From contig JACRIL010000102.1 in assembly GCA_016235825.1 (NCBI GenBank), positions 751 to 64,750 on the forward strand: 64,000 bases of DNA, in the 5' to 3' direction. This document shows positions 1-64,000 of the stretch, piece after piece; positions within the stretch are counted from its first letter, which is position 1, and every line of letters begins with the position of its first letter. The position numbers and the translations under genes are program-made. The notes below the pieces were generated by a model. The model was not told the DNA's origin, searched no databases, and saw only the letters and a program-made list of their open reading frames with translations. Origin of the DNA: Planctomycetota bacterium. Its GTDB lineage: Bacteria > Planctomycetota > Phycisphaerae > SM23-33.

Positions 1-292
1 GAATGATCTGGTCGGGCAGCAATTGCTTGTATCGGAAGGACTCGCCCATGTAACGCGGAGTGATGTAGACGAGATTTCCGACCCTGCAACTGATATTTCC
101 GCCCGCGGAATCCGACAGGTGCCTGTCATAGATAAGGCCGCCGATCTCCAGGATGGTGTTGCGGGGATTCTTCAGGCTGTGTCTGCACACCGCGCAGCTC
201 CCTGGCCGGGAAGGAATGGAGTTGGCGATCACCCGACGGACCACGTCCTCGATGAGATTTTGATTCATTGGATTGTTATTACTGGTTGTCAT
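1..292 (-). CDS. class II aldolase/adducin-domain protein (MtnB/FucA-like), N-terminal part only; gene runs off the window start
   Basis: Absent from the ORF track because there is no stop in the window. Reverse translation from ATG 292..290 gives MTTSNNNPMNQNLIEDVVRRV...ILEIGGLIYDRHLSDSAGGNISCRVGNLVYITPRYMGE. GGNIS.R....ITP is the class II aldolase N-terminal signature. GGAGA SD lies upstream. The start is 11 nt after the RLP stop. ORF 23..361(+) is its shadow. Confidence 0.6.
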   Translation of the reverse strand, partial: MTTSNNNPMNQNLIEDVVRRVIANSIPSRPGSCAVCRHSLKNPRNTILEIGGLIYDRHLSDSAGGNISCRVGNLVYITPRYMGESFRYKQLLPDQII

Positions 293-303
293 GTTTATCT
301 CCA

Positions 304-1617
304 TCATTTCAGGTCGAAGAGCTTTACCTGCCGGCCCTTCGTGTCTCCCCACAGGTCATAAGCGGCCTTGACCTCGGGTGAACTGTCCGCCATTTTCGCG
401 TAAGGAACGCCCTTAACCGCGGCGTCGATCACCTGCCGCATCGCCTTGGCGCCCAGGGTCGGGCCCATGGGGTGGCCGTGGATCGCTCCTCCGCATCCGA
501 TGATGCAGTCGATGCCCAGGTCCTCGACGACGGAATGCACGTTGCCGTTGTTGATGCCGCCGCCGGGCATGGGGAACGAGCGTTTGATGCTGCCGAACTC
601 GCAGGTCAGCGCGTTGGCGATCAACATGTGTTTTTCTCTGAAGAAATTGAATTTGCCGTAGGGGGAGGGATACACGACGATGTCCGCTCCGGCCAACCTG
701 GCCAGCTTTCCAAGGACCAGGTGCGAGCTCAGGCCGGAATAATGGGACTCGTAGAGCACGCCCGCGAAATCCAGGTGGGCAAGGATGGGCACGTTGATCT
801 CGGGGTCGTCGGCCAGGCTTTGCAGGACGGAATACCCGGCGGTCAGGAAGTTCAGCATGACCGCGTTGACGCCCATTTTGACCGCATTTTTCGCGTTCCG
901 GATGGCTTCCGTCGCGTTATTCGTCACATTCACCGTGAAAAGGGTGTGCTCGCCGGTCTCCCGAAATACCTTTTCCTCAGCCTTCATGTACAGCTCGACC
1001 CTTTTTGCCATTGGGCAGAATGGCGGATCCGCGATCAGCTCGTCGTCCTTGATAATGTCGACGCCGCCCAAAGCCGCCTGATAGAACAGTTTCGCTCCCA
1101 CCTCGGGCGTATATCCCGTGCACGGCTTGATCATGTTGTTCAGAAGCGGGCGACCTTGCACGCCTAAAATCTTTCGCACCCCTTCAACGCCGAACTTCGG
1201 GCCTTTGAACCCTTTCATGAAATAATCCGAAAATTTGAGGTCGAGCAGTTTCAGCCTGCCGCACATGGAGATGTTCCCGATGACCGTCGAGAGCAGCATG
1301 GGGATCTGGGAGCCGAAATTGACCTCCGGGTAAGCGACCTGCAGGACAAAGGACCTGCTTTCGACGCCTTTGGGGAGTTCGAACTCGTAGGCGGGCACTT
1401 CCAGGACGCTCACGACCTTGCCGCAGTACTTTTTCCTGATCTCGGCGGTTTCCTCCGGAACCTGGACCCATGTGCCCGTGGTCTGTTCCACGGCGAGGGC
1501 CGCCGCGAAAACATTGATATCCGTCGCAGGCGGCACTTCCACCAGGTAGGTCGCAATGGTGTAGTCGCCTTTTGAGGCCGTTTCAGGTGAAATGAAGAAC
1601 TGATCCAGGATTCCCAT
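304..1617 (-). CDS. RuBisCO-like protein (form IV RuBisCO large-subunit homolog)
   Basis: Start taken at the internal ATG (MGILDQFF) with GGAAAG upstream. RuBisCO large-chain motifs are GRPLLNNMIKP, GGVDIIKDDE (carbamyl-Lys/metal site) and GCGGAIHGHPMG. Positions equivalent to K177, R295 and S379 appear substituted (IKPC, AHLD, PGGG). Confidence 0.85.
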   Translation of the reverse strand: MGILDQFFISPETASKGDYTIATYLVEVPPATDINVFAAALAVEQTTGTWVQVPEETAEIRKKYCGKVVSVLEVPAYEFELPKGVESRSFVLQVAYPEVNFGSQIPMLLSTVIGNISMCGRLKLLDLKFSDYFMKGFKGPKFGVEGVRKILGVQGRPLLNNMIKPCTGYTPEVGAKLFYQAALGGVDIIKDDELIADPPFCPMAKRVELYMKAEEKVFRETGEHTLFTVNVTNNATEAIRNAKNAVKMGVNAVMLNFLTAGYSVLQSLADDPEINVPILAHLDFAGVLYESHYSGLSSHLVLGKLARLAGADIVVYPSPYGKFNFFREKHMLIANALTCEFGSIKRSFPMPGGGINNGNVHSVVEDLGIDCIIGCGGAIHGHPMGPTLGAKAMRQVIDAAVKGVPYAKMADSSPEVKAAYDLWGDTKGRQVKLFDLK

Positions 1618-1648
1618 CGTTACTTTCCTTCTATCATGATGAACATTG

Positions 1649-2632
1649 TTATTTACAGATGGCCTCGCGCAGAAGCCTTGACGATTCCGTCGCATCGCCC
1701 TTTCGGATGACCTCGGCGATTCTGTCCAGCCCCATTTTCTCGAGCAGGCCCCTCAGGCCGTTGACCCAGGCGATGGATTCCTCGACCGCCCGCAGGCCGT
1801 TCTCCCGGTAGGGAAAGATGTCCAATGTGTAGTAATCGTCGTAACCCGTCCGATCGAGCCAGTACAGCATCTCGAGCGCCTCGATGGTGTGGACGGACCC
1901 GAACATCATGTCGTCGTCCCAGTCGCCGTAATTGTCGTTGATGTGGATGTAAAAAAGCCTTTTGCGCCCGCCGCTGTTGACCATCGCCACGGCTTCAGCG
2001 GGGTTTTCCTGTGCCGCCGAGGAATGTCCGCTGTCTATCAGGATTCCGACGTTGTCCCTGCCGATGGTGTCGACCAGCAGGACCGTGCGTGGCGCGTTGT
2101 TCGTGAAGATGTGCGTGCGCGGCTCTTTCTGCTTGTATTCCACGCAGATCTTGACGTCCTTCCTGTGGTCCGCGCACTGCCGGACGCCTTCGATGATCTG
2201 CTCCCACGCTTCGAGGTAATCGGCCTGGAAGGCATAATCGTATCCGTCCTGCCCGAGCCAGACGTCGACCTTGTCGCAGCCGACCCGCGCCGCCATGTCC
2301 ATGGACTTTTTAACCTCATCCGCGGCGGCCCTGCGGATCGACGCGTCCTTCGAAGTGAAGCTTCCTTTCCCCCATTTGGCTTGAGTCCAGAGGTCCGGCA
2401 CCATCATCGAAACCGCCAGCCCGGCGTTCTTCAGGCAGACGCTGATTTCATCAAAGTTTTTTTCGTTGACGTGCCAGTTTCCGACCAGCTCTATTCCCTT
2501 CAACTCCTTCACCTTCGACGCCAGGGCGATCATCTCCGGAACGGTCCTGTTTGTGCCGTAGCCCGACAGACAATACCGGTCTGCGCAAGAGCCGAATGGC
2601 GGGAGACACGCGCCGAACTTCAACTTTTTCAT
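1649..2632 (-). CDS. sugar phosphate isomerase/epimerase, xylose isomerase-like TIM barrel
   Basis: Start at MKKLKFG. Family-typical metal-site strings are VDVWLGQDGYDY, ICVEYKQKEP, GILIDSGH and HINDNYGDWDDD. It lies 31 nt upstream of the RLP gene on the same strand. Confidence 0.75.
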   Translation of the reverse strand: MKKLKFGACLPPFGSCADRYCLSGYGTNRTVPEMIALASKVKELKGIELVGNWHVNEKNFDEISVCLKNAGLAVSMMVPDLWTQAKWGKGSFTSKDASIRRAAADEVKKSMDMAARVGCDKVDVWLGQDGYDYAFQADYLEAWEQIIEGVRQCADHRKDVKICVEYKQKEPRTHIFTNNAPRTVLLVDTIGRDNVGILIDSGHSSAAQENPAEAVAMVNSGGRKRLFYIHINDNYGDWDDDMMFGSVHTIEALEMLYWLDRTGYDDYYTLDIFPYRENGLRAVEESIAWVNGLRGLLEKMGLDRIAEVIRKGDATESSRLLREAICK

Positions 2633-2839
2633 GCCTGTCCTCTTTGAATGTTTATTAAAAAAAGTGCAGAATTCTTTATGAATGATGAATGGCACATATC
2701 GCCAGCAGAATTGTGATTATCTCAAAGACGGCCGGAAATTCAAGCATAATTCGTTTTCCCTTGTTCATTTTCCCGGTTCTGCCGCTCCGAATTCGGCTGA
2801 GGCCTTGCCCGGCCCGGCCTGACCGGTGATAATCAGATT

Positions 2840-4030
2840 GTGAGCGAGGAGCGCCTTTTTATCGGGCTGTACAGCGGGCCTGCCGCCGACGGGATAGACG
2901 CGGCCCTGGCGTCCGTCGTCGGCGCCGGCGAGGCGATATCGGTCAGGCAGGTTTTGGCTATTCACCACGAATTGCCAGATCAGGCCCGCAGATGGGTCCT
3001 GATGTTCGGCGCCGGTCCGCGCGAACCCATGCCAAACCAGGGTCAGGCCGGCTCGCTGGGCCCGTCGGGCGTGGCGGTGGGTCTTGCCATGCTCGACCGC
3101 GACCTGGGCCAGGCATTCGCGTCGGCCGCCGAGGAACTGCTGGCCGCCGCTGACGTGCAGGCACAGGACGTCTCGGCCGTCGGCATGAGCGGCCAGGCCA
3201 TCGCGCACATCCCGCCCGACATATCCCGCCCGACGGGCGCGGGCCTGGAACTCGGCTGCCCGGCCATCGTGGCAAGAAAGATCGCCAGGCCGGTCGTCGC
3301 GGAATTTTCCAAATGCGACATCGCCGCAGGCGGACAGGGCGGGCCGATCTGTGCCTGGGCCGACTGGATACTCATGCGGCACGAGACGCTCAGCCGGGCC
3401 GTCGTCCATTTGGGCGGCATCGCCTCGCTGACCTTCGTGCCCGCCGCCGCACAGGCCTGCGATGTCGTGGCATGGGACGTCGGGCCGGGCACCTGCCTGC
3501 TGGACGACCTGGCCCACAAGCTGTTCAACAGGCCCTTCGACCACGACGGCGGCATCGCCTCGGCCGGCAAGGTCAACCCAGCCCTGCTCAACGAAATGAT
3601 GTCGCATCCTTACTTCCAGCTTCCGCCGCCCAAGACCACCAGCCGCAACGAATGGGGCGCATCGCACGTCTGGCGGGTGCTCAACGCCGCCCAAAAGCAC
3701 GCCTGCGACGGGGCCGATCTGCTGGCCACCGTAGCCGAATGTTCGGCGATGCTGATCGCAAAGGCCCTGGCCGGCCTGACCGAAAGGCCGCACGAGATAA
3801 TCCTCTCCGGCGGCGGGGCCATGAACATTTCGCTGGCGGGAAAAATCAGAAAGCTCATGTCCCCGTGCAGCACTTACACGGTCGAGCGATACGGTTGTGG
3901 CATCAGGTCGTACCGGGCCGTGTGCATGGCCGTCCTGGCCGCGGCAAGGCTCGACGGCATTCAGATATCCTGCCCCGCCGCCACAGGCTCGCCTGTCCCG
4001 GCAACCCTCGGTTCACTCACCCTGCCATGA
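2840..4030 (+). CDS. anmK: anhydro-N-acetylmuramic acid kinase
   Basis: GTG start. The N-terminus LFIGLYSGPAADGIDAAL matches the AnmK GLMSGTSxDGxDxAL motif. The C-terminal ILSGGGAMN is the ASKHA-fold motif. Length is 396 aa. Confidence 0.8.
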   Translation: MSEERLFIGLYSGPAADGIDAALASVVGAGEAISVRQVLAIHHELPDQARRWVLMFGAGPREPMPNQGQAGSLGPSGVAVGLAMLDRDLGQAFASAAEELLAAADVQAQDVSAVGMSGQAIAHIPPDISRPTGAGLELGCPAIVARKIARPVVAEFSKCDIAAGGQGGPICAWADWILMRHETLSRAVVHLGGIASLTFVPAAAQACDVVAWDVGPGTCLLDDLAHKLFNRPFDHDGGIASAGKVNPALLNEMMSHPYFQLPPPKTTSRNEWGASHVWRVLNAAQKHACDGADLLATVAECSAMLIAKALAGLTERPHEIILSGGGAMNISLAGKIRKLMSPCSTYTVERYGCGIRSYRAVCMAVLAAARLDGIQISCPAATGSPVPATLGSLTLP

Positions 4031-4084
4031 TGATGCTTGTCGCAAATGGTCGACGACCGGAAGGCGGTTGATTTTCCCGGCACA

Positions 4085-4190
4085 ACTGTTTTCAGCCCGC
4101 AGGGCGGCTGAAAGTAGCCCCGTCCGTAGCGCAGCGAAGGGCGGGGAAAAGGTTGCGCCGAGTTCAGAGTCCCTTGCGGGCGATTGAAAT
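4085..4190 (+). repeat. family-1 composite hairpin repeat, copy 1
   Basis: ttcagcccgcagggcggctgaaAGTAGCCccgtccgtagcgcagcgaagggcgggg...ggttgcgccgagttcagagtcccttgcgggcgattgaaat. Homologous to 11678-11765 and 17361-17466. Confidence 0.8.
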
Positions 4191-4302
4191 CGGCATCATT
4201 CCCAAACCTTGTCCGGATCGAACCGCACGCCGTGCCGTTCGAGGAACTTCGAGGAATTCATCTTCAAAGGAAACAACCTTGTGATGGCCTGAATGGGATT
4301 CG

Positions 4303-4311
4303 TGGTATAAT
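4303..4311 (+). promoter_or_regulatory. extended -10 promoter element (TGgTATAAT), 6 nt before the ATG of the HEAT-repeat gene
   Basis: tggtataat at 4303-4311 and ATG at 4318. No SD sequence lies in between. Confidence 0.4.
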
Positions 4312-4317
4312 ATCCTC

Positions 4318-5415
4318 ATGTCCCGGAGGCGAAAGATAACCTGGCTTGTCGTCCTGCTGGTCCTGGCCGGCGGCTCCGGCGGTTATTGCTGGTACTGGCG
4401 GTCCACCGCCGTCGACCGCAAGGTCCGCCAACTTGTCTACGAAGCCGCAGGATACCCGGACACAAGGACAGAAAGAATCCTCAGGAAAATGAAACTGGAT
4501 TTCCTGATCCGCGAAAAGCCAAAATCCAGAAGAGATGATGGAATGATGTTTTGGGAAGAGAGCGTTATAGTCAAGGAAATTGAAGCTATCGGTATTGCTG
4601 CCACACCAGAACTCCTTTCTATGCTTAAAGACGAGAATAACGATATACGCTATAAGGCTGCCGAATTCCTCGGTCGGATCAGAGACGCAAGGTCGATTGA
4701 ACCCTTGATACAGATACTGCAGACAGAACATGATTTAAAAGTTTGAAGATTTTTACCTTACGTTCTTAGTTGGTTTGGGGACAAAAGAGTGGTAGATCCG
4801 CTGATTATGGCAATGCAGAAGGATTCAGATTCAGAGGTTCGTTGCCACTCAGCTATCGCCCTCGCTAAACTTGGCGACAAAAGGGCGGTAGACCCGCTGA
4901 TCCGGGCAATGCGGAATGATTCAGATTCACAAGTACGTTGGTATTCAATTATTGCCCTTGATGAACTTGGTGACAAAAGAGCGGCTGTACCGTTGATAGA
5001 GATATTGCAGAAAAATGAAATAGGGTATGTCCGACGACATGCAGCTGAAGTCCTTGGGAAACTGGGCGACACAAGAGCATTAGAACCACTGATTGAGGCA
5101 ATGCAGAAGGATGCTGATAGGAATGTCCGATATGCTTCGGTAACAGCTCTTGGCAAACTGGGTGACAAAAAAGCTTTTGAGCCTCTCATGCAAGCTTTGG
5201 CAAAGGATAGGGATGAAGATCATTTTATTCAAGGATACGCGGCAGTCGCCCTTGGCGAACTTGGCGATCCTCGCGCATTAAATGCAGTTGAAGACGCATA
5301 TAAAAATGATTTTGACAAGACTTCGCATCAATTCTACGAGGCAGCGATAGCGAAGCTCAAGTCCGCCGCGACGAGGCCGGGGGAGGTTGGCACGCGGCCG
5401 GCGGGAAAACTATAA
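4318..5415 (+). pseudogene. membrane-anchored HEAT (PBS-lyase type) repeat protein interrupted by an in-frame TGA at 4744-4746
   Basis: ORFs 4318..4746 and 4789..5415 are in the same frame. The 31-aa repeats D.(E/Q)VR......AL..LGD.RA..PLI continue straight across the stop (HDLKV*RFLPYVLSWFGDKRVVDPLI). The stop aligns with the conserved Arg of the VR motif. This is a low-GC region. Confidence 0.6.
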
Positions 5416-5685
5416 TTCAGCAGATGGCCGGTTCAGGCAGGAACAATTCGAGTTCCTGCAGCAGCATGAGATTATCCGCGATCTGTCGAGCTACGGCACA
5501 TCGTGCGGGCGTCCATTCGTCAGGAGACCGCGGTTCTTCAAACCGCCTGATCGTGAAAGGAATGACATGAACGAATCGCCACAGAATGCAATGAAGAAGC
5601 TGAGGCTCAGCGGTATGAGCCGGACGCTGGATGTCCGGTCCAGTGTCGCCGAGCGGATCAAAACCAGCCAATAGTTGTGGTTTTC

Positions 5686-6309
5686 TCAAAGCCCGACGAA
5701 GTTCCGCATGATTTGCAGGCCGGCCGACTGGCTTTTTTCGGGGTGAAACTGCGTGGCGAAGAGATTGCCCCTGCAAATCGAGGACGTGAAATTCAGGCCG
5801 TATTCCGTTTTCGTGCATACGACCGGCTCATCCCGCGGCACGACGTAATAGCTGTGGCAGAAATAGACGTACTGGCCGTCTTCCAGCCCGGCAAGAAATG
5901 GGCACGAGCCGTTCCATGATATCCGGTTCCAGCCCATATGAGGCACGGCAAGCCTTTGGCCGACCAGGCTGGAGAAATCAAAACGCACGACCTGCCCCGG
6001 AATGATGCCAAGCCCTGCGTGCCTGCCGTCCTCGAAAGAAACGTCGAACAGCAGTTGCAGACCCAGGCAGATGCCCAGAAACGGCGCGCCGCCGGAGGCC
6101 GCCTGAATCAGAGGCTTGTCGAACCCGGCCGATCGCAGCCGCCCGATCGCGTCGCGAAATGCACCGACGCCGGGCAGGACGATCTTTTCCGCCCCGGCCA
6201 GGCCGGCCGGCGAGGCGATTATCCGCGCATCGCCCCCGGCCCGCTGAAGCGCCTTCTGCACGCTTCGCAGATTGCCCATCCCGTAATCTATTATCGCTAT
6301 CCACGACAT
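5686..6309 (-). CDS. hisH: imidazole glycerol phosphate synthase, glutamine amidotransferase subunit
   Basis: IAIIDYGMGNLRSV, PFLGICLGLQLLF (catalytic Cys) and FATQFHPEKS. The start could alternatively be ATG 6327. Confidence 0.85.
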   Translation of the reverse strand: MSWIAIIDYGMGNLRSVQKALQRAGGDARIIASPAGLAGAEKIVLPGVGAFRDAIGRLRSAGFDKPLIQAASGGAPFLGICLGLQLLFDVSFEDGRHAGLGIIPGQVVRFDFSSLVGQRLAVPHMGWNRISWNGSCPFLAGLEDGQYVYFCHSYYVVPRDEPVVCTKTEYGLNFTSSICRGNLFATQFHPEKSQSAGLQIMRNFVGL

Positions 6310-6414
6310 CTGAATTGCCCGGACCATTCCACAAACTCAAGGCCCACGGGTTTGATCGCCCGTGGGCCTGTGATGCGTTTTAAATTTTGCGACTTCGCGC
6401 CAACTCAGCGATGT

Positions 6415-7083
6415 CTATTTAATGACGACAATCTCGACCCTTCGGTTCTTGGACTTGTTGGCCTTGTCCAGCGGGTGATGCTCGCCCATGCCTATGGTCT
6501 CGATCCGGTCGGCCGCAACGCCCTGGCCGATGAGATACCGTGAAACAGCCATCGCGCGGTTAGCCGACAGGTCAAGGTTGTCCTGCCAGAGGTTCTTGGT
6601 CCTCTTTATCGGGTCGTTGTCGGTATGGCCGTAGATCAGGACGGTCTTGCCGGCGAATTTGCCTTTCAGATCGGCGGCGATCTTGTCGAGCTCCTTCTTG
6701 CCGGCGGCGGTCAGAGCGGCCTGGCCGGAGGAGAACAGCACGTCGCCCTCGAGACTCCGCTGCACGCCTGCGGCATGAGGCGACCAGCCTGTAGTGCCTT
6801 CATCCGGTCCCAGCGGTTTGGGTCCTTCGGGGGGTTTGTTCGCCAGTTGCGCCTTCAGGCTGGTATTCTCCGCCTGCAAACCGTCCCTTTCGGCCGTCGC
6901 GTTCAGAAGATCCTTTTTTGCGGCGATAAACTGATTCTCCATATTGGTCTTCGCGACAGACATCTTGTTATGATTCTCGGTCATTGCCGCGAGGTCCTTC
7001 TTTTCCTGCTCGCAGCAGCCTATCGAAGACAGGACGTTAACCGCCAACATCAGACCGGCACAGACCAGCGCCAACCGACTCAT
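6415..7083 (-). CDS. OmpA/MotB-family lipoprotein with a coiled-coil linker
   Basis: Lipobox signal MSRLALVCAGLMLAVNVLSSIGC. C-terminal OmpA-like domain: VLIYGHTDNDPI...NLDLSANRAMAVSRYL...NRRVEIVV. Confidence 0.75.
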   Translation of the reverse strand: MSRLALVCAGLMLAVNVLSSIGCCEQEKKDLAAMTENHNKMSVAKTNMENQFIAAKKDLLNATAERDGLQAENTSLKAQLANKPPEGPKPLGPDEGTTGWSPHAAGVQRSLEGDVLFSSGQAALTAAGKKELDKIAADLKGKFAGKTVLIYGHTDNDPIKRTKNLWQDNLDLSANRAMAVSRYLIGQGVAADRIETIGMGEHHPLDKANKSKNRRVEIVVIK

Positions 7084-7333
7084 GAGTCGCTCCTTCTCGC
7101 AATATGCGATAAAATGCCTCGCTTCCCTGAACCGGAAAGCATGGATACCCCGGGATTATAACCACTTCATCGGCAAGACTAAAAGATTTTTTTAATGAGT
7201 TTGCGTAATGCCCGGCCGGGAAAAGCCGCTTGCAATTGACCGGCGGCGGGGCGGCATGTAGAATCCGCGAGCGTCTGAAACCCCGCCGGCCGGCGCGATG
7301 CCGCGGCGGATCAACCGGCACAGGAGCAATCAG

Positions 7334-7735
7334 GTGAGCGATTTATCTGAAACAATTAAAGGACTCAAGTACGACTCGTCGGGTCTGATACCGGCGATCA
7401 TCGTCGATCACAGGACCAAACAGGTCCTGATGATGGCATGGATGAACCAGGCCAGCCTGTTGGACACGATCAACAGGGGCAAGACGCATTTCTGGTCGCG
7501 AAGCCGGCAGAAATACTGGATGAAGGGCGAGGAATCCGGCCACACGCAGGACGTCAAGGCGGTCTTCACCGACTGCGACATGGACGCCCTTGTCATCGAG
7601 GTCGAGCAGCACGGTGCGGCCTGCCACGAGGGCTACTGGTCGTGCTTCTACCGCAGGCTGACGCCGGACGGCCGGCTGGAGATAACAGGCAAGCCCCTGT
7701 TCGACCCCAAGGCCGTTTACAAGAATAAAAAGTAA
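7334..7735 (+). CDS. hisI: phosphoribosyl-AMP cyclohydrolase
   Basis: GTG start 7 nt after AGGAG (7322-7326). Motifs FWSRSRQKYWMKGEESGHTQ and DCDMDALVIEVEQHGAACHEGYWSCF. Confidence 0.85.
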   Translation: MSDLSETIKGLKYDSSGLIPAIIVDHRTKQVLMMAWMNQASLLDTINRGKTHFWSRSRQKYWMKGEESGHTQDVKAVFTDCDMDALVIEVEQHGAACHEGYWSCFYRRLTPDGRLEITGKPLFDPKAVYKNKK

Positions 7736-7755
7736 GGCATCGGGATTTTTCAACC

Positions 7756-9672
7756 ATGTTCGCCTGGAACACGATAACACAGACATTTCGAGGCTCGCGA
7801 TGGCCGGTCATCGCGATGGATATGCTGGTTCTGTGCCTGAGCCTTGCGGCCGGCGCGGTTCTTGTCCTTTACCACGGCTTTCCCGGCCCCAATCCGCCGG
7901 TGGACCGCGACATGTTGGAATGGGCCGGCGGGATCATCGTGTTTTTCTACGTCGCCGACCGCATGGGCCGGCTGGCGATGGCCAGGCGAAGAAGGGAATA
8001 TTTCCGCGAGAACTGGGCCGATTACGCCCTGATTGCCCTTGCGGCGCTGGTGCTGATGATCGGCTGGCGTTTTTACGGCAACATCATATCGGCCGGCGCG
8101 CTCTACCTTATAATAACCCAGGCCTACATGCTGATCTCACTGATTCTTCAGGCCCTGAGCGTCAACCTTCGCGTCGCCGGCAAGATATCCAGTCCGATTC
8201 TGCTGCTGTTCGCCAGTTTCGCCGCCCTCTGCTTTGCCGGCGCGGGCCTGCTGATGCTTCCGGCCTCCATCGCGGGCAACTACGCGACGTGGCATTTCCC
8301 GGAGGCGCTTTTCACCGCAGTCAGCGCCGCCTGCGTAACCGGCCTGACTGTCACGGAAACCGGCAGCCGGTTCACGCCGTTCGGACAGGCGGTAATACTG
8401 ATACTCATCCAGTTGGGCGGGCTGGGCATAATGCTGTTCGGCACGATACTGGCGATGCTGGCGGGCAAGCGCATGTCGCTTCGCGGGGCCGACAACCTCA
8501 ACCAGATGCTCGGAGCCGAAGGCGTGGGACAGGTCGCGCGGGTGGGCGCGTTCATCATTGGGGTTACGCTGGCCATCGAGGCCGTCGGGGCGGTGCTGAT
8601 GTATCCGATGTTCGCCGCCCCGCAGGGCGCGCCCGGAATGGAACAGACCCCCGGTCCGGCACGGGCCGCCTGGGACAGCATATTCCACAGCGTCTCGGCC
8701 TTCTGCAACGCCGGATTCAGCACTTACGACGACGGCATCATGACCGGGGCCAGGGGCAGCCGCGTCGTCTGGTCGGAGGCCCTGCGGGATCACTGGCAGG
8801 TGCTGGGCGTGCTGGCCCCGCTGATCGTCCTGGGCGGGCTGGGGTTCCCGGTCCTTCAGGACGTCGGCAGATACTTCAAATCGCTCGCGTCCCGCTGTAT
8901 TCACTCGCTGAGGACAAAGACGGTCGGCAACAGCGCCGATCTGAGCCGGCCGGGCCTGTCGCTCCACTCGAACCTGGCGATAATGACCAGCCTGATACTT
9001 ATTGTGCTTGGGGCGGTGGTGTTCATGCTGGTCGAGCCGGGCCGGACCAGGCCGCGAACGTCGGAAGGCAACATGAGGCCCGACCCGCAGACCGCCTGGA
9101 TGCAGATGAGCGGCGGGGAACGGCTTCAGGCCGCGTATTTCCAATCCGTCTCCGCCAGGACCGCCGGTTTCAACACCATCGACTGCTCGGCCCTGTCAAA
9201 CGGCAGCAAGCTGTGGATGTGCTTCCTCATGGTGATCGGGGCCTGTCCGGCCGGCACGGGAGGCGGCATCAAGACCGTAACGTTCGCCATACTGATGCTG
9301 ATGATCTGGTCGGCCCTGAGGGGCAGAAACGAGGTCGAAGCGTACAAGCGGGCGATTCCGCAGGACGCCATCAGGCACGCGACCGTCCTGGGCCTGGTGT
9401 ACCTGCTGACGGCCGGAATTGTAACGATGGTGATGTGCACCATAATGTCAAAGGACAGCCTGATCGATGTTTTGTTCGAGTCGTGCAGCGCGCTGGGCAC
9501 GGTGGGGCTGTCAACCGGGATATCCATGCGGCTGGAGATGGCCGGCGAGTTCGTCCTGACGGCCGCCATGTTCCTCGGACGCATAGGGCCGATGGCCCTG
9601 GTGCTGGCCATTGCCGGACAGGCGGCAAAAGCGAAGTATGAATATCCCTGCCAAAATGTTATCATAGGATGA
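7756..9672 (+). CDS. trkH: Trk/Ktr-type potassium uptake membrane subunit
   Basis: Polytopic membrane protein with selectivity-filter-like repeats ARTAGFNTID, GTGGGIKTVT and GTVGLSTGIS. It is followed 3 nt later by the RCK subunit. Confidence 0.85.
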   Translation: MFAWNTITQTFRGSRWPVIAMDMLVLCLSLAAGAVLVLYHGFPGPNPPVDRDMLEWAGGIIVFFYVADRMGRLAMARRRREYFRENWADYALIALAALVLMIGWRFYGNIISAGALYLIITQAYMLISLILQALSVNLRVAGKISSPILLLFASFAALCFAGAGLLMLPASIAGNYATWHFPEALFTAVSAACVTGLTVTETGSRFTPFGQAVILILIQLGGLGIMLFGTILAMLAGKRMSLRGADNLNQMLGAEGVGQVARVGAFIIGVTLAIEAVGAVLMYPMFAAPQGAPGMEQTPGPARAAWDSIFHSVSAFCNAGFSTYDDGIMTGARGSRVVWSEALRDHWQVLGVLAPLIVLGGLGFPVLQDVGRYFKSLASRCIHSLRTKTVGNSADLSRPGLSLHSNLAIMTSLILIVLGAVVFMLVEPGRTRPRTSEGNMRPDPQTAWMQMSGGERLQAAYFQSVSARTAGFNTIDCSALSNGSKLWMCFLMVIGACPAGTGGGIKTVTFAILMLMIWSALRGRNEVEAYKRAIPQDAIRHATVLGLVYLLTAGIVTMVMCTIMSKDSLIDVLFESCSALGTVGLSTGISMRLEMAGEFVLTAAMFLGRIGPMALVLAIAGQAAKAKYEYPCQNVIIG

Positions 9673-9675
9673 ATT

Positions 9676-10362
9676 ATGGAACGATTCGCAGTCATAGGAT
9701 TGGGCAGATTCGGCTCGCGGCTGGCGGAACTTCTTTCCATGGGCGGCGCGGAAGTGCTCGCCGTCGATAAAGAGCGGCCGCTGGTGGAAGAAGTGCGCGA
9801 CCGCGTTACGCTGGCCATCTGCATGGACAGCACCGACGAGGAGGCCATTCGCGCGCAGGGGATCGACAAGGTCGACGCCGCGATAGTCGGCATAGGCGAT
9901 AATTTCGAGGCCGCCGTGCTGACCACGGTTATCCTCAAGCAACTCGAGGTGCCGAGGATCATCGTCCGCGCCACCACCGACGTCCGGGCCGCCATCCTCC
10001 GCCGGATCGGGGCAGACGACATCGTCAATCCCGAGAACGAGTCGGCCGAACGCTGGCAAAGCAAACTGGCCGCCCCGGGCCTCATAGATCGCAGGGAACT
10101 GGCCGAGGGGTTCAGCCAGGTTCAGATCGCCGCGCCGGAAAGCTTCGTCGGCAAAACGCTCGAACAGCTTGAATTGCGCAAGAAATACCGGGTGAACATC
10201 ACAGCCATAAAAAGGCAGACCGAGGAAACCGGGTCCAAAGGCGCAAAAAAGACCAGAGATACCTTCCTATCCGTGCCGATGCCCGACGTCGTGATTCAAT
10301 CAGGCGATGTGCTGTTTATTATGGGCGCCGACGATGCCATCGCCGCACTGCCGGCGGAATAA
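9676..10362 (+). CDS. trkA: Trk/Ktr system NAD-binding RCK subunit
   Basis: Rossmann motif FAVIGLGRFGSRLAELL plus a C-terminal RCK_C-like region. AGGA SD. Confidence 0.85.
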   Translation: MERFAVIGLGRFGSRLAELLSMGGAEVLAVDKERPLVEEVRDRVTLAICMDSTDEEAIRAQGIDKVDAAIVGIGDNFEAAVLTTVILKQLEVPRIIVRATTDVRAAILRRIGADDIVNPENESAERWQSKLAAPGLIDRRELAEGFSQVQIAAPESFVGKTLEQLELRKKYRVNITAIKRQTEETGSKGAKKTRDTFLSVPMPDVVIQSGDVLFIMGADDAIAALPAE

Positions 10363-10446
10363 AAAAGATTCATCCGACGTTCAAATGTTGCGAGAATTGG
10401 AGGTCACGCTGATATGCTATACCGCGTGCAACAACCGGGGAAGTCA

Positions 10447-11625
10447 ATGTGGCATATCATTCCAATCCTTTTGAGTTTGGGATATTGTCTTACCGGATGT
10501 ACCGAGCCGGGCGATACTACGCCAAAAATGGACCTTCCGGACACGATCTTGGAGGCATGCCGACAGGAAAATCCTGATTTGCTCAAGCCGTATTTTGTCG
10601 GGCCGGAGGATTATGTTTTTCAAACAGAAGACAGTTGGTATGTCCCGCCGTCGACACCTGCGAATTCTGAGAAGGCGGCAGCGATCTGGACGGATGAGGT
10701 ACGAAAGGCAACCCTGCAATCTTTTAAGAAAGTATGCGACGACCTGAAGGATACCGGGATCGACCTAAAAAACGCCCGGATAACGCAGGCCAAAGTATAC
10801 TCTTCAAATGTATTTAATTTTCTTGCCGACTACAGCAAGGCGTTTCTTATAGGCGATATTTCTTGCGAGTTGGGCAACCCTCCATTCAAACGCTTTGTCG
10901 CGACTTTTGATGATTGGCTTGTAACTGAATTAAAACAGAATGATAAAGCCGCCTCGATATTCTGGATGGTTCGCAAGACGCCGCGCGGCCCCAGGCTTCT
11001 GGGTGGCGTATATCATTATTTCAACGGCCCAATTGATCGAGGCTTCGTTATGGGGACGACGATAGAGGAATATGGGAAAATAGGGTGGTATGGTTTACAG
11101 GAAGATTATCTCGGAATAGCCAGGATGATCGCTCAACGTGGAATTCCGATGGGGTTTTTCAGGATTGTCCAGCAGACCGGAGTGATCGATTGGGCCGAAA
11201 CTGAGCTGTCATATATTGTTTTGGAATTCCCCCAATCTTTACATGATGACCGCATCGACTCAATCTGGATTGAGGCAGGATACGTTGATGGCCGGATCGA
11301 ATTGACGGAAACGGGGCCGGGTACCCTTGTCTTCCAGGGAAGCCAAATGTTGCTGGATCTGGATATGGAATTCAAAGTGTCCATTACGCTCGATATAAAA
11401 AAAGAAGATGCCGAGAAGCCGCTGAATCAATTCTCGTCTATTCAGGCAAAAGACCGTTACAACCTCCGCAACTTCAAAAAGATATGCGATTCGCCGTTAA
11501 AATTCCGATCCCCTTCAAGAGAGTATATAAGTTATGGCAAGAAGGGAGGAATCATTTTTATCGACGAAAAAGCTTATAGCGTGGAGCTGGATGGCATGAT
11601 TTACAAGCGGGAAGACAAAGAATGA
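10447..11625 (+). CDS. hypothetical lipoprotein (low-GC island)
   Basis: Signal plus lipobox MWHIIPILLSLGYCLTGC. I recognise no family. Base composition is clearly AT-richer than the flanks. Confidence 0.5.
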   Translation: MWHIIPILLSLGYCLTGCTEPGDTTPKMDLPDTILEACRQENPDLLKPYFVGPEDYVFQTEDSWYVPPSTPANSEKAAAIWTDEVRKATLQSFKKVCDDLKDTGIDLKNARITQAKVYSSNVFNFLADYSKAFLIGDISCELGNPPFKRFVATFDDWLVTELKQNDKAASIFWMVRKTPRGPRLLGGVYHYFNGPIDRGFVMGTTIEEYGKIGWYGLQEDYLGIARMIAQRGIPMGFFRIVQQTGVIDWAETELSYIVLEFPQSLHDDRIDSIWIEAGYVDGRIELTETGPGTLVFQGSQMLLDLDMEFKVSITLDIKKEDAEKPLNQFSSIQAKDRYNLRNFKKICDSPLKFRSPSREYISYGKKGGIIFIDEKAYSVELDGMIYKREDKE

Positions 11626-11677
11626 GCTTTGCGGTTCTCGCCTAAAAAATATTTGATTGGGTATAGATCAGATTCTA

Positions 11678-11908
11678 CAGGGCGTTTGAAAGTAGCACGG
11701 CCCCTGAGCGAAGCAGAACGGGGGAATGGTTGCACCAGGTTCTGAGTTCTTTGCGGATTCAGCGTAACCATGTTTAAGGCCCGCAGGGCCGGCAGATAGT
11801 AGCCCCGGGTGCAGCGAGTCCGCCGTCAGGCGGACGAAGCGCAACCCGGGGTATGATGGCCATTAAATGGATGCCTGAATATTCGCTCGCGACACGGCAG
11901 AAGAACCT
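11678..11908 (+). repeat. two tandem family-1 repeat units (11678-11765 and 11774-11908)
   Basis: The first unit aligns with 4085-4190. The second aligns over ~135 nt with 27911-28050 and contains the long hairpin CCCCGGGTGCAGCGAGTCCGCC-GTCA-GGCGGACGAAGCGCAACCCGGGG. Confidence 0.8.
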
Positions 11909-12273
11909 GTATCAAGAAACACCCAGCCAATGATTTTGGTCGGGGCATTTACCCATTAGGGTGGTAAACCATACTCGGTCAAGACTTGTCCGGCGAAGTC
12001 AGGTTAAGGTGTTATTTTTCTCTACAATCGACTAATTTTTCATCGAAAGATATTGGCCTGTGCGTTCCGGGATTTGGGATCATCTGCCGTGGCGTGATCG
12101 CACCTTTTGAAATGCTCTGAACGGCGACTATTCCCCGGGTTCCGCTGGGGCAACTGACCTGGCCGCCGCATCGCCATATCGGATGCCTCCGGGATGATTC
12201 GATCTTGCCAAGAGGGAAAAATGCGGGTAAAGACAATAGTTGAGCGGTTTTTCCGCATGACTGGAGCATACAG

Positions 12274-12636
12274 ATGCCGAAGATCGAGACATTCTCCAAC
12301 CCGCGTCCCCAAAGGGACTACATTATCAGGCACGTGGCGCCCGAGTTCACGTCGGTCTGCCCCAAGACCGGCCAGCCGGATTTCGGCACGATCGAGATCG
12401 AATACGTGGCCGGCCGGCTCTGCATGGAACTCAAGAGCCTCAAGTTGTACCTTCAGGGCTACCGCGGCGTCGGGGCTTTTTACGAGGACGTGGTCAACCG
12501 CATACTCGACGATCTTGCGGCGGCGTGCCGCCCGCGGTGGATGACCGTGATAGGCAAATTCGCGCCGCGGGGCGGGATGCACTCGATCATAACGGCCTCG
12601 TACTCGCCTGCCCGCCGGGCCAGGTCAAGGAAATAG
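12274..12636 (+). CDS. queF: NADPH-dependent 7-cyano-7-deazaguanine (preQ0) reductase
   Basis: [21 protein letters not shown] (catalytic Cys) and ELKSLKLYL motifs. Unimodular size of 120 aa. GGAG SD. Confidence 0.9.
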
Positions 12637-12639
12637 GCC

Positions 12640-13782
12640 GTGCCGGTCCGACAAAGGCATCTGGTCCGTCTGCTCCTGCTGCCGGCGGCGTGTTTGATGG
12701 CCGGCGCCATCTTCAATCTCAACTGCCGGAAATCCGCCAGCAATGAAGTTCCGTCCAAAACCGCCGATTCCGCCGCCGCGACCAGACCTGACGGCGAACC
12801 GGTCCGCCTGTCCGCCCTGATCGAGCGGGTCATGGGATGCGACTGCCGGCTGACCGTGTATCTGCCGGCGGGCCAGGAAGGCCGGTTCGACGGGCTGGTT
12901 TCCGACGCGGCCGGGCAGTTGCAGAAGCTCGAGGGCCTGATGAGCATCTATCGCCCGCAGTCGGAGATTTCGGTCTTTAACGCGGCCCCCGCCGGCCGCG
13001 AGACGCCCTTTTCCGAGCCTGTCATGGCGATCATGCTCGCCAGCCGGAAATTCCACGAACAATCCGGCGGCACGTTCGACGTAACGTGCCTGCCGATCAT
13101 CGCCGCATGGCGCCAGGCCGGCAAGGCGGGCCAACTGCCCGACCGCGGCAAACTCGACGGCGCCGTCGCGCTGGCCGGCTGGAAAAAGATCACGCTCACC
13201 GAGCGCGGGGCGGTCAAGCTCGACGACCGGGCCGGCGTGGACCTGGGCGGGATAGCCAAAGGCTACGCGGTGGATCGCCTTGCCGAGTCGCTGATAAAGG
13301 CCGGCGTGCCGGCGGGCATGGTCGATCTGGGCGGCAGCAGCATACGATGTTTCGGCCGGCGGAGCGACGGCGCAAAATGGCGGATCGGGGTGCGAAATCC
13401 GTTCAATCCGCGCGGCGAACTGATGGGCGTGCTGGAAATTCAGGAAGGTTCGCTGAGCGTCAGCGGGAATTACGAGAAATTCATCGAGATCGCCGGCAAA
13501 CGGTACAGCCACATCGTCGATCCGCGAACGGGCGAAACTGCCGACAGGACGCCAAGCGCCGTCGTCGTCGCGCCCGACGCCATGACGGCCGAGGCCTGGT
13601 CCAAGCCGCTGAGCATTTTGGGCAAGGAAGGTTTCAAACTCATCCCGGCCGGCAGCGGCATCGAGGCGATGATCGTCGTCGGCGGGCCGGACAAACACGA
13701 AATCCTGTCAACGCCCGGCTTTGACCGGTTCATGTCCGTTGCGACCCGGCCGGAGACCGCCCCGGCCTCCCCGGAAAAATAA
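12640..13782 (+). CDS. apbE: FAD:protein FMN transferase (ApbE family lipoprotein)
   Basis: GGTFDVT, DLGGIAKGYAVDRL, SVSGNYEKF and YSHIVDPRTGE motifs, with an N-terminal signal. Confidence 0.85.
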   Translation: MPVRQRHLVRLLLLPAACLMAGAIFNLNCRKSASNEVPSKTADSAAATRPDGEPVRLSALIERVMGCDCRLTVYLPAGQEGRFDGLVSDAAGQLQKLEGLMSIYRPQSEISVFNAAPAGRETPFSEPVMAIMLASRKFHEQSGGTFDVTCLPIIAAWRQAGKAGQLPDRGKLDGAVALAGWKKITLTERGAVKLDDRAGVDLGGIAKGYAVDRLAESLIKAGVPAGMVDLGGSSIRCFGRRSDGAKWRIGVRNPFNPRGELMGVLEIQEGSLSVSGNYEKFIEIAGKRYSHIVDPRTGETADRTPSAVVVAPDAMTAEAWSKPLSILGKEGFKLIPAGSGIEAMIVVGGPDKHEILSTPGFDRFMSVATRPETAPASPEK

Positions 13783-13835
13783 GCCCGGACAGGGCGGCAC
13801 ATTTTACAACCCGTCGAAAAAATTCTTCGTCCCTC

Positions 13836-13864
13836 TTGGCAGGCGGCCGGCTGCGGCGTAGAAT
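13836..13864 (+). promoter_or_regulatory. sigma70-like promoter TTGGCA-17 nt-TAGAAT
   Basis: TTGGCA at 13836-13841, a 17-nt spacer and TAGAAT at 13859-13864. It lies 54 nt after the apbE stop. Confidence 0.5.
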
Positions 13865-13870
13865 ACAATA

Positions 13871-14087
13871 CGCTTCAGGGTTTCTGCCGTGTCCGACAGG
13901 CGGTTAGATTGAAAGGCCGATACGCCCGTTTCGGGAGGCAAGCGCGTGTTGCTCCGGCGACAGCCAGCCGCCCACTTGAAATAACGGGTCTTTCAAGCAG
14001 CCGCCACCGGCACAAAGGCGGACGCCCGGGCAATTTGGACGATGCACCTCTGTGCATCAGCCCACGGCTTGCCGTGGGCTTTTTTTT
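13871..14087 (+). ncRNA. candidate ~220-nt structured small RNA (family unassigned), or a terminated leader upstream of prfB
   Basis: Bounded by the promoter above and a strong intrinsic terminator. Long-range pairing 13899-13918 / 13986-14005 (GGCGG..TTGAAAGGCC with GGGTCTTTCAA..CCGCC). Internal hairpins CCCG-TTT-CGGG and GATGCAC-CTCT-GTGCATC. No convincing ORF. Confidence 0.45.
14059..14087 (+). terminator. Rho-independent terminator
   Basis: AGCCCACG-GCTTGC-CGTGGGCT followed by an eight-T run. Confidence 0.8.
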
Positions 14088-14190
14088 CGCCTGGCTGTCG
14101 GAAACGGCAAACTCATTTGTGCGAAAACAGTTCTTGTGTTGCGGCCGGGGCGGGCTGTGGATATCATTCCCCGCCAAAGGGACATGAAAA

Positions 14191-15304
14191 ATGGCAGAAG
14201 CGTCGGCAGTCAAACAGGACATCGAAAACCTCAGCGCCCGGATCATCGCGACCCGGGACTCTCTTTGACCTGCCCGGCAAGCAAAAACGCCTGGGGGCCC
14301 TGGAAGAGCAGATGTCCGGGGCGAATTTCTGGTCGAACCAGGAATCGGCCCAGAAGGTCGTGGCGGAACTCAAGGCTCTCAAGGGCGTTCTGAGTCCGAT
14401 AGCCGACCTGACCCGCCGCATGGACGACCTGAAGGTTCTGCACGAGCTGGCCGTCGAGGCCGCCAGCGACCAGGACCTGCAGGACGCCGCTCGCGAGGCC
14501 GGTGAACTGGCGGCCGAACTCGACCGCATCGAACTGAAAACCATGCTCTCCGGGCCGCACGACGCCGGCGGATGCTTTTTCTCCATCCACGCCGGGGCTG
14601 GCGGGACCGAAAGCTGCGACTGGGCCTCGATGCTCTTTCGGATGTACCTGCGATTCTTCGAGCGGGCGGGCTTTTCCGTCGAGGAGGTGGACCGCGTCGA
14701 CGGCGAGGAGGCCGGCATCCGCTCGACAACCCTCCGCGTAACCGGCCCATATGCTTATGGATATCTTTCATGCGAGCGCGGCGTGCACCGGCTGGTCCGC
14801 ATCAGCCCCTTTAATGCGCAGGGCAAGAGGCAGACCAGTTTCGCATCGGTCGACGTGCTGCCGGAACTGGCCGATGTGGAAATCCAGATCGACTGGCAAA
14901 ATGATGTGCGCGAGGACACCTACTGCGCCAGCGGGGCCGGCGGCCAGCACGTCAACAAAACGGCCAGCGCCGTGCGGCTGGTGCACACCCCGACGGGCAT
15001 CGTCGCGGCCTGCCAGAACGAGCGGAGCCAGCACAAGAACCGCGCCACCGCCCGCAGCATGCTGATGGCCAAGCTCTTCCAGCGCGAACAGGCCAAACGC
15101 GACGCCGATCTGGCCAAACTCTACGGAGACAAGGGCGAGATCGCCTTCGGCTACCAGATCCGGTCATATGTGCTGTACCCATACCAGCTCGTCCGCGACG
15201 AGCGTACCGATCTGAAAAGCCCACGAACCGACAAGATACTCGACGGCGACATCCAGGAATTCATCGACGCCTACCTGCGCCACCGCCTGACGGCCAAAAA
15301 ATAA
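14191..15304 (+). CDS. prfB: peptide chain release factor 2, join(14191..14265,14267..15304), programmed +1 frameshift
   Basis: ORF0 MAEASAVKQDIENLSARIIATRDSL ends at CTT TGA C (TGA at 14266-14268). The +1 frame continues DLPGKQKRLGALEEQMS... It has the SPF tripeptide (RISPFNAQGKRQTSF) and GGQ (SGAGGQHVNKT). Confidence 0.9.
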
Positions 15305-15330
15305 TTCCTCATCGAAGCAGCTTCACAGTC

Positions 15331-15493
15331 GGTGGCACCCTCAAGCGAAACGAAGTGAAGCTTGGGGGTGGAGTTTTTGAAGGCATCAATAAAAATAACC
15401 AGCACCCCCAAACTCCGCTTCCGGCTTTGCCCCTGCTTCGCTGAAGCTTCGCAGGGCTGCGCCGGACAAGCCGCTTCGTTTGAGGGTGCCACC
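15331..15493 (+). mobile_element. MITE-like element with ~20-25-bp terminal inverted repeats, copy 1
   Basis: GGTGGCACCCTCAAGCGAAACGAAG ... CTTCGTTTGAGGGTGCCACC. It has internal nested palindromes. A second copy lies at 28119-28258 in reverse orientation. Confidence 0.6.
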
Positions 15494-15535
15494 GGATTTG
15501 CGGGCATTGGAAAATTATCTATCGACGGGAGCGTC

Positions 15536-16579
15536 TCATGGATACAGGACGGCCTTGATTGCCTGGCGGGTTTCGAGTGCGTCGAAGGCCTTGTCCCACT
15601 GGGCAAGGGGCAGCCGGTGCGTGATGATCTTTTCCAGGCCCGCGTGCTGGCGCTGCAGTATCTTAAGAGTCCTCAGCCAGGACGAGCGGCTGGAGGTGCA
15701 GGAAAAGATTATTCGCAGCGCGCTGAGCACGCCGGTGTTGAAGTCAAACGGGATGGTCCGGCCGGGCGCGATCCCCAACGCCACGAATCTGCCGTCCTTG
15801 CGGAGCAGGCTTAGCCCCTTGTTTATCGCATCGGGCGAGCCGGAGCAGTCCACCACGCAGTCAGCCTTTCGTCGACCGGCAATGCGCTCCAGCGCCGCCG
15901 ACAGGTCGTCCTCCGGCGTCGCCACGGCTGACGCGCCCAGTTCCGCGGCCAGGTCCAGCCTCCGCCTTCCCCTGCCGGTCGGGGCCACGCACAGAATGTT
16001 CTTCACGCCGGAATCCTTCATCGCAACCAGCGTGAGCAGACCGATGGATCCCATGCCAAACACGACGACGGCGTCATCTGGCGCGATTGCGCCGCGTTCC
16101 AGGCATCCGTAAACGCAGACCGCGATCGGCTCTGCCAGCGCGGCAACTTCAAGACTCACGCCGTCGGGTATTTTGTGAAGCAGGTCGGATGCGACAACAA
16201 TTGACTCGGCATAGACGCCTTGCGAGGCCCATCCCGGCGGCCGCTTGGATGGGCAAAATTCATAATGACCGCTGCGGCACATCTCGCACCGGCCGCACTT
16301 TCCGACGGCCAGCTCGCACACCACGCGATCTCCGCGCGCAAACCCCTGAACGGCCCGACCAACTTCCTCAACGACGCCGCTGAATTCGTGCCCGACCACG
16401 TTCCCGTCGGGCATCTGCATCGCCCCGTGCAGGACGTGCACGTCGGAGGCGCATACGCCGACCGCCGTTATCCGGATCTTGACGTCACCAGGATTTTGCA
16501 GTTGAGGTTCCGCGAAATCTTCCAACCGGAAAAAGGCCTTGCCGTCTCGCGTGTGTTTTACGACCGCCTTCACCGCCAC
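15536..16579 (-). CDS. zinc-dependent alcohol/polyol dehydrogenase (MDR family)
   Basis: GVCASDVHVLHG, GHEFSGVV and the structural-Zn motif CGRCEMCRSGHYEFC. The GTG start overlaps the upstream SDR stop (GTGGCGGTGA). The longer 496-aa ORF is an artefactual extension. Confidence 0.8.
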   Translation of the reverse strand: MAVKAVVKHTRDGKAFFRLEDFAEPQLQNPGDVKIRITAVGVCASDVHVLHGAMQMPDGNVVGHEFSGVVEEVGRAVQGFARGDRVVCELAVGKCGRCEMCRSGHYEFCPSKRPPGWASQGVYAESIVVASDLLHKIPDGVSLEVAALAEPIAVCVYGCLERGAIAPDDAVVVFGMGSIGLLTLVAMKDSGVKNILCVAPTGRGRRRLDLAAELGASAVATPEDDLSAALERIAGRRKADCVVDCSGSPDAINKGLSLLRKDGRFVALGIAPGRTIPFDFNTGVLSALRIIFSCTSSRSSWLRTLKILQRQHAGLEKIITHRLPLAQWDKAFDALETRQAIKAVLYP

Positions 16580-17286
16580 TCCTCGAACATGGCGGGCATC
16601 GCCAGCAGTTGAACGTGGCCATTGGGCGGGGCGGCCAGCATGAACAGCACGGCCCTGGCCACGTCGCGCGGGTCCAGCATCTCGTCGATATTCGGCGAGC
16701 CGGCCGCTTCGTGCAGCGGCGTCCTCGTCGAGCCGGGACACAGGCAGCCGACCCGGATGCCGTGCGGCTTTAGTTCCAGGTGCAGGTTCCGCGACAGGCC
16801 GACGATCGCCCACTTGCTGGAGGCGTAGGCCGAGGCGTCGGGCATGCCCGACTTGAGGGCCGACATAGACGCCACGTTCACGATAATTCCGGCCTTGCGC
16901 TCGATCATATGGCGAGCGACCGCCTGGATCGCCAGGAAAGTGCCCTTCACGTTGACATCGTAGATCAGGTCCCAGAATTCCTCGCTCATGGCCATCAGAC
17001 CGCACCAGCGCGACGCGCCCGCGCAATTCACCAGACCGTCAATCTTTCCTGCCCGGCGGGCAAAGGCGTCCGCCGCCTCCCGGACGGCCCGGCCGTCGCG
17101 GATATCGCCGCAATAGCAGAAAAAGCCCGGCCCCATCCGGTCGAGCTGCCCGCGATCATTGGAAAACACGCCGACCGTCGCGCCGCACTCGCGGAGCATC
17201 GTGCTGACGGCCAGGCCGATGCCGCTGCTGCCGCCGGTTACCAGCACAGCCTTGCCTGCAAGTTTTTCTTTGAACATGCGAGTCAA
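16570..17286 (-). CDS. SDR family oxidoreductase
   Basis: VLVTGGSSGIGLA (TGxxxGxG) and YASSKWAIVGL (YxxxK). Confidence 0.8.
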   Translation of the reverse strand: MTRMFKEKLAGKAVLVTGGSSGIGLAVSTMLRECGATVGVFSNDRGQLDRMGPGFFCYCGDIRDGRAVREAADAFARRAGKIDGLVNCAGASRWCGLMAMSEEFWDLIYDVNVKGTFLAIQAVARHMIERKAGIIVNVASMSALKSGMPDASAYASSKWAIVGLSRNLHLELKPHGIRVGCLCPGSTRTPLHEAAGSPNIDEMLDPRDVARAVLFMLAAPPNGHVQLLAMPAMFEEWR

Positions 17287-17360
17287 CCTTTTTTATTTTT
17301 CAATCTTCATCCAAAAACGCGGTTGAATATTGTTCAGATTTCGTGGTGGACAAGTCCATC

Positions 17361-17563
17361 CTGTCAGCCCGTTAGGGCGTTTGCCAGTAGCCCCGTCCCG
17401 GAGTGAAGCGGAGGGCGGGGTATCCGGCGTCATACAATTCGAGCCCCTTGCGGGCGATTGAATGCAAAGATCCTTCCCAGGGTTTCGCTTCATCCGCCTG
17501 AAGGCGGACTTCGCTCCACTCTGGGCTACTATCAAACGCCATCTGTCGGGCTGAAAACAACTG
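17361..17563. repeat. convergent pair of family-1 repeat units (17361-17466 +, 17476-17563 -)
   Basis: The forward unit aligns with 4085-4190. The reverse unit carries CCCAGGGTTTCGCTTCATCCGCC-TGAA-GGCGGACTTCGCTCCACTCTGGGCTACT. Confidence 0.75.
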
Positions 17564-17615
17564 TTCCAGGCAAAATGCTCGAATCCTGCTCGCATAACAT
17601 GAGCCTTTTAGATTC

Positions 17616-18386
17616 TCAGACGGAAACATCCGGCGCCAGGGCGAATCCGCCGTCCAGGCGGACCAGGCTTCCCGTCATGTATGATGCGTCGTCGCCGGCC
17701 AGAAACGCCGTGAGCCTGGCTGCCTCGGCGGATTCACCTGCCCGGCCCAGCGGAATCGTTCGGGCGACCCGTGCGGCGATCATCTCGGGCGAGTAGAATT
17801 CGCGTTCGCCCTCGGTGTCGAACCAGCCCAGGATGATCCCATTGACTCGTATGCGGTCCTTCGCGCAGGCCACGGCAAGATGCCTGACCATGTGATTCAG
17901 CGCCGCCTTGGTCAGCGCGTAGGCGAAGGCCGTCGGGTTCACCAACTCGCCCTGGTTGGAGCTGTGGATCACGATGCTTCCGCCGCCCCCGGCGGCCCGG
18001 CGGGCGCCGATGAACAGCCTGGCCAGCCGAAAGTTGCCCATGACGTTGATCCGGAACGTCCGCTCCATCAGTTCAAGGTCGGTCTGATCGACCGTCGCCT
18101 TCTTCTGGTAGGCGGCATTGAGCACCAGCGAATCAATCGGGCCGTCGGCTGTCGCTCGCGCCCACATTGATTCAACCGCCCCGCCGTCGCCCATATCGGC
18201 CCTGGCCAGTTCGGCCCGGCCGCCCGCGGCGCGGATGGCATCGCGGGTCTCGGCGGCGGCCTGGTCGTTGCTGGCGTAGTTGACGAAGACCGTGGCGCCC
18301 CGCGAGGCCAGCAGTTCCGCGCAGGCCCGGCCGATGCCCCGGCTGCCGCCGGTTATCAGAACGCGCTTGTTTTTCCAGTCAGCCAT
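17616..18386 (-). CDS. SDR family oxidoreductase
   Basis: VLITGGSRGIGRA and YALTKAALNHM. Confidence 0.8.
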   Translation of the reverse strand: MADWKNKRVLITGGSRGIGRACAELLASRGATVFVNYASNDQAAAETRDAIRAAGGRAELARADMGDGGAVESMWARATADGPIDSLVLNAAYQKKATVDQTDLELMERTFRINVMGNFRLARLFIGARRAAGGGGSIVIHSSNQGELVNPTAFAYALTKAALNHMVRHLAVACAKDRIRVNGIILGWFDTEGEREFYSPEMIAARVARTIPLGRAGESAEAARLTAFLAGDDASYMTGSLVRLDGGFALAPDVSV

Positions 18387-18643
18387 TCCCGGATTAACCT
18401 CCGTCCGGGTTCGCCCCGGACGCCGGATGATATTGTATGTATTTCCGCGGATTCAACAAGCCGCCGCGCCGATCTCGTCGCTCTGGAAGCGGGCAATCGC
18501 CGGCGCCGGCCGGATTCGTTCCTGAGGGGATGTCCCTGAAAAATAGTGTATTCCGCGATTAAAACGGTATAATGCCGGCCTGCGTTTCCCCACGCGCCAT
18601 TTTGAACGGGCCGGCCTTTCCCGGCCCTGGAAAGGAGAACAAC

Positions 18644-19489
18644 ATGTACGTCGCGGTTCACAGTTGGAGTTTTCGCGAGCGTTTCAAGCAGGACAAGTCT
18701 TTCAACATCTTCCAGGCCATGGACATCGCCGCCAGGGCTGGGTTCAAGGGCATGGAGATCATGACGGGCAAGGCCAACATGCCGGTTGCCGACATAGGCG
18801 CCGACACAGTCGAGGGATTGAAGAAGGTCCTGGATTACGCGAAGAAATGCGGGCTGAAAATCCACAGCTACGCCACTTTCAACGACTTCGCCTACGTCAA
18901 GGACGAGACCTGGCGGCTGGCGAACATCGAGTACATCAAGAAGTGGCTGGGGCTGGCCGGCGATACCGGCGTGCCCAACATCCGCATGCTCACCGGCTAT
19001 TACGTAGAGGGCGAGGACCGCAAACGCCTTGAGGACATGACCCTCAAGGGGATCGAGGAATGCATTCCTGTGGCCGAGAAGGCCGGCGTGAACATGGCCA
19101 TCGAGAACCACAACTCGATCTTCATGAAGGGCGATGAGATCGCGGGGCTGATCAAACGTTTCGGCAGCAAACGTCTGACGGCCTGCCCAGACCCGTCGAA
19201 CGGCTGCCCCAAATTTTTCGACCCGGCCTGCACGCCGGAGGCACGCGACGGCGTCTACGAGAATCTCAAGGTCATGGCCCCTTACGCCACCGCCTCGCAC
19301 CTGAAGATTCGCGGCTTTAATCCCGACGGTTCGCTCCTGGGCTGGGACATGCCGCGTCTGCTGGGAATCTACCGCAAGGCGGGCTTCGACGGCTCGCTCA
19401 CATTCGAGTCTATCGTGGACGGCGACCTGATTGCCCCGCTGGCAAAGGCCCGCGAGGTGGTCGAGAAGGCCATCGCCGCGTCCGCATAA
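18644..19489 (+). CDS. sugar phosphate isomerase/epimerase (xylose isomerase-like TIM barrel)
   Basis: Start MYVAVHSWSF after AGGAG. Family-typical NMAIENHN, with a GFKGMEI start-of-barrel pattern. Confidence 0.75.
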   Translation: MYVAVHSWSFRERFKQDKSFNIFQAMDIAARAGFKGMEIMTGKANMPVADIGADTVEGLKKVLDYAKKCGLKIHSYATFNDFAYVKDETWRLANIEYIKKWLGLAGDTGVPNIRMLTGYYVEGEDRKRLEDMTLKGIEECIPVAEKAGVNMAIENHNSIFMKGDEIAGLIKRFGSKRLTACPDPSNGCPKFFDPACTPEARDGVYENLKVMAPYATASHLKIRGFNPDGSLLGWDMPRLLGIYRKAGFDGSLTFESIVDGDLIAPLAKAREVVEKAIAASA

Positions 19490-19502
19490 AAGGAACATAT
19501 CC

Positions 19503-20603
19503 ATGAGCGAGAAGAAAACTACCGGCGCGGTCATCGGCTGCGGCTCGATAAGCAAGATGCACCTGGGCTGCATGAAGGAGGCCGGATATCGCATCGGCGT
19601 GCTGTGCGACGTGGACGCCGGCCGGGCCGAGCAGATGAAACGTGACTTCGGCGACGAGCGGACCAGAGTCGTCACCAGTTTTGAAGAGGCCATCAGGGAC
19701 GCCGACGTGGACGTTGTGTCCGTCCTGACGCCGCCGGTGTTTCACGCCGGGCAGACCGTGGCCGCGCTCAACGCCGGAAAGTTCGTCTATTGCGAAAAGC
19801 CGGTGGTGCGAACCCTCAAGGAGTTCGACGCCATCTTCGCGGCCGAAAAATCGTCCGGCAAAGGCGCCTACTTCACGCCCGGCCGGATGCGAGGCGGCGA
19901 CACCCCGACCGTCCGGCAGTACGTCAACGACGGAGAATTCGGCGACATTTATCGCGTCGAGAGCAAGCACTGGCGGATGCGCGGCCGCAGCGGAGTGGAC
20001 ACGGGGCCGCACTGGTTCGCCGACAGCCAAAAGGCACTGGGCGGCATACTCGCCGACATGGGGCTGTACTTCATGGACCGGGCGTTCCACCTGACCGGCT
20101 GGCCGAAGATAACATCCGTCTCGGCCGTTACGTTCCGGCCGTTCCCCTACGACCTGCCGAGCGATGTCCCTTACGACGTGGAGGAGCACGCCCTGATTAT
20201 GGCCCGCACGGAAGGCAAGCTCACCTTCACCTTCGAGCTGGCGAACATGGCATATTTCGACGACTGGACCACCAACACCCTCATGATGCTGGGCAACAAG
20301 GGCGGCATGCACCTGCGGTCCGGCAGGACGGAGGAGTTCCGCTTCCTCACCGAAAAAGGCGCCCCCGGCAGATACATCGAGCACCGCATCAACTGGAAGG
20401 AAGGAAGAAAGACCGACACCATCATCTACGAGGAACTCGCCGCCGCTGTCCGCGGCACGGGCCAGGTCAAAACCGCCACCAGCAGCCGGGAGGCCCTGGT
20501 CCTGCACGAGGTAATGGCCATGACGTACATGTCCTCGCACAATCGCCGCGAAATCCGGCCCGAAGATCTCGACCAAAACGCCAATATCTTTATAAAGGCG
20601 TAA
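19503..20603 (+). CDS. Gfo/Idh/MocA family oxidoreductase
   Basis: N-terminal Rossmann GAVIGCGSISKMH and a VYCEKPV motif. Confidence 0.8.
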   Translation: MSEKKTTGAVIGCGSISKMHLGCMKEAGYRIGVLCDVDAGRAEQMKRDFGDERTRVVTSFEEAIRDADVDVVSVLTPPVFHAGQTVAALNAGKFVYCEKPVVRTLKEFDAIFAAEKSSGKGAYFTPGRMRGGDTPTVRQYVNDGEFGDIYRVESKHWRMRGRSGVDTGPHWFADSQKALGGILADMGLYFMDRAFHLTGWPKITSVSAVTFRPFPYDLPSDVPYDVEEHALIMARTEGKLTFTFELANMAYFDDWTTNTLMMLGNKGGMHLRSGRTEEFRFLTEKGAPGRYIEHRINWKEGRKTDTIIYEELAAAVRGTGQVKTATSSREALVLHEVMAMTYMSSHNRREIRPEDLDQNANIFIKA

Positions 20604-20643
20604 ACCAGTCACATATTTAGCACAAAATCAAGGGTGAGATATT

Positions 20644-20892
20644 ATGGAATGGACCGCGGAGATTATGACGGATCCTGCTCGGGATCATGAATTACACGTG
20701 GAACTCAGGCAAGATGAACTGTATCGCGCCCGTATCTATCAGGATGAACAAGGCAAAATACAATTGCAATTGTACGATGGAAAACCTGGAATATTACCTG
20801 TGGAATGGCTGACAGGAATTATTGATGGATTCAAAAATGATTTGCGGACCTCCGGCCAAAGCCGCATCAATAAAAATGGCGCCAATCCATGA
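20644..20892 (+). CDS. hypothetical small protein (low-GC island)
   Basis: 82-aa ORF with an SD-like GGTGAG. It shares low GC with the following Bro-N gene. No family recognised. Confidence 0.35.
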   Translation: MEWTAEIMTDPARDHELHVELRQDELYRARIYQDEQGKIQLQLYDGKPGILPVEWLTGIIDGFKNDLRTSGQSRINKNGANP

Positions 20893-20971
20893 TGCTTTTA
20901 CAAGTTAATGGATGCGAACTTTCTGGAGCCCTTTGGGCGATTGAAATGTATGGAAAGGAAAGGGATAAATA

Positions 20972-21808
20972 ATGGCTGGACAATCCACACAGATAGCGTT
21001 GTTTAAGGGCAAAGAAATCAGAAAAACAATTCACAATAATGAATGGTGGTTTTCGATAATTGATATTGTTGAGGCATTAACGGATTCAGGACGGCCTCGC
21101 AAATATTGGAGCGATTTGAAGAAAAAGCTCGTAAAAGAGGGCTATTCTGAAGTGTCCGAAAAAATCGGACAGTTGAAATTGATTTCGCCGGATGGGAAAT
21201 CCAGAACAACGGATTGTGCGGATACTGAGACGGTTTTCCGGATAATCCAGACAATACCCTCTCCCAAAGCCGAGCCGTTCAAGCGCTGGCTGGCCAAGGT
21301 CGGCTATGAACGCATTGCGGAAATAGAAGACCCTGAACTGGCGACCAAACGTGCCCGCGCGATATACAAGGCCAAGGGATATCCGGACGACTGGATCGAA
21401 AAGCGCATGCGGTCCATCGCCATTCGCGAGGAATTGACGGACGAATGGAAAAATCGGGGCGTCGCCGAGCAAAAAGATTACGCCATTCTCACAGCCGAAA
21501 TATCCAAGGCCGCTTTCGGCGTAACACCTTCGGAATACAAGAGGCTCAAAGGCCTCGAACGCCAGAATCTGCGCGACCACATGAACGACCTTGAGCTGAT
21601 TTTTTCAATGTTGGGCGAGGCCGCCACTACCGAAATCACCCGTAACCGCGACACGCAGGGATTTGATGAAAATAAGCGGGCCGCGGTAGATGGCGGTTCA
21701 GTCGCGGGAAATGCCAGAAAAGAACTGGAGGCAAAGTCAGGTAAAAAAGTGGTCTCCCGCCAAAATTATCTGCCGGAAAAAGCGGCAAAGAGGCTTCCGA
21801 AAAAATAA
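20972..21808 (+). CDS. Bro-N domain protein, DinD/antirepressor-like
   Basis: N-terminus FKGKEIRKTIHNNEWWFSIIDIVEALTDS matches the Bro-N pattern (IR....dge.wF...Dv..aLg). The C-terminal helical region is WIEKRMRSIAIREELTDEW. Low GC. Confidence 0.65.
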   Translation: MAGQSTQIALFKGKEIRKTIHNNEWWFSIIDIVEALTDSGRPRKYWSDLKKKLVKEGYSEVSEKIGQLKLISPDGKSRTTDCADTETVFRIIQTIPSPKAEPFKRWLAKVGYERIAEIEDPELATKRARAIYKAKGYPDDWIEKRMRSIAIREELTDEWKNRGVAEQKDYAILTAEISKAAFGVTPSEYKRLKGLERQNLRDHMNDLELIFSMLGEAATTEITRNRDTQGFDENKRAAVDGGSVAGNARKELEAKSGKKVVSRQNYLPEKAAKRLPKK

Positions 21809-22080
21809 AACGGCTCATGGCGGCGGTCCATGCGTTGTCCAAGTCGGGGACTTGCGGAAATGGAAGACAAGTATTATGAGATCATGAACGATGCCGCTTC
21901 GGCCATGGATGCCGGCAATCTGACCGCCGCGCTGGGCATGCTCGACCAGCTCGTCGCCGCAAAGAGCTACGGCCCGCTTGCTCATCTTTTCCGCGCGGAG
22001 ATTCTTCTTCGGGCGGGTGGCGTGGCCGGTTTTATGCCAAATGGACTTTTTTCAACAGACTTGGGGTGTAAAAACAACGG

Positions 22081-23409
22081 ATGAAAAGGTATTATTCGGC
22101 CATGAATATGAGGCGAGACAAATCGGTTCGAGCGTTCGGCCGGGCGTGCAAGGTATTGGTGGGGGGGGTGGATTCGCCGGTGCGAGCGTTTGCGGCGGTG
22201 GGGGGCGGGCCGGCGTTTATCGAGCGGGCGGCCGGGCCGTTTGTTTACGATCTGGACGGCAATCGTTACATAGATTACGTCGGGACGTGGGGGCCGGCGA
22301 TCCTGGGCCATGCGCATCCGGCGGCGGTGGGGGCCATCGCGTCAGCGGTCCGGCGCGGCAGCAGCTTCGGCGCGCCCTGCCAGGCCGAGACGCGGCTTGC
22401 GACGCTCATCTGCCGGGCCTTCGGGTCGGTCAAAAAGGTGCGATTCGTCTCCAGCGGGACCGAGGCGGTGATGACGGCGGTGCGTCTGGCCCGCGGGGCG
22501 ACGGGGCGGGACAAGATAATCAAGTTCGCCGGATGCTATCACGGACATTCTGACGCCCTGCTCGTTGCGGCCGGCAGCGGGGCGACGACGCTGGGAATAC
22601 CGAGCAGCGCGGGCGTGCCGGCCGGGGCGGCAAGAGACACGCTGACCGCGCCGTACAACGATCCCGATGCGGTCGGGCGGCTGCTGAAAAAATTCCGCGG
22701 CAAGGTCGCGGCGGTGCTGGTCGAGCCGGCGGCGGGCAATATGGGCGTGGTCGCGCCGGCGAAAGGTTTCCTGAGCGGCCTGCGGAAACTGTGCGACAGG
22801 CACGGCGCGCTGCTAATCTTCGACGAGGTGATGACGGGCTTTCGGCTCGCACGCGGCGGGGCGCAGGAACTCTACGGCGTTCGGGCCGACATCACTACCT
22901 TGGGCAAGATCATAGGCGGCGGCATGCCGGTCGGGGCGGTCGGCGGGCCGGCCAAGATAATGGACAATCTCGCCCCGCTGGGCAGGGTGTACCAGGCCGG
23001 GACGCTCTCGGGCAATCCGGTCGCTATGGCCGCCGGCATCGCGACGCTGGAACTGCTGCAAAACAGGCGGGTTTACGCCGACATCGAGCGGGCGGGCCGG
23101 CGGCTTGAAACAGGCTTGCTCCGTGCGGCTGCCAGTGCCGGCCTGCGGGGCAAAATCTGCGTCAATCGCGTCGGCAGCATGATGACGGTTTTCTTCCGCG
23201 GGCCTCCGGTCCGCAACTACGCCGACGCCACAGGCTCCAACATCCGCGCCTTCGCCGAATTCTTCCACGCCATGGCCGATCAGGGCATTTATCTGCCGCC
23301 CAGCCAGTACGAGGCGTGGTTCATCTCGGCCCGCCACGGCCCGGCCTTGATAGATCGGACGATTCGCTCGGCGACAAAGGCCTTTACCCGAGCCGCCAGA
23401 TTGATGTAA
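22081..23409 (+). CDS. hemL: glutamate-1-semialdehyde 2,1-aminomutase
   Basis: GGVDSPVRAF, LIFDEVMTGFRL and TLGKIIGGGMPVGA (PLP Lys). The true start may be ATG 22102 (MNMRRDKS). Confidence 0.9.
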   Translation: MKRYYSAMNMRRDKSVRAFGRACKVLVGGVDSPVRAFAAVGGGPAFIERAAGPFVYDLDGNRYIDYVGTWGPAILGHAHPAAVGAIASAVRRGSSFGAPCQAETRLATLICRAFGSVKKVRFVSSGTEAVMTAVRLARGATGRDKIIKFAGCYHGHSDALLVAAGSGATTLGIPSSAGVPAGAARDTLTAPYNDPDAVGRLLKKFRGKVAAVLVEPAAGNMGVVAPAKGFLSGLRKLCDRHGALLIFDEVMTGFRLARGGAQELYGVRADITTLGKIIGGGMPVGAVGGPAKIMDNLAPLGRVYQAGTLSGNPVAMAAGIATLELLQNRRVYADIERAGRRLETGLLRAAASAGLRGKICVNRVGSMMTVFFRGPPVRNYADATGSNIRAFAEFFHAMADQGIYLPPSQYEAWFISARHGPALIDRTIRSATKAFTRAARLM

Positions 23410-23486
23410 AATCCAACATGTCGGCCCGGCGGGGCTGGCGGAAGCATATCCGCCCGGCCGATAACATAAAGGAAGGTCGAACGACT

Positions 23487-24197
23487 ATGCCAAACGAGAC
23501 GGTATGCAAGCAGCATCTGGATGCGTTCCGGACTGCCAAGATCGCCAAGAATGTTATGTTCGGCCTGCTGCTGCTGGTGATGCTGGCCCAGATCGCCGGA
23601 TTCGCCCTGGTTTACTTCTTCGACGTGATCGACTATGCCCCGGAGCTCCAGAACAGGCTCTCAGCCAGGGCGGCGCCGACAAGCATGCCGGCCGTCCCGC
23701 CCGCGGCTAACGTGGAAGTCCGGGCCGGCGAGATTTACCTGCTGCTCAAGTGGGGCCTGCACGTCAGCCGGATGCTGGCGTTTTTCTGCAGCATCCTGTT
23801 CTGCCTTGTCCTGCTGCTGTACGTCAACCTGTCGATTGTAAGCCGCCTGGGCGACATGGCGGGATTCATCAGCGCTTTCTTCTGGTCGCTGGTGCTCCTG
23901 GCCGTTCTGATGCCGTGGTACAAGCTGTTTCCGACCGAACTGGCCCAGGGAGCGCTGTTCAATCTGGAAGACCTTATAGAGCAGACCCGCAACGTGAAGA
24001 ATTCCTGGACGGCCGGCCGGGCCATTCCGCCTGAGCAGTTGATTCTCTATTTCACGCGGTTTGCGGCCTATCCGCTTTTCGCCCTGATCGTGCTGCTGGT
24101 CTGCCAGTGCCGGTTCATGCACGGCTACAAGCCGATCGGACAGCTTGTCCGAGGCCAGTCGGACGAACCGACGACCCAGGCTGGGGTTTCGCTTTAG
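23487..24197 (+). CDS. hypothetical four-TM membrane protein
   Basis: Start MPNETV after AAGGAAGG. It has four hydrophobic segments. First gene of a tightly spaced four-gene unit. Confidence 0.5.
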   Translation: MPNETVCKQHLDAFRTAKIAKNVMFGLLLLVMLAQIAGFALVYFFDVIDYAPELQNRLSARAAPTSMPAVPPAANVEVRAGEIYLLLKWGLHVSRMLAFFCSILFCLVLLLYVNLSIVSRLGDMAGFISAFFWSLVLLAVLMPWYKLFPTELAQGALFNLEDLIEQTRNVKNSWTAGRAIPPEQLILYFTRFAAYPLFALIVLLVCQCRFMHGYKPIGQLVRGQSDEPTTQAGVSL

Positions 24198-24228
24198 GCG
24201 TCTCCCCGGCCCCGGATGGAACCAACAA

Positions 24229-25131
24229 ATGCCCGCCAGAACAGCCAATCCGGGATCCCAGAGAGCGACGAAAATCGCGAGATTCTGCGCGTTGGCGGCG
24301 ATGGGTTTTTCTCTGCCGGGCTGTCCGCCGCCTTATGGCCCGAATTCCAATCCCGCGGCCCAGACCCGCCCGGGCGACGAATCGCCGGGAGCCCGGGAGG
24401 ACGGCGGCGAGCGGTCGAAGATCGCCGCGGGGCAGGGCTTCCTCTTCGAGATAGTGCTCAAGACCACCGTCGTCGAGGCGCCGGCCGGGACGATCAGCTC
24501 GTCGGAGGACATCTGGAGCTACGTTGACGAGGAACCTGTCAGCGGGCGGGCGTCGGGCCTGCTGGGCAGGAACGGAATTCGCGCCGGCGTCGGGCCCAGC
24601 GAGAATTGGCCTCGGGTTGCCGCGGTCCTGAATCGACTGGCGGGCAAGCCCCTGAGACATTCGATAAGCACCGTCTTTCCGGGCGACAGGACCTCGCTGC
24701 CGGCCGTCGTTTACGACCAGCCTCAGACCATTTTCATGTTCCGCGGCGACCTGACGCTCATGGGGGCCGACTACCCGGCCGGGGAATACTCATTCAATCT
24801 GGCCGCATGGCTCGACCAGGACGACCCGGGCCGCCTGATACTGGCTTTCTGTCCGAAGGCGGTCTCGGCCAAACGCGAGTCGCAGTTCGTCCCGGGGCCG
24901 CATGGAATGGAGATGATAACCCGTCCGGCGGAGCACATCCTGGACCAGACGGCCTTCAATCTGGCCATGAGGTCCGGAGAATTTCTCGTGATAGGCCCCG
25001 GCTGGCAGGCGGCCAGGTCCGACAGCATCGGCGGGGTCTTTTTCACCCGCAAAACGAATGACATTCGCATGGAGACCGTTTACATTATTGTGCCGGAGAT
25101 AAAAGCCCGTCCGATTCAGCGCGGGGGCTGA
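24229..25131 (+). CDS. lipoprotein with a secretin-like core/C-terminal signature
   Basis: Lipobox FCALAAMGFSLPGC. FEIVLKTTVVEAPAGTISSSEDIW resembles the start of a secretin domain. MRSGEFLVIGPG....IGGVFFTRKTNDIRMETVYIIVPEI resembles the secretin C-terminal G..v.GG...G.LF.....l...i.P.i pattern. By-eye only. Confidence 0.45.
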   Translation: MPARTANPGSQRATKIARFCALAAMGFSLPGCPPPYGPNSNPAAQTRPGDESPGAREDGGERSKIAAGQGFLFEIVLKTTVVEAPAGTISSSEDIWSYVDEEPVSGRASGLLGRNGIRAGVGPSENWPRVAAVLNRLAGKPLRHSISTVFPGDRTSLPAVVYDQPQTIFMFRGDLTLMGADYPAGEYSFNLAAWLDQDDPGRLILAFCPKAVSAKRESQFVPGPHGMEMITRPAEHILDQTAFNLAMRSGEFLVIGPGWQAARSDSIGGVFFTRKTNDIRMETVYIIVPEIKARPIQRGG

Positions 25132-25170
25132 CAGGCCCGATCGGGCCGGCCGGCGCAAAAACCAGAAAAT

Positions 25171-26283
25171 ATGACCGGACAACCGAATCAGACAGGCCTG
25201 CCGGCGGATTCCTTCTGCCGCCAGTTGTTCCAGAATGTCCAGGTCGCCCTGGTCGCGGTGGACGCCGATTTCAACGTTACATGCTGCAACCAGACGGCGA
25301 GCATGCTTCTGGCCGTTGCGCCGCTCGACGCTGTAGGCAGGCCCGTCCACCAGCTCGTGCCCGAGAATTGCAGGAACCTGCTGGACAAGATGCTCCGTCG
25401 CGCGATGGCCCGGCGCGAGCCGGCGCAGTTTGACATGTCAATTCCGCTGCCGGACTCGCAAACCAGATGCCTGATGGCTGTGCTGTCGCCCATCCGCGAC
25501 GACCAGGACAGGGATGTCGGCGCGGCGATCTGGCTGGCGGACCGCACGGAAAGCAGGCGGATGGCCGAGCGGCTGGCAGCGGCTGACCGCATGGCCGCCA
25601 TCGCCGCCTTCGCAGGCGGGGTGGCTCATCACTTCAACAATATAATGGGCGCCATAACAACGTCGGTCGATCACGCCCTGACCAGCGGCGACTATTCGGC
25701 CATGCGCAAGGCTCTTCAGATAGCCGCCGACGGGACCGCGCGGGCCGCGAGGATAACGCAGGCGATGCTGGCCTTCGCCGAGCGCGACAGCAGGCGGTCC
25801 GAGCCGGCCGACTGCGCCGAGATACTGATAAACTTCTCCCGGCTGATCGAAAGGCCTCTGGCCAAGCGCAACATAAAGCTCGCGCTCGATCTCAAGCCGA
25901 CGCCCCCGGTCCGGCTGGACAGCAACCGTATGCACCAGATTCTGGGCAACCTGCTGACCAACGCCGAGGAGGCCATGCCGGCCGGCGGGCAGATTTCGCT
26001 CGGTCTGGACGCCGCCGGAGACGAGATCGTCGTTACCTTCGCCGACACCGGCTGCGGCATCAGGCCCGAACATCTCGGAAAGATATTCCAGCCGTTCTTC
26101 ACGACCAAAGGTCCGCTCCACGGCGGCAGCCAGAACAATCCGGGGCTGGGCCTGGCCATGGTGCACGGCATGGTCATGGACATGGGCGGAAGAATATTCG
26201 TCGAGTCCGAGCCGGACAGAGGCGCGAAGTTCTCCATGTTCTTCCCCGTCCGGCCCCGGCCCGCCGGCATGGAAGAAGACTGA
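25171..26283 (+). CDS. soluble PAS-domain sensor histidine kinase
   Basis: H-box FAGGVAHHFNNIMGAI. HATPase_c motifs LGNLLTNAEEAM, DTGCGI and GLGLAMVHG. No adjacent response regulator. Confidence 0.8.
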   Translation: MTGQPNQTGLPADSFCRQLFQNVQVALVAVDADFNVTCCNQTASMLLAVAPLDAVGRPVHQLVPENCRNLLDKMLRRAMARREPAQFDMSIPLPDSQTRCLMAVLSPIRDDQDRDVGAAIWLADRTESRRMAERLAAADRMAAIAAFAGGVAHHFNNIMGAITTSVDHALTSGDYSAMRKALQIAADGTARAARITQAMLAFAERDSRRSEPADCAEILINFSRLIERPLAKRNIKLALDLKPTPPVRLDSNRMHQILGNLLTNAEEAMPAGGQISLGLDAAGDEIVVTFADTGCGIRPEHLGKIFQPFFTTKGPLHGGSQNNPGLGLAMVHGMVMDMGGRIFVESEPDRGAKFSMFFPVRPRPAGMEED

Positions 26284-26309
26284 CCGCGGCGAGGAACGTT
26301 CATCCTGCA

Positions 26310-27668
26310 ATGGCGGCATCGAAGGAAAATCGCGGCGATGCACCTCCGGAAAGGCTCAGGCCCAAACGTATCCTGCTGGAGTGCACATGGACATATCTTC
26401 ACGAGATCAACACCGGCATCGCCAGGGTGGTTCGCGGGATAGTCCGGAACGCACCGCAACTCTGCGAGCAATACGGAATTGCATGCCAGCCCGTGATCAT
26501 CCGGGCGGACGGATTTCAGGCCGTCGGCTCTTTGCCATCTGCCGGGTCCGGCCCGGCCGGCGGCATGGAAAAAAAGATAATCTCCCTGATCTCGCGGGCG
26601 GCCGGGACAGCGCCTGGCTTCAATTATTTTCTGACGCGGACTTCCCCGGGCCGCTTCATCCTGAAGCTGGGCGGCGGCATCGTGAAAACGGCTAAGGAGA
26701 TCGTCTTGTCGCTACTGCCTCGCGGCGGGCACGTCGAAGTTTCGCCCGACGATCTTGTCGTCATGCTCGATTCAAGCTGGAAGGCGTGCCCCTGGGATTA
26801 CATCGCCCGGCTCAGAAAAAATGGGGCCGTCGTCGCCGCCGTTCTTTACGACATGCTGCCCGTCCGGTTTCCCGGCTCCTTTTATCCGGACCTTGTGGAT
26901 GTCTACCGGAATTGGCTGTCGCGCGCGTGCGGGCATCACGATTTCTTCATGGCGATATCGGGCGCTACCCGCGACGATTTTCTCCGCTACATGAGCAAAA
27001 ACACGGGTTCGCCGCGGGCGCCCCGCGTGGAGGTCTTTCCGCTGGGCGCGGACTTGCATGGCAGTTTGGCGTCGGGCGCGGTCCGGCCGGTTTTTCAGGA
27101 TGTATTCCGCGGCGGAAGCAGGCCGTTCCTGATAGTCTGCACCCTGGAGCCGCGGAAAAACCACGCGTTTCTGCTGGACGCCTTCGACCTGGCCTGGAAG
27201 GAGGGCGTCGACGCCCGGCTGGTGATCGTCGGGAAGATCGGCTGGATGTGCGAGCCGCTCGTCGAGCGAATAAGAAAACATCCGCAATTCGGCCGGAACC
27301 TTTTCATGTTCAACGACGCCGGCGACGCCGAGGTCGCCTTCGCTTACGAAAATGCCCGGGCAATGGTCTTCCCTTCGGTAGCCGAGGGGTTCGGCCTGCC
27401 GATCATCGAATCGCTCAGCCGCGGGCTGCCCGTTCTGGCCAGCGACATCCCGGTTCATCGGGAGGTCGGCGGGCAGTATTGCACTTATTTTTCCCTCTTC
27501 TCGCCCCGCGAACTTGCGGATTTATTGATCCGATGCCTCAAGCAGGAAAATTTTCTGAAAGCCCCGCCGCCGGGACAGTTCAAATGGACGACCTGGCAGG
27601 AAAGCACGCGGATGTTTCTGGAAAAAATCCTGCGGGTCTGGGCGGAGAAGAAGGCCGGCCAGGCGTAG
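26310..27668 (+). CDS. glycosyltransferase family 4 (GT-B)
   Basis: C-terminal FPSVAEGFGLPIIESLSRGLPVLASD (EX7E-type motif). Confidence 0.8.
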   Translation: MAASKENRGDAPPERLRPKRILLECTWTYLHEINTGIARVVRGIVRNAPQLCEQYGIACQPVIIRADGFQAVGSLPSAGSGPAGGMEKKIISLISRAAGTAPGFNYFLTRTSPGRFILKLGGGIVKTAKEIVLSLLPRGGHVEVSPDDLVVMLDSSWKACPWDYIARLRKNGAVVAAVLYDMLPVRFPGSFYPDLVDVYRNWLSRACGHHDFFMAISGATRDDFLRYMSKNTGSPRAPRVEVFPLGADLHGSLASGAVRPVFQDVFRGGSRPFLIVCTLEPRKNHAFLLDAFDLAWKEGVDARLVIVGKIGWMCEPLVERIRKHPQFGRNLFMFNDAGDAEVAFAYENARAMVFPSVAEGFGLPIIESLSRGLPVLASDIPVHREVGGQYCTYFSLFSPRELADLLIRCLKQENFLKAPPPGQFKWTTWQESTRMFLEKILRVWAEKKAGQA

Positions 27669-27711
27669 CATGGGCGTCTCGCCCATGAGCATCACGGCCG
27701 TCCCGGCCGTG
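27669..27711. repeat. two 19-nt palindromic hairpins immediately after the stop codon
   Basis: CATGGGCG-TCT-CGCCCATG (27669-27687) and CACGGCCG-TCC-CGGCCGTG (27693-27711). The same modules occur at 37285-37372. Confidence 0.85.
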
Positions 27712-27910
27712 GCTTTTGTTGTTTTCCTGACTTTTCAGGGGCAAGACTTGTCCGGCGCAGCATTTGCGAAGCCGAAAGCACAGTGCGGGACATTGGGCGG
27801 TACAGCCTGCTTGCAGGCTGTGTAGCATAGTGCAAACAAATCGAGGCACCCGCGCGTGGCGACAGGTAAATCCCAATTCCCCCTACCTTGCGAATTCCGT
27901 GTCGCCGCGG

Positions 27911-28050
27911 TTGAGGCCCGACGGGCCGGAAGATAGTAGCCCCAGGTGAAGCGGAGGACGGCGGCAACCGTCCGAAGCGCAACCTGGGGACAGATCGTCA
28001 TTAAATAAGTTTCCAAATCTCCGTTTGCGCCACGGCAGAAGCGGCAGAAT
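27911..28050 (+). repeat. family-1 repeat unit
   Basis: ttgaggcccgacgggccggaagatAGTAGCCccaggtgaagcgg...gcgcaacctgggg...cattaaata...cacggcagaag. It aligns with 11774-11908. Confidence 0.8.
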
Positions 28051-28118
28051 TTTTGAATACCACGTCCAATGAGAATGGCCAATTCATTGTTCTGTTGCTG
28101 CAAAGGATAAATGCGGCA

Positions 28119-28258
28119 GGCGGCGCCCTCAAACGAAGCGGCTTGTCCGGCGTAGTCTTGACGAAGCCGGAAGCAGAGTTTGGGGTGCCGGTTAATTTAT
28201 TGACGCCTTCAAAAACTTCACCCCCAAGCTTCACTTCGTTTCGCTTGAGGGTGCCACC
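28119..28258 (-). mobile_element. MITE-like element, copy 2 (reverse orientation, ~20-nt internal deletion relative to copy 1)
   Basis: The reverse complement aligns end to end with 15331-15493. The last ~62 nt are near-identical (ggtggcaccctcaagcgaaacgaagtgaagcttgggggtg.agtttttgaagg). Confidence 0.6.
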
Positions 28259-28291
28259 GGCCAATGCATCGACCAGGATCATTGGCCGGGG

Positions 28292-28446
28292 CATTTGAAA
28301 GTCAAGCCCCGTCTGCCGGCGGCGGGATCGAAAATTTGAAACTTCATCGGATGGAGGTTTTCCCCGGGTTTCGCTTCGTCCGCCTGACGGCGGACTGCGT
28401 TGCACCCGGGGCTACTTTCTGCCGGCTCTTCGAGCCTTCAAACTGG
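28292..28446. repeat. family-1 units (28292-28340 +, 28362-28446 -)
   Basis: The reverse complement of 28362-28446 is ccagtttgaaggctcgaagagccggcagaaAGTAGCCccgggtgcaacgcagtccgccgtcaggcggacgaagcgaaacccgggg. It is nearly identical to the 11.8-kb hairpin. Confidence 0.8.
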
Positions 28447-28668
28447 TCGCACTGGACTTGCAAGGTATTGCTGTCCTTCTGAAAATTCATGCAATGAGAC
28501 AAAACCGGGACCGAAATTGTACGGAGAAACTGCTTCTGCCCGACGAATTCTCCCGCAATCGATCCATTGCCGGTTTCTGCCGGTGGCCGTAAAGCGTTAA
28601 ACAGGAGGTTGCTATTCCGCAGGATCACGTCTCATTCACCGCGTTTTTGGGAGGGGAACCAAAAAAGA

Positions 28669-29616
28669 CTATCCGCCGCAGAGAAATTGGTCGTCCTGTC
28701 GGGTGAAGATTATCCTCTCGCGTGGAACCTTTGAGATGTCAAAGACGGCGGACAGTTCCCCGATGGACGCGTCGCGTCTGCGGTCGATGATTCCGGACCA
28801 GAAGGCCAGCAGGCCGAGGATTCTTTCAGGAGATACGCCGCGCGAGCGGTAGTATTCCAGTCTGGTGTCGCCGTGCCGTTTGGCCAGGCGTTTTCCATCG
28901 GGTCCGACCACCAGAGGCAGATGCCAGTGCGCAGGCTGAGGCGACAGGCCCAGCAGGCGCCGGAGATGAATCTGCCTTGCTGCCGATTCCAACAGGTCGT
29001 CGCCCCGGACAATCGCATCCACGCCGGCCTGCGAGTCGTCGACGACCACGGCGAGCTGGTAGGCGGCCAGGCCGTCAGTCTTGAAGATGACGAAGTCGCC
29101 GCAGGTCTTGGCAAGGTTATAGGTTTTCACGCTCGCGAAACGGTCGGCGACTGCTATCGGCTCATTCGTTACGCGGACCCGCCATGCGACGGGCCTGCCT
29201 GTCGCGGCGGCATCGCTGGCGTCGCGAAATCGGCCGCGGCACGTGCCGGGATACGCCTCGGCGGCGTCATCCTCGTGCGGCGCTCCGCCGGCCTGCCGGA
29301 TGTCCTTTCGGCTGCACACGCACGGGTACGCCCATCCGGATTTTATCAGCGATTCCAGCGCGGAGCGATAAAATTCCGCACGCTGCGATTGATAGACGAC
29401 CGGCGTTTCCCACGTCAGGCCCAGCCAGGCCAATTCGTCCAGCATTTTCCGGTCGCTGCCCTTTTTCACCCGTGGGCCGTCGAGGTCCTCAACCCGCATG
29501 AGCACCCGCCAGCCGTACCGCCGGGCTAAAAGCCAGTTGACGAGAAACGTCCGGGCGTTGCCCAGGTGCAGCGCTCCGGTCGGAGATGGCGCCAGTCTTG
29601 TGATGCTCTCGGGCAT
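28669..29616 (-). CDS. gluQ: glutamyl-Q tRNA(Asp) synthetase
   Basis: RLAPSPTGALHLGNARTFL (HIGH), RVEDLDGPR, LAAYQLAVVVDD and a KRLAKRHG (KMSK-like) motif. The 315-aa truncated-GluRS size is typical of GluQRS. Confidence 0.85.
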   Translation of the reverse strand: MPESITRLAPSPTGALHLGNARTFLVNWLLARRYGWRVLMRVEDLDGPRVKKGSDRKMLDELAWLGLTWETPVVYQSQRAEFYRSALESLIKSGWAYPCVCSRKDIRQAGGAPHEDDAAEAYPGTCRGRFRDASDAAATGRPVAWRVRVTNEPIAVADRFASVKTYNLAKTCGDFVIFKTDGLAAYQLAVVVDDSQAGVDAIVRGDDLLESAARQIHLRRLLGLSPQPAHWHLPLVVGPDGKRLAKRHGDTRLEYYRSRGVSPERILGLLAFWSGIIDRRRDASIGELSAVFDISKVPRERIIFTRQDDQFLCGG

Positions 29617-29634
29617 GATCGTGCGAACCTCGAA

Positions 29635-30552
29635 TCAGTCGGCCTCCGGCGGGGCGGACGAAGCGCCTTTGGGCGAATCGCCTTGGGGCACAGCGGGCGA
29701 GCCGGCCTTAGGCGCGGCAGTCCGCCGGCGGATAAGCCGTATCAACAGGATCAGGGCGACGCCGGCCGCCACGCCGATCGCCAGACCGACGACCAGCCAT
29801 ATCCACGGGTGAGTCTGGTCGGGGCGGCAAAGAACCGGAATCGGATCGGGCGGACTGTCGATCGCGCCGAGCGCCACGAGTTCCTGGGCGATGCCCGGCA
29901 GGTTCGCGTTGAGATAGTCTGCCAGAACCTGGTGCTTATCGGGATCCCATCCATATGACCGCAATTCCGTGTAAGTCTCGTCCGGATTTTTCTTCTCGAC
30001 CAGCAGGCGGTACGCGGCGATTACTCCGCCGGTGCGGTGCGTGCCGGCGCTGCAATGCACGAGCACGGGCCTGCCCGCCCTGACGGCCTTGACGATTTGG
30101 GCGACGGCCCGCGCGTAAGCCCGTCTGCCGTCGCGAACCGGCTGTGTGCTGGCCTTGCCATCATCTCCGGGCTGAATGCCCGGCGTGCCGTTGCCCTTGA
30201 ACGCGAAACGGATCATCTCGATCCCCAATTCCCTGGCTATCTCGTCCTCGGCCGCCTGCTGGGGGTCGTTGGCGTCGAACGCGTTAAGCGAAATAATGAC
30301 CTTGATATTGTGCTGCTGAAGCGCCTGCCTGATAAGCGATGGGTGAATCTGGCCGGCGCGATAGATTTTGCCCGGCTCGACGATGCCCCAGTTTTTCGGG
30401 CAGGTCCGCGGGCCAAGATATCCTTGCCAGAAAAAGAATCCTCCGGCGCACAGGCCGATAAAAACCAGCCCGGCCCAGCACCACCAGGGGATCAGAAATT
30501 TGCCTATTTTCAAATCCAGCTTCGCCATCGCCCCAGTATAGCGGTTTTTCAT
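29635..30552 (-). CDS. membrane-anchored protein tyrosine/dual-specificity phosphatase
   Basis: CX5R P-loop VLVHCSAGTHRTGG. It has TM segments near both termini. The start is uncertain (ATG 30552 or 30528). The longer ORF overlaps the divergent gene. Confidence 0.7.
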   Translation of the reverse strand: MKNRYTGAMAKLDLKIGKFLIPWWCWAGLVFIGLCAGGFFFWQGYLGPRTCPKNWGIVEPGKIYRAGQIHPSLIRQALQQHNIKVIISLNAFDANDPQQAAEDEIARELGIEMIRFAFKGNGTPGIQPGDDGKASTQPVRDGRRAYARAVAQIVKAVRAGRPVLVHCSAGTHRTGGVIAAYRLLVEKKNPDETYTELRSYGWDPDKHQVLADYLNANLPGIAQELVALGAIDSPPDPIPVLCRPDQTHPWIWLVVGLAIGVAAGVALILLIRLIRRRTAAPKAGSPAVPQGDSPKGASSAPPEAD

Positions 30553-30637
30553 GCAATAAAACAATCGGCCCGGGCGTTCGGAAAAACGGAAGCAGGAACC
30601 ATAAAGGTTGCAGAGACCATTTTCAGGAGAAAACATC

Positions 30638-31519
30638 ATGGAAACGGGCACAAAAACAGCGATTATCGGGATTGCGGCGGCCATGGCCATTTCCGCGTTC
30701 GGCGGCCTTGCACTGGCGGATGGCCAGCAAAAAATCAACCAAAATTACCTCGACCTGTACGACAGGGACCGGTTTGACGCCGCCGACGCCGACCACAACG
30801 GCCTTCTGACGGTCGATGAATTGCAGGACGCCCAGAAGGAGTTTGAATTCTATCGTGACAATGACAGGTTCCGCAGCGCCGACGCCAACGGCGACGGCAT
30901 GCTGTCGCTGGACGAATGCAAGGCGCAGCGAAGGCAGGAGATCGAGCATCGCAACAAGCTGGAAAAGCAGATCCTTGAAGACCTCCGGAAAAGGCATCCC
31001 GGCGCCGACTTCACGAATATCGGGTGGCTCAAGGACCATCCGGAAGTGCTGGCGCAACTGATCGGCAACTCCACGTGGCTGGACGAAAACCCTCAGGCCG
31101 CCCGCAAGCTCTGGGAAAACCGCGAATGGCTGGCCGAGCATCCGGACTGCGCAAAGGCCATTTTCGCCAACCGGCGGTGGCTGTATGAGAATCCTGATAT
31201 CGCGGAAAAACTGCTCGAAAACAAAAAGTGGATCTTTAACAATCCGGAAGTCGCGAAGGAAGTTTTCGCCAATCGCCTGTGGCTCAGGGCGCATCCGGAG
31301 TTCGCCAAGGAACTGTACGGCAACCGGGAATGGCTGGCCAAACACTCCGCCGCCGCGCATGTGGTCTATAACAACGCCGATTTCGTGAAGAACCATCCGG
31401 AACTTGCCAAGTTCGCCGTGGAGCAGCGGGCGGCAGGCAAGGTTGCCGCCCAGAAAGCCAACGTGTCCAGACCCGCGGTCCAGAAAGCCGCCGCCGCCGC
31501 GAAAGCCAACGGAAAATAA
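30638..31519 (+). CDS. secreted EF-hand protein with eight 17-residue tandem repeats
   Basis: Signal METGTKTAIIGIAAAMAISAFGGLALA. EF loops DADHNGLLTVDE and DANGDGMLSLDE. Repeats of type WL..(N/H)P..A......N.. run from 31025 to 31432. Confidence 0.7.
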   Translation: METGTKTAIIGIAAAMAISAFGGLALADGQQKINQNYLDLYDRDRFDAADADHNGLLTVDELQDAQKEFEFYRDNDRFRSADANGDGMLSLDECKAQRRQEIEHRNKLEKQILEDLRKRHPGADFTNIGWLKDHPEVLAQLIGNSTWLDENPQAARKLWENREWLAEHPDCAKAIFANRRWLYENPDIAEKLLENKKWIFNNPEVAKEVFANRLWLRAHPEFAKELYGNREWLAKHSAAAHVVYNNADFVKNHPELAKFAVEQRAAGKVAAQKANVSRPAVQKAAAAAKANGK

Positions 31520-31538
31520 TCGGCGGCAGGACGGGGTA

Positions 31539-32039
31539 TCATGGATTCAGGGGCTGGTCGCTCTGGTCTTCCTTGAGCAGGTCGGCGAGGGTCTGCTCGT
31601 CCCGCGAGGCGTCGAGTTTAGCAGCGGCGGGAGATTCGATGGCTTCAATGCCCGAGATGGTGTCGGAAAACTTTCCGCCGACCGGGCCTGATGTGTCATC
31701 CTTGGCGATCGCCAGGCCGACCGACGAGGCCAGTATCGCCCGCGGCATGCCGTTGACCTGGAGGATAAGCGTGAAAGGCCCCAGCGTCAGTTTGTCGCCA
31801 GCCTTCATCCACGCCTCGCGGATCTTCCTGCCGTTCAGAAACGTCCCGTTGGACGAGCCCAGGTCCTTGAGCTTGATCCGGTTGTCCTCCTCCAGTGCGA
31901 TTTCGCAGTGATAGCGCGAGATGCTCTTGCTGAGGACACGCAGGCCGCAGTCGTCGGCCCGGCCGATCACGATGCTCTCCGTGACGGGGAATTCCGCCCG
32001 TTTGCCGTCGGAACTGAAGCGTATCAGTTTGACTTCCAT
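31539..32039 (-). CDS. FHA domain protein
   Basis: IVIGRADDCGLRV...ISRYHCEI...LKDLGSSNGTFLNGRKI, with a disordered acidic tail. Confidence 0.75.
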   Translation of the reverse strand: MEVKLIRFSSDGKRAEFPVTESIVIGRADDCGLRVLSKSISRYHCEIALEEDNRIKLKDLGSSNGTFLNGRKIREAWMKAGDKLTLGPFTLILQVNGMPRAILASSVGLAIAKDDTSGPVGGKFSDTISGIEAIESPAAAKLDASRDEQTLADLLKEDQSDQPLNP

Positions 32040-32211
32040 AAGACCGATGTCCTGGTTGCCTATCCGGATAGGCACTGGTATCTGCCTGTATAATATCATC
32101 TTCGGCCTGTTTGGTTAATAATGAATCCTGAATTCGGGGCGGAATCCATAAATCCTTTTCAGATGGGCAACAGATGTTCCATATCTCGCCGGTTCGGAGC
32201 AACCGATTCGC

Positions 32212-32403
32212 AGGCTCGAAGAGCCGGTAGACAGTAGCCGTAGGCGTAAGCCTACGGTACGGATTGCTCCAGGATAAAGAGCCTCGGAGAGGCGACAGAA
32301 ATTTCTGAAAGTCTGTGCCGCCTCGTCGAGGCTCAAATCATAATGGGCCTGAATTCCGGAGGCTTACGCCTCCGGCTACTCTCTTCCAACCCTTCGGGTT
32401 TGG
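32212..32403. repeat. ~190-bp foldback built from two inverted family-1 units flanking a central imperfect hairpin
   Basis: The 32212-32262 unit is ggctcgaagagccggtagacAGTAGCCgtaggcGTAAgcctacgg. The central hairpin is 32278-32334 (GAGCCTCGGAGAGGCG...CGCCTCGTCGAGGCTC). The reverse complement of 32355-32403 is acccgaagggttggaagagAGTAGCCggaggcGTAAgcctccgg. Confidence 0.75.
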
Positions 32404-32520
32404 ACTTTCGACTTCAATGGTTGAACTTATGCGGCAAAGGGTTATTATGGCCAAAATCATGAATACCAACCTGCTTTGTTACGGCGACAATTTTGACGGG
32501 CAGGGAAAAGGCAAATCGCA

Positions 32521-32844
32521 ATGCAATGCCATTTGGCGGACAAGAAGCCGCTGACGGTGCCGGACCTTCAGGCCCTCCAGATGGTCCGGTCGATATACGA
32601 GTCGAGCCATCACTCGGTCTGGATCAGCCGCTGCGGCCAGTGCGGGCAGCTCTACGCCGTCTGCTTCGACGAGGATGTGGACTGGGAGCAGGGCAACGAC
32701 AAATGCTGGAATTTTTATGTGCCGATAGAGTCTTGTGATATCCCGCCGATCGAGGCTGACACCACTCAAATATCGGCCCTGATGCAGTGCCGGCCGTTCA
32801 TCACCTGGGCGCCGGGCGACAACATTTACTGGACGACGAAATGA
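32521..32844 (+). CDS. hypothetical small Cys-containing protein
   Basis: 107-aa ORF with CGQCGQ and further Cys/Trp residues. No family recognised and the translation signals are weak. Confidence 0.3.
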   Translation: MQCHLADKKPLTVPDLQALQMVRSIYESSHHSVWISRCGQCGQLYAVCFDEDVDWEQGNDKCWNFYVPIESCDIPPIEADTTQISALMQCRPFITWAPGDNIYWTTK

Positions 32845-33055
32845 CAGCCATGAACATCCTTTTGATCACGTTCGACTCGACGAAGACGCGGCCCTGTCGG
32901 CGTTCGGCAACACGTTTTGCCGCGCGCCCAATATTGACCACCTCGCGGGCGATGCGGACGGCCGCATGATGGATGAAAATATGAAGAAATCTTTCCAAGT
33001 CAACAGGGGCGCAGGTCCGATAAAATATCAGAGGCGGACCGACAGGTCCGCCTGA
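32841..33055 (+). pseudogene. frameshifted, truncated N-terminal remnant of a sulfatase / alkaline-phosphatase-superfamily gene
   Basis: Frame 3 reads MTAMNILLITFDST. It continues in frame 2 as EDAALSAFGNTFCRAPNIDHLAGDA, matching the sulfatase N-terminal pattern NILLI..D..R.DaL...G......PNIDrLA. It then diverges and stops at 33053-33055. Confidence 0.45.
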
Positions 33056-33063
33056 CGGAGCCA

Positions 33064-34542
33064 ATGGCAGAACCGGCACAGATTGAGACGATCGAGACGC
33101 CCAACCCTCGCCCGATGACGCGATGGTTCACGGGGGGGTTGCTTTTTATGGCGGTGCTGCTGCCGCTGCTGTTTCTGGTTTCGGTGCGGCCGGAGCACTT
33201 GGGCGGCGTGCTGATGGCCTATCTGAATTGCCTGGTCATCTCGCTCATGTGCGTCTACCTGGTCCGCAAGTGCAGTCTCCAGGCGATTGTGCCGGTCCTG
33301 TTCCTGGGATTTTTCGCCATGTCCTGGCCTCTGCCGATAATCCATCTGGCCATCGCCGAACCCGATTCGGCTTACGAGACGCTCTACAGCACGTATTCGC
33401 ACCAGGGAAACCAGGTCCATTTCCAGTTTGTCCTGCTGATCTTCCTGTTCTTTTTCATGCTGGGCGTGCTGCCGTTCGTGGGGCATCGCAAGACGACGGT
33501 GCCGGGGATCGAGGACCGCGTATCGCCCGAATCGGCCAGGGCGATGGCGTCGCTGGTCTCGATTGTGGCAATCTTCATGATCTCCCTGCACATTTTCACG
33601 CAGGTTTTCCCGATCTCCTCGGCCCTGAATTACCTGGCACAGGGGGCCTTTCTTTACCTTGTCGGGCTGTTCATAACGTCCGGCGCGCTGTTCATGTATA
33701 TGTCGCGCCTGGCCCTGATGATCCTGCTGGGCATCCTTGCCTGTGCGGCTGGCGTGTACATGATAGGCAACGCCCGGTCCTGGGCTTTTTATCCGTTTTT
33801 CGGGCTGGCGATAGGGTTCATGTTCCTCACCGCCGTCAGCCAGAAGATAAAACTGGGGCTGCTGCTGCTTATCATCGCGGTCTTTCCGGTCGTGCTGGTC
33901 ATAACCAACACCACCCGCGAGGTGCTGGGCGACGTCGGCTTCAAGGACCTCGGGATGCGGTGGCAGGCGATGGGCCAGTGGAAGGACGTGCTGGCCCAGG
34001 GTTCGACCGGCGCCAGGTCGTCAACGAGGCTTTTCTGCGAGGCTTCGCATCTGATAGTAACGACCACGCCGGACACGAGGGATTATATCGGTTTCGACCC
34101 GTACCGGTTCATGACGACTCTCGTCAGCCGGCTGTTCATCCCCGGCGTGATATCCAGCCGCGCCGACTATACCAACACGGAGATACTTCCCACGTACGGC
34201 ATAGAAATCACCGAGACCTCGTCGGTGCCGATAGGCATAATCGGATCGTTCTGGGTGCTGGGCGGGATGATCCCGCTGATATTCGGCGCTCTGGCGACGG
34301 GGGCGATAATCGGCCTGTGCGCCAGGGCGATCGGCAATTATGAGAATGTCTCGCCGCTGAAGGCCCTGTTCGTGCTGTCGGTGCTGGCGCCGCAGCTTTT
34401 CGAGGCTCCGCTGTCCGATATCATTTCGCTGGCGAAGTTCCTGCTCTGGCGGATGGTCGCCGCATTGATACTGTATAATGTGTTTTTAGGCGGGCTGATC
34501 GGCGACACCGGCCGGTCCGAACCCGCGGTCCACCCGGCCTAG
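33064..34542 (+). CDS. polytopic membrane protein, putative O-antigen/EPS polymerase (Wzy-like)
   Basis: 492 aa with at least 10 hydrophobic segments and one larger loop. It lies in a locus with a methyltransferase, an AsnB-type amidotransferase and GT4 genes. Assignment is by context only. Confidence 0.5.
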   Translation: MAEPAQIETIETPNPRPMTRWFTGGLLFMAVLLPLLFLVSVRPEHLGGVLMAYLNCLVISLMCVYLVRKCSLQAIVPVLFLGFFAMSWPLPIIHLAIAEPDSAYETLYSTYSHQGNQVHFQFVLLIFLFFFMLGVLPFVGHRKTTVPGIEDRVSPESARAMASLVSIVAIFMISLHIFTQVFPISSALNYLAQGAFLYLVGLFITSGALFMYMSRLALMILLGILACAAGVYMIGNARSWAFYPFFGLAIGFMFLTAVSQKIKLGLLLLIIAVFPVVLVITNTTREVLGDVGFKDLGMRWQAMGQWKDVLAQGSTGARSSTRLFCEASHLIVTTTPDTRDYIGFDPYRFMTTLVSRLFIPGVISSRADYTNTEILPTYGIEITETSSVPIGIIGSFWVLGGMIPLIFGALATGAIIGLCARAIGNYENVSPLKALFVLSVLAPQLFEAPLSDIISLAKFLLWRMVAALILYNVFLGGLIGDTGRSEPAVHPA

Positions 34543-34602
34543 CGGACCGGGAATTCGGCAGAGACGAAAGGATGCGCTGGCGACTCTGGAGAAGATGGCC
34601 GC

Positions 34603-35334
34603 ATGAAAGACTGGAAACAGCGTTTGTATGACAATTACATCTCGACCGGGCAAGCCGGAACGGGTATCAATCGGCAGACCGGCCTGAATATCGGCGATTA
34701 TCCCTACTTTTCCAGACTCATCAGGAAACACCTGCCGGACAGGAAAGACATTGCCATTCTTGATTTGGCCTGCGGACATGGAGCATTGATATACTGCCTG
34801 AAGAAACTCGGTTATTGCAATCTTGAAGGAGTTGATATTTCACCGCAGCAGGTGGCTTTGGCGCATGAATCAGGGTTAAGAGAAATCAGATGCCAGGACA
34901 TGATGGATTTTCTGAAAGACAAAGTAAACGCTTTTGATGTCATCTTTTTGATGGACATTCTTGAACATTTGAGCAAAGTCGAGCTTTGCGATTGCCTGGA
35001 TCAAGTCAGTAAATCGCTGACAGCAAATGGAATGGTTGTAATACATGTTCCCAACGCGGAAGGAATATTCGGGATGAGGATCCGCTACGGGGATGTGACA
35101 CACGAGAACTGTTTCACCCCGCAGTCAATCAGACAGGCATTAAGAGTCTGCGGCATCCATAGCGTGGAATGTTTTGAAGACAAGCCCCTTATTCATGGTT
35201 TAAAAAGCTTATTCAGGTATATTTTATGGGTGCTGTTGACAGCGCCATTTCGCTTGTTGTTGGCTGCGGAGACTGGAACTACCGGGCAGGTTCTTTCCCA
35301 GAATATGTTGGTCGTTGCAAGGAAATTTGCCTGA
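34603..35334 (+). CDS. class I SAM-dependent methyltransferase (low-GC)
   Basis: Motif I ILDLACGHGALI and post-I FLMDILEHL. Confidence 0.8.
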   Translation: MKDWKQRLYDNYISTGQAGTGINRQTGLNIGDYPYFSRLIRKHLPDRKDIAILDLACGHGALIYCLKKLGYCNLEGVDISPQQVALAHESGLREIRCQDMMDFLKDKVNAFDVIFLMDILEHLSKVELCDCLDQVSKSLTANGMVVIHVPNAEGIFGMRIRYGDVTHENCFTPQSIRQALRVCGIHSVECFEDKPLIHGLKSLFRYILWVLLTAPFRLLLAAETGTTGQVLSQNMLVVARKFA

Positions 35335-35363
35335 CATGGCGGGAATACGGCAGAGACAAAAGC

Positions 35364-37268
35364 ATGTGCGGGATAGCCGGCATAATAACGAAGGACGCCC
35401 CGGCGGCGGAGTCGGCGCTGGCGAAGATGGGCGATACCCAGCGCCATCGCGGGCCTGACGATGCCGGGCGGGTCGTCCTGCCGTTCGGGCGGGCGAGCCT
35501 GGGGCTGGGCCATCGCAGGCTGGCGATACTCGATCTCTCGCCGGCCGGCCATCAGCCGATGGTCTGCCCGACGACCGGCAACGTCATCGTCTTCAACGGC
35601 GAGATATACAATTATTTGCGTCTGCGGCGTGAGCTTGCCGATATGGGCCAGCGATTTGCCGGCAGCAGCGACACCGAGGTGCTGCTGCACGCGCTGGGCC
35701 GCTGGGGGCCGGAATGTCTCGCCCGGCTGGAAGGGATGTTCGCCCTGGCGTTTTACGACGCACGGGCGGGCAGGCTGATTTTGGCCCGCGATCCCATGGG
35801 CATCAAGCCGCTCTACGTGGCGGCAGGCCGCGAGCAATTCGCATTCGCCAGCGAGATAGGCGCGCTGTTGGCGGCCGGGCTGACAGACCGGCAGATCGAC
35901 CCGGTTGGCCTGGAAAGTTTTCTGGCTTACGGGTCTGTGCAGGAACCGGCCACGTTTTTCAAGGACGTCAAAGCATTTCCGCCGGGTTGCCGGCAGGAGT
36001 TCACGGCCCAAGGCGATTCGTGGAGGGCGCAGCCGCCGGTGAAACACTGGTTTTTCCCTCGCCGCGACGACCGGGCGGGCGGGGGCGACCTGCCGGAGGC
36101 AATACGATCTACTCTCGATCAGGCCGTCGCAGATCATCTCGTCAGCGACGTGCCGGTCGGGGTGTTCCTGTCGGCCGGGCTGGACAGCTCGACCATCGCC
36201 GCGCTGGCGAAAAAGCACAGCCCGGACCTGCGGGCATACACCGTCGGCTTTTCGGGCCGGCGCGGCAAAAGCGAGAGCGGACCGGCGGCCCAAACGGCGA
36301 TGTCGCTGGGCATGAGACACGAACTGATCGAACTTTCCGCCGAACAGGCGCTGGCCGACTGCGGATGCTGGCTTGAACATATCGACCAGCCGTCAATCGA
36401 CGGGCTGAACACGTACATCATCAGCAAGGCCGTCCGATCGGCCGGGATTGTGGTGGCCCTGTCGGGTCTGGGCGGCGACGAACTGTTCGGCGGATACTCC
36501 ACGTTCTTTCGCGCACCGTTAATCGCCCGCGCGGGAGAGATCGCCGGGGAGCTTGGCCGGCCGGCCGCCAAAGCGTTCATCGCGATGTTGTCCGCGGTAA
36601 TGCCACAGTATCGCAGGCACAAATTCCTTGACACGCCGCTGTCCGGCGGCCTGATGGCTGCGTATCTGCATTGCAGGCGTGTGTTCAGCGAAGACAGCCT
36701 GGCCAGGCTTGGCCTGAAGGGATCGGCCTGCGCGGACGGCCGGCGACATCTGCCGCGCGAGGCCGAGACGAGCATCGAGATTGATCCGGCCGATGGAGTC
36801 TGGACGGTCAGCATGCTGGAGTCGCGTCTGTACATGCGGAACACGCTGCTGCGCGACGCCGACGCGAACGGCATGGCCCACGGGTTGGAGATTCGCGTGC
36901 CGATGCTCGACCGGCGGATGCTGGACCTGATGCTTCCGCTGCCCGGCCGCACCAGGCTGCCCAACGGCAGGCCGAACAAATTTCTGCTGCGCTCTGCGAT
37001 GGCCGACCTGCTCGACCGCCGGCTGCTGGGGCGGCCCAAGACCGGCTTCGCCCTGCCGATAGACGCCTGGATGCGAACCTCGATGCGGCCGCTCTGCCGC
37101 GATGCGATAACGTCGCTGAAATCATCAGGCCTGCTCGATCCGCGGGGCATCGAGGCGATCTGGCGGGAGTTCATCGACAACCCGGCCAACACCCGGTGGT
37201 GCGAACCGCTGGGACTGGTGGTCCTGGGTTTGTATCTGGATAAGATCAGGGCCATAAGACTATTATGA
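35364..37268 (+). CDS. asnB: asparagine synthase (glutamine-hydrolysing) family amidotransferase
   Basis: N-terminal nucleophile MCGIAGI, the GAT-II domain, and the PP-loop variant FLSAGLDSS. The true start is the internal ATG of ORF 35226..37268. Confidence 0.85.
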   Translation: MCGIAGIITKDAPAAESALAKMGDTQRHRGPDDAGRVVLPFGRASLGLGHRRLAILDLSPAGHQPMVCPTTGNVIVFNGEIYNYLRLRRELADMGQRFAGSSDTEVLLHALGRWGPECLARLEGMFALAFYDARAGRLILARDPMGIKPLYVAAGREQFAFASEIGALLAAGLTDRQIDPVGLESFLAYGSVQEPATFFKDVKAFPPGCRQEFTAQGDSWRAQPPVKHWFFPRRDDRAGGGDLPEAIRSTLDQAVADHLVSDVPVGVFLSAGLDSSTIAALAKKHSPDLRAYTVGFSGRRGKSESGPAAQTAMSLGMRHELIELSAEQALADCGCWLEHIDQPSIDGLNTYIISKAVRSAGIVVALSGLGGDELFGGYSTFFRAPLIARAGEIAGELGRPAAKAFIAMLSAVMPQYRRHKFLDTPLSGGLMAAYLHCRRVFSEDSLARLGLKGSACADGRRHLPREAETSIEIDPADGVWTVSMLESRLYMRNTLLRDADANGMAHGLEIRVPMLDRRMLDLMLPLPGRTRLPNGRPNKFLLRSAMADLLDRRLLGRPKTGFALPIDAWMRTSMRPLCRDAITSLKSSGLLDPRGIEAIWREFIDNPANTRWCEPLGLVVLGLYLDKIRAIRLL

Positions 37269-37284
37269 ACCGGACTGATTTTTT

Positions 37285-37372
37285 CGTGGCACGGGCATCT
37301 TGCCCGTGTGTTCCATGGGCGTCTCGCCCATGCACGTTCGCAGCTTCTCACGGCCGGGACGGCTGTGCCACG
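37285..37372. repeat. array of three 19-nt palindromic hairpins enclosed by CGTGGCA/TGCCACG
   Basis: CACGGGCA-TCT-TGCCCGTG (37290-37308), CATGGGCG-TCT-CGCCCATG (37314-37332) and CACGGCCG-GGA-CGGCTGTG (37349-37367). The array starts 17 nt after the asnB stop. Confidence 0.85.
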
Positions 37373-37389
37373 AATTTATTGGGGCGATA

Positions 37390-38634
37390 ATGAATCGGAC
37401 CGGTTCTCTGAAAATTGTCCACACGATAACGTCTATCGCGTCATCGACCGGCGGGCCGGCCAGGTCGGTCGTCGGGTTGTGCGAGGCGCTGGCCCGGCAG
37501 GGACATCGGCCGGCGATCTGCACGCAGGATACAACTGAATCGCTTGGTCCGGATTTTCCGGCCGACCCGTCGGTAGCGGTAATCAGATCGCGATGTATGT
37601 TCGTCCGTCCGCTGCGGCTGGCCGTTCCGGTCGGGTACGGCAGGGCGCTCGATTCGGCATGCGGCAGAGCCGACGTCCTGCATTCACACGGGCTGTGGGA
37701 GCCGATCAATTATCTTGCGGCACGGACGGCAGCCCGGCTGAAAATTCCGCACGTGATTTCGCCTCGCGGTTCTTTGCAGCAGGCTGCGCTGCGAAGGTCC
37801 GGCTGGAAAAAGGCCGTCGCGGGCGCCGTTTTCGCCCGGCGCACCCTTGCGTCGGCGGATTGCATCCACGCGGCCTCGATGCTGGAGGCGCGGCACGCGG
37901 CGATGTACCAGCCGCATGCGCGGGCGATAGCGGTTGTGCCCAACGGCCTGGACCTGGCTGAATATCAGGACTGCGACGAGGATCGCGGCAGGCAAATTCT
38001 CGAGGTCCGCTGGCCGGAGATGAAGGGCAGGCGAATCGTCCTGTTTCTCGGCCGGCTGCACCCGCACAAGGGAACGGTCGAACTCATCGAGGCCTGGGCG
38101 GAATTGACGCGGACCGCCGCCGGGCATGATCGCGATTGGCTGCTCGTGCTGGCCGGGCCAGACCAGGACGGCCACGCCGCGCAGCTCCGCCGCAGGCTGG
38201 CGGACCTTGGCGCGGCGGACAGCGTCGTCTTTACGGGCCAGGTTGCGGGTCAGGAAAAGCTCGCCCTGCTGGCCGCGTGCCGGTTTCTCGTGCTGCCCAG
38301 CGCCAGCGAGAACTTCGGGCTGGCCGCGGCCGAGGCGCTCGCGTCCGCCCGGCCGGTCGTGGTCAACGAGTCTTCGCCCTGGCAGGAGCTTGAACAGACC
38401 GGCTGCGGACTGGTCGCCGTCGGGCGGCCAGGAGGGTCGCTGCGCGAGTGCGTCAGCCGGATGATGTCGATGCCAGACGCCGGCCTGGCGGAAATGGGCC
38501 GGTCGGGCAGAAAATTTGTGCAGGACCGTTTCGCATGGCAGACGGTAGCGGAACAGATGATCGCCCTTTATGATTGGCTGGCCCGCGACGGCCCCAGGCC
38601 GGCGTTCGTCTATCGTCCGCCCGAACTGGTTTGA
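37390..38634 (+). CDS. glycosyltransferase family 4
   Basis: Start MNRTGSLKIVHTITS. C-terminal LPSASENFGLAAAEALASARPVV motif. Confidence 0.8.
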   Translation: MNRTGSLKIVHTITSIASSTGGPARSVVGLCEALARQGHRPAICTQDTTESLGPDFPADPSVAVIRSRCMFVRPLRLAVPVGYGRALDSACGRADVLHSHGLWEPINYLAARTAARLKIPHVISPRGSLQQAALRRSGWKKAVAGAVFARRTLASADCIHAASMLEARHAAMYQPHARAIAVVPNGLDLAEYQDCDEDRGRQILEVRWPEMKGRRIVLFLGRLHPHKGTVELIEAWAELTRTAAGHDRDWLLVLAGPDQDGHAAQLRRRLADLGAADSVVFTGQVAGQEKLALLAACRFLVLPSASENFGLAAAEALASARPVVVNESSPWQELEQTGCGLVAVGRPGGSLRECVSRMMSMPDAGLAEMGRSGRKFVQDRFAWQTVAEQMIALYDWLARDGPRPAFVYRPPELV

Positions 38635-38735
38635 AGGCTGCACAAAACCCGCCGGAGCAGGCTTTTAATATTACGCCTGCGAAGTTGTAATTTTAATCTT
38701 TGTCATTTTTCTGCTGTTAAAATGATATGAAACAT

Positions 38736-38811
38736 CCCCCTGCTGGCGCAGGGGGCTTTATGATCGGTTCGCCGACGGATTTGTTTTAAAGCCCCGCATG
38801 TAAATGCGGGG
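38736..38811. repeat. family-2 hairpin pair (B then A module)
   Basis: CCCCCTGC-TGGC-GCAGGGGGCTTTATGA, then a 22-nt spacer with a CGG-TTCG-CCG mini-hairpin, then TTTTAAAGCCCCGCAT-GTAA-ATGCGGGGATGC. The same modules form the ends of the 61971-62370 foldback. Confidence 0.8.
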
Positions 38812-38857
38812 ATGCCGCGTTGAAATTCGAGAGTATGTTTCCAGCGGAGAAGAAATA

Positions 38858-41002
38858 ATGCCTGTCAACGTCTCTTCAAAACGGAGAATTTTCATACGCA
38901 TATTGGCGATACTGCTGATGCTGCTGGTTGGGTCGGCTTATTGTGAATTCGTCCGAAGTTATACCATGACACAGCCGATGCCGGACCTGGCGACCTACAG
39001 AGCGGTGATAGTTGCAACGACAGTCGCCGTTCTTTGCTTTGTAATATTCGTGGCACTTCTGGCGGCCCGGCTGATCCGCCCTGACCATCCGGCGGGCCGG
39101 AATTTTCCGCCCGAATTTTATGCCGCCCTGGAAAGCTCCGGGCATATCCTCTACAAGTACGACGTTCAGAAAAACCATTTTGAATATATCAGCCCGAACG
39201 TGCGGGAAATACTCGGCTTCGCCCCCGAATACTTCAACGGAAAATCTTTCGACGAACTGTCGCAGGGTATTCATCCGGAAGACAGGCTCATGCTTCAGAA
39301 GTTCCTGGAAGGGGGTGCCGCAGCGCATAAGGGCGGCGCGGCAACCGCGGCGGTCGAATACCGGCGAATGACCGCCGACGGGCGATATTGCTGGGTCGCG
39401 GATCGGTGCAATCTTCATTTCGACAATGCCGGCCGGCTGACCGCCATAGTCGGCTCGATGTATGACATAACCCGTCGCAAGGAAGACCAGTTGAAGATCG
39501 GCGAACTGCAGGGCCGCCACAGGGACCTTTTTGAGAGCATCGGCGACGCTATTTTCATCGGCGACGGCGGCGGGCGGTTCCTCGACGTGAATCCCGCCGC
39601 GTGCCGGCAGCTCGGCTGCGACAGGCGGGAATTGCTGAATATGGCGGTTCAGGACATTATTCCACCCCAGGAGATGGGCACGCTGGGCAGGACGATGGAT
39701 GCCGTGCTCAAAACGGGCAAGGCCGAACTGGAGTCGGTCCACGTCCGCAAGGACGGCGTCCGCGTCCCGGTCGAACTGCGGATCAGCCTGATCGATTACG
39801 CCGGCAAGCCCGCGTTTCTGGCCGTCGCCCGCGACATAACCGATCGCAGGGCGGCGCAGGAGGCGGTCAGGCAGAGCGAAGAAAGATACAGGCAACTGAT
39901 CGAGACCGCCTACGAGGGCGTGGCGGTGATAGGACAAGACAAATTCCTGTTCGCCAACGAAAGCACATCCAGAATTTCCGGCTACAGCGTGCAGGAACTC
40001 GCCGGCATGCACCCCATGGAAATAATTCATCCGGAAGACCGTGAAATGGTCCGCAAATATCATGATGACAGACTTGCGGGTCTGCCTGCCCCGTCGCGTT
40101 ATGAATTTCAGCTTGTGCGAAAGGACGGCCAGGTCGTTTGGGTCCACATTTCCGCGATAAAGATAAACTGGCAGGGCCAGCCCGCCTCGCTGGGACTGCT
40201 GCTGGACGTAACAGACCTCATAAACGCGCAGGACGCCCTCCAGAAGGGACAGGAATATCTCGAAAAGCGGGTCAAGGAAAGGACCGCCGAACTGGCCCGC
40301 GCCAACCGCGAATTGGAGGCCGAGATAGAGGAGCGGCGCAGGATGGAGCGGATACTGCAGGATGTCCGGCGCACGCTGCTCGTCGCGCGGGAAGACGAGC
40401 GCCGGCAGGTCGCCATGGACCTGCACGACTCGATCGGACAGAAGGTGATCGCCATGAATCTTTCGCTGCAATCCATTCTGGCCGGGAAAAGCAGCCTGGG
40501 CGACGGCCCGGTCGGCCGGACGCTTTCGGACCTGGCCGGAAACTGCACGTCGCTGATCCGCGAGATCAGGCAGATATCGCACGGGCTGTATCCGCCTACG
40601 CTCGAATCGCTGGGCCTGGCAAACGCCCTGGCGCAGATGATCCATGACGCCCAGGCGGCCGGCAGGATACGGCTGGACTGCCCGGGCGATCTCCAGCGGA
40701 TGCGGCTTGCGCCGCGGCAGGAAATTCAGCTTTTTCGCATAGCCCAGGAGGCCCTGGCCAACGCGCTCAAGCACAGCCAGGCCGGGCACGTTATCCTGAG
40801 CCTGGCCCGGAAGGACGACAGGATCATCCTGGCGGTGTCGGATGACGGAAAAGGTTTCGATCCCGGCGGCACGGCCGGCGGAATGGGCCTCAATACCATG
40901 CGCGACCGGGCGCAGAGCTGCGGCGGGGCGCTGCGGATCGACTCGACGCCGGGCCGGACGGTCATAGAGGCCGAGGTCCCGGCGAACGTCAGCGATTATT
41001 GA
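38858..41002 (+). CDS. membrane-anchored multi-PAS sensor histidine kinase (HisKA_3/NarX-LiaS type)
   Basis: N-terminal TM segments and about three PAS modules. H-box DLHDSIGQKVIAM. ATP-lid GGMGLNTMRDRA. GGAG SD before ATG 38858. No cognate regulator is adjacent. Confidence 0.8.
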   Translation: MPVNVSSKRRIFIRILAILLMLLVGSAYCEFVRSYTMTQPMPDLATYRAVIVATTVAVLCFVIFVALLAARLIRPDHPAGRNFPPEFYAALESSGHILYKYDVQKNHFEYISPNVREILGFAPEYFNGKSFDELSQGIHPEDRLMLQKFLEGGAAAHKGGAATAAVEYRRMTADGRYCWVADRCNLHFDNAGRLTAIVGSMYDITRRKEDQLKIGELQGRHRDLFESIGDAIFIGDGGGRFLDVNPAACRQLGCDRRELLNMAVQDIIPPQEMGTLGRTMDAVLKTGKAELESVHVRKDGVRVPVELRISLIDYAGKPAFLAVARDITDRRAAQEAVRQSEERYRQLIETAYEGVAVIGQDKFLFANESTSRISGYSVQELAGMHPMEIIHPEDREMVRKYHDDRLAGLPAPSRYEFQLVRKDGQVVWVHISAIKINWQGQPASLGLLLDVTDLINAQDALQKGQEYLEKRVKERTAELARANRELEAEIEERRRMERILQDVRRTLLVAREDERRQVAMDLHDSIGQKVIAMNLSLQSILAGKSSLGDGPVGRTLSDLAGNCTSLIREIRQISHGLYPPTLESLGLANALAQMIHDAQAAGRIRLDCPGDLQRMRLAPRQEIQLFRIAQEALANALKHSQAGHVILSLARKDDRIILAVSDDGKGFDPGGTAGGMGLNTMRDRAQSCGGALRIDSTPGRTVIEAEVPANVSDY

Positions 41003-42155
41003 AGAGCGACTCATACAGCCGCTCAATCCGCTCGACCATTACGCGCCAGTCGAAGATGGTCCGGCATTTTTCGCGGCCTGCGGCGCCGAGTTGCTGCCGC
41101 AGTTGCGGCGAGGCTGTGAGTTTCTCAATCGCCGCGGCCAGGCCCGCAACGTCGCGCGGGGCAAGCAGCACGCCCGTGGTCTCGTCGATTACTTCTCTCG
41201 CGCCGTCGACGTCAAAGCTGACGACCGGCCGGGCGGCGAGCATCGCCTGCGGTATCGCCCTTGCAAGACCCTCGCGGAGCGAGCAGTGGATAACGATATC
41301 GCTGGCGTGCATGACGGCCGGGATCAGGTCGGGCGCCAGCAGACCGGTCAGATGGAATCGGTCGGACAGGTCCGACCGGGCGATTGCGGCCTTTATCTGC
41401 CCGGCAAGCCAGCCGTCGCCGACAAAACAGAAATGCACCCGCCTGTCGGCGATCCGCCGGGCCGCCTCGAGGATGAAGTCGTGGCCTTTGAGTTCCGCAA
41501 GGCGCGAGACCTGCGCAATCAAAATGGCGTCTGCCGGCAGATTGAGCGACTCGCGGAACCTGTCCGCCCCGGCCGGCCGGATCATGTACGGCTCGACCTC
41601 CATCCCGCTGTAGATAGTCGTGTATTGCCGCCGCTGGCCCACGCCTGCCGCAAGGGCCTGATTCGTCATCGCGTCGGCCACGCTGATTATCGCGTCGCTT
41701 TGCCGGGCGGCGCGCCGTTCGAGCGCCGTGAATAAAAAATTGGCCAGCGGATTCTGATACGGATGAAACGCCAGGCCGTGGATTGTGTGAACGATCCGCA
41801 CCCGCGGACCGCCGGGCCTGCTCCGAACATCATGCGCCGCCTGCCTGCCCAAAATGCCCGCCTTCGACGAATGAGTGTGAATGATGTCCGGGCGAAGCTC
41901 GCCGATCAGCCTCGCCAGCGCCCGATACGCCGCAAGGTCCTCACCGGGCGAGATCTGCCTGACCAGCGGCGGCAGTTCGACGTACCGGTATCCGCCGCCG
42001 CGCGCCCGACCGACGAGCCTGCCCTCCGGCCCGACCGTAGGGCCGCTCACGAGAATAACCTCGTGCCCGCGTGCGCAGAGACCCTCACAGCTCAGGATCG
42101 TGTTTTCCTGAGCGCCGCCCACTATCAGCCGGGTTATCACGTGGCATATCCGCAT
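40989..42155 (-). CDS. glycosyltransferase family 4
   Basis: MRICHVITRLIVGGAQ N-terminus and CSLREGLARAIPQAMLAARPVV. The 3' end overlaps the kinase 3' end by 14 nt (convergent). Confidence 0.8.
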   Translation of the reverse strand: MRICHVITRLIVGGAQENTILSCEGLCARGHEVILVSGPTVGPEGRLVGRARGGGYRYVELPPLVRQISPGEDLAAYRALARLIGELRPDIIHTHSSKAGILGRQAAHDVRSRPGGPRVRIVHTIHGLAFHPYQNPLANFLFTALERRAARQSDAIISVADAMTNQALAAGVGQRRQYTTIYSGMEVEPYMIRPAGADRFRESLNLPADAILIAQVSRLAELKGHDFILEAARRIADRRVHFCFVGDGWLAGQIKAAIARSDLSDRFHLTGLLAPDLIPAVMHASDIVIHCSLREGLARAIPQAMLAARPVVSFDVDGAREVIDETTGVLLAPRDVAGLAAAIEKLTASPQLRQQLGAAGREKCRTIFDWRVMVERIERLYESLFNNR

Positions 42156-42353
42156 TGCAGCACATCGCCTGTCGGCGATAATTATTCTTCAGATCGGCTT
42201 GTTAAGCCAGAGTTTTTCTGTTTTGCCGGATCGCGGGTGTAAGAGCCTGTCCGAATAACTACGATGGACTGCGGGGCATTCTGTTCGGGACTCAAAATTT
42301 ATCAGGTAAAAGTTCTGCCTGCCGGTTTATTTTAAAATTTTTCCATTTTTCAG

Positions 42354-42382
42354 TTGACAATAATGTACGAACTGAACATAAT
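42354..42382 (+). promoter_or_regulatory. sigma70-like promoter TTGACA-17 nt-CATAAT, 8 nt before the deoR-family ATG
   Basis: TTGACA at 42354-42359, CATAAT at 42377-42382 and ATG at 42391. There is no SD. Confidence 0.5.
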
Positions 42383-42390
42383 ATAACATT

Positions 42391-43170
42391 ATGCCCAGAA
42401 GCGCCGCACAAGCCGTCGCCCGCCGCCGCGAGCTGGTGAATATACTGGCCCGCAGGCAGAGCCTCAGCATCGCCGATGCGGCGGGCCGTTTCGGCGTCAA
42501 CGGGATGACGATCCGGCGGGATATGAAGATGCTTCAGGACTCCGGCGCGGTCCTGCGCTGCTACGGCGGGGCGGTGGCGGCGCAGAGGATCACGTTTGAA
42601 TTCGCCTTCGACGAGCGGCGCCGCAGCCGGCTGGCCGAGAAACGGCGGATCGGCAGGGCGGCAGCCGGGCTGATCGGGGACGGTCAGACCGCTTTTCTCG
42701 ACACGGGCACGACGACGCTGGAGGTCGCGCGGGCCATCGTGGCGCGAGGCATCGCCTGCCGGATAGCGACTAGCAGCCTCGTAATCGCCAGTGAGCTGTG
42801 GGGGCGAGAGCAGATCGAACTGGTTCTTTTGGGCGGACAGGTGCGGCGGGGCAGCCCCGACCTGGTAGGCCCGGGCACGGAATTGATGCTGGACAAGCTG
42901 AGCGCCGATTTCGCCTTTTTGGGCAGCGAAGGCCTGGACGTGGCCCGCGGCAGCTTTGCAGACGATCCTCTGGCGGCGCAGGTGGCAGGCCACATGGCGG
43001 CCAATGCGAAGAAAACGGTCGTGGTCGCCGATCACTCCAAGCTTGGCAAGGTCGGCTCGGTGCAATACCTGCCGGTCGGCGACATGGATGTGCTGGTTAC
43101 CGATAAGGCAGCCCCGGCAGAGATCGTCGCGGCCCTGCGACGAAACAAAGTAAAGGTTGTCGTAGTTTAA
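42391..43170 (+). CDS. DeoR family transcriptional regulator
   Basis: N-terminal HTH RRRELVNILARRQSLSIADAAGRFGVNGMTIRRDMKML plus a C-terminal sugar-phosphate sensor domain. Confidence 0.85.
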   Translation: MPRSAAQAVARRRELVNILARRQSLSIADAAGRFGVNGMTIRRDMKMLQDSGAVLRCYGGAVAAQRITFEFAFDERRRSRLAEKRRIGRAAAGLIGDGQTAFLDTGTTTLEVARAIVARGIACRIATSSLVIASELWGREQIELVLLGGQVRRGSPDLVGPGTELMLDKLSADFAFLGSEGLDVARGSFADDPLAAQVAGHMAANAKKTVVVADHSKLGKVGSVQYLPVGDMDVLVTDKAAPAEIVAALRRNKVKVVVV

Positions 43171-43201
43171 AAATTCCAGTTTGACATATCAGGAGCCTTT
43201 T

Positions 43202-44011
43202 ATGGATGGACGCGAAATTAGGTTGAAGCGGCTGATGGGCAGCGGCAGAAGCGTTGTAATCGCCATCGACCACGGGCTTTTTGACGGGCCCATTGAGGCG
43301 ATGGAAGACCTGCCGGCGACCGCGGCGAAGATCAACCCAGTCGTAGACGCGGTGCTGCTGGCCCCGGGGATGCTGCGACACTGCTTCCCCGTCTTTGCCG
43401 ATCAGAAGCGGCCGCTTGCGGTTGTTCGGCTGAACTGGAACACCGTTTATTGCTTCCATTGGAAGTACACGCAGGCACACAGCGTCGAGGCGTACGGCGT
43501 CGAAGACGCCCTGCGGGAAGGCATGGACATAGCCCTGGTGTCGCTGACGCTGCAGACCGGCAGCGAGGATCGCGACGCGGCCAACGTGGAAATCTTCAGC
43601 CGGCTGACAAACCAGGCGCACAGGCTGGGCATCCCGGTCATAGGCGAGTATTTCCCCACGCGGCACGGCGAATTGTCACCTGAGCAACTGCACGAAAGCG
43701 TATTGGCCGGCAGCCGCATAGTGGCCGAACTGGGGGCAGACTCTATCAAGACATTCAACACGTGCAGATTTGCCGAGGTCGTGCGCGCCTGTCCGGTTCC
43801 GGTCCTGGGGCTGGGGGCGGAAAAGCTGCCGACGCCCAAGGCGGCTCTGGAACTGGCCGCCAGTGAAGTCGCTGCCGGCGCGGCCGGCGTGGTTTTCGGA
43901 CGCAACGCCATTCAGGTGGAAAATCCGTTCGCGTTTCAGGCCGCTTTATGCGACGTGGTAAGGAAAGGAGCGCAGGCAGATGAAGCCGTCCGCAAATACA
44001 ACATCGGCTGA
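43202..44011 (+). CDS. class I aldolase, DhnA/LsrF family
   Basis: ATG 6 nt after AGGAG. Motifs VVIAIDHG and GADSIKTFNT (Schiff-base Lys context). About 270 aa. Confidence 0.7.
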   Translation: MDGREIRLKRLMGSGRSVVIAIDHGLFDGPIEAMEDLPATAAKINPVVDAVLLAPGMLRHCFPVFADQKRPLAVVRLNWNTVYCFHWKYTQAHSVEAYGVEDALREGMDIALVSLTLQTGSEDRDAANVEIFSRLTNQAHRLGIPVIGEYFPTRHGELSPEQLHESVLAGSRIVAELGADSIKTFNTCRFAEVVRACPVPVLGLGAEKLPTPKAALELAASEVAAGAAGVVFGRNAIQVENPFAFQAALCDVVRKGAQADEAVRKYNIG

Positions 44012-45392
44012 GTATCTCGGTTTCGAGGACGTTGCCTACGATCGCGACTGGTGCCGCGCAGACCTGTCGCAGGTGCCCAATGTGATTGTCAAACCGCCCG
44101 GCCCCAAGAGCAAAAAGATGCACGACGCCACGAAACGCGTCTACAAGGGTCTTTCGGGGCAGGTCAAGTTGTTCCCGGTCTGCTTCAGCGAGGGCAAAGG
44201 CGTAACCCTGACCGACGTGGACGGCAACACATACCTGGATTTTTCCAGCGGCATCTACGTTACAACGCTGGGGCATTGCCATCCCAAGATCAGCGCCGCC
44301 GTCGCCCACTGGGCCGGCCGGCTGATGAACTGCCACGACTTCACCACGCCGGTCAAAGAGGCTCTCATGGCCAAGTTGGTCGATGTCATGCCGGGCGACC
44401 TCAACGGCGTGCAGCTTTACGACAGCGGGACTGTGGCGGTGGAGGCCGGGCTTCGCATCTGCCGGGCGGCGACGGGCAAAACGGAATTCCTCTCGTGCTT
44501 CATGGATTTCCACGGCAAGAGCCTGGGGGCGGTTTCCTGCGGCCGCATGAACGGCATGTACGCCTCGACCCGCATGCCGGGCTTTTACATGCTTCCGCGG
44601 CCGGACACCTACCGGCCGCTCTGGACGAGAGCCGACGGCACGCTCGACACCGAGGCATACCTGGAATTCTACGACAAGGCAATTGTGGATGGCACCACCG
44701 GCCAGGTCGCCGCGTTCGTGCTCGAGCCGATCCAAGGCTGGGGCGGCACGATCATCCCGCCGGACGATTTCTTCCCCAAGCTCCGGAAATTCTGCGACGA
44801 GCGAAAAATCCTGCTGATGGCCGACGAAGTTCTGACCGGCACCGGCCGCACCGGCCAGTGGCTGTGCATGCAGAATTGGAACGTCCTGCCGGACGTGGTT
44901 GCGCTGGGCAAGGGGTTCGGCAACGGCTTCCCGGTTACGGCGTGCATAGTCCGCGAAGGCATCAAGGAAAACTTCGAGAAGATCAGCGCATCGAGCAGTT
45001 ACGGCGGCAACCCGATGGCCTGCGCGGCGACCCTGGCGAGCCTTCAGGTGATCGAGGAGGAAAATCTGCTCGAAAACGCCCGCCACCTCGGCGCGATTGC
45101 CCTCAAACGCATGGAACAGATGAAGGCCCGGCACAAGATCATCGGCGACGTGCGGGCCAAAGGTTGCCTGATGGGGATCGAACTGGTCAAGGACCGCAAG
45201 ACCAAGGCGCCTTTCGACGAGGCCGGCAGAATGGTTTACGCCAAGGCATTCGAGAGAGGCCTGGCGTGGATACCGGCCGGCCACATATTGAGGCTCAGCC
45301 CTCCGATCATCATGAACGATGACGAACTGCTCAAAGGCCTGAACATCATCGACGAGGCGATAGGCGAGACGGAAAAGGAGATGGGATACTGA
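43980..45392 (+). CDS. class III (acetylornithine/GABA-type) aminotransferase
   Basis: LLMADEVLTGTGRTG and LGKGFGNGFP (PLP Lys). AAGGAG SD. Confidence 0.8.
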   Translation: MKPSANTTSAEYLGFEDVAYDRDWCRADLSQVPNVIVKPPGPKSKKMHDATKRVYKGLSGQVKLFPVCFSEGKGVTLTDVDGNTYLDFSSGIYVTTLGHCHPKISAAVAHWAGRLMNCHDFTTPVKEALMAKLVDVMPGDLNGVQLYDSGTVAVEAGLRICRAATGKTEFLSCFMDFHGKSLGAVSCGRMNGMYASTRMPGFYMLPRPDTYRPLWTRADGTLDTEAYLEFYDKAIVDGTTGQVAAFVLEPIQGWGGTIIPPDDFFPKLRKFCDERKILLMADEVLTGTGRTGQWLCMQNWNVLPDVVALGKGFGNGFPVTACIVREGIKENFEKISASSSYGGNPMACAATLASLQVIEEENLLENARHLGAIALKRMEQMKARHKIIGDVRAKGCLMGIELVKDRKTKAPFDEAGRMVYAKAFERGLAWIPAGHILRLSPPIIMNDDELLKGLNIIDEAIGETEKEMGY

Positions 45393-46534
45393 TGAGGACC
45401 GTCCGCTTTGGAATAATCGGCTGCGGTCTGATGGGGCGAGAGTTCGCCAGTGCCGCCGCCCGCTGGTGCCACCTGCCGGAGATGAAGGTCCGGCCCCAGA
45501 TCGTCGCCGTCTGTGACGCCAAACCCGAGCCGATGGAATGGTTCAGTCAAAATTTTCCGTCCATAAAACTGGCGACGACCGACTACCGGCAGATACTGGC
45601 CGATGAGTCCGTGGAGGCGGTGTACTGCGCCGTGCCGCACAACCAGCACAAGGATGTTTACTGCGACATCCTCGCGGCCGGCAAGCATCTCATGGGCGAA
45701 AAGCCCTTTGGCATCGACAAGCTCGCCAACGACGCGATCAACGCAGCCATAGCCGCGCATCCCGGCCTGCTGGTGCGGTGCAGCAGCGAGTTCCCGTTTT
45801 TTCCCGGCGCCCAGCGGATCGCCAGGATGCTGGATGCCGGGGCGTTCGGAAAGATAATTGAAGTCGCCGGCGGCCTGCTCCACTCGTCGGACCTGGACCT
45901 CGACAAGCCCATCAACTGGAAGCGGATGATCGAGTTCAACGGCGAATACGGATGCATGGGCGACCTGGGGATGCACGCCTGCCATTTTCCATTCAGGGCC
46001 GGCTTCATTCCTCGCAACGTCCGGGCCATCCTCAGCAAGATCGTAACCGAGCGCCCGGACGGCAAGGGCGGGCGCGCGGCCTGCCTGACGTGGGACAACG
46101 CCACGCTTTTCTGCGAGGCCGCCGAAAGCCCGGACGCCGACGGATTCCCGCTTGCGCTCAAGACGCACCGGATTGCGCCGGGCGAGACAGACACGTGGTA
46201 CATTGAAATCCTGGGCGCGAAGATGTCGGCGAGGTTCTCGACCAAGAATCCGCGCCGGCTGGAGGTGATGGAATACCGCAACGGCGTGCAGGCCTGGCAG
46301 CAGATAGACACCGGGCAGGACACGGCCTTCAAGACCATCACCGGCTCGATCTTCGAGTTCGGATTCTCCGACGCGATACTCCAGATGTGGGCGGCGTTCC
46401 TGCACGAGCTGGCCGAAGGCAGACCGGCGGGGCGTTTCGCCGGATGCGCCACGCCGCAGGAGGCGGCGCTGAGCCACAGGCTCTTTACCGCCGCCCTGGA
46501 ATCGCATAAAAATCACGCGACGGTTGCGTTATAA
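45392..46534 (+). CDS. Gfo/Idh/MocA family oxidoreductase
   Basis: MRTVRFGIIGCGLMGREF and HLMGEKPF. The start overlaps the upstream stop (TGATG). Confidence 0.8.
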   Translation: MRTVRFGIIGCGLMGREFASAAARWCHLPEMKVRPQIVAVCDAKPEPMEWFSQNFPSIKLATTDYRQILADESVEAVYCAVPHNQHKDVYCDILAAGKHLMGEKPFGIDKLANDAINAAIAAHPGLLVRCSSEFPFFPGAQRIARMLDAGAFGKIIEVAGGLLHSSDLDLDKPINWKRMIEFNGEYGCMGDLGMHACHFPFRAGFIPRNVRAILSKIVTERPDGKGGRAACLTWDNATLFCEAAESPDADGFPLALKTHRIAPGETDTWYIEILGAKMSARFSTKNPRRLEVMEYRNGVQAWQQIDTGQDTAFKTITGSIFEFGFSDAILQMWAAFLHELAEGRPAGRFAGCATPQEAALSHRLFTAALESHKNHATVAL

Positions 46535-46544
46535 AGGATGGCAA

Positions 46545-47951
46545 ATGGCGGAACGACGACCACGAGTTGGATTGCTAGGCCTGATGCTGGAACTTTACGA
46601 CACGCTTGCGCCGCAGTTGCGTGCAGATCGCGAGAACTGGGTCCGCGCAAGCCTGCTGCCGGCGCTGGCGCCCGCGGCCGACGTGGAATTCCGTAGGGCC
46701 GTGGCGTCGGCAGCCGACATCCGCGCGGAGATCGGCCATTTCGTCGAGGCAAAGGTTGACGCGGTTCTTGTGGTCTGCCTGTCGTATTCACCCAGCCTGA
46801 ACACGGCCGAGCCGCTGGCCCGCTGCGGCCTGCCGGTGATCGTCTGGAATACCCAGGAACTCTGGGCCGTGGATGAAAACTACGGCCCGGCGGAGCTTAC
46901 GGCCAATCACGGCGTGCACGGCACGCAGGACCTCTGCAGCGTGCTGACGCGGATGGGCGCGGCGTTTGAATATGTAACCAGCCATGTCCGCGACGGCCGG
47001 GCTACGTCGGAACTGGGCCGATTCTTCAACGCCGCTGCGGCAGCGACCGATCTACGTCGGTTGCGAGTGGGGCTGCTTGGGTACGCATTCCCCGGCATGG
47101 GCGATTTCGCCATCGAGCCTTCGCGATTCACAGCAACGCTGGGGCCGACAGTCTGCCCGCTGACGGTCGATGAATACATCCGCCGAGCCGCCTCGGCCGC
47201 CGAGTCGGATGTGCAGGCCATGGTCGACGACTACCGCCGCAGTTACGACCTTGCCGTCGATCTGGCGCCGGCCGATCTGGATGCTACTGCGCGGGCCGAG
47301 CTCGCCCTGCGGGGCATGGTCGCCGACAACAAACTGGACGCGATTACTTACCAATTCCTGGCTTTCGGCGAAGACGAACGGACCGAGACCGTCCCGTTCG
47401 TCGCCGCCAGCCGAATGATGAGCGAGGGCGTTGGCTTCGGCGGAGAGGGCGACGTCATCGGGGCCGCCGGGGCGTGGCTGCTGCACCGGCTCTGCCCGCC
47501 CGCCACGTTCAGCGAGATATTCACCATCGACTTCGCCGGCAACAGCCTGCTGATGAGCCACATGGGCGAGGCCAACGTCGCCATGATTGAACAGGGGCGC
47601 AAGGCGAACATGGTCGCCCGGCCGTCGCCGATTACGCGGACCCGCAAGCGGCAACTGGCGCTGCGGTGGAGTTTCCGGCCCGGCCCGGCGACCCTGTTTG
47701 CATTGGTTCAGGGGCCGGGCGGGCGATGGCGATTCATCGTCAGCAAAGTTGGCATCGTGCCTTTTGAGCCTCGGCCGACGCTGGCCGTGCCGCAGTTCAA
47801 GATATTGCCGGCACCCGGCGACGTGCGCGGCTGGCTGACCCGCTATGCAAAGGCTGGCGGACCACACCACAACGCCGTCTGTCTCGGCGACGCACGCGAG
47901 CAACTCCTCGCCGTCGCGAGGCTCGTCGGCGCAGAACTGGTCGAGGTATAA
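46545..47951 (+). CDS. L-arabinose isomerase (AraA) family protein
   Basis: GVGFGGEGDVIGAAG compares with the AraA GYGFAGEGDWKTAAL. LMSHMGE compares with LGSHMLE, so the metal ligands are retained. AAGGA SD. Confidence 0.65.
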   Translation: MAERRPRVGLLGLMLELYDTLAPQLRADRENWVRASLLPALAPAADVEFRRAVASAADIRAEIGHFVEAKVDAVLVVCLSYSPSLNTAEPLARCGLPVIVWNTQELWAVDENYGPAELTANHGVHGTQDLCSVLTRMGAAFEYVTSHVRDGRATSELGRFFNAAAAATDLRRLRVGLLGYAFPGMGDFAIEPSRFTATLGPTVCPLTVDEYIRRAASAAESDVQAMVDDYRRSYDLAVDLAPADLDATARAELALRGMVADNKLDAITYQFLAFGEDERTETVPFVAASRMMSEGVGFGGEGDVIGAAGAWLLHRLCPPATFSEIFTIDFAGNSLLMSHMGEANVAMIEQGRKANMVARPSPITRTRKRQLALRWSFRPGPATLFALVQGPGGRWRFIVSKVGIVPFEPRPTLAVPQFKILPAPGDVRGWLTRYAKAGGPHHNAVCLGDAREQLLAVARLVGAELVEV

Positions 47952-47954
47952 CGC

Positions 47955-50489
47955 ATGTATCTTGGCCTGGACCTGGGAACCACCAATATCAAGGCCCTGC
48001 TTGTGGATACGGGCGGCAAGGTGGCGGCGTCTTCGTCTGTCACCGTCGGCCTGAAAAACGGGCCCAACGGCGCGGTTGAGCAGGATATCGGGGAAATCCG
48101 GGCCGCGGTGCTGAAGGCTATTTGTTCGCTTGGCGATAAGGATCGGCTCGCCGCGGTTCGCGAGATCGGTGTTTCCAGCCAGGGCGGCTCGCTTCAGATA
48201 ACGGGTGCCAATGGAGCACCCATCGGCCCGGTGATCAGTTGGCTGGACGGCAGGGGGCAGCCTTATGACGAGGCCTTCAACATGGAACTGGGCCGCGAGT
48301 GGTTTGCCCGGCACGTCGGCCACGGCGGCAGCGACGTGGCGGTGGGCCAGTTGCTTCGGCTGCGGAAAGAGCGGCCGGAATTGCTCGCCAGGCCAAATCG
48401 GGTGGGCTTCGTCGGCGATTTTATTGTGGCGAGTCTGTGCGGTCGGGCCGCGCACGATGCCTCATCTCTGTCGATTGCCACGCTGCTTAACCCGCAATTG
48501 CGGGCTGCCGACCCGGATCTGTTGAAAAAACTGAAACTCGACGGGGATCAGTTGCCGGCGCTGTTGTCGCCGCGAGAATGCGCCAGCGTGCTCAGCGCCG
48601 AAGTCGCCCGCCAAACGCACCTGCCCGCCGGTACGCCGGTCTCGGCGGCGGTCCACGATCAATATGCCGCGGCCTTAGGTTCAGCGGCGGTCCACGCGGG
48701 CGACGTGATGGTCGGGACCGGGACCGCGTGGGTTCTGCTGGCGGTTACGGACCGGCTGATGCCGCCGGTGCTCGATTCGGCGTTTGTCTCACCCCATCCG
48801 GCCGAAGGCCTGTACGGACAGCTTGCCTCGCTGGGCAACGGCGGGGCCGCCTTGAGCTGGCTGGTGAAAATTTTAGAGTTGGACGAGACCGTTCCCGGCG
48901 CAATTGAAAATATGCTAAAAGCCGCGCCCGCTGGTTGCGACGGCCTGCGGTGCCGGCCGTTTCTGGCCTATTATCAGCCGGCCGGCCTGCCTGCGAACGT
49001 GAACGGCTGTTTCACCGGCCTCAAACTGTTCCACACGCGGGCGCATCTGGTCCGCGCAGTGGTGGAAGGCCTCGCGTGCGAGTTGGCACGGCATCTGCGT
49101 TTGCTGAACGCCGCCGGCCTGGAAACCCGCCGCCTGATCCTGTGCGGCGAGGCGGCCGCAGGCGAAGAGACCCCGCAAACAATCGCTGACATAACCGGCT
49201 TGCCGGTGGCGTGCGCGGCGGTGCGACAGACCAGCGCGTTCGGCGCCGCGGTGATCGCCCGGGGCCTGGCCGAACATTCCGAAAGCCTGGTTCAACTGGC
49301 CGAATCGATGGCATCGTCCCGCCGCATCTTTACGCCGGGCGACAATGCGGCTCGCTATCGGCAGATTATGGCCGAATACATTGCGTCTCTGCCTGCCGAA
49401 AAAGCGACGGAACCAGCGGCATCGGCCGGGCGCGTCCATCTGCATCACGTCTTCGACTACACCGACGTGGACCGTGCATTCTGGGCCGAGCATCTTGAGG
49501 ATTGGCTGCCGAAAAAGATCATCGACGTGCATATGCACGTCAGCGATCCGGCAAACAGGCGTGAGCCGATGACCGAAGAGGGACGTCGTCAGTATTGGGT
49601 GTCGGAGGTCTTGGAACCGATGGACGTTCGCAGCGCGGACCGCTGCCTGGCGACTGTTTTTCCCGGCCGGCAGGTCGAGTGTGTGGCGATGAGCATGCCC
49701 AGTCTGGAATTCGACATCGAGGCCGAGAATGAGTACGTCCGGACAAGCTGCCTGGAACGCGACTGGCATGGCCTGCTTATGCTTCGGCCGCAGATGAAGG
49801 CAGCCGACCTCGATGCCGCACTTGGCAAACCGGGAATCATCGGAGTAAAGCCATACTACACGCTTATCAGCCGCAATCCGCTCACCCGCGACGAGCACAT
49901 CGAGGCAAGCATCTTCGACTTTCTGCCACACCATGTCCTGGAAGTCCTCAACGCCCGCCGCGCATGGGTTACGCTGCACGTGCCCAAGGCCGGCCGGCTG
50001 GGCCACCCGGACAACATCCGCGAAATAAAGGAAATCCGCCGCAGGTATCCCCGCGTGATCCTGGTCGTCGCGCACCTGGGCCGCTGCTACACCGAGCCGC
50101 ACGCGCAGGAGGCCCTGCCGCTTCTGGCGGATGATCCGGGTCTTTACTTCGACAACTCGGCCGTGCTCAACCCCGCCGTCCATCGCCTGGCCCTGAAATG
50201 CCTCGGGCCGGACCGCATCCTTTACGGCAGTGACAATCCGGTGTTTTTCATGCGAGGCCGGAGGCAGTGGCAGGGAAAAACCTACATCAATCGGACCAAC
50301 TACCCGTTTTTCTTCAACAAGCGGCGGGAGCCTCCCGAGATCGAGGCCGGCTACACGCTTTATATGTATGAAGCGCTGCTCGCCGTCAAAATCGCCTGCC
50401 GCGACGCGGGGTTGACGGGCGATCAGGTGAATGCCATCTTCCACGACAACGCCGAGCGGCTTATCCGGCCCGCAAATAAAGGCGGGTGA
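47955..50489 (+). CDS. fusion protein: FGGY-family carbohydrate kinase (N) + amidohydrolase-2-type metal hydrolase (C)
   Basis: N-terminal MYLGLDLGTTNIKALLVD and VMVGTGTAWV (FGGY). From about residue 500: IIDVHMHVSDP (HxH), VVAHLGRCY and ILYGSDNPV (amidohydrolase-2 pattern). A single uninterrupted 844-aa frame. Confidence 0.75.
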   Translation: MYLGLDLGTTNIKALLVDTGGKVAASSSVTVGLKNGPNGAVEQDIGEIRAAVLKAICSLGDKDRLAAVREIGVSSQGGSLQITGANGAPIGPVISWLDGRGQPYDEAFNMELGREWFARHVGHGGSDVAVGQLLRLRKERPELLARPNRVGFVGDFIVASLCGRAAHDASSLSIATLLNPQLRAADPDLLKKLKLDGDQLPALLSPRECASVLSAEVARQTHLPAGTPVSAAVHDQYAAALGSAAVHAGDVMVGTGTAWVLLAVTDRLMPPVLDSAFVSPHPAEGLYGQLASLGNGGAALSWLVKILELDETVPGAIENMLKAAPAGCDGLRCRPFLAYYQPAGLPANVNGCFTGLKLFHTRAHLVRAVVEGLACELARHLRLLNAAGLETRRLILCGEAAAGEETPQTIADITGLPVACAAVRQTSAFGAAVIARGLAEHSESLVQLAESMASSRRIFTPGDNAARYRQIMAEYIASLPAEKATEPAASAGRVHLHHVFDYTDVDRAFWAEHLEDWLPKKIIDVHMHVSDPANRREPMTEEGRRQYWVSEVLEPMDVRSADRCLATVFPGRQVECVAMSMPSLEFDIEAENEYVRTSCLERDWHGLLMLRPQMKAADLDAALGKPGIIGVKPYYTLISRNPLTRDEHIEASIFDFLPHHVLEVLNARRAWVTLHVPKAGRLGHPDNIREIKEIRRRYPRVILVVAHLGRCYTEPHAQEALPLLADDPGLYFDNSAVLNPAVHRLALKCLGPDRILYGSDNPVFFMRGRRQWQGKTYINRTNYPFFFNKRREPPEIEAGYTLYMYEALLAVKIACRDAGLTGDQVNAIFHDNAERLIRPANKGG

Positions 50490-50507
50490 GGCCTCATCAC
50501 GGCGAGT

Positions 50508-50858
50508 TCAGTGCCTGGCGGAATTCGGGAGATTCATCTGGAGCGTCGCCAGGGCGGTGGCCATGTCGTCGGTGTGCTCGAAGAGCTTGTCCAGGCCCAT
50601 GACCATGAAAACGCCCCAGACCTGCGGGTCGACGTCGCAGATCACTATCCGGCGTTTATGCTCGATGGCGATTTTCCTGAGCCTCAGCAGGCGAGCGGCG
50701 TTGGCCGAGTTGACGAACCCCACGGCCGAAAAATTCAGGACCAGATGTTTGGGCTGCTCGCGCAGCCGGACCATCACCGAGGCCAGTTCGTCCGTGAACA
50801 AAGGGTCCTCGGCAAGTTCAACAACCATAATCTCGTTCGACCAGTCCTGGATAGACAT
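50508..50858 (-). CDS. STAS-domain anti-sigma-factor antagonist
   Basis: VVELAEDP...LVLNFSAVGFVNSANAARLLRL...VWGVFMVMGLDKLF. Confidence 0.75.
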   Translation of the reverse strand: MSIQDWSNEIMVVELAEDPLFTDELASVMVRLREQPKHLVLNFSAVGFVNSANAARLLRLRKIAIEHKRRIVICDVDPQVWGVFMVMGLDKLFEHTDDMATALATLQMNLPNSARH

Positions 50859-51040
50859 AATTATTTCCTTGTCCGGATGCAGTTAAACAAAAAAAACCAA
50901 AAAGGTCAAGGCCGGCGCCGCGGAAAGCCGGTTTTTGCCGAAATTCTCCGGGATGCGTCTGCGCCGGAGGAAAGGGCCAGTGACGGAGATAAAACGCATT
51001 GTCAGGATTCCCCGCCGCAAGTATCATAAGGAACATGGGC

Positions 51041-52060
51041 ATGAAACGAGCGGCAGGCATGGGGTTCTTCTGCGGATTACTGGCGGCGGTCTGCGGCTGC
51101 GGGCCGGAGCAGTGGCCGGCCAGCGGCCCGGCGGCACGCGGTCCGGAGGCGTTGCCGCCCGTGCAGTCGCGTCCGGCGCTGACGGCCGAGATGCTGAGGA
51201 TGCATCGCAGGCCGTGGGACGCCGAGACCTGGGGGCCTCAGCCGGAGCAGCCGGGCGATGCCGCAGAAGACTATGTCAAGGCCATGGCCGAATACAATCG
51301 CAACGCCAAGTCGATACACGACGGGATAGACGCGGCCAAAGACCCGGCCAAACTGGACGCCGCCGTGGTCGGCCTGCTCAAGGGAGTGCAGACGCACATC
51401 GCCGCGGCGACGCAGAAAAAAGAGATGCGTTTCACCTTCGTTTACACACCAAAAAGTTTCGAGGTCAGCCCGGAATATGCGCCCATAAAAGAACTGGACG
51501 ACGACCTGATGCGCCTGCTTTATGTGCTGGCTGTGTACCACGTCGCCAAGGGCGAATTCCCCGCCGCCCAGGAGGCCATGAAACAGATGTATACATTCTA
51601 CTGGCACAGCGCACAGGACGGCTCTCGCGTAACCATGGTGGTCGGCGGGGAAAAACTTGGCCTTTGGGCCACCTATCTGCTGGCCAAGGAAGTCTTCGCC
51701 AGATGGGACGAGCAACATGTCCGGCAGGCCGGCCGGATAAATGAAAAACTCAAGCAGCAGGTTCAGGCCGGCGACGACAAGTTTCAGCGGGTCTGGGGGC
51801 CAAATCCCTCGCCGGCGGACATCTTCGCCATCATCGCCTACGACGAGGACCGCGCCTGGCGGATCGACGCCATCCTGGCCCTGGGAATGCTGAAATTCAG
51901 CCACGCATCCGACGGGCAGGTGGCCATGAAGGTCGCCGATCTGATCGAGCGGTATTCGGTGAGCGAAGATCCGCTGGAGTCCGCCGCCGCGAAGGCCGCG
52001 AAAGAATTCACGCGGGAGCAGTTCGATAAAATTCAGGCCGCCCCGGCCGGCAGAAAATAA
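51041..52060 (+). CDS. hypothetical lipoprotein
   Basis: MKRAAGMGFFCGLLAAVCGC lipobox. The remainder is helical with no recognised family. Confidence 0.5.
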   Translation: MKRAAGMGFFCGLLAAVCGCGPEQWPASGPAARGPEALPPVQSRPALTAEMLRMHRRPWDAETWGPQPEQPGDAAEDYVKAMAEYNRNAKSIHDGIDAAKDPAKLDAAVVGLLKGVQTHIAAATQKKEMRFTFVYTPKSFEVSPEYAPIKELDDDLMRLLYVLAVYHVAKGEFPAAQEAMKQMYTFYWHSAQDGSRVTMVVGGEKLGLWATYLLAKEVFARWDEQHVRQAGRINEKLKQQVQAGDDKFQRVWGPNPSPADIFAIIAYDEDRAWRIDAILALGMLKFSHASDGQVAMKVADLIERYSVSEDPLESAAAKAAKEFTREQFDKIQAAPAGRK

Positions 52061-52079
52061 CCCCCTGCCGGCGCCGATC

Positions 52080-52310
52080 TCAGGCGATGATGTTCTGCAG
52101 GCCGAAGTGGGTGTCGGATTTTTTCTTGTTGCCGTCGAAGACGCCAGGCGGCGGGGTCTTCATGCCGCCATGCTCGCCCGACTCGCCGGATATGATGTTG
52201 AAAGGACGGAGCTTGAAAATCCTCTCGCAGCCGGGACACATCAATTTTTTGCCGACGGCGTCCGGCTTAGCCCGCAACACCTTCCTGCAATACGGACATG
52301 CGATCTTCAT
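52080..52310 (-). CDS. small zinc-ribbon protein
   Basis: CPYC...16 aa...CPGC in the first 30 residues. Confidence 0.5.
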   Translation of the reverse strand: MKIACPYCRKVLRAKPDAVGKKLMCPGCERIFKLRPFNIISGESGEHGGMKTPPPGVFDGNKKKSDTHFGLQNIIA

Positions 52311-52712
52311 CGTTTAAGCTCCCAAACTGTTGGACAAGCCGCTCATTTGACCACAGGTAGAAATGCCAAACCTGACAGTACGGCAAAAACCTTAACGTCC
52401 TCTTCAAGCCGATGGTCCCTCCCGACCATCATGCTGTACAATGTTATTATAGCATCGTTTTTTTACCTTGCAAGGCTTCAGGAAAAAAATCCTGAATTTG
52501 CCGGTTTTCCGATTTGGCGTCGCGACGATTTCGCATCTAACCATATTATACGATGTGAGTTATGGTTATAATATTTGATTTATACCGTGAACGGAATGCG
52601 GCATGGAAATTCGCAGGAACTTTGTTATTGTAATGATCGGTTAAAAAAGAAACATTTTTGCCCGGCGAACGTTATAAAATAGAAGAGACCCCTTACATAG
52701 ACAGGTTCGCGA

Positions 52713-60529: not shown

Positions 60530-61954
60530 ATGCCTGAGAATCTTCGGAGGTTGTCGATGTCGGCGGCGGCGATGATGCTGGCGCTGCCGGCCGGGTTATT
60601 CGCACAGCCGGACCAGCCGGCGGGACAGAACGTCTCGGCGGCGCTGGCCCTGGCGGCCCAGAAGGCCGCCAAATCCCTCGCCGTCGTCGACTGCACCATC
60701 ACCGACGAGCCGGGCCAGACCAGACAGATGTTGGGGCCGGGAGCCTGCATCGACGCAAAAGGCGTACTCATGACCTACGCGATCGACCCGGTGGTGCAGC
60801 CCGACAAGATCACAAAAATCGAGATCGTCCTGCCCGGCCAGCAGGGCAAGCGGCTGGCGGCGAAGTTGCTGGGCATAGATCCCCTTTCGGGCCTGAGCTT
60901 CGTCCAGGCGACCGACAAATACGACTGGCAGGCGCTGGAGCAGGACCGTCAGGTGCAGATCGCTCCGGGCCGGCTTGTAACATCCGCCGGGCCCATGATG
61001 TCCGAGGCGGGTTTCCCGGTCTATCTCGGGGCGGCATGGGTGTCTGTGGAACTGCGGGCGCCGGGCAGACTGGCGATGGTAACCGGCGGATCGCTCTGCT
61101 CGGCCGGGTCGCCCGTGTTCGATTCGGCGGGGAAAATGATAGGGCTGGTCGGCCCGCAGAAATATCTGCCGGTCGATCTGGCAAGCGGGCAGGGCGAGGC
61201 GACGGTGGCCCTCCGCGGCCAGGCGCAGACCGTCTGGTTTATGCCGATTGCGGAGCTCGCCTATATTCTTGACAACATTCCAACCGACGGCAGGCAGCGG
61301 AGGCCCGCCTGGATAGGCGCGGCGAGGTTCGAGACCGTGGGCAAAGACTACGCCGCAATCCTCAAGCTGGGCAAACCCGGCGTGATGATCGACCAGGTGA
61401 TACCGGGCGACGCGGCCGACAAGGCCAGCCTGAAAAACCGCGATGTAATAATCGGCGTGGAAGGCAAGGACATCGAGTCATTCTCCGGCGATCTGATAAC
61501 CGCCTCGAACCTGGCCAGGATGTTCAACATCATGCCGGTCGGCGGAAAGGTCAAGCTGACCGTCATGGACGGGGCCACCAGCAAGGTCAGGGACGTTGAA
61601 TTGACCCTGACCGTCATGCCCGTCCTGCCGGGCGAGGCAAGGCGCTACGTCAGCCTGCCGCTTGGCTTTGCCGCAAGGGAAAAGGTTCCGCTGGACAGGT
61701 TTCTGGACAAAAGCCCGACGGCCGATACCGCCGGACTGGTCGTGCTCGAGGTCGTAGATCGCGGGCTGGCAGCACTGTCGGGCCTGGCCGCCGGAGACGT
61801 CATTGTCTCCGTGGGCGACAAGAACATCCTTACGGTCCAGGCCCTCAAGCAGGCCATCGACGATGCCGCCGGAGCAAGGCCGCCCCAGGACATCAAGCTC
61901 ATCATCCGCCGCGGAAACCAGGGACTGACCGTTACCATCCAGCCGCCCAGATGA
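60530..61954 (+). CDS. secreted trypsin-fold/HtrA-like protein with two PDZ domains, catalytic His not evident
   Basis: It has a signal peptide and a GGAGG SD. GGSLCSAGSPVFDSAGKMIGLV is a protease-like Ser region. PDZ regions are GVMIDQVIPGDAADKASLKNRDVIIGVEG and GLVVLEVVDRGLAALSGLAAGDVIVSVGD. Confidence 0.6.
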   Translation: MPENLRRLSMSAAAMMLALPAGLFAQPDQPAGQNVSAALALAAQKAAKSLAVVDCTITDEPGQTRQMLGPGACIDAKGVLMTYAIDPVVQPDKITKIEIVLPGQQGKRLAAKLLGIDPLSGLSFVQATDKYDWQALEQDRQVQIAPGRLVTSAGPMMSEAGFPVYLGAAWVSVELRAPGRLAMVTGGSLCSAGSPVFDSAGKMIGLVGPQKYLPVDLASGQGEATVALRGQAQTVWFMPIAELAYILDNIPTDGRQRRPAWIGAARFETVGKDYAAILKLGKPGVMIDQVIPGDAADKASLKNRDVIIGVEGKDIESFSGDLITASNLARMFNIMPVGGKVKLTVMDGATSKVRDVELTLTVMPVLPGEARRYVSLPLGFAAREKVPLDRFLDKSPTADTAGLVVLEVVDRGLAALSGLAAGDVIVSVGDKNILTVQALKQAIDDAAGARPPQDIKLIIRRGNQGLTVTIQPPR

Positions 61955-61970
61955 CGGCGCCGCATATTTT

Positions 61971-62370
61971 TAAAGCCCCGCATGTTAATGCGGGGATGCT
62001 GTTGTGATTTAGAGTCCCTAATGCTCTGTTGAAAAGCTTTGTTTAGCCCGATTCATCGGGCTTGGGTTGTTTGACAGGCCCCCGCTTTAGCGGGGGTAAA
62101 TGGCGGCGAAACGTCTTCTTTTTTTGTCTTGTAATGTGTCGGTTTGTCAGATTGGGACGATTTAGCACCGGAATATACTATTATGCTTGAACATAATAAA
62201 ATATCACAAAATAAAACAAGCGAAATGCCTCATCGCTGAACCCCCGCTGAAGCGGGGGCCTGTTACACGACACAGGCAGATCGGTGTGGCTTTTCAAGAG
62301 AGCATTTGGAACTCTTAAATAATAACACACGTCCCCCTGCTCGCGCAGGGGGCTTTATGAATCTTACATC
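61971..62370. repeat. ~400-bp foldback: two ~130-nt imperfect inverted arms, each with several GC hairpins, around an AT-rich ~134-nt core
   Basis: The left arm is taaagCCCCGCATgttaATGCGGGGatgc...agagtccctaatgctctgttgaaaagc...gacaggCCCCCGCtttaGCGGGGGt. The reverse complement of the right arm is tcataaagCCCCCTGCgcgaGCAGGGGGac...agagttccaaatgctctcttgaaaagc...aacaggCCCCCGCttcaGCGGGGGt. Confidence 0.8.
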
Positions 62371-62385
62371 AGAAAGGAACAGGCA

Positions 62386-63126
62386 ATGGAACAGGCAGAC
62401 ATTCAGAATCGGATCGAGGAACTTTCAGGCAGGCTGGACAGGCTGGCGGCGAAGAACCGCAGGCTGCGGCTGATCGGCGTGGGCCTGGGCGCATGCCTTG
62501 CCGCGGCGGTGGCGTTTCACTTCGCATCGGCCGGGCCGCTGGCCGTCGCGCAGGAAAAGGCCGAGCCGGGACCGGTCAAGGCGACCAGCTTCCAGGTCGT
62601 GGATGACTCGGGCAAACTGATGGCCGAGCTTAAATCCAAGGACAAATCCGCCACCCTGGCACTGATGGGTTCCGAAGGCAAGCCCAGGCTGATTTTGGTC
62701 GGCGGGGACAATCCCGGCGTGCTGGCTCTCGATCAGGACGGAACCACCCGCGCTATATTCGGCTACGAAAAGAAGTCGGGCCCGCTCATAGTTTTGAAGG
62801 ATTCCAAAAACAACAATCGCCTTGTCATGGGCGGGGACGACAAGTCGATGAGCCTGGTCCTGCTGTCGCCTGAAAAGAAGAACAGGCTTATTGTTTCGGG
62901 CGCCGACGCCCCCGCCGTGCTCATGTGCGACGAGAACGCCACGCCCAGGACGATTGTCGGGTTCGAGGGCAAGTCCGGGCCGTTCATGGCGCTGCGGGAT
63001 GAGAACGGCAAGAACCGAATGGTAGCCGCCTTCGGCGGAAACACGATCGGCTACTCTGTGCTGGACGAGGACGGCAAGCCGGTCTGGACGTCCAAGTCGG
63101 AGAAATCCGAGAAGACCGACAAGTAA
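62386..63126 (+). CDS. hypothetical membrane-anchored protein with internal beta-strand-like repeats
   Basis: Coiled N-terminus, then the TM segment LIGVGLGACLAAAVAFHF, then repeated G(K/T).R(L/A)I.(V/G).. units of about 20-25 aa (KPRLILVGGD, NNRLVMGGDD, KNRLIVSGAD, KNRMVAAFGG). Confidence 0.5.
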   Translation: MEQADIQNRIEELSGRLDRLAAKNRRLRLIGVGLGACLAAAVAFHFASAGPLAVAQEKAEPGPVKATSFQVVDDSGKLMAELKSKDKSATLALMGSEGKPRLILVGGDNPGVLALDQDGTTRAIFGYEKKSGPLIVLKDSKNNNRLVMGGDDKSMSLVLLSPEKKNRLIVSGADAPAVLMCDENATPRTIVGFEGKSGPFMALRDENGKNRMVAAFGGNTIGYSVLDEDGKPVWTSKSEKSEKTDK

Positions 63127-63138
63127 GCGGCCTGCCCG

Positions 63139-64000
63139 ATGAGACGCCAGGCCTCCGCCATACTACTGGTTTTCTGGCCGGCGCTTCTGCACGGCGCCCC
63201 GCCGGCGGACGCGCTGGCGGCGGGCGAATCGCCGGATTCCCTGGCCGCCGGCTGTCTGCGTCAGGCCGCCAACGATCTTGTCTTCGGCCGGCCCGATCAG
63301 AGATCGCGGGCAGGCAGGATAGCCGCCTTCGCCGCCATGGCATACCGGCTGAGTCCCGACGACCCGGCGAGCCTGAGGCTGCTGGCCGACGTGCTCGAAA
63401 CACAGGGCGATTACGCCCGGTCCGCCGATATCCTGGAAAAACTGCTCGCTCAGAACTCGCGGGACCACGCGCTGGGGCTGCACTGGATAAAGCAGTCGCT
63501 GGCCGCCAGGGAGACCGCCGAAAAACGCCTGGAATTTCTCCAGTCGGCGGCGAATCGCCCGGACCTGAGCGATCCGCTGCGAGCCGAGGCAGCCGCGGGC
63601 ATCGGCCGGATTCGCGTGGGACAGGGTCTTTTCGACGAGGCCCGCAAGGCCTACGACGAGGCCCTGCGGCTGGACGGGCTTTGCCCGTCGGCCCTTGCGG
63701 GCAGGCTGGCCGCGGATGAAAAACCCTCGGCGGTCCTCAAGGCCACGGTCCTGATCGGCCTGGTGCGGGGGAATCCGCTGGCCGTCGGGGCGGCTTGGGA
63801 CCTTGCGGTGCTGCTGGGAAACCTGGGGCTGCACGACGCCTCGCTGGAGATTTTCGACTTCGTCTGGCAGATGTCGGCAAAGGACGCTGCCGCCCTGCCG
63901 CCCGGCCAGATGGCCGTGCAATATCTTAACGCCCTGCTCGACGCCGGCAAGGCCGCCCATGCGGCCGGAATTTTTGAGCCGATAGCCGGCAAGTTCAAGG
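63139..64000 (+). CDS. secreted TPR-like repeat protein, 5' part; runs off the window end
   Basis: Absent from the ORF track because there is no stop in the window. The frame from ATG 63139 reads MRRQASAILLVFWPALLHGAPPADA (signal) ...LLADVLETQGDYARSADILEKLLAQNSRDH...GQGLFDEARKAYDEALRLD (TPR-like). The minus-strand ORF 63163..63960 is its shadow. Confidence 0.55.
   Translation, partial: MRRQASAILLVFWPALLHGAPPADALAAGESPDSLAAGCLRQAANDLVFGRPDQRSRAGRIAAFAAMAYRLSPDDPASLRLLADVLETQGDYARSADILEKLLAQNSRDHALGLHWIKQSLAARETAEKRLEFLQSAANRPDLSDPLRAEAAAGIGRIRVGQGLFDEARKAYDEALRLDGLCPSALAGRLAADEKPSAVLKATVLIGLVRGNPLAVGAAWDLAVLLGNLGLHDASLEIFDFVWQMSAKDAAALPPGQMAVQYLNALLDAGKAAHAAGIFEPIAGKFK

What the first reader, a model, noticed from the sequence alone, without database searches (positions are those of the whole stretch)
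61971..62370. 400-bp foldback element with ~130-nt imperfect inverted arms and an AT-rich core, upstream of an orphan gene
The left arm (61971 to about 62100) and the reverse complement of the right arm (62370 down to about 62235) align module by module. The modules are:
- AAAGCCCC-stem-loop (CCCCGCAT/ATGCGGGG versus CCCCCTGC/GCAGGGGG);
- AGAGTYCCWAATGCTCTSTTGAAAAGC;
- a variable hairpin;
- ACAGGCCCCCGCTTYAGCGGGGGT.
The 134-nt centre is strongly AT-rich in a GC-rich genome and contains TTGAAC...ATAATA-like promoter hexamers. The element fills the whole gap between the PDZ-protein stop and the ATG at 62386. Possibilities are a foldback MITE, a pair of convergent or divergent structured sRNA genes, or a complex regulatory region.
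Basis: seen in the sequence. Interest (0 to 1): 0.5.

Follow-up and report, generated by a model that had tools for sequence, protein, structure and literature searches.

The report
IS5-derived MITE between repeated hairpins
The 400-bp "foldback" is an ordinary small transposon remnant: a 303-bp MITE that carries the end sequences of an IS5-family insertion sequence but no transposase gene, and that landed between two GC-rich hairpins which are themselves a dispersed repeat of this Planctomycetes genome.

Summary
The inverted symmetry is real and far beyond chance. It is a composite of two unrelated things.

- **The element.** Window 62012-62314 (303 bp) is a non-autonomous IS5-family element (MITE). 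It has 26-bp terminal inverted repeats (GAGTyCCwAATGCTCTsTTGAAAAGC, 23/26 identical), inverted similarity continuing about 85 nt inward, and a 142-bp AT-rich core. It has no transposase and is flanked by a perfect TTA direct repeat.
- **The link to IS5.** The same terminal sequence lies directly after the stop codon of IS5-family DDE transposases in Acetobacteraceae. It also ends multi-copy elements at contig ends in one metagenome, where flanks diverge right after ...ACTC|TAA. Short transposase-less pairs of it occur in Sumerlaeota and Phycisphaeraceae MAGs.
- **The outer module.** Both hairpins recur almost identically at 38736-38815 with no IS ends between them, so they are a separate REP-like or terminator-like repeat.

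Rfam finds nothing, and the two arms do not share a fold, so a pair of sRNA genes is not supported. The downstream gene is not an orphan. Copy number in the source genome and transcription could not be tested. Verdict: a new member of a known kind, of low interest.

The parts
61971..61999 (+). hp1: GC-rich hairpin module TAAAGCCCCGCATgttaATGCGGGGATGC. It is flanking host repeat, not part of the MITE.
   Evidence: Perfect 8-bp stem. A 28/29-identical copy lies at 38787-38815. A same-organism Logan contig ends inside it.
62009..62011 (.). Left copy of the TTA target-site duplication
   Evidence: Read directly from the sequence. It is identical to 62315-62317. Related elements elsewhere are flanked by TAA or TTA at the same position.
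62012..62314 (.). The non-autonomous IS5-family element (MITE), 303 bp, GC 0.47
   Evidence: TIRs, TSD and absence of a transposase. ssDNA fold z = -9.7.
62012..62037 (+). Left terminal inverted repeat GAGTCCCTAATGCTCTGTTGAAAAGC
   Evidence: 93-96% identical over 25-33 nt to the element ends in L001, L002, L010, L016, L017, L023, L024, L025 and L035. Best hit in the whole window for an nhmmer profile of Acetobacteraceae IS5 left ends, E = 0.0084.
62038..62097 (+). Left subterminal arm, with hairpins at 62045-62062 and 62079-62096 (CCCCCGCtttaGCGGGGG)
   Evidence: (I1).
62098..62239 (.). AT-rich core (GC 0.37) with promoter-like hexamer pairs on both strands
   Evidence: No matches in plasmid or phage collections.
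62240..62288 (-). Right subterminal arm, with hairpin at 62241-62258 (CCCCCGCtgaaGCGGGGG)
   Evidence: (I1).
62289..62314 (-). Right terminal inverted repeat (reverse complement GAGTTCCAAATGCTCTCTTGAAAAGC), 23/26 identical to the left TIR
   Evidence: Second-best nhmmer hit in the window.
62315..62317 (.). Right copy of the TTA target-site duplication
62333..62360 (+). hp2: GC-rich hairpin module CCCCCTGCtcgcGCAGGGGGCTTTATGA. It is flanking host repeat, terminator-like on the + strand, and lies 26 nt upstream of the ATG at 62386.
   Evidence: Perfect 8-bp stem. A 26/28-identical copy lies at 38736-38763. The copy at 38736 passes the terminator-like scan.
38736..38815 (+). Second locus carrying hp2 and then hp1 (36 nt apart, no IS ends), between a glycosyltransferase gene and a PAS histidine-kinase gene

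Best explanation

**What it keeps and lacks.** It keeps only what a DDE transposase needs in cis: the roughly 26-bp terminal inverted repeats. It encodes no transposase.

**How it moved (inferred).** A full-length relative elsewhere in the genome supplied the transposase in trans. Staggered cutting of a TTA trinucleotide produced the TTA...TTA duplication.

**Where it landed.** It inserted in the A/T-rich spacer between two pre-existing GC-rich hairpins, hp1 and hp2. These belong to a separate dispersed hairpin repeat of this genome (REP-like or terminator-like). Because hp1 and hp2 are themselves inverted relatives of each other, the composite looks like one 400-bp foldback.

**Shown versus inferred.**
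- Shown: TIR identity with the ends of transposase-bearing IS5 elements, the TSD, the lack of coding capacity, and the independent second locus of hp1/hp2.
- Inferred: trans-mobilisation, the order of events, and any effect on the downstream gene. The core has promoter-like sites facing both ways, so read-out into the gene at 62386 is possible but untested.
For: 1. **Cross-genome matches.** An exact-pattern scan for the arm core found L001 and L002 in GTDB genomes (about 0.3 expected by chance by my own estimate from collection size). A shorter pattern on metagenomes gave 31 loci, of which a subset (L010, L016, L017, L023, L024, L025, L035) share extended similarity.
2. **Sharp boundary at contig ends.** In metagenome Ga0272442/Ga0315538 the motif lies 60-110 nt from true contig ends in L010, L016, L017, L025 and L035. 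The copies are 98-100% identical inward and unrelated outward, starting right after ...GGNACTC|TAA. This is the signature of a multi-copy mobile element with a sharp end.
3. **Adjacent transposase.** Inward of that end is the 3' end of an ORF...LTHNLMIIRRAA*. In Roseomonas plasmids and in L042/L043 the homologous end follows ...LTHNLMLLA..* of a protein that matches PF01609 DDE_Tnp_1 (8.9e-18) and NF033579 IS5-family transposase (3.2e-27). Its relatives number over 1,200, mostly on roughly 1-kb contigs.
4. **Profile search.** A profile of four Acetobacteraceae IS left ends finds, in the whole 64-kb window, exactly the two TIRs as its top two hits.
5. **Target duplication.** TTA sits at 62009-62011 and 62315-62317. 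One outward read is TAA and the other TTA, as a direct duplication of a non-palindromic triplet requires. A TAA duplication and a three-nucleotide insertion site are reported for IS5-family IS427/IS1031-group elements (PMC2516522).
6. **No transposase.** tblastn finds no transposase similarity anywhere in the window. The longest stop-free stretch in the element is 58 codons.
7. **Other MITE-like pairs.** Short transposase-less inverted pairs of the same TIR occur in L001 (268 nt between arms), L024 and L002.
8. **Generic MITE traits.** The element is small, has an AT-rich core, is intergenic and forms a stable stem-loop, as described in PMC10969869.
9. **Outer hairpins are separate.** hp1 and hp2 recur at 38736-38815 without the IS ends.
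Against: - Only one copy is present in the 64 kb available. The source MAG is not in the searchable genome or metagenome collections, so multi-copy status in this genome and a resident full-length IS are unproven.
- Homology to transposase-bearing elements is confined to about 25-32 nt. Similarity of the subterminal arms to IS left ends is not significant.
- No empty site could be recovered from a relative.
- In the metagenome copies every observed flank reads TAA (5 of 5). This is somewhat more uniform than random orientation predicts (about 1 in 16), so the triplet could partly belong to the end rather than to the duplication.
- TSDs are not recognisable around the decayed L002 and L024 elements.
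Confidence: 0.85

Rival explanations
1. Two divergently transcribed paralogous small-RNA genes. Promoters in the AT-rich core fire outward, each transcript folds into a 5' CCCCCGC hairpin, a middle hairpin and the AGAG...CUCU hairpin, and each ends at the outward-facing terminator-like hairpin (hp1 on the - strand, hp2 on the + strand).
For: - Promoter-like hexamer pairs occur on both strands of the core (3 found against 0.5 +/- 0.6 expected).
- hp1 and hp2 are each followed, in the outward direction, by CTTTA.
- Each arm folds better than shuffles (z = -4.2 and -5.5).
- MITE transcripts are known to give sRNAs in some bacteria (PMC10969869).
Against: - No Rfam family scores near threshold.
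- The predicted folds of the two arms agree only in the perfect hairpins and differ in the middle.
- The only block conserved in other genomes is the transposon end, and there it abuts a transposase stop codon.
- The supposed terminators are an independent repeat found elsewhere without the arms.
- The U-tracts are only 3 nt long.
Confidence: 0.04
2. An in-situ wreck of a single full-length IS copy that lost its interior by deletion. On this reading it is a dead remnant, not a member of a transposing MITE family.
For: - There is a single copy in 64 kb and no copy-number data.
- The two TIRs have already diverged (23/26).
- Decayed and frameshifted IS copies of this group are common.
Against: - The two arms are similar to each other for about 85 nt inward. 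The two ends of the full-length IS share only about 34 nt (L025 against L010/L016/L017/L023), so a simple internal deletion would not give such long arms.
- The AT-rich core has no tblastn similarity to the transposase.
- The TSD is intact.
- Similar short two-ended elements exist in three other lineages.
Confidence: 0.09
3. One larger ~400-bp foldback element whose true ends are hp1 and hp2, with the IS5-like block being internal.
For: hp1 (reverse complement) and hp2 resemble each other (CATCCCC...GGGGCTTTA), which extends the inverted symmetry to 61971/62360 (I3, 5).
Against: - hp1 and hp2 occur together at 38736-38815 in the opposite order, 36 nt apart, with nothing resembling the arms between them.
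- In every other genome the similarity stops at ...ACTC|TWA.
- The TTA duplication lies at the inner boundary.
Confidence: 0.02

Closest known systems
IS5-family insertion sequences of the IS1031/IS427 groups (for example IS1031, IS1237)
   Same: - The terminal inverted repeat begins with GAG.
- There is a 3-bp duplication of a T-N-A triplet. A TAA duplication is reported for IS1237 and a three-nucleotide insertion site for the IS1031 group (PMC2516522).
- The TIR is shared with elements that encode a DDE_Tnp_1 / NF033579 transposase, often as two frameshifted ORFs.
   Different: The window element has no transposase and is 303 bp instead of about 0.9-1.1 kb. I could not assign it to a named ISfinder element, because no ISfinder search was available and a literature search for the TIR string gave 0 papers. 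The 'GAG ends' attribute of the IS1031 group is from my own recollection of ISfinder tables.
Bacterial MITEs such as the Correia elements of Neisseria and QMITE2 of Coxiella
   Same: Small size, TIRs of about 25 bp, short duplication at an A/T target, intergenic and often just upstream of genes, stable stem-loop when single-stranded, sigma-70-like promoter motifs inside (PMC10969869).
   Different: Different TIR sequence and parent IS, and a different host phylum (Planctomycetes MAG). Here the inverted similarity extends about 85 nt, well beyond the TIR. Copy number is unknown.
REP/BIME-type repetitive extragenic palindromes (applies to hp1 and hp2 only)
   Same: Modules of about 28 nt made of GC-rich perfect hairpins. 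They are extragenic, occur in two related 'types' in alternating orientation, and are found at more than one locus. Insertion sequences are known to target such palindromes (my own knowledge: IS1397, IS621 and similar elements).
   Different: Only two loci were seen. No RAYT transposase was looked for, and no conserved 5' GTAG-like tetranucleotide was established. They could equally be ordinary intrinsic terminators that share sequence.

Membership tests
MITE (non-autonomous IS derivative) | Small size (tens to a few hundred bp) | tested here: met
   303 bp, 62012-62314.
MITE (non-autonomous IS derivative) | Terminal inverted repeats | tested here: met
   26-nt TIRs, 23/26 identical. The 30-nt arm pair is 87% complementary.
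MITE (non-autonomous IS derivative) | Target-site duplication flanking the TIRs | tested here: met
   TTA at 62009-62011 and 62315-62317. Chance expectation for a 3-nt match is about 1/64, higher in A/T-rich sequence.
MITE (non-autonomous IS derivative) | No transposase gene | tested here: met
   No tblastn hit to the IS5 transposase in the window. Longest stop-free stretch is 58 codons.
MITE (non-autonomous IS derivative) | TIRs match those of an autonomous IS that can act in trans | tested here: met
   The same end lies next to IS5-family transposase genes in L040-L043 and in the metagenome copies. Actual trans-mobilisation was not tested.
MITE (non-autonomous IS derivative) | Multiple dispersed copies in the host genome | not testable with these tools
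   One copy in the 64-kb window. The source MAG is absent from the searchable collections.
IS5 family (IS1031/IS427-like group) | DDE_Tnp_1 transposase encoded between the TIRs | tested here: not met
   Absent from the window element, so it is a derivative and not an IS. Present in relatives that carry the same TIR.
IS5 family (IS1031/IS427-like group) | 3-bp T-N-A duplication | tested here: met
   TTA/TTA in the window. TAA or TTA next to the ends in L001, L010, L016, L017, L023, L025, L040, L041 and L043. Literature: PMC2516522.
Structured sRNA gene pair | Match to a described RNA family | tested here: not met
   Rfam 15 search at E <= 10. Best hit was CRISPR-DR46 at 29.7 bits against a gathering threshold of 50, covering only the left-arm hairpin.
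Structured sRNA gene pair | Common secondary structure supported by the two copies and by homologues | tested here: not met
   MFE folds of the two arms differ between the terminal hairpins. Homologues share only the TIR.
Structured sRNA gene pair | Discrete transcripts with a defined promoter and terminator | not testable with these tools
   Only consensus-like hexamers are available. No expression data.
REP/BIME-like repeats (hp1, hp2) | Short GC-rich imperfect palindromes, extragenic, repeated | tested here: met
   8-bp perfect stems at two intergenic loci, 28/29 and 26/28 identical.
REP/BIME-like repeats (hp1, hp2) | High copy number and an associated RAYT (Y1) transposase | not tested
   The genome is not available and the window's ORFs were not screened for PF01797. 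A same-organism Logan contig breaks inside hp1, which is only suggestive of further copies.

The most novel reading that the evidence does not exclude
The MITE has been co-opted. Its AT-rich core acts as a bidirectional promoter. The outward-facing hairpins hp1 and hp2 either terminate two MITE-derived small RNAs, or hp2 serves as a leader or attenuator for the downstream repeat-protein gene at 62386. Alternatively, this IS5 lineage specifically targets the spacer of REP-like hairpin doublets in Planctomycetes.
Probability: 0.1. Interest if true: 0.35.

Novelty: new member of a known kind. Interest (0 to 1): 0.15.

Why it matters
**For annotation.** The finding explains an odd 400-bp structured gap as transposon debris plus host hairpin repeats, so it should not be annotated as an sRNA or riboswitch candidate.

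**For IS and MITE detection.** It gives the terminal sequence (TWA|GAGTNCCTAATGCTCTGTTGAAA) of an IS5 lineage. This lineage is spread across Acetobacteraceae, Planctomycetes/Phycisphaerae and Sumerlaeota, and repeatedly spawns short transposase-less derivatives. That is useful for masking IS and MITE sequences and for explaining contig breaks in MAGs.

**For local biology.** The insertion lies 71 nt upstream of a gene start and carries promoter-like sites. It could alter that gene's expression, as Correia elements do, but nothing here shows that it does.

Tried and rejected
**Rfam**
- An E-value search on 61700-62700 and a gathering-threshold search on the whole window found nothing relevant at the locus.
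- An E-value search on the hp1/hp2 locus at 38.6-38.9 kb gave only sub-threshold noise.

**Viral contig scans**
- The TIR core gave 6 hits, all one phage coding-gene family (…YFFKRALGS…). These are chance matches.
- The inner hairpin, hp1 and hp2 gave 0 hits.

**BLAST and literature**
- blastn of the whole gap against plasmids and phages gave no match.
- A literature search for the TIR string gave 0 papers.

**Empty-site test**
- The orphan and PDZ proteins are not in the gene-position index.
- The 100%-identical Logan contig stops inside hp1.
- The 80%-identical relative's contig stops 59 nt after the stop codon, with unrelated sequence.

**Do the MITE arms derive from the IS left end, including the transposase start?**
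- Pairwise scores reach only z of about 3-3.9 on GC hairpins.
- The MAFFT alignment is suggestive.
- The nhmmer profile supports only the TIR. I rate this inconclusive.

**Does the reconstructed empty-site spacer resemble the sequence upstream of hp2 at 38.7 kb?**
- Not significant: 319 of 2,000 shuffles score as well.

**Readings considered and dropped**
- An ECF-sigma (GGAAC-N17-CGTC) or sigma-54 promoter in the TIR. The key position is G, A, T or C in different copies and the downstream element is not conserved.
- Integron attC and dif sites. The defining motifs are absent, judged by reading the sequence.

**Metagenome hits judged to be chance**
- The L015/L029/L030/L031 group and the remaining roughly 20 metagenome hits are coding or unrelated sequence with 3-5 mismatches to the full TIR.

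Full report
**1. The observation**

The gap between the stop codon of a trypsin-PDZ protease gene (60530-61954; Pfam Trypsin_2 and PDZ) and the ATG at 62386 does contain long imperfect inverted arms.
- The repeat finder reports arm pairs 62060-62097/62240-62277 (38 nt, 84%), 62008-62037/62289-62318 (30 nt, 87%) and 61966-61979/62349-62362 (14 nt, 86%).
- Aligning the left arm (reverse complement) to the right arm gives 78% column identity.
- The two best modules each occur exactly twice in the window, against 0.00 expected.
- The centre has GC of about 0.37, against 0.60 for the window.
- Folded as single-stranded DNA, 62012-62314 gives z = -9.7.

So the description is correct and is not a chance feature.

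**2. What the arms are**

Rfam gives nothing at the locus. The host is a Planctomycetes MAG: the downstream protein is identical to HZA50_08165.

I used the best-conserved arm block as an exact pattern.
- GTDB genomes gave two hits, a Sumerlaeota MAG (L001) and a Phycisphaeraceae MAG (L002).
- A shorter pattern on metagenomes gave 31 loci. A subset (L010, L016, L017, L023, L024, L025, L035) share the whole block GGTTTTCAACAGAGCATTAGGNACTC.

In L010, L016, L017, L025 and L035 the block lies 60-110 nt from a genuine contig end. All-against-all blastn shows the copies are 98-100% identical on the inner side and unrelated on the outer side. The break falls immediately after ...ACTC TAA. This is how the end of a multi-copy mobile element looks in a short-read assembly.

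The inner side of four of these copies is the 3' end of an ORF...LTHNLMIIRRAA*. L025 shares only the terminal 34 nt and is therefore the other end.

**3. The parent element**

A blastn of that end against PLSDB plasmids hit Roseomonas plasmids under genes annotated 'transposase'.
- There...LTHNLMLLAEAA* is followed directly by TTTCAACAGAGCA....
- The protein matches PF01609 DDE_Tnp_1 (8.9e-18) and NCBIfam NF033579 'IS5 family transposase' (3.2e-27).
- More than 1,200 relatives exist, mostly on roughly 1-kb contigs.
- Two complete examples (L042, L043) show both ends with the same core, and TTA/TAA or related triplets outside them.
- An nhmmer profile built only from the four Acetobacteraceae left ends picks the two arm ends as its two best hits in the whole 64-kb window: 62011-62042 (E = 0.0084) and 62315-62292.

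The arm block is therefore the terminal inverted repeat of an IS5-family insertion sequence.

**4. Anatomy in the window**

| Coordinates | Feature |
|---|---|
| 62009-62011 | TTA |
| 62012-62037 | Left TIR, GAGTCCCTAATGCTCTGTTGAAAAGC |
| 62038-62097 | Subterminal arm with two hairpins |
| 62098-62239 | AT-rich core |
| 62240-62288 | Subterminal arm |
| 62289-62314 | Right TIR (23/26 identical to the left) |
| 62315-62317 | TTA |

- Read outward, one flank is TAA and the other TTA. A direct duplication of a non-palindromic triplet predicts exactly this.
- A three-nucleotide insertion site is described as a common feature of the IS1031 group of the IS5 family, and a 'TAA' duplication for IS1237, an IS427-group member (PMC2516522).
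- The window has no transposase-like sequence anywhere.
- The element's longest stop-free stretch is 58 codons.

Small size, TIRs, a TSD, no transposase, an AT-rich core, intergenic position and a stable stem-loop are the textbook MITE features (PMC10969869).

Short transposase-less inverted pairs of the same TIR also exist in L001 (arms 268 nt apart), L024 and L002. This IS lineage has therefore produced such derivatives repeatedly.

The two window arms resemble each other for about 85 nt, whereas the two ends of the full IS share only about 34 nt. This argues for a true foldback MITE rather than a simple internal deletion of one IS copy.

**5. The outermost module is something else**

A scan for perfect GC-rich hairpins showed that both outer hairpins recur 23 kb away.
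- hp2 (CCCCCTGC-nnnn-GCAGGGGGCTTTATGA) recurs at 38736-38763, 26/28 identical.
- hp1 (TAAAGCCCCGCAT-nnnn-ATGCGGGGATGC) recurs at 38787-38815, 28/29 identical.
- That locus lies between a glycosyltransferase gene and a PAS histidine-kinase gene, which are unrelated to the genes at the finding.
- There the order is hp2, 36 nt, hp1, and no IS end lies between them.

hp1 (reverse complement) and hp2 are variants of one pattern, CATCCCC-stem-loop-stem-GGGGCTTTA. That is why, with the MITE between them, they extend the apparent symmetry to 400 bp.

They are best described as a dispersed REP-like or terminator-like hairpin pair. The MITE inserted into the A/T-rich 31-nt spacer between them. A Logan contig from the same organism ends inside hp1, which fits further copies but proves nothing.

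**6. Rivals**

- **Divergent sRNA genes.** In favour: promoter-like hexamers on both strands of the core, and outward-facing hairpins followed by CUUUA. Against: no Rfam match, no shared fold between the arms apart from the perfect hairpins, conservation elsewhere limited to the transposase-binding end, and 'terminators' that belong to another repeat. I give this about 4%.
- **An in-situ IS wreck.** This cannot be excluded without copy-number data. I give it about 9%.
- **A single 400-bp element ending at hp1 and hp2.** The second hp1/hp2 locus and the position of the TSD contradict this.

**7. What could not be done**

- The source MAG is not in the searchable genome or metagenome collections. 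Copy number, a resident autonomous IS and an empty site are therefore untested.
- Similarity between the MITE's subterminal arms and IS left ends is inconclusive.
- No expression data exist.

**8. Side result**

The downstream 'orphan' has only itself in the word-indexed search. In the exhaustive HMMER search it has 1,241 relatives at E <= 0.001 and 54 at E <= 1e-10, with 25-40% identity, many over most of the length. It has no Pfam domain. It belongs to a widespread uncharacterised family and is not an orphan.

**9. Verdict**

This is a real feature, explained as an IS5-family MITE with a TTA duplication, sitting between two copies of a host hairpin repeat. It is a new member of a known kind and of low interest. 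Its value is mainly for annotation and for recognising this IS lineage's ends in MAG assemblies.

Noticed in passing
window 38736-38815: A second locus carries the same two GC-rich hairpin modules (hp2 then hp1, 36 nt apart), between a GT4 glycosyltransferase gene and a PAS histidine-kinase gene. It shows that hp1 and hp2 are a dispersed repeat independent of the MITE.
   Followed up: partly
window 32212-32257 (-) and 32356-32401 (+): Two Acido-Lenti-1 RNA motifs (RF01687, 43.9 and 47.6 bits, above gathering) lie in divergent orientation about 100 nt apart in an intergenic region. This is a second inverted pair of structured modules in the window, and it is found in a Planctomycetes MAG rather than in Acidobacteria or Lentisphaerae.
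   Followed up: no
window 13878-14028 (+): 6S RNA (RF00013, 49.2 bits), followed by a strong terminator hairpin at 14059-14080.
   Followed up: no
window 62386-63126 (+): The 'orphan' protein (N-terminal coiled segment, one TM helix, then repeated roughly 45-aa units) has no Pfam match, and only itself in the word-indexed search. It nevertheless has 1,241 distant relatives (E <= 0.001) in the exhaustive HMMER search, so it belongs to a widespread uncharacterised family.
   Followed up: partly
window 27669-27711 and 37290-37332: Tandem pairs of 8-bp-stem hairpins with 3-nt loops (CATGGGCGtctCGCCCATG next to CACGGCCGtccCGGCCGTG or CACGGGCAtctTGCCCGTG) recur at two loci. This is another small repeated hairpin family.
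   Followed up: no
window 11818-11835 and 28378-28395: The hairpin GTCCGCC-nnnn-GGCGGAC recurs at two sites in opposite orientation, with similar flanks (...GCGCTTC / GAAGCGC...). This is possibly a third dispersed palindromic repeat.
   Followed up: no
L045 1577-1616 (Logan SRR12113407 contig, same organism): The contig carrying the 100%-identical PDZ-protease gene terminates inside hp1. This is consistent with a repeat-induced or heterogeneity-induced assembly break at this hairpin.
   Followed up: no
L001 1240-1594; L002 ~4815-5002; L024 ~66-270: Short transposase-less elements bounded by the same IS5-type TIR occur in a Sumerlaeota MAG, a Phycisphaeraceae MAG and a metagenome contig. Their interiors are rich in hairpins with TGAA/TTCA loops (for example GCCCTGAAAGGGC, CAGCCTTTCAGGCTG), as in the window MITE (CCCCCGCTGAAGCGGGGG).
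   Followed up: partly
window 59077-60498 (+): The Lgt (prolipoprotein diacylglyceryl transferase) homologue is 473 aa, and its Pfam match is split into two stretches. It appears to carry a large insertion containing EF-hand-like D-x-D-x-D/N-G motifs.
   Followed up: no
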